Shown here: positions 1-10,772 of the stretch, one piece after another
Layout of the letters: every line of letters starts with the position of its first letter
How positions within the stretch are numbered: the first letter of the stretch is position 1
IMG/VR virus record: IMGVR_UViG_2657245124_000005
DNA from: a virus
Taxonomy: Duplodnaviria > Heunggongvirae > Uroviricota > Caudoviricetes
DNA: 10,772 nt
Strand: one strand, 5' to 3'
The notes under the pieces: model-generated
What the model was told of the DNA's origin: nothing
Databases searched by the model: none
What the model saw: only the letters and a program-made list of their open reading frames with translations
Position numbers and translations under genes: made by a program

Positions 1-266
1 ATATCGTTACTGCGGCGCAGTTCACGATTTTCACGCTCCAGCTCTTTCAGACGCTGACGTTCAGCGGTGGTGAGCCCACCATCACCGCCCCCGGTATCCC
101 GCTCATGCTGGCGAACCCAGACGCGCAGAGTCTCTGGCGTACAGCCAATCTTTGGAGCAATGGAACAAATTGCCGCCCATTGTGAGTCATATTCGCCCTG
201 ACTTTCCAGAACCATACGAACTGCCCGTTGACGGACTTCGGGGGAAAAACGAGTATTTTTAGTCAT
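1..266 (-). CDS. IS3-family transposase OrfA (HTH N-terminal ORF), 3' end outside window
   Basis: Minus-strand ORF from ATG at 266..264 translating [89 protein letters not shown] with no stop before the window edge. Not in the ORF track because it is open-ended. Confidence 0.8.
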
Positions 267-320
267 CCTGTTTACCTCTTTCTCAGGAAGTTTAGTCTCC
301 AGGATTCCCGGGGCGGTTCA
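1..320 (-). mobile_element. IS3-family insertion sequence (IS629/IS1203/IS3411-like), terminal part; element continues beyond window start
   Basis: Read on the minus strand from 320 the sequence begins TGAACCGCCCCGGGAATCCTGGAGA, a 5'-TG terminal inverted repeat typical of IS3-family elements, followed by a Shine-Dalgarno and the OrfA start at 266. Naming the IS is from memory of OrfA sequences, not a search. Confidence 0.8.
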
Positions 321-460
321 TCACAGCATTGCGGACGAGATCTTACTTTTGAAGGAATTAATCCCTTAAAACCGGCGGCAATGGACGACCAGGTCACATC
401 TTCATGATTATTAGCCGCCCATGCCCCCCAACGCTCAAGAACCATCTGAATATCACGCAT
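321..460 (-). pseudogene. Q antiterminator-like gene (QuuQ/QuuD-like), N-terminal ~46 codons, interrupted by the IS
   Basis: ATG at 460..458 with GGAG 8 nt upstream; translation [39 protein letters not shown]... matches my recollection of lambdoid Q-like (YbcQ/QuuD) N-termini. The frame then runs straight into the IS terminal repeat near 320, so the 67-aa track ORF 272..475 is a chimera. Position downstream of ydfU-like gene agrees with Qin gene order. Confidence 0.5.
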
Positions 461-477
461 CAACTTACTCCACAAAA

Positions 478-1527
478 TTAGGCCAGCACACCAATTGCCA
501 GCGCGCGATCGATAAATCGAAAAATCAGCTCCAGTTGGGAGCCATACTTCTCTTCAAATGCCACGGTATCCGTATGCAACTCGTCGTGATGCTTTCTGCA
601 CAAAGGCAAAACAAAGAGATCATGTGCTTTGGTTCCCATTCCGCCCTGCCCGTGACCAATCAGATGATGCGGATCGTCGGCTGGCATACCGCAGCAAGCA
701 CACGGCTGTGTCTTAACCCAGCGTGTGTATTTCTCCTTAACCCACCGGTGACGTTTAGGCAGCTTCATGAAAGATTCCGGAGACTCTGGATCAACGGTGA
801 TGCTTACCACCGTCTTTTCCTGTGATGGGTTTTGTTGCTGGTGGGCGTGAGGCAACGGTGCAAGATTTTTTGTGCGCTGTTTCAATATGCTGGTGGCGGT
901 CTGCTCTCCCGGTACGATGTCGCTTTCGCGGTACACCGAGCAGATTTTTTCCGCTGGTAATCCCAGCGAGCGACGTAATACCGCTTCCGGTAGCGCGTCC
1001 GCCAGCTGATTGCGGACCGCCCACCAGGATAATTCAGCCAGAGATAATTCACGCTCCTGCGTACCGCTTATTGCGTGACCGATGACGTCAATCATCCATG
1101 CTGACAGGTTTTGATGAGCAAGTTGCTCGAGTGATTCGGATGTCTGGTCACGCAGCTGGTTGTCGCAGTGCCAGCACAACACCATTGCGCCGGTACCATA
1201 TCGGTGAATAACGGTTTCGCTGTGATGATAATCGCCGTGTGGCCACTGGCAGGATTTAATATGGCGCAACAGCCAGTCAGACAATGCACCAGCACCACCA
1301 GCAGCACGAATTACCCGTGCGTTACTGAAAAACGGCAGCAATGTTTTGTCTTCCACCAGCGGCTGGCGAACGGCAGGAACGACCCCGGACGGCAGATTAC
1401 GCATGCTTTTCGGTTCCGGCTCCACCAGTACCCGGGTATTGTGGAATACCGGCATGGATTCACGGCCCGGCTTAACGACCACCAGCCCGAGTTCCGGTAC
1501 CAGAACAGGTCGAAGTAATACCCGCAC
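478..1527 (-). CDS. ydfU: DUF968-family prophage protein (YdfU-like) with C-terminal HNH-like Cys/His motif
   Basis: 349-aa ORF with GTG start at 1527 placed 4 nt after GGAGG that overlaps the upstream stop (translational coupling). C-terminus carries CACCG...[10 protein letters not shown]...CRKHHDELH, a zinc-finger/HNH-like pattern. Length equals what I recall for Qin YdfU. Confidence 0.65.
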
Positions 1528-1528
1528 G

Positions 1529-1807
1529 TTACCTCCAGAGGCGTTGCTGGAATGTACGGGACGGACGCGGTGGGCGTTCGGAGTAAGGCAATCTGACTGA
1601 GATTATCCAGTGACGGTAGTCGAGGCTAAGGGCTTTTTTAACCTCGTATCCGCGCCTGCGGTAACACTGAATTATCCATTCAGCCTGCTCTTCAGTGCAT
1701 GGTGGATGCTGGAACCAGTCCGATTTGAATGCATGAAAACGCCGTCCGCACCTGCTGGCAAAGACGGCAGAATCATCAGAATTGTGTAATTTGGTATCGT
1801 GCGCCAT
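1529..1807 (-). CDS. hypothetical prophage protein (position equivalent to rem of Qin)
   Basis: ORF in frame with the 129-aa track ORF; first ATG at 1807 gives 92 aa (MAHDTKLHNSDDSAVF...). The track start at 1918 is a TTG with an unconvincing N-terminal extension. Start choice is uncertain. Confidence 0.45.
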   Translation of the reverse strand: MAHDTKLHNSDDSAVFASRCGRRFHAFKSDWFQHPPCTEEQAEWIIQCYRRRGYEVKKALSLDYRHWIISVRLPYSERPPRPSRTFQQRLWR

Positions 1808-2169
1808 CGGTTGTCTCTGCTGGCGCAGCAGGTGCCAGTTGTTCAGGCTGGCGTATAAAGTATAAATAAACTGGTTCCAGTGTAAAGCCCCTACATTAAT
1901 GGAATAAAAGTCAAACAACAGATTGTTGGGATAAACACAACGCTTATTATTAAAAGCGATTAGATAAATTAAATTTTAATGTTATGCAATTTTACCAGAT
2001 CACCATAACATCTCGTTTGAAACCACCAAAACAACAACCATATCAATTTTGATTATGTTAAAGTGAGTAAATATGGAAAACAACAAATCTGCACATTACG
2101 CTCCTTTTTTATCTGTGATACTTTTTGTTTTATGCTGTGTGTGGGCATTATTTTTATAAAAATATTTAC

Positions 2170-2197
2170 AGATAAAATAAACCCGCCGAAGCGGGTT
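2170..2197 (-). terminator. Rho-independent terminator candidate downstream of hok-like gene
   Basis: Minus-strand stem ACCCGC-loop-GCGGGT (2181..2196) followed by UAUUUUAUCU on the minus strand. Confidence 0.5.
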
Positions 2198-2236
2198 AAG
2201 TGCGGGTGCATTGAGGATGCCTGACACATCAGAGGT

Positions 2237-2258
2237 GGCGAGGGATTTCTCCCTCGCC
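2237..2258 (-). other. perfect 9-bp inverted repeat hairpin immediately 3' of hok-like stop
   Basis: GGCGAGGGA tttc TCCCTCGCC at 2237..2258, 8 nt after the stop at 2266; no U-tract, so more likely an mRNA 3' structural element than a terminator. Confidence 0.4.
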
Positions 2259-2265
2259 TGGTCTC

Positions 2266-2421
2266 TTACTCCTCAGGTTCGTAAGCTGTGAAGACAGCGA
2301 CCTCCGTCTGGCCGGTTCGGATTCGTACCTCGCAGAGGTCTTTCCTCGTTACCAGTGCCGTCACTATGACGGTTAAACAGATGACGATCAGGGCGATTAA
2401 CATCGCCTTTTGCTGCTTCAT
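2266..2421 (-). CDS. hokD: Hok-family type I toxin (HokD/RelF-like small membrane protein)
   Basis: ATG at 2421..2419 with AAGGAG 9 nt upstream; 51 aa MKQQKAMLIALIVICLTVIVTALVTRKDLCEVRIRTGQTEVAVFTAYEPEE: single N-terminal transmembrane helix plus conserved C-terminal Cys pattern of Hok/Gef proteins. The track ORF adds 19 in-frame upstream codons from an ATG at 2478. Confidence 0.8.
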   Translation of the reverse strand: MKQQKAMLIALIVICLTVIVTALVTRKDLCEVRIRTGQTEVAVFTAYEPEE

Positions 2422-2779
2422 AGCCTGCTTCTCCTTGCCTTTCGGCACGTAAGAGGCTAACCTACATGTGTCTAGCATGAAATTGGCCTCAGATTAATGT
2501 TAAGCGTCTTGCAGGACGCGTAATGTTAACTGGGGCTTTTCTCTATCTGCCTTTGGTGTTCATGCCTGAGGCAGATAGCCTCAAGCACCCGCAGCAATTC
2601 TACTTAACTCACGTCACCTCGCCAATATAAAATCAATCAGAAAGGCGATCCGTAAGAACAACAGCAAGACAATAAATTGCCATTACAGCCGCAATAGCTA
2701 GCGCACATTTGAGAACCAGCACGACAACCTCCTGTATTGGACGTACACCAGTCCTGATAAATATGAGGCTGTCTCATCA

Positions 2780-2807
2780 TTGATTCAATATAACTATTGG
2801 GTATAGT
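2780..2807 (+). promoter_or_regulatory. candidate sigma70 promoter upstream of the AbiH-like cassette
   Basis: TTGATT (2780..2785), 16-bp spacer, TATAGT (2802..2807). Sequence-pattern only; would imply a ~230-nt leader. Confidence 0.25.
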
Positions 2808-3036
2808 TTCTGTGATTTTGTTCTGTAGAAATGGAACACAACAACCAGTCTCCACCAGCACTTCTTTAAATACGCCAAGTCCGACGCAAGCTAACCTTCT
2901 AGTCCGCTTTGAGCGAACTGTGGAAGCTCGCAAATGTTGTTACATCTGATGAAGGCATTACTCAAAGGAGGGGATAGTAGTCAACGTGGAGCAGGCCATG
3001 TTAGTATTTTTATACAATTCGACTAAGGGAAAAACA

Positions 3037-3906
3037 ATGAGGCTTTACATAATAGGAAATGGATTTGACATGCGTCATGGCTTACCAACAGGATACAAGC
3101 ACTTTAAGTCGTATGTAGAAAAAAATGACCAAGATCTATATGACGCGATAGAAGAATACATTCCTGCTGGGGACGAGTGGAATGAGTTAGAAAATGCTTT
3201 AGGTGAAATTGATTATGAGCTTATCCTTCAAAACAGTGAGATATTTTTGGCTTCATACAATACCGATGATTGGAGCGATGCTTATCATCACGATTACCAA
3301 TATGAAGTAAATAAAATCACACAAATGCTGTCAGCTCGTTTGAAGGAGCAATTCGCTGATTGGGTTAAAGGGATTAACATAGCCGATGCTTACAATCCTA
3401 AGCAATACATCCCGCCCATACCAAGAGAAAGCATCTATTTTTCATTTAATTATACAAATACCTTGCAGCAGATCTATGCCGTTCCAGACGAGCAAATCAT
3501 ACATATTCACGGCAATTGTAGTTACGATGACGATCTCATACTTGGTCATAGTTTTAGGGTGGAAAAGTCACTAAATCCATATATAGGACCGGATCAAGAT
3601 ACAAGAATAGCAGAGGCATACGACAGAATAAACGAATACTTCGGTAATACATTCAAGCCCAGCGAAGACATAATTAAAGAAGAAAACGTTTTTTTCTCAT
3701 CGCTTAAAAATGTGGACGAGGTCATCGTTTTAGGCCACTCGCTCGCCGAAGTTGACGGTGAATACTTTACTGAAATAAATAAAAGCATCCAAGAAAATGC
3801 TCGATGGATAGTTGCTTTATATAGAGGTGAGAAAAAATCAGGCAGTTTAGAAGATTATGGTATCAGAGGCTCAAATATTTCTTACGTACAGTATGAAGAT
3901 ATCTGA
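3037..3906 (+). CDS. AbiH-family abortive-infection protein homolog
   Basis: N-terminus MRLYIIGNGFDMRHGLPTGYKHFKSY matches the hallmark IIGNGFD..HGL..Y motif of the AbiH family (Pfam PF14253, from memory). ATG at 3037 is preceded by AAGGGA; in-frame alternative starts at GTG 2986 (preceded by AAGGAGGGG) and ATG 2998. Codon composition is AT-rich, unlike the flanking prophage genes. Confidence 0.75.
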   Translation: MRLYIIGNGFDMRHGLPTGYKHFKSYVEKNDQDLYDAIEEYIPAGDEWNELENALGEIDYELILQNSEIFLASYNTDDWSDAYHHDYQYEVNKITQMLSARLKEQFADWVKGINIADAYNPKQYIPPIPRESIYFSFNYTNTLQQIYAVPDEQIIHIHGNCSYDDDLILGHSFRVEKSLNPYIGPDQDTRIAEAYDRINEYFGNTFKPSEDIIKEENVFFSSLKNVDEVIVLGHSLAEVDGEYFTEINKSIQENARWIVALYRGEKKSGSLEDYGIRGSNISYVQYEDI

Positions 3907-3995
3907 ATGAGACTTCATATTATAACTATAATTATGTAAAAAAGGCTGGTATTTTATACCTTGAGGAAAATAGATAAGAGGAATGAGGTTTGGTT

Positions 3996-5387
3996 ATGAT
4001 GAATTATACTGATGAGTCAACTTTTCTTGAAAAGTACAAACCGTTTAGGAAGTTTTGGACAATTTTATCACCTCATTATGTATCTTTAATGCATGCACTT
4101 GCCAAAATGATAAGGGGAGGGAATCCAATTCAAGAACTACCTTCCAATGATGAGGATTTTCTTGCAGAGTATGAAACCTGTCTCAAAAATTGGAAAGACT
4201 CACAAAAAATCATATCTTTTGAGATTATTATTCGGCTGAGAGATATAAAAAGATTGGAAACTGAAAAAAAAGAGCACCATCGAAACAAGGATAAAGAAAA
4301 TAAAGAAAAGTGTATTGATGAAATAAGTTTAAAAAAATTTGAAATTCTTATTCTTCGCCGTTGTATTGACTCAATAATTTGGAGCATTCTTGATGAAGAA
4401 CACTCTAGTTTGCGGCGTTTACCTATTAATGCAAGCAATGACAATCTATCAGAAGATAACATAATTGATTCTATGGTCGCAGCCGATCTTATCAACCAGG
4501 ACAAACACTCCGTAGCGATTGTCTCTGACATGAGCACATTTGTTCATGTGGGAGATTTAGTCACCTTTAATCTACTGGATGGCTTCCAGCTCGTGGAAGT
4601 TAAAACAGGTGAAAAGAATAATGAGCTTTATGAAGCTGCTGAATTTTCTGTTATCTCAGAATGTCCGCACTTTGAAGAAAACTTCATTAACAATATGCCT
4701 GATAATGATGTTAAGCAATTTAATCGCATAAAAAGGCAAATCATTCGTGGCATGAATGTTCTGGAGGCGATTAATACTGGCGAGGGCTTTGACAACTTTC
4801 ATCAGTCTAAAGTTAAAATCAATGAGATAGATCATCCGTCTGAATTTTATACCCACCGCTTAGTTAAAATGTGGGAGATTATTCGCGGAGGAAAAAATTG
4901 GGCAATTGATACTATTGATGAATGTTTGTTCTTAGGTATGTACCGTGATTCTGAAATGGGCTTTGTTGCCTTCAATGGATGGATGGATAGTCTCGGTATA
5001 AAAAGCCCTGTTGTGAATATAAATGATTCATTCTTTGACCCTTTGTCTCGACCATTTATGAGTTTGCATCTGCCAACTGAAATGCTCTCCGATCTCATGT
5101 CGGGACAAATAATCATCGTCATGTGTTTTGACAATGAACTTTTTTTTCACCGTGCTAACAAAACGTACCCGGGTTTATATCTCCTTAGCGATGCAGCAAG
5201 AACAAAGCAGCCATTAGAAAATATTCTTCGTGTTGGTTCACAAGGGATAGCTTCTTACGTAGATGGGAATACCAGCTTTTTAGGTAATGGTATTGAATCC
5301 CGTATCCTTTTCGATCAGCAACGACCCGACAACATTATTGAGTGGAGCTATGCTAGAAGCGATCTCAAAAAGCAACATGAAGCATAA
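3996..5387 (+). CDS. unknown 463-aa protein co-oriented with AbiH-like gene; putative PD-(D/E)xK-like nuclease motif
   Basis: ATG at 3996 with GAGG 7 nt upstream (track start 3990 is TTG). Long uninterrupted AT-rich ORF, 89 bp after the AbiH-like stop. Contains HVGD(189)LV...LVE(203)VK(205) by track numbering (nt 4554..4604), the spacing of a PD-(D/E)xK core, and a Lys/Glu-rich stretch (RDIKRLETEKKEHHRNKDKENKEK). No Walker A motif seen. Confidence 0.7.
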   Translation: MMNYTDESTFLEKYKPFRKFWTILSPHYVSLMHALAKMIRGGNPIQELPSNDEDFLAEYETCLKNWKDSQKIISFEIIIRLRDIKRLETEKKEHHRNKDKENKEKCIDEISLKKFEILILRRCIDSIIWSILDEEHSSLRRLPINASNDNLSEDNIIDSMVAADLINQDKHSVAIVSDMSTFVHVGDLVTFNLLDGFQLVEVKTGEKNNELYEAAEFSVISECPHFEENFINNMPDNDVKQFNRIKRQIIRGMNVLEAINTGEGFDNFHQSKVKINEIDHPSEFYTHRLVKMWEIIRGGKNWAIDTIDECLFLGMYRDSEMGFVAFNGWMDSLGIKSPVVNINDSFFDPLSRPFMSLHLPTEMLSDLMSGQIIIVMCFDNELFFHRANKTYPGLYLLSDAARTKQPLENILRVGSQGIASYVDGNTSFLGNGIESRILFDQQRPDNIIEWSYARSDLKKQHEA

Positions 5388-5649
5388 GCCGTTGGATGGG
5401 ATTTCCCATGAATTGCCATGGATAATCTAGACACTTCGAGCCGTTGATAATGTTGATTTTCGTATTCTGTCGGTGGAGTATCCCGAAAGGTATAGAGCAA
5501 AACCTGGAGAAAACACACAGCATCCCATTTTAATCTTTAACTCTGACCTTCCATAATGTCCGCTGTTGGCACAAAGCGGACAACCACGCTAGCTCTACCC
5601 TGTGCCACAAAATGTCAATTTGCATCTGAACTAATGCACTTTAATCTCG

Positions 5650-6072
5650 TCACTTCAATAAATACCGAACATCCCCCTGATAAAACGACAATATGCGCTG
5701 CATAACTTCGCTTTTACGACACTCAGTACAAATCATATTATGACGCCTGTCGTAACGACGTATTTCTCCATCAGGTAATGACCAGATAAGGTCCGGATCA
5801 ACCGCAGATGGTTTCTTCAGCTTTGCCCTTGAGAGCTTTTTACGGGCATTTTGCCAGTCCTTACGCGCCTGTTCAGACGGGAATAACCCGTAACCAGAGT
5901 TGTATACATCGCCACTGGCAACCAGCTCTCTGGCCAGAACGCTCATCAGATATCTTGTTGCCCCAGTTTTAGTTTCCAGTTGTCGTAACGTCTCGCGCCC
6001 ACTCTGGCGTACGAGTTCAACAACCTGCCCTTTAATTTTTTCCCGCTCTTCTTGTGTAAAAACTTTTGCCAC
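5650..6072 (-). CDS. hypothetical prophage protein (140 aa) downstream of replication initiator
   Basis: GTG start at 6072 with AGGAGG 4 nt upstream; basic protein with a CTEC motif. Occupies the place where lambdoid phages usually carry P/DnaC-like loader genes but is too small and has no Walker A motif. Confidence 0.55.
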   Translation of the reverse strand: MAKVFTQEEREKIKGQVVELVRQSGRETLRQLETKTGATRYLMSVLARELVASGDVYNSGYGLFPSEQARKDWQNARKKLSRAKLKKPSAVDPDLIWSLPDGEIRRYDRRHNMICTECRKSEVMQRILSFYQGDVRYLLK

Positions 6073-6112
6073 AAGCCCTCCTGAAAATTACCTCATGACC
6101 AGAAATTAACAC

Positions 6113-7183
6113 TTACCCCCTGAAGCCCGGCGGAATTTCGTTATCCGGTTCAGAAATATGATTCACACAACGCTGGTTGTTCGTGCCGCTTACCGGGAGC
6201 AACCAGGGGTTCTCAAAATTCCGGTCCGGTCCAAAAAACGTCGTCGCTCGCTGAACAAATTCCGTTCCCGTTTTCCCGGTAGCCGCCAAGTATCTTGCGT
6301 AACGCCTCACGCCATCCAGCATGGCCTCTGGTGGCACCCCCTCGCGTAATCTGGCCTTCCAGGCACTGAAAGCGGATTTCTTCGGGTTTGCTCCGGCACG
6401 CAACGGGTACTCCCGCCAGACCTGTTCGAACACATCCGGATAATCCACTCGTCCCACAGACTGCCCGGTGTTTTCCGGGACTACCCGATCGGCTTCCCGC
6501 TGAATGGCGGAATCGGCTTCGGGCTGCTGCAGTTGGTGTGATTGCTCCGGCCTTGCGGTCATCACCTGCTGCACAGCGCCCGAATCGGCTTTCAGCGCAT
6601 ACGCTGAATCGGCTTCCGGTGTCGTGCCTGCTGGCTGACCAAGATTGACGGTCTGAACATCCCCTGCCTGGTTCGTGGCGTTTTTTACGCCATGGACCAT
6701 AGTGTTTTGATCTTCTTGATCTGTATCTTTATCTGTATCTTTATCTGTCGTGACTCGTCGTGACATGTGCGTGACATTTCGTGACGCGCCGTGACAATCG
6801 CCATTTTGTTCCCGCTTTCTTTCCCTCTCTCGCTGCGCCCTCTTGCGCTCTGCAGGAGATTTTGCGGTTTGCGAAATATTGCCGTTGTCCTCTTTAAGCA
6901 CCTGGCGTTTTTCCCATCCAGTGATTAAATCACCATCAAGTACCCGCCCCTGCATCGTCTGCAAAATTGAATCAATCACCTCTTCTGTCACGTCGAGCGC
7001 ACTTGCCAAATCTTCTGTCGTGACATCAATGTGACCTCGCGTGACATTTCGTGACGCGCTCACCAAGAGGTGGATATACACTGCCATCACTGTTGCAATT
7101 GGCTGCCCTGACACCCTGGCAATTGTTCGCCACTTAGGGTCATTTGGCATGTCATGCCATAATCTGAGCCAGGCGTTAGCCAT
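6113..7183 (-). CDS. phage replication initiation protein (O-like / replisome organizer)
   Basis: ATG at 7183 with GAGGTG upstream (track GTG at 7189 also possible). N-terminus WLRLWHDMPNDPKWRTIARVSGQPIATVMAVYIHLL resembles the phage replisome-organizer N-terminal HTH domain; the gene contains two iteron clusters, as lambda O contains ori. Confidence 0.7.
   Translation of the reverse strand: MANAWLRLWHDMPNDPKWRTIARVSGQPIATVMAVYIHLLVSASRNVTRGHIDVTTEDLASALDVTEEVIDSILQTMQGRVLDGDLITGWEKRQVLKEDNGNISQTAKSPAERKRAQRERERKREQNGDCHGASRNVTHMSRRVTTDKDTDKDTDQEDQNTMVHGVKNATNQAGDVQTVNLGQPAGTTPEADSAYALKADSGAVQQVMTARPEQSHQLQQPEADSAIQREADRVVPENTGQSVGRVDYPDVFEQVWREYPLRAGANPKKSAFSAWKARLREGVPPEAMLDGVRRYARYLAATGKTGTEFVQRATTFFGPDRNFENPWLLPVSGTNNQRCVNHISEPDNEIPPGFRG
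6712..6747. repeat. short tandem repeat (12-bp unit TCTGTATCTTTA, about 2.5 copies) inside the replication gene
   Basis: gatctgtatctttatctgtatctttatctgt; encodes TDKDTDKDTD in the O-like protein. Confidence 0.6.
6750..6795. repeat. iteron cluster 1: five GTGAC motifs phased every 10-11 bp
   Basis: GTGAC at 6750, 6760, 6771, 6781, 6791. Shares the 19-mer GTGACATTTCGTGACGCGC (6771..6789) with cluster 2. Confidence 0.55.
7020..7059. repeat. iteron cluster 2: four GTGAC motifs phased every 10-11 bp
   Basis: GTGAC at 7020, 7031, 7041, 7051; exact 19-mer GTGACATTTCGTGACGCGC at 7041..7059. TCTTCTGTC also occurs twice (6981..6989, 7011..7019) with an inverted GTCAC at 6987..6991. Confidence 0.55.
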
Positions 7184-7254
7184 ACTCACCTCTTTTGATA
7201 CCGAATCTTTTTACTCACAAATTGCCGGAAGTGATCCGGTATGAATATTGCGAG

Positions 7255-7680
7255 TCAATGCACAGCCACAATATTTCCTGCAGGGCCACCACGATTCATC
7301 TGGTTGAAACCAGCGATCGCCACTGCGACAAAATCATCAGCGTCTCTCACCAGTCGTTCCCGCGTCTCCACTAGTTCCCGAAAATAGGCTGAGCTATGAC
7401 TGCGCATTCGGGCCACCAGCAGAGGTGGCATTGCTTTTTCGATAGCTGGTAACAACGCCTGAATTTTTTTAACCGCATCAGGGGTGTCTTTCTCCACCCA
7501 GCGGAAAATTTTCTGAGTATTGCGAGCCAGGGCTTCCGGATGGCTGTCGTCATACAGTTCCGGGAACGTCATTCCCAGCTCGAAATACGCTTTGGTAATT
7601 TTCGCAGCCGGTACTTTTTCGCCGTCCGGATGCGCCCAGGCATTCATCGCCATGCGGATGTGTTCATGCTTGATTTTCAT
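7255..7680 (-). CDS. ydaT: YdaT-family protein (CII-like regulator of Rac/CP-933P-type immunity regions)
   Basis: ATG at 7680..7678 overlaps the upstream gene's stop (ATGA). 141 aa starting MKIKHEHI, which I recall as the YdaT N-terminus; it sits directly after a Cro-like gene, as in ydaS-ydaT. Confidence 0.6.
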   Translation of the reverse strand: MKIKHEHIRMAMNAWAHPDGEKVPAAKITKAYFELGMTFPELYDDSHPEALARNTQKIFRWVEKDTPDAVKKIQALLPAIEKAMPPLLVARMRSHSSAYFRELVETRERLVRDADDFVAVAIAGFNQMNRGGPAGNIVAVH

Positions 7681-7931
7681 GAATCAACTCCCATCAGCTT
7701 TTTCGTAGTAGTTTTATTCCTGCCAATAGTTAAAATTGCATCGGCAGAAAATAATCCGTTTGATGCAAGAGCGATTTTTTCAGCGTAATTTGTTTCGCCG
7801 GTATATTCTGTGCGAGGCAATTTTCCGTTATCCATCCATTTATAGATTGCTCTTTGGCTGACACCACAAACGTCGGCCACAACAGCAACGCGAACAGTTT
7901 TGATTACATCTTCAAGTGTTTTCTGGTTCAT
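7677..7931 (-). CDS. ydaS: Cro/YdaS-like HTH regulator
   Basis: ATG at 7931..7929 with GAGGGTGA upstream; 84 aa MNQKTLEDVIKTVRVAVVADVCGVSQRAIYKWMDNGKLP has a helix-turn-helix signature. Divergent from the repressor gene at 8011. The track's 108-aa version starts within the operator region and is unlikely. Confidence 0.65.
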   Translation of the reverse strand: MNQKTLEDVIKTVRVAVVADVCGVSQRAIYKWMDNGKLPRTEYTGETNYAEKIALASNGLFSADAILTIGRNKTTTKKLMGVDS

Positions 7932-8010
7932 ATCACCCTCACAATGTGAACTTTGAGTACATGCTATAACAGAACTGACAGTACATTCAAGAGCGAATAT
8001 CATTGAACTT
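7932..8010. promoter_or_regulatory. divergent promoter/operator region between Cro-like and repressor genes
   Basis: 79-bp gap between divergent starts; direct repeats of AGTACAT at 7956..7962 and 7980..7986, TGAACTT at 7947..7953 and 8004..8010, and TATAAC/GAATAT -10-like hexamers. Confidence 0.5.
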
Positions 8011-8430
8011 ATGGTTCATGAAGATAAAGCGCGTAAAGAGTTCGCCAGTAGGCTTGCGCTAGCCTGTGAAAACGCTGGTTATGAACAACATGGAAGGCAG
8101 GCAGAAATTGCCCGTCGAATGAAATTAACACCAAAAGCGGTTAGCAAATGGTTTAATGGCGAAACAATTCCTCGCCGGGAGAAATTAAGGGAATTAGCAA
8201 CACTAATAGGAACAACACCAACCTATCTTTTGGGAGAGGATACAGAAGAAAGTGGACAGGTACGTTTCTATCAGGAGTTAAATCCAAGACAAAAAATCAT
8301 CATTGACCTTCTGGACGAGCTCCCTGACAGTGAGACAGATGAACTTTTAAAAACTCTTGAAGAGAAAAAACAGAAGTACAATGCAATTTACGAAGAGTTA
8401 GCACGAAAGAAAAAACAAAAAGCCTCTTAA
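8011..8430 (+). CDS. DicA/RacR-type prophage repressor (XRE-family HTH, C-terminal acidic/coiled region)
   Basis: 139 aa; HTH_3-like segment QAEIARRMKLTPKAVSKWFNGETIPRREKLRELATLIGTTPTYLL. Same architecture as DicA but the sequence is not the K-12 DicA as I recall it. Confidence 0.75.
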   Translation: MVHEDKARKEFASRLALACENAGYEQHGRQAEIARRMKLTPKAVSKWFNGETIPRREKLRELATLIGTTPTYLLGEDTEESGQVRFYQELNPRQKIIIDLLDELPDSETDELLKTLEEKKQKYNAIYEELARKKKQKAS

Positions 8431-8499
8431 ACCAGCATAAATCCGGTAGCGCCTTCCTCCGGGTTTGTGCTTCACTTTATCCCATCTCATTTTTTTACA

Positions 8500-8555
8500 C
8501 ACAAAATGTACTAAAAGTACTTTACAACAATGAACGCAAAGTACATTATATACCT
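8500..8555 (+). promoter_or_regulatory. candidate promoter/operator of the rightward ydfA-dicF-dicB operon
   Basis: ATGTACT (8506..8512, reverse complement of AGTACAT), AGTACTT (8516..8522) and AGTACAT (8540..8546), overlapping a TTTACA-17 bp-CATTAT promoter-like arrangement (8521..8549). Confidence 0.4.
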
Positions 8556-8727
8556 GCCACCCACCCCGCCCCACAGAATGCAGGGCAATACTTCGAGTTA
8601 CCAGGCAGTGGTCAGGGGTTAAGTAGCCAGCCCGAGGCGTAAGAACATGACGGCAGGGTTCAACTTTAATAACTATGCAGCAGGTTTTTGTTCCGCTACC
8701 CCGGCGTTAAGGGGAAATGAGGTCAGC

Positions 8728-8880
8728 ATGGATACTATCGATCTTGGCAACAGCGAATCTCCGGTATGTGGCGTGTTCCCCAACCAGGACGGTACGTTCA
8801 CCGCGATGACATATACCAAAAGCAAAACGTTTAAAACCGAATCTGGCGCGCGTTGCTGGTTAGCCAGAAACACTGACTGA
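8728..8880 (+). CDS. ydfA: YdfA/YdaF-like small protein (DUF1391)
   Basis: ATG at 8728 with GAGG 5 nt upstream; 50 aa MDTIDLGNSESPVCGVFPNQDGTFTAMTYTKSKTFKTESGARCWLARNTD, which I recall as the first gene of the dicB operon. The 27-codon upstream extension in the track has no SD. Confidence 0.65.
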   Translation: MDTIDLGNSESPVCGVFPNQDGTFTAMTYTKSKTFKTESGARCWLARNTD

Positions 8881-8891
8881 TGAGGCTGACG

Positions 8892-9257
8892 ATGGAATTT
8901 AAAGATTTACCGTCTGATGTACAGAAAACAGCAGCTCATACATTGCATTCTGTGCTGCGAGAAATCGGGAAAGATATTGCAAGCGAGCCAGCAAAAGATC
9001 TGGCCCGGAAAATCAAGACCGCTTTCGTTGAGCTTTATAATGTTGGCACTGACTCTGAAACTGTCGAGACCAAGACCGTAAGTTCACCAATATTCTCACT
9101 TGAGCCAGGCGTATTATCAGGTGAAATATGCACCGAGATTTCCAGCGAACTGCTTCCGGTAATACGAGAAGCAATTTGCCGTCGCGGTTTGGATGGAAGT
9201 TACGATCATGACGTCCTGCAAGTTCTCAGGACAATGGTGACTTCACTGGGGATTTGA
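8892..9257 (+). CDS. hypothetical protein in the ydfB/ydfC position of the dicB operon
   Basis: ATG at 8892 with GAGG 6 nt upstream (MEFKDLPSDVQK...); an alternative ATG at 8880 overlaps the ydfA stop. 121 aa, so possibly a fused equivalent of two small K-12 ORFs. Confidence 0.55.
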   Translation: MEFKDLPSDVQKTAAHTLHSVLREIGKDIASEPAKDLARKIKTAFVELYNVGTDSETVETKTVSSPIFSLEPGVLSGEICTEISSELLPVIREAICRRGLDGSYDHDVLQVLRTMVTSLGI

Positions 9258-9426
9258 TCCCTGCGTCCTCTAACCTTTTGATATAGCGGTCCTCCAAGAA
9301 GCGGTAAATTTTGTCGAAATCATCTTTCCCCTCTGGTTTATTCAGAGGATTACAGGACCCGTAAGTAGCGGCATACATTTCAACCGTTTTATCAAAAATA
9401 TAAGAGACAAATTCTTCTTTAGTCAT
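9226..9426 (-). CDS. hypothetical small protein (66 aa), convergent with and overlapping the 3' end of the preceding gene
   Basis: ATG at 9426..9424 with AGGAAAT upstream; MTKEEFVSYIFDKTVEMYAATYGSC... reads like a real hydrophilic protein. Overlaps the plus-strand ORF by 32 bp, so either this gene or the last ~10 codons of the plus-strand call may be wrong. Confidence 0.4.
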   Translation of the reverse strand: MTKEEFVSYIFDKTVEMYAATYGSCNPLNKPEGKDDFDKIYRFLEDRYIKRLEDAGIKSPVKSPLS

Positions 9427-9701
9427 ATAGATTTCCTTCTTGGTTATTCTGGATAAGAAGGATACCACCTCGCCTGACGTGGTTAAAAGCAGGCACACAA
9501 CACGAAAGCGCACGGCGAAGTTCGTCTCACTGTACGGTGTCGTTAAATTTAATTCGACCGTGCGCTTCCGGTTGTGGCAACCCGCGAAATGGCGCGGCGG
9601 TAAGTATGGCGGGGTTATTCCTTCCCCGTTGAGGACACCGAGTTGTCAGGTTGACCATACGCTTAAGTGACAACCCCGCTGCAACGCCCTCTGTTATCAA
9701 T

Positions 9702-9759
9702 TTTCTGGTGACGTTTGGCGGTATCAGTTTTACTCCGTGACTGCTCTGCCGCCGTTTTT
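9702..9759 (+). ncRNA. dicF: DicF small regulatory RNA
   Basis: TTTCTGGTGACGTTTGGCGGTATCAGTTTTACTCCGTGACTGCTCTGCCGCCGTTTTT matches the DicF sequence as I remember it. It ends in a GGCGG/CCGCC stem (9717..9721 with 9749..9753) plus T5 (9755..9759) and lies just upstream of dicB, as in Qin. Confidence 0.85.
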
Positions 9760-9928
9760 AAAGTGAATTTTGTGATGCGGTGAATGCGGCTAAGCGCACG
9801 CGGAACAGTTAAAACCAAAAACAGTGTTATGGGTGGATTCTCTGTATCCGGCGTTAATTGTTAACTGGTTAACGTCACCTGGAGGCACCAGGCACTGCAT
9901 CACAAAATTCATTGTTGAGGACGCGATA

Positions 9929-10117
9929 ATGAAAACGTTATTACCAAACGTTAATACGTCTGAAGGTTGTTTTGAAATTGGTGTCACTATCAGTAACCCT
10001 GTATTTACTGAAGATGCCATTAACAAGAGAAAACAAGAACGGGAGCTATTAAATAAAATATGCATTGTTTCAATGCTGGCTCGTTTACGTCTGATGCCAA
10101 AAGGATGTACACAATGA
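9929..10117 (+). CDS. dicB: cell division inhibitor DicB
   Basis: ATG at 9929, GAGG 8 nt upstream; 62 aa MKTLLPNVNTSEGCFEIGVTISNPVFTEDAINKRKQERELLNKICIVSMLARLRLMPKGCTQ, matching DicB from memory, in the expected position after dicF. Confidence 0.85.
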   Translation: MKTLLPNVNTSEGCFEIGVTISNPVFTEDAINKRKQERELLNKICIVSMLARLRLMPKGCTQ

Positions 10118-10305
10118 ATTCAGCATTTGCGCTTGTTCTGACAGTTTTTCTTGTTTCCGGAGAGCCAGTTGATATTGCAGACAGTGTTCACAGGACAATG
10201 CAGGAGTGTATGACTGCAGCAACCGAACAGAAAATTCCCGGTAACTGTTACCCGGTCGATAAAGTTATTCACCAGGATAATATCGAAATCCCGGCAGGTC
10301 TTTAA
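10114..10305 (+). CDS. ydfD: YdfD-like small membrane (lysis-associated) protein
   Basis: ATG at 10114 overlaps the dicB stop (ATGA); AAGGA upstream; 63 aa MNSAFALVLTVFLVSGEPVD... with an N-terminal hydrophobic helix. Confidence 0.75.
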   Translation: MNSAFALVLTVFLVSGEPVDIADSVHRTMQECMTAATEQKIPGNCYPVDKVIHQDNIEIPAGL

Positions 10306-10398
10306 AACAGTTCCGTAATAAATATCCGGTTTCATTCTTATATGCCAGCAATGGCAGGGATTTGTTCATCCTTAAATCTGTCATGAGGTTAAAACAAA

Positions 10399-10772
10399 AT
10401 GAGTAAAGTCTTTATTTGCGCCGCTATTCCTGACGAACTGGCAACAAGGGAAGAAGGCGCTGTGGCTGTAGCCACAGCCATTGAAGCTGGCGACGAACGC
10501 CGTGCTCGAGCAAAATTTCACTGGCAGTTCCTGGAACATTATCCGGCTGCTCAGGACTGCGCTTATAAATTTATTGTCTGCGAGGATAAACCTGGCATAC
10601 CCCGCCCTGCCCTCGATTCATGGGATGCTGAATATATGCAGGAAAACCGCTGGGATGAGGAGTCAGCTTCTTTTGTCCCGGTTGAGACTGAATCCGATCC
10701 GATGAACGTCACTTTTGACAAGCTGGCCCCTGAAGTACAGAACGCTGTCATGGTTAAGTTCGACACATGTGA
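10399..10772 (+). CDS. hypothetical protein in the ydfE position, 5' part only (continues beyond window end)
   Basis: ATG at 10399 with GAGG 10 nt upstream; open frame MSKVFICAAIPDELATREEGAVAVATAIEAGDERRARAKFHWQFLEHYPAAQDCAYKFIVCEDKPG... with no stop to the window edge. Not in the ORF track because it is open-ended. Confidence 0.55.
   Translation, partial: MSKVFICAAIPDELATREEGAVAVATAIEAGDERRARAKFHWQFLEHYPAAQDCAYKFIVCEDKPGIPRPALDSWDAEYMQENRWDEESASFVPVETESDPMNVTFDKLAPEVQNAVMVKFDTC

Follow-up and report, generated by a model that had tools for sequence, protein, structure and literature searches.

hokW-mokW-sokW, carried by the Stx2 prophage Sp5 (VT2-Sakai), has been shown to be a working type I toxin-antitoxin system and to depend on RNase III and Hfq (Takada et al. 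2021; PMC8621323). After mitomycin C treatment Sok is lost and Hok is gained, and deletion of the system lowers phage release to about half. The -10 element and the start site of sokW were shown in the same study, in which promoter mutations abolished the antitoxin activity and the complementarity between sokW and the hokW leader was given as 71 nt. HokW shares 44% identity with Hok of plasmid R1 (PMC8621323), whose hok/mok/sok (parB) system is proven to act by post-segregational killing. In R1, function is lost when substitutions weaken the final stem-loop of the truncated mRNA (PMC9841398). The chromosomal hokD (relF) of K-12, located in the cryptic prophage Qin, has been described as inactivated by rearrangement (PMC12214031).

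The window analysed here, which is the whole stretch of 10,772 nucleotides of the IMG/VR record IMGVR_UViG_2657245124_000005, very probably contains a hok/mok/sok type I toxin-antitoxin cassette that is complete, belongs to the hokD/hokW class and lies in the early-right region of a Qin-like lambdoid prophage, with the relB-relE-hokD arrangement of K-12 as a derivative of this cassette. The cassette belongs to an already known and common type and its carrier is a lambda-like E. coli prophage; of 5426 complete E. coli genomes, 4167 carry the hok/sok leader. All parts appear to be present and intact (Table 1), namely toxin gene, mok frame and mok Shine-Dalgarno (SD) sequence, two promoters, Sok hairpin, tac, ucb, fbi, 3' stem-loop and terminator, and none of the about 12 elements is damaged in the window copy. 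An earlier note on this DNA had placed here a Hok ORF, an in-frame upstream ATG at 2478 giving a 70-aa ORF, an inverted repeat, a hairpin after the stop codon and a terminator, and all of them were recovered exactly where it had put them.

Table 1. Elements of the hok/mok/sok cassette in the window (putative positions for the transcript ends and the start site of Sok)
Element	Position	Strand	Description
Whole cassette	~2625 to 2170	minus (sok on plus)	
hok (mok-hok) promoter	2597..2625	-	-35 TTGGCG 2625-2620, 17-nt spacer, -10 TAGAAT 2602-2597
Full-length hok mRNA	2172..2590	-	~417 nt; putative 5' end G2590, putative 3' end in the T run past the terminator
tac (translational activator)	2579..2590	-	GGGUGCUUGAGG; mRNA 5' end; conserved in 36 loci
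Inner stem-loop of the 5' (tac) hairpin	2543..2578	-	arms 2578-2569 and 2552-2543; helix 2, 92.8% paired
ucb (anti-SD box)	2532..2541	-	GAAAAGCCCC; alternative pairings in predicted folds: mok SD region (full-length), tac (truncated)
Sok antisense RNA (predicted)	~2470..2542	+	~72 nt; 5' single-stranded tail, hairpin 2485-2535, then CUUUUC; putative ends
mok Shine-Dalgarno	2487..2490	-	GAGG; 8 nt upstream of ATG 2478; nearly invariant in alignment A2; paired in the full-length fold
mok reading frame	2266..2478	-	70 codons, in frame with hok: 19 leader codons + Hok
sok promoter	2435..2463	+	putative, read from sequence; -35 TTGCCT 2435-2440, 17-nt spacer, -10 TAACCT 2458-2463
hok Shine-Dalgarno	2431..2436	-	AAGGAG; read from sequence; conserved in alignment A2; kept in K-12
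hok toxin gene	2266..2421	-	51 aa + stop; MKQQKAMLIALIVICLTVIVTALVTRKDLCEVRIRTGQTEVAVFTAYEPEE; identical to K-12 HokD
UACG motif at Hok Tyr47	2280..2283	-	Tyr-to-Cys A-to-I (TadA) editing site of hokC/D/E mRNAs in the literature
Conserved 3' stem-loop after the stop	2237..2258	-	9-bp perfect hairpin GGCGAGGGA/TCCCTCGCC; helix 19, 94.9% paired
fbi (fold-back inhibition)	2204..2216	-	CCUCAAUGCACCC; pairs with tac; 1-nt bulge at 2210
Intrinsic terminator of hok mRNA	2170..2197	-	stem AACCCGC/GCGGGTT at 2197-2180, then UUUAUUUU; T run 2179-2170; common to K-12 hokD

The product of the toxin gene is a small hydrophobic protein of the Hok/Gef type with about 50 residues, which matches Pfam HOK_GEF with E = 3e-23 (81.6 bits; cut-off 22) and K-12 HokD with 100% identity in tblastn (7e-31). 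The RefSeq annotation in identical genomes is hokD, and it is these records that carry the name; the NCBIfam Hok models match this protein below their cut-offs, and PADLOC gave no model match for Hok or Mok. ATG 2478 is the start of mok and not an alternative start of Hok. It is located 57 nt before the hok ATG in the window and in most of the relatives; R1 and some relatives have it at 58 nt, in the other frame. An in-frame ATG is not odd here: a rule that mok is always out of frame does not hold, as most of the hokD-, hokC- and Photorhabdus-type loci have it in frame at 57 nt, R1 proper having 58 nt. In Stx2 phages, the equivalent 70-codon ORF, which shares the stop codon of Hok, carries the annotation MokW or “host cell-killing modulation protein”.

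For the region upstream of the toxin gene, the Rfam hok/sok leader covariance model RF01794 aligned to 2590..2416 (175 nt) in the hok-sense direction over all its positions (1-157 of 157), with a score of 119.9 bits and E = 1.6e-27 (gathering score 59), so that a conserved structured 5' leader is found here. The hok promoter has 9 of 12 consensus matches in a consensus scan, shares its -10 hexamer with hokW of Sp5 and ends 6 nt upstream of the position aligned to model position 1, the putative start site. About 500 bp in front of the gene had earlier been described as without a convincing ORF. About 170 nt of this stretch are the hok leader and about 35 nt are the hok promoter, while ~2626-2985 is the divergent spacer to abiH. 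An ORF at 2637-2933 on the minus strand (98 aa, TTG start) was taken as spurious; it is unannotated in every identical RefSeq genome.

The 417-nt transcript folds with -178.2 kcal/mol, compared with -123.6 +/- 5.8 kcal/mol for dinucleotide shuffles (z = -9.41). In the full-length minimum-energy fold, nucleotides 1-12 (2590-2579) are paired to 2216-2204 and the mok SD is sequestered. In a 3'-truncated RNA, tac is predicted to pair with AAGCCCC (2538-2532) instead, by which the leader would refold and the mok ribosome-binding site would be exposed. The 9-bp inverted repeat of the earlier note is indeed perfect (CTATCTGCC, 2543-2551; GGCAGATAG, 2570-2578) and forms the inner stem of the 5' tac hairpin; likewise, the perfect hairpin it saw after the stop is the conserved 3' stem-loop, and its terminator is the one that would end the full-length hok mRNA. 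The fbi element, which pairs with the mRNA 5' end, had been overlooked in that reading; it lies 45-56 nt past the stop codon in more than 30 loci.

We then summarized the conservation of this structure in 36 aligned loci. The full-length structure is 85.8% paired, compared with 37-43% when the partners are slid by 1-3 columns, where the structure was taken from the window's own fold, which favours it. Pairs changed on both sides number 45, compared with 27.3 in shuffles, and none of 500 shuffles reaches 45. The tac/fbi helix, which joins the 5' and 3' ends, is 90.3% paired: its pair 4-426 is U-A in 22 loci and C-G in 12, and pair 12-417 is G-C in 19 loci and A-U in 5. The long-range pairing of the two ends is thus both predicted by folding and seen to covary among relatives. 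A loss of pairing in the distal half of tac/fbi in Photorhabdus was considered and rejected, since the fixed register is misleading there and those loci are without the 1-nt bulge. Both-side changes also occur at 3 of the 10 pairs of helix 2, and helix 19 has compensatory changes, for example AGCGGGGGAG/CUCCCGCC in hokW. The tac/ucb stem is 99.6% paired and yet invariant, so it gains no support from covariation, and the ucb/SD helix is 64-89% paired; the mechanism of ucb is assigned by homology to R1 (PMC9841398). Altogether, the suggestion that the flanking hairpins are regulatory structures of a hok mRNA was borne out by the full RF01794 match, the z of -9.4 and the helices kept with compensatory changes in the 36 loci.

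A Sok-like antisense RNA on the plus strand had been suspected within 2430..2600, and a candidate sok gene with its own promoter and terminator hairpin can be read at ~2435-2542, at the level of the sequence. The putative promoter is weak compared with consensus (-35, 4 of 6; -10, 3 of 6) and did not reach the threshold used in the consensus scan; between the hok ATG and position 2468 the sequence is the same as in hokW-sokW. The predicted Sok folds with -29.1 kcal/mol (z = -5.59) into a 5' tail, a hairpin and a U tail, in which the 5' tail is complementary to the mok start and SD.

In an alignment to the known loci, a check proposed in the earlier note, the cassette shares 94.0% nucleotide identity with hokW-sokW over 417 nt (2610-2194). 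Both have a 51-aa toxin and an in-frame 70-codon mok sharing its stop with Hok, which places them in the same subfamily; they do not differ in tac, ucb, the two SD sequences (mok and hok) or the sok promoter stretch, and the Sok of hokW-sokW is about 71 nt long. The differences are four C-terminal residues between HokW and the window's Hok (VFVDYESEK vs VFTAYEPEE), about 7 of the 22 positions that make up the Sok 5' tail and mok initiation region, and the terminator, because the homology stops just past fbi. It is mainly in the Sok 5' tail that the window copy diverges from hokW and other resident copies. Besides, hokW-sokW lies beside ea22/ant-type genes in Sp5, whereas the window copy lies between replication genes and DUF968/Q.

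R1 has the same order of elements, namely promoter, tac, 5' hairpin, ucb, Sok-complementary hairpin, mok SD/ATG, hok SD/ATG, 3' stem-loop, fbi and terminator, and the two alternative folds predicted here are those described for R1 (PMC9841398). In contrast to the window, R1 has mok out of frame at 58 nt, a longer 5' hairpin and a shorter Sok hairpin, and it is plasmid-borne with a proven function, whereas the window copy sits in a prophage and is known from sequence. The hokC/mokC/sokC (gef) loci (L022-L025) also have mok in frame at 57 nt, with 69 codons, the same tac and a very similar fbi. Their Hok, however, is 80-82% identical, their Sok hairpin is without the ~20-nt extension of the window, and they occupy a chromosomal site, not a prophage, which is disrupted downstream in K-12-like strains (L019). 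In one aligned locus (L006), Hok is identical to the 52-aa R1 Hok sequence. This locus was rejected as R1 itself, because its Sok region differs from the R1 sequence and its mok is in frame, and it was used as an R1-type relative only.

The lack of a relBE context noted earlier was upheld, as tblastn of K-12 RelE and RelB against the window gave nothing at E <= 5; in a permissive run, the best RelE match (E = 1.1) was elsewhere in the window. blastn of the K-12 relBE DNA matched only 14 nt just upstream of the hok ATG (2422-2435). A complete leader stands in place of relB and relE. K-12 hokD has the identical Hok, near-identical DNA from 2435 to 2174 (14 nt before the ATG through fbi and the terminator), to which the identity with K-12 is confined, and the same type of prophage neighbourhood, in which a DUF968 gene flanks one side and dicA/dicF/dicB lie at a greater distance. 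Unlike the window copy, it is without the hok promoter, tac, ucb, the mok start, the Sok target and sok, and has relE and relB there instead. The breakpoint at 2435/2436, inside the sok -35 hexamer, gives the exact truncation point of K-12 hokD; in the K-12 lineage of this locus, relBE would have replaced everything upstream of 2435. The relE-hokD junction was found in 1173 genomes (the leader in 4167). A hok without relBE is therefore not unusual: the intact form is common, and that of K-12 is rearranged.

By homology to plasmid R1 hok/sok and hokW-sokW, the cassette would work as follows. A weak constitutive promoter would give a stable hok mRNA of ~417 nt, which would be translationally inert in its full-length form, with tac locked to fbi and ucb covering the mok ribosome-binding site. 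Slow 3' exonucleolytic trimming would strip fbi and is predicted to halt at the 2258-2237 stem-loop, whereupon tac would pair with ucb, freeing the mok SD and presenting the Sok target. While it is made, the unstable ~72-nt Sok would pair with the mok initiation region and RNase III would destroy the duplex, so that no Hok is produced. When Sok synthesis stops, mok would be translated, the hok SD would be opened and the membrane toxin Hok would be made.

Several other readings of the same sequence were weighed against this one. The inverted repeats might be products of chance or sites acting at the DNA level, such as operators or terminators of neighbouring genes, unrelated to hok; short inverted repeats are indeed common, and the terminator could also serve transcription reading through from upstream. 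This is already contradicted by their position at the conserved helices of the family, within a full covariance-model match and with covariation and the fold's z, and we give it next to no probability. It is also very unlikely that the 70-aa in-frame ORF is itself the functional toxin, as a long Hok isoform, with the 51-aa form a habit of annotation. mok is in frame in the window and in most of the hokD-, hokC- and Photorhabdus-type loci, and some phage records annotate the 70-aa product only. The frame is, however, not conserved, with mok at 58 nt in the other frame in R1 and in L014, L015, L027, L029, L032, L033 and L035, and 42% of the positions in the 19 leader codons are variable when near-identical copies are compared. 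Moreover, hok keeps its own strong SD (AAGGAG), R1 needs only translation of mok up to the hok SD and not the Mok product (PMC9841398), and expression of 51-aa HokW or HokD by itself is toxic (PMC8621323; bioRxiv 10.1101/2025.08.07.668861).

Two further readings concern the expression of the cassette. It may be intact but silent, a decaying chromosomal hok locus with no natural release of the toxin, as has been proposed for the K-12 copies. Among the copies of other genomes, some have visible lesions (L009 is without part of tac, L019 without fbi, and Hok of L051 is frameshifted), whereas the window copy has none. We find silence quite unlikely, given that the 94%-identical hokW-sokW is active with a phenotype on prophage induction (PMC8621323), that a single chromosomal copy of R1 hok is lethal without Sok (PMC9841398), and that the elements are conserved across genera with compensatory changes, which argues for selection. 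Alternatively, Hok might be made mainly by read-through of the early-right operon from a cro-side promoter, as K-12 hokD is from the relBE promoter, with its own promoter and the control by Sok secondary. hok runs in the same direction as the cro-like, replication, DUF968 and Q genes, as hokW does relative to its neighbours in Sp5, and a collision of read-through with sok transcription would explain the loss of Sok and rise of Hok on RecA-dependent induction (PMC8621323). As the main source of Hok it is improbable, since a conserved promoter lies at the right distance from the conserved 5' end, the tac/fbi mechanism requires a defined 5' end, and hok is separated from the replication genes by abiH and a 465-aa gene in opposite orientation. 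The 465-aa protein encoded beside AbiH gave a confident structure model and no informative structural match. Read-through is compatible with the main explanation and does not exclude it.

As for the role of the complete cassette, which is the least certain part, it is possible, by analogy to hokW-sokW, that it helps lysis and phage release on prophage induction, or that it serves prophage retention or exclusion of other phages; intactness of the sequence is no guarantee of a plasmid-type phenotype. Since mok and hok share a reading frame, translation initiated at 2478 would give an N-extended Hok of 70 aa, and it is conceivable, though fairly unlikely, that this is a functionally distinct second product. 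As a separate matter, the cassette has the same orientation as the early operon of the prophage and could thus be switched on at induction by read-through into the sok promoter; that it acts in this way as a timed lysis helper and not as an addiction module is a similarly long shot.

The importance of the cassette reaches little beyond annotation, as it is a textbook system of which a 94%-identical copy has already been characterised experimentally. At such loci RefSeq annotates the hokD CDS only, leaving mok, sok and the leader unannotated across thousands of genomes. A literature search for the name “sokD” gave only irrelevant results. Besides, the Rfam model named “sok” runs in the hok-sense direction, and its matches should not be read as Sok coordinates.

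The editing motif at Tyr47 is located in a TACGAA that is invariant in 36 of the 36 aligned loci. In the literature, 6% of hokD mRNA is edited (PMC12214031; bioRxiv 10.1101/2025.08.07.668861), and the HokD protein, identical to the window's Hok, served as a toxic control (bioRxiv 10.1101/2025.08.07.668861).

The minus-strand cassette is intact and typical of a family that has been studied in depth; it is already known, and it has a near-identical and experimentally tested relative (hokW-sokW). The earlier note had described a Hok-family toxin without a relBE context, and this observation is confirmed. The Hok ORF encodes the 51-aa peptide MKQQKAMLIALIVICLTVIVTALVTRKDLCEVRIRTGQTEVAVFTAYEPEE, which matches Pfam HOK_GEF (3e-23) and is the same as K-12 HokD. 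With K-12 RelE and RelB as tblastn queries, no relE or relB remnant was found in the window at E <= 5, and the sole stretch common to K-12 relBE DNA and the window is the 14 nt immediately 5' of the hok ATG. What the cassette does for this prophage is the least certain part of the picture, and the transcripts of this copy are predicted ones.

Features of the hok/mok/sok cassette and of the surrounding prophage
Feature	Position	Strand	Detail
hok promoter (predicted)	2625-2597	-	TTGGCG-17-TAGAAT
mRNA start (inferred)	2590	-	G2590
tac	2590-2579	-	GGGUGCUUGAGG
5' hairpin	2578-2543	-	inner stem 2543-2551/2570-2578
ucb	2541-2532	-	GAAAAGCCCC
Long hairpin	2531-2491	-	complement of Sok terminator stem
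mok SD	2490-2487	-	GAGG
mok ATG	2478	-	70 codons
sok promoter (predicted)	2435-2440, 2458-2463	+	TTGCCT, 17 nt, TAACCT
hok SD	2436-2431	-	AAGGAG
hok ATG	2421	-	ORF 2421..2266, stop 2268-2266
3' stem-loop	2258-2237	-	perfect 9-bp stem
fbi	2216-2204	-	CCUCAAUGCACCC
Terminator	2197-2170	-	stem 2197-2180, T run to 2170
abiH	2986-3906	+	
DicA-like repressor	8011-8430		
DicF small RNA, full-length	9703-9754	+	72.5 bits (gathering score 48)

When the window was aligned with the Qin prophage of MG1655, near identity was found from 2435 to about 2174. K-12 shares with the window the hok SD, CDS, 3' stem-loop, fbi and terminator, while upstream of 2435 it has the 3' end of relE in place of the window leader. 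The breakpoint is inside the sok -35 hexamer, so tac and ucb are missing from K-12, along with the hok promoter, the start of mok, sok and the Sok target. Among the K-12 hok homologues, hokD is reportedly the case of rearrangement described by Pedersen and Gerdes in 1999. The loss of leader and sok agrees with the literature, according to which insertion elements or genomic rearrangement have inactivated every K-12 hok homologue except hokB (PMC12214031). The leader (2436-2625; at least 80% coverage) occurs in 4167 of 5426 complete E. coli genomes (median 2 copies, maximum 10) and carries no annotation in any of them; the K-12 relE-hokD junction is present in 1173 of the 5426. The window has the common form. 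Identical DNA was found in many E. coli chromosomes, where RefSeq solely gives "hokD: type I toxin-antitoxin system toxin HokD", adjoining an AbiH gene. The relE-then-hok order is not restricted to K-12: it also occurs in Kluyvera sp. CHPC 1.2972 (L031), whose Hok is 70% identical to HokD and whose upstream region is the same relE-like sequence, and E. coli ECDA1023 (L010) is listed with it for this arrangement.

The inverted repeat, the hairpin after the stop codon and the terminator reported in the earlier note were all recovered (9 bp, perfect 9 bp, and stem with T run, respectively), and their reading as hok mRNA regulatory structures is upheld by an Rfam match, predicted folds and covariation. 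RF01794 ("sok") covers 2590..2416 on the minus strand with all 157 of 157 model positions (119.9 bits, gathering score 59, E = 1.6e-27). Because the match is on this strand and the last three model positions align with the hok ATG, RF01794 describes the hok-sense leader. It does not supply Sok coordinates, since the sok gene is on the other strand within the leader. The family carries the name "sok antitoxin" yet models the hok mRNA leader rather than Sok RNA, and automatic annotation by it would assign "sok" to the wrong strand at more than twice its proper length. The suspected antisense gene on the plus strand gains a candidate sok promoter and a putative transcript from ~2470 to ~2541, predicted to form a 9-nt 5' tail, a long hairpin and CUUUUC (-29.1 kcal/mol, z = -5.59).

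In its minimum-energy fold, the full-length RNA of 417 nt has nt 1-12 paired with 2216-2204 with a 1-nt bulge, and the mok SD is buried against the ucb region (-178.2 kcal/mol; shuffled controls, -123.6 +/- 5.8; z = -9.41). When the RNA is cut 3' of the 3' stem-loop, the predicted fold switches: tac pairs with ucb AAGCCCC, and the mok initiation region forms its own hairpin with CUAG in the loop. The two predicted folds are the closed full-length and open truncated forms known from plasmid R1 hok mRNA (PMC9841398).

A search through species-representative genomes identified 53 loci with Hok relatives, spanning Escherichia, Shigella, Kluyvera, Pseudocitrobacter, Citrobacter, Pantoea, Photorhabdus and others. 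In more than 30 of the 53, a tac motif precedes hok by 142-169 nt and a tac-complementary sequence is found 45-56 nt past the stop codon. In the 36-sequence alignment A2, the full-length structure taken from the window's own fold reaches 85.8% pairing; sliding the partners by 1-3 columns lowers this to 37-43%. Pairs changed on both sides number 45, where shuffling gives 27.3 +/- 2.8 (none of 500 shuffles is as high as 45), statistics inflated by the relatedness of the sequences; the slid controls and specific compensatory pairs are stronger evidence, such as tac/fbi pairs 4-426 (U-A in 22 loci, C-G in 12) and 12-417 (G-C in 19, A-U in 5). The tac/ucb stem is invariant across A2, so covariation neither backs nor opposes it. 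TACGAA at the Hok Tyr47 codon (window 2280-2283, minus strand) is likewise invariant in 36 of 36 aligned hok loci, R1 type included.

The in-frame upstream ATG pointed out earlier is the mok start, as in relatives and in Stx2-phage annotation, which gives the question of the 51-aa versus the 70-aa product a conventional answer. Stx2-phage records label the 70-aa ORF MokW or "host cell-killing modulation protein", and its stop codon is also that of the 51-aa "host cell-killing protein". The mok-hok distance is 57 nt, with mok in frame, in the window, hokW, hokC-type and Photorhabdus loci, and 58 nt in seven compared loci (L014, L015, L027, L029, L032, L033, L035). In R1 the starts (nt 116-118 and 174-176) are also 58 nt apart, in another frame, and what counts is that mok is translated as far as the hok SD, the Mok product being irrelevant (PMC9841398). 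The interpretation in the earlier note is supported and made more precise.

The closest characterised relative is hokW-mokW-sokW of phage VT2-Sakai (Sp5), with 94% identity over 2610-2194 and no differences between the hok ATG and position 2468, sok promoter included. HokW is toxic and is neutralised by sokW from its own promoter (Takada et al., PMC8621323). In the same study, sokW and the hokW leader are complementary over 71 nt, RNase III and Hfq contribute, mitomycin C leads to RecA-dependent loss of sokW and increase of HokW, and deletion of the locus halves phage release. As it lies in another phage region in Sp5, the cassette (~2610-2194) acts as a portable unit. The homology ends directly after fbi at 2194, and VT2-Sakai (L003) has no obvious counterpart of the AACCCGC/GCGGGTT terminator at its 2890-2980, before the next gene.

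Six near-identical hokD-class copies were compared (window, L007, L008, L011, L016, hokW). Variable columns make up 42% of the 26 nt pairing with the Sok 5' tail (2464-2489, mok initiation region) and 42% of the 3' stem-loop (2235-2265), compensatory changes among them, but 0-8% of tac, ucb, the Sok hairpin body, promoters and CDS. By column counts in this small sample of six, the pattern fits the idea that the recognition region may have diverged, which would limit cross-talk between co-resident copies. Unlike the window copy, which is intact, L009 is without part of tac, the hokC-type L019, in K-12-like position, diverges in its 3' flank ahead of fbi, and the Hok of L051 is frameshifted.

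The window is a Qin-like lambdoid prophage, which is confirmed by DicF, present as in K-12 Qin. It also carries a cro-side HTH gene, a YdaT-family gene, a replication protein and a DUF977 gene, and farther on DUF968, then RusA and Q. The YdaT-family "toxin" gene (7255-8003, minus strand; Pfam YdaT_toxin 1.1e-9) directly follows a small HTH gene in the prophage cro/cII position, suggesting a ydaS/ydaT-like pair. The hok gene has the orientation of the early-right genes. Between it and the replication genes, abiH and a 465-aa gene run the opposite way; phage HannyBb has the same cassette in the same place without either, so the two are an insertion. In a recent survey, hok was enriched in prophages and not near defence systems (bioRxiv 10.1101/2025.08.07.668861). 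The 465-aa ORF (3990-5387, plus strand) begins 84 nt after AbiH and matches nothing in Pfam, PADLOC or NCBIfam, and its 53 homologue clusters are each labelled "hypothetical". Elsewhere, its homologues stand 9-19 nt behind differing first genes, namely Abi_2 (PF07751; L063/L064), DUF3644 (Dickeya, L060) and an unannotated 260-aa gene (L061/L062), all in integrase-rich surroundings, and the protein appears to be a second partner that two-gene Abi-type modules have in common.

Follow-up and report, generated by a model that had tools for sequence, protein, structure and literature searches.

Phage lambda carries its replication origin within the gene of its own initiator; read in the direction of transcription, initiator-binding repeats come first and an AT-rich tract comes after them (PMC7466680). 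Among lambda and its Stx-phage relatives the number of iterons varies, with six in the Stx variants, and this variation adds amino acids to the protein (PMC7466680). At oriL of SPP1, G38P binds direct repeats in its own gene that adjoin an AT-rich DNA-unwinding element (DUE) (PMC6316719). Here we analysed a gene for a 'phage replisome organizer' of a Qin/Rac-like lambdoid prophage, contained in a stretch of 10,772 nucleotides to which we refer as the window. The in-gene arrangement is well known from phage lambda; in the family of this protein it had previously gone without annotation. The origins of the lactococcal P335-type phages Tuc2009 and TP901-1 have reportedly been mapped to repeats inside their rep genes. 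SaPI origins contain short hexamer-type iterons in two sets together with an AT-rich region, and are bound by their own initiator; these origins are adjacent to the rep gene but outside it, and their Rep is an initiator of the helicase type. We consider it probable, at roughly 0.8 and judging from sequence comparison, that the vegetative (theta-type) origin of the prophage consists of two clusters of GTCACG repeats together with the AT-rich tract beside them, all inside the gene of the prophage's own initiator.

The preliminary description of this locus likened it to lambda ori. The parallel holds as an analogy and fails as a homology, because the protein is of the Phage_rep_org_N/DnaD-like lineage rather than the lambda O family. 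As in lambda, the putative origin lies within the gene, repeats precede an AT tract, and the number of iterons varies. The protein also resembles lambda O in its apparent division into an ori-specific N-terminal part and an exchangeable, partner-specific C-terminal part, marked here by a mosaic junction, and within the early right operon the gene comes after cro and cII. Unlike lambda, which has 19-bp units with internal dyad symmetry, the window has cores of 6-7 bp at one-turn spacing; its iteron unit is 10-11 bp with an asymmetric 6-bp core, GTCACG, and lacks the 19-bp dyad. It also differs in having two clusters, one of them within the part of the gene that encodes the proposed DNA-binding domain, and in containing no gene for a P-type loader.

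With SPP1 G38P the protein shares the 'replisome organizer' name and, when compared via phiEf11, the same broad type of N-terminal domain. The second origin of SPP1, oriR, is some 13 kb distant, whereas both clusters described here lie in a single gene. A second, distant origin of the SPP1 kind was rejected, as the complete 46-kb genome of phage Tritos (98.6% identical) contains no GTCAC clusters beyond these two. SPP1 also encodes the loader gp39 and the helicase gp40, neither of which is found beside the prophage gene. Iterons are missing from the corresponding site of the SPP1-like Bacillus phage 055SW001.

The window has the layout of the Firmicutes replisome organizers. In a set comprising phi11, SM1, phiRg519T2, BC-1, phiS13, LMC, phiEf11 and 80 IMG/VR loci, a basic helix comes after the Phage_rep_org_N domain, then 3-8 short iterons spaced by about 10-12 bp and finally an ACAGATA(A/T)AGA purine/AT tract; helix, iterons and tract likewise occupy the linker after the N-domain in the window. 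The Firmicutes genes differ in having the linker cluster only (the equivalent of cluster B below), often as palindromic pairs (GTCACGTGAC), and their N-domains are about 27% identical to that of the window protein. Host DnaD and DnaT are unlike what we propose for the window protein in that they show no sequence-specific origin binding and their genes are without iterons.

The initiator gene and its phased repeats

The features of the locus are collected in Table 1. The likely start codon is ATG 7183 (the ORF lister begins at GTG 7189), the stop codon occupies 6113-6115, and homologs begin with MAN(A/S)WLRLW. The protein, named 'phage replisome organizer' at NCBI, matches phrog_3729, 'replication initiation protein', with an E value of 5e-258. 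PF09681 (12.8 bits against a cut-off of 23.3, E 0.12) and TIGR01714 (15.4 bits against a cut-off of 49.8, E 0.016) aligned with it end to end, both below threshold. When its profile was compared by hhalign with the sequence of phiEf11, a true Phage_rep_org_N member, the match had a probability of 94.6% (E 7e-8, 111 columns), and Phage_rep_O, the lambda O family, gave zero matches up to E 10. Foldseek found no significant match in the PDB (E > 1), nor did a sequence-profile search of the PDB with the N-domain return a match.

Table 1. Features of the initiator gene and the proposed origin (window coordinates; strand given where assigned).
Feature	Position	Strand	Description
Initiator gene, 'phage replisome organizer', 356 aa	6113..7183	-	From ORF list, translation and protein families
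Globular N-terminal winged-helix-like domain, aa 1-85	6929..7183	-	
Iteron cluster A	7019..7056	-	Four GTCAC(G) cores on the coding strand, spacing 10/10/11 bp
Single inverted core copy	6987..6991	+	33 bp downstream of cluster A; its coding-strand sequence is GTGAC
Basic helix, aa 108-127 (SPAERKRAQRERERKRE...), with K113 and Q117	6803..6862	-	Helix 110-127 in the model
Iteron cluster B	6749..6796	-	Five GTCACG cores, spacing 10/10/11/10 bp, in linker-coding region
AT-rich tract	6700..6749		Purine-rich on the coding strand (ACAGATAAAGATACAGATAAAGATACAGATCAAGAAGATCAAAAC); GC 30%, the gene minimum
Mosaic (recombination) junction	6708..6726		Between ori/ori-binding module and C-terminal module; from E. 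coli matches and NCTC86 alignment
Inverted repeat, 13-bp stem	6669..6699		Directly after the AT tract
C-terminal helical domain and tail, aa 247-356	6116..6445	-	phrog_1701 'DnaD-like helicase loader' and related families

The C-terminal domain and tail are presumed to be the module that recruits the host replisome. Residues 332-356 (6116-6190) are a near-match to the C terminus of E. coli DnaT: the tail SEPDNEIPPGFRG matches SEPDNHIPPGFRG of DnaT (6aep, 2ru8, 9zbt), and the DnaT model NF002770 aligns at positions 156-179 of 179. The DnaT DNA-binding domain PF17948, found in NCTC86 and Aeromonas relatives, is missing from the window protein. No gene for a helicase loader or helicase was found directly downstream, where DUF977 is followed by an opposite-strand AbiH and an unknown ORF, and phage Tritos has no further replication gene; relatives, by contrast, carry P-, DnaC- or primase-helicase genes.

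The preliminary description had claimed two GTGAC clusters, of five and four copies at 10-11 bp spacing, that have a 19-mer in common, and both the positions and the shuffles bear this out. On the plus strand, GTGAC starts at 6750, 6760, 6771, 6781 and 6791 (spacings of 10, 11, 10 and 10) and at 7020, 7031, 7041 and 7051 (spacings of 11, 10 and 10). The window contains 28 copies of GTGAC where 16.4 ± 3.9 are expected, a number reached in 0 of 200 shuffles. When all 5-mers were searched for chains of at least three copies at 10-11 bp spacing, the window yielded just the two GTGAC clusters, and chains of at least four copies appeared in 0 of 500 dinucleotide-preserving shuffles. The 19-mer GTGACATTTCGTGACGCGC occurs exactly at 6771-6789 and at 7041-7059 (expected, 0), and TRF reported a 10-bp period at 6747-6796. 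Cluster A encodes aa 43-55 (ASRNVTRGHIDVT), which in the model occupy the end of helix 3 and a loop of the N-terminal domain, and the region of cluster B encodes a disordered linker, aa 130-145. Two further features had been placed between the clusters. The pyrimidine-rich tract of the plus strand is indeed there, at 6800-6860, and corresponds to an Arg/Lys/Glu-rich helix on the coding strand; the AT-rich tandem repeat was misplaced, as it flanks the 6750-6795 cluster on the side facing away from the other cluster.

Conservation of the repeats as DNA

The periodicity could be a by-product of replication slippage or of a repeated peptide motif (RNVT/RRVT), in which case the repeats would have no function as DNA. 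SRNVT does occur twice in the peptide, and copy number changes in 21-bp steps such as slippage might produce. However, successive cores start in codon phases 3, 1, 2 and 1 in cluster A and 2, 3, 1, 3 and 1 in cluster B, so that the core is translated in all three frames, as S-R, V-T, G-H and C-H. The preliminary description had proposed comparing iteron conservation with synonymous-site variation, and we did so for 22 homologs from many genera with 59-74% protein identity. Codons with their third base in a core were fixed (V47 GTC, T48 ACG, G50 GGT, H51 CAC, V54 GTC and T55 ACG each in 22/22, S44 TCA in 21/22), whereas other synonymous sites were near saturation, with a mean top-codon fraction of 0.57 for 44 other codons of conserved residues. 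The inverted copies are conserved too, the Val65 codon at the copy at 6987-6991 being GTG in 20/20 cases. Cluster A has four or six copies, and the 21-bp insertion found in E. coli NCTC86 and E. albertii amounts to exactly two units. Comparison with NCTC86 also revealed a compensated frameshift at cluster B that altered the peptide and kept the cores, and other lineages have other cores at these same two places. The reading-frame and synonymous-site analyses effectively refute an origin of the periodicity in the protein, and we regard the by-product explanation as scarcely credible. From this comparative evidence, namely the three codon phases and the frozen synonymous sites, we conclude that the repeats are selected as double-stranded DNA sites rather than as codons, as the earlier claim of DNA-level elements in the initiator gene required. 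Here one region clearly encodes both protein and a cis-element, and this dual coding constrains its synonymous sites, a point of importance for gene annotation, for codon-based tests of selection and for recoding projects.

The earlier claim would be in difficulty if homologs lacked the repeats or carried them out of phase. Instead, about 25 species retain GTCAC in place at both cluster sites, most of them with the inverted copy at the same place, and cluster B has 3-5 copies in about 28 loci. In distant homologs both clusters carry CGAACGC or GTAACG instead, switching together. One locus, L121, combines a globular domain of the GAACG type (84% identical to that of L133) with a K..Q helix and a GTCAC cluster B, and its cluster A is decayed. 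Five loci (L112, L114, L126, L128 and L130) have few or no iterons, and the element is therefore not obligatory for the protein family. The gap between the clusters, about 230-270 bp in the window, ranges from 219 to 319 bp across homologs; this variation implies no fixed looping geometry and rules out a fixed helical register between the clusters. A scan of viral contigs returned identical E. coli copies alone and added no diversity. Within the compared loci, cluster B with its AT/purine tract is shown to be the universal core element, and cluster A an accessory of the proteobacterial branch only.

The AT-rich tract and a model of initiation

The AT-rich tract is a putative DUE. It contains the tandem repeat TCTTTATCTGTA, reported by TRF as a 12-bp unit in 2.9 copies at 6714-6748; counted as three units, the repeat occupies 6714-6749. 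In 37 loci the equivalent tract had an AT content of 66%, compared with 45% for the gene, and a purine content of 70%, compared with 56%. A ACAGATAAAGA-type AT- and purine-rich tract always lies directly downstream of cluster B, which it adjoins in 37/37 loci possessing that cluster, and the Firmicutes phages have the same tract motif after their iterons.

The inverted repeat that follows may be an origin-flanking palindrome. Its antisense hairpin, with a predicted dG of -10.9 kcal/mol and a z of -4.8, was matched in folding by none of 200 shuffles; its membership in the origin is uncertain because comparable hairpins occur in just about one-quarter of related loci. As a universal part of the origin the palindrome was rejected, a perfect stem of at least 7 bp being present in about 9 of 40 loci. 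The mean best stem after the AT tract was 5.65, compared with a background of 4.7. DnaA boxes were not enriched near the element, with perfect matches to TTWTNCACA in the window at 6053 and 8493 only. Dam sites were not enriched either; the AT tract has only two GATC, a sequence that is depleted overall. Counts of promoters and terminators were at the level of shuffles, the antisense hairpin being the sole notable match.

The claim that an origin is embedded in the initiator gene thus finds support in comparison: the cores change in concert, the AT tract accompanies them, and their N-terminal partner is constant. Neighbouring genes and C-terminal domains vary among E. coli, Pseudomonas and Aeromonas phages, and the N-terminal part of the initiator alone is the constant companion of the iterons. 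We found in the literature no description of the GTCACG element and no binding, unwinding or autonomous-replication experiment, close relatives included.

We propose that the N-terminal part of the initiator would bind one core per helical turn by means of a DnaD-NTD-like winged helix and the basic helix, with K113 and Q117 reading the variable half of the core. Binding of one core per turn would line up the protein copies on one face of the DNA, and the aligned copies could form an O-some-like nucleoprotein complex. Strain from this complex would then melt the tract of 30% GC beside it. Transcription that starts at the early rightward promoter crosses the gene and may assist melting. The C-terminal domain, the last 25 residues of which copy the C terminus of host DnaT, would bring in host DnaB/DnaC or the restart primosome.

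An alternative is that the clusters bind the initiator and serve autoregulation, copy control or handcuffing, with the real unwinding site elsewhere in the phage. Many plasmid iterons do both, acting in origin function and in regulation. Cluster A lies within the domain-coding part, far from AT-rich tracts, and is absent from the Firmicutes relatives and L121; it is therefore dispensable for the family and could be regulatory. We nevertheless consider a purely regulatory role for both clusters unlikely, as the conserved AT/purine tract directly after cluster B, at the GC minimum of the gene, gives the canonical iteron-plus-DUE layout, the complete phage genome is without another core cluster, and SPP1 and lambda initiate at such in-gene sites.

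Less probable again, and in our estimation very unlikely, is that the repeats are sites of another DNA-binding protein of host or phage, whether for partition, for packaging or as a target of defence or exclusion. The neighbouring genes do include HTH proteins (cro-like, YdaT/cII-like and DUF977). However, Pseudomonas P7869 and Aeromonas pAEv1818 have other neighbours and GTCACG clusters identical in place and number, and Firmicutes gut phages share the core, which goes with a particular residue in the helix of the initiator itself. Host factors with switching specificities are unlikely to be common to both phyla.

Correspondence between the basic helix and the iteron core

The basic helix is the candidate for the iteron-specificity helix. 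Among Proteobacteria, residue 117 was Q with GTCAC in 27/28 cases, W with GAACG in 8/9 and Y or F with GTAACG in 5/5, and among 55 non-redundant Firmicutes-type loci the pairs were Q with GTCAC (20/21), E with GTCAC (2/2), H with GTAAC (13/14) and Y with GTAAC (9/14), a covariation that is confounded both by shared ancestry and by physical linkage, since 30-60 nt separate the helix coding sequence from cluster B. The exceptions were L110, L181 and L209, with Y and GTCAC, and L131, with H and GAACG. A role of the loop peptide encoded by cluster A as the specificity determinant found no support, since the iteron class occurs in phiEf11 and L121, neither of which has the loop sequence.

These pairings tentatively suggest, with somewhat less than even confidence on our part, a family-wide code of origin specificity in which the basic helix would read NNN-ACG iterons in both phyla, two positions of the helix would set the variable half, and a second set of iterons would lie in the initiator's own gene. 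If this is true, K..Q or E would specify GTC-ACG, V..H/Y/F would specify GTA-ACG and A..W would specify CGA-ACG, and the second iteron set of the proteobacterial branch would be embedded, in all three frames, in the stretch that encodes the DNA-binding domain. Were the helix to read the iterons in this way, helix, iterons and unwinding tract would travel as one swappable cassette. As to the mosaic junction of Table 1, E. coli matches to the gene span query positions 3-596 or 614-1077, one or the other, and the NCTC86 alignment breaks within the AT tract.

The origin segment (6700-7060) is present at an identity of at least 80% in 2036 of 5426 complete E. coli genomes, O157:H7 included, in up to 6 copies per genome, and is annotated as CDS only. 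With an origin defined and its cognate binding module predicted, studies of prophage induction and replication gain a target. Such an origin is also relevant to cross-activation or incompatibility among co-resident prophages, and to how toxin or defence genes carried by prophages are amplified. Initiator specificity could be predicted cheaply from the helix-iteron correspondence, which spans two phyla. If the code is true, origin specificity and the cross-talk of co-resident prophages could be predictable from sequence, and two substitutions could re-program them.

Phased repeats within the initiator gene

GTGAC motifs had been described at 10- to 11-bp intervals in two clusters sharing a 19-mer, and we found both as claimed. 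Cluster A contains four cores and cluster B five, which read GTCAC(G) on the coding strand. When every possible 5-mer was considered, these clusters were the sole chains with 10- to 11-bp spacing in the 10.8-kb window, and no chain of at least four copies occurred in 500 dinucleotide-preserving shuffles of it. In the complete genome (46 kb) of Tritos, an isolated phage whose gene is 98.6% identical to the initiator gene of the window, the pair within the initiator gene was unique, with no GTCAC clusters elsewhere. The AT-rich tandem repeat was wrongly placed between the clusters; it flanks cluster B on the side away from cluster A.

Features of the window (coordinates in nucleotides)
Feature	Position	Strand	Remarks
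Initiator ORF	6113-7183	-	356 aa; N-terminus MANAWLRLWHDMPNDPKW
C-terminal tail of initiator	6116-6190	-	aa 332-356; NHISEPDNEIPPGFRG
Cluster A, GTGAC starts	7020, 7031, 7041, 7051	+	
Cluster B, GTGAC starts	6750, 6760, 6771, 6781, 6791	+	
Shared 19-mer	6771 and 7041		GTGACATTTCGTGACGCGC
Inverted copy of core	6987-6991		single
AT tract	6700-6749		30% GC, the gene minimum
AT-rich tandem repeat	6714-6749		12 bp x 3
Inverted repeat	6669-6699		13-bp stem; dG -10.9 kcal/mol, z -4.8
(P)EADSA-coding repeat	6507-6619		GAATCGGCTT three times
DUF977	5650-6072	-	
YdaT/cII-like gene	7255-7680	-	
cro-like gene	7677-8003	-	
cI-like repressor	8011-8430	+	
DicF sRNA	9703-9754	+	above Rfam gathering threshold
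sok antitoxin RNA (hok/sok module)	2416-2590	-	above Rfam gathering threshold
AbiH abortive-infection gene	2986-3906	+	E 8e-69
465-aa ORF	3990-5387	+	no family match

A repeated peptide could in principle generate such periodicity. However, core starts fell in codon phases 3, 1, 2 and 1 in cluster A (read as S-R, V-T, G-H and V-T) and 2, 3, 1, 3 and 1 in cluster B; because the cores occupy all three codon phases, a peptide repeat cannot account for the pattern. Iteron conservation was also compared with synonymous-site variation, as the preliminary description had proposed, in 22 homologs from different species with 59-74% protein identity. Codons V47 GTC, T48 ACG, G50 GGT, H51 CAC, V54 GTC and T55 ACG were each used by all 22, S44 TCA by 21 and A43 GCG by 20, and V65 GTG, which belongs to the inverted copy, was found in 20 of 20. 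Core third positions were therefore fixed or nearly so, whereas for 44 other conserved-residue codons the top-codon fraction averaged 0.57 and the codon entropy was 1.36 bits. The NCTC86 strain of E. coli has 21 bp inserted in cluster A, a gain of exactly two units, and a compensated frameshift in its cluster B altered the peptide while retaining all cores. The fixed synonymous sites, the two-unit insertion and the core-sparing frameshift indicate that the repeats are selected as DNA.

Conservation and ancestry of the element

Absence or loss of phasing in homologs had been raised as an argument against an origin. When each species was represented by a single genome, the scan gave 52 loci, of which about 25 kept both clusters in place, with four GTCAC cores at gene nucleotides 128-159 and three to five at ~386-430. 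These came from taxa including Shigella, E. albertii, Serratia, Rahnella, Pseudomonas, Bordetella, Acidovorax, Chromobacterium, Aquitalea and Gilvimarinus, and the arrangement was identical in Pseudomonas phage P7869 and Aeromonas phage pAEv1818. More distant homologs carried another phased core at both cluster sites, CGAACGC in 11 loci and GTAACG in 5, and within a locus the two clusters never differed in core; comparison of the loci shows the two clusters evolving in concert.

In 37 loci the last cluster B iteron was followed directly by (A/C)(C/T)AGATAAAGATA..., a tract that averages 66% AT and, on the coding strand, 70% purine; the corresponding gene values are 45% and 56%. The encoded peptide varied by frame (TDKD, PQIRED, LDKIRE). 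Because it is translated in different frames in different loci, the comparison identifies this conserved AT/purine tract adjoining the cores as a DNA-level feature.

The linker layout recurred in Firmicutes phages that encode a true Phage_rep_org_N protein (phiEf11, phi11, SM1, phiRg519T2, BC-1, phiS13 and Listeria LMC, plus 80 IMG/VR loci), in which iterons ~10-12 bp apart precede ACAGATATAGATAAAGAA; none of the named phages or IMG/VR loci had a cluster within the N-domain. This distribution indicates that cluster B and the AT tract are the ancestral core element and cluster A an addition of the proteobacterial branch. In the structural model, the peptide encoded by cluster A finishes helix 3 and continues as a low-confidence loop. 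The disordered linker is encoded by cluster B and the AT tract, as it is by lambda ori in O.

The inverted repeat directly after the AT tract resembles a terminator on the antisense strand, and comparable hairpins were present in only about one-quarter of related loci. A palindrome in a similar position has been reported beside the AT-rich region of lambda ori. A run of 5-7 C residues located 30-50 nt past cluster B, after the AT/purine tract, was frequent in proteobacterial loci (L003, L090, L092, L095, L097, L100, L125 and others), often as part of a CCCCC...GGGGG hairpin; the window lacks it. In Serratia and Pantoea loci (L127 and L135), the N-domain was fused to an unrelated C-terminal part (YVYYVATTDG...GISRNPWAR; gene nucleotides ~300-700) that by eye is GIY-YIG/T5orf172-like, and CTACGTAG-type repeats replaced the usual iterons and AT tract.

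A candidate specificity helix and exchangeable C-terminal modules

Relatives with identical GTCACG clusters differed in neighbouring genes and C-terminal domains: DUF977 without a loader in the window, a DnaT domain and a lambda-P-like protein in NCTC86, a primase-helicase in P7869, and a DnaT domain with a DnaC-like loader in pAEv1818. The constant companion of the iterons, and across these comparisons their exclusive one, was the N-terminal ~130 residues of the initiator. A profile of 30 N-domains aligned end to end with Phage_rep_org_N of phiEf11 (hhalign probability 94.6%, E 7e-8); Pfam and TIGRFAM models of this type gave matches below threshold only.

Of the alignment columns outside the iteron-encoded loop, the one sharing most mutual information with iteron class was residue 117, in the basic helix AERKRAQRERE; 114 and 120 came next. 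Proteobacteria paired Q with GTCAC (27/28), W with CGAACGC (8/9) and Y or F with GTAACG (5/5). At the equivalent residue in 55 non-redundant Firmicutes-type loci, Q (20/21) and E (2/2) accompanied GTCAC, H (13/14) and Y (9/14) accompanied GTAAC, W accompanied GTAGA (2/2), and S occurred with GTCAA or GCAAC. The additional classes, W with GTAGA/TCTAC and S with GTCAA or GCAACG, were seen in L164, L167, L176, L198 and L143. Four residues before 117, both phyla had K in the Q/GTCACG class and V in the H/Y/GTAACG class, and the 3' half ACG was common to the proteobacterial core classes and GCAACG. In locus L121, the globular domain shared 84% identity with a protein of the GAACG class; the helix of this locus had K..Q, its cluster B GTCAC, and its cluster A had decayed. 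Exceptions included L110, L181 and L209, with Y and GTCAC. Common descent also links the sequences, and since the helix is encoded 30-60 nt from cluster B, linkage alone could co-transfer helix and iterons; however, cluster A, on the other side of the domain, is concordant with the helix, which argues for selection. We infer that the basic helix around residue 117 is a candidate iteron-specificity helix.

Matches in E. coli genomes covered one half of the initiator gene, N-terminal or C-terminal, with breakpoints at 6708-6726 within the AT tract, indicating that an ori and ori-binding module is swapped against different recruitment modules; lambdoid O genes undergo a similar exchange. The final 25 residues (…SEPDNEIPPGFRG) are a near match to the E. 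coli DnaT C-terminus (SEPDNHIPPGFRG; PDB 6aep, 2ru8, 9zbt; NF002770), which suggests that the tail captures the helicase-loading machinery of the host by mimicking DnaT. Neither a loader gene nor a helicase gene was found near the initiator or in the whole Tritos genome, and together with the DnaT-like tail this points to recruitment of the host helicase via the initiator's C-terminal domain.

The (P)EADSA peptides lie in the disordered linker, and E. coli alleles (302-374 aa) differed chiefly by indels in this region and in the iteron/DKDT repeats. In one 302-aa allele (P0019), an in-frame deletion (equivalent to ~6480-6780) had removed cluster B iterons 2-5 together with the AT tract and the hairpin; the origin of this prophage copy is predicted to be dead. 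The replisome organizer of Bacillus phage 055SW001 (L146, 868-1638) combined a Phage_rep_org_N-type N-domain, a linker without iterons and a C-terminal part that shares 41.6% identity with residues of lambda O, a composition implying that these two initiator families share exchangeable modules.

Proposed initiation and prophage setting

The initiator matched phrog_3729 ('replication initiation protein', E 5e-258) and is named 'phage replisome organizer' at NCBI. It had no Phage_rep_O match, which together with its short, asymmetric cores places it outside the lambda O family. The most fitting assignment is to the replisome-organizer (Phage_rep_org_N/DnaD-like) lineage, as a divergent member; in-gene origins are already known from this lineage.

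The analysis was computational throughout, and the binding, unwinding and origin activity described here are a proposal. The initiator would occupy a single core in each helical turn, always on the same face of the DNA. A nucleoprotein complex would assemble, the tract at 6700-6749 would melt, and the C-terminal domain would recruit host DnaB/DnaC or the restart primosome. By analogy with lambda, transcription of the initiator gene, which crosses the putative origin, may help. Cluster A may serve as an enhancer or copy-control site. In its way of working, the element would be like lambda ori/O (PMC7466680) and SPP1 oriL/G38P (PMC6316719). Our literature search found no description of the element, and no record annotates an origin there; thus, the element is new but its kind is already known. 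The less expected parts are the helix-iteron correspondence across the family and the placement of cluster A, in three frames, within the code for the DNA-binding domain.

The neighbours of the initiator are the usual lambdoid early-region set. This set, the DicF and sok RNAs, 100% identity of the window to one E. coli chromosome and 98-99% identity of the initiator gene to those of several phage isolates, Tritos and Evi among them, identify the window as a Qin/Rac-like lambdoid prophage. Downstream of the replication module and on the opposite strand, the AbiH gene and the adjacent 465-aa ORF probably constitute a defence moron; Tritos has a different insert at this position.

Of 5426 complete E. 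coli genomes, 2036 contained the putative origin segment (6700-7060), and a single genome held as many as six copies. Several prophages residing together would thus have the same initiator-origin specificity and might cross-activate or compete with one another.
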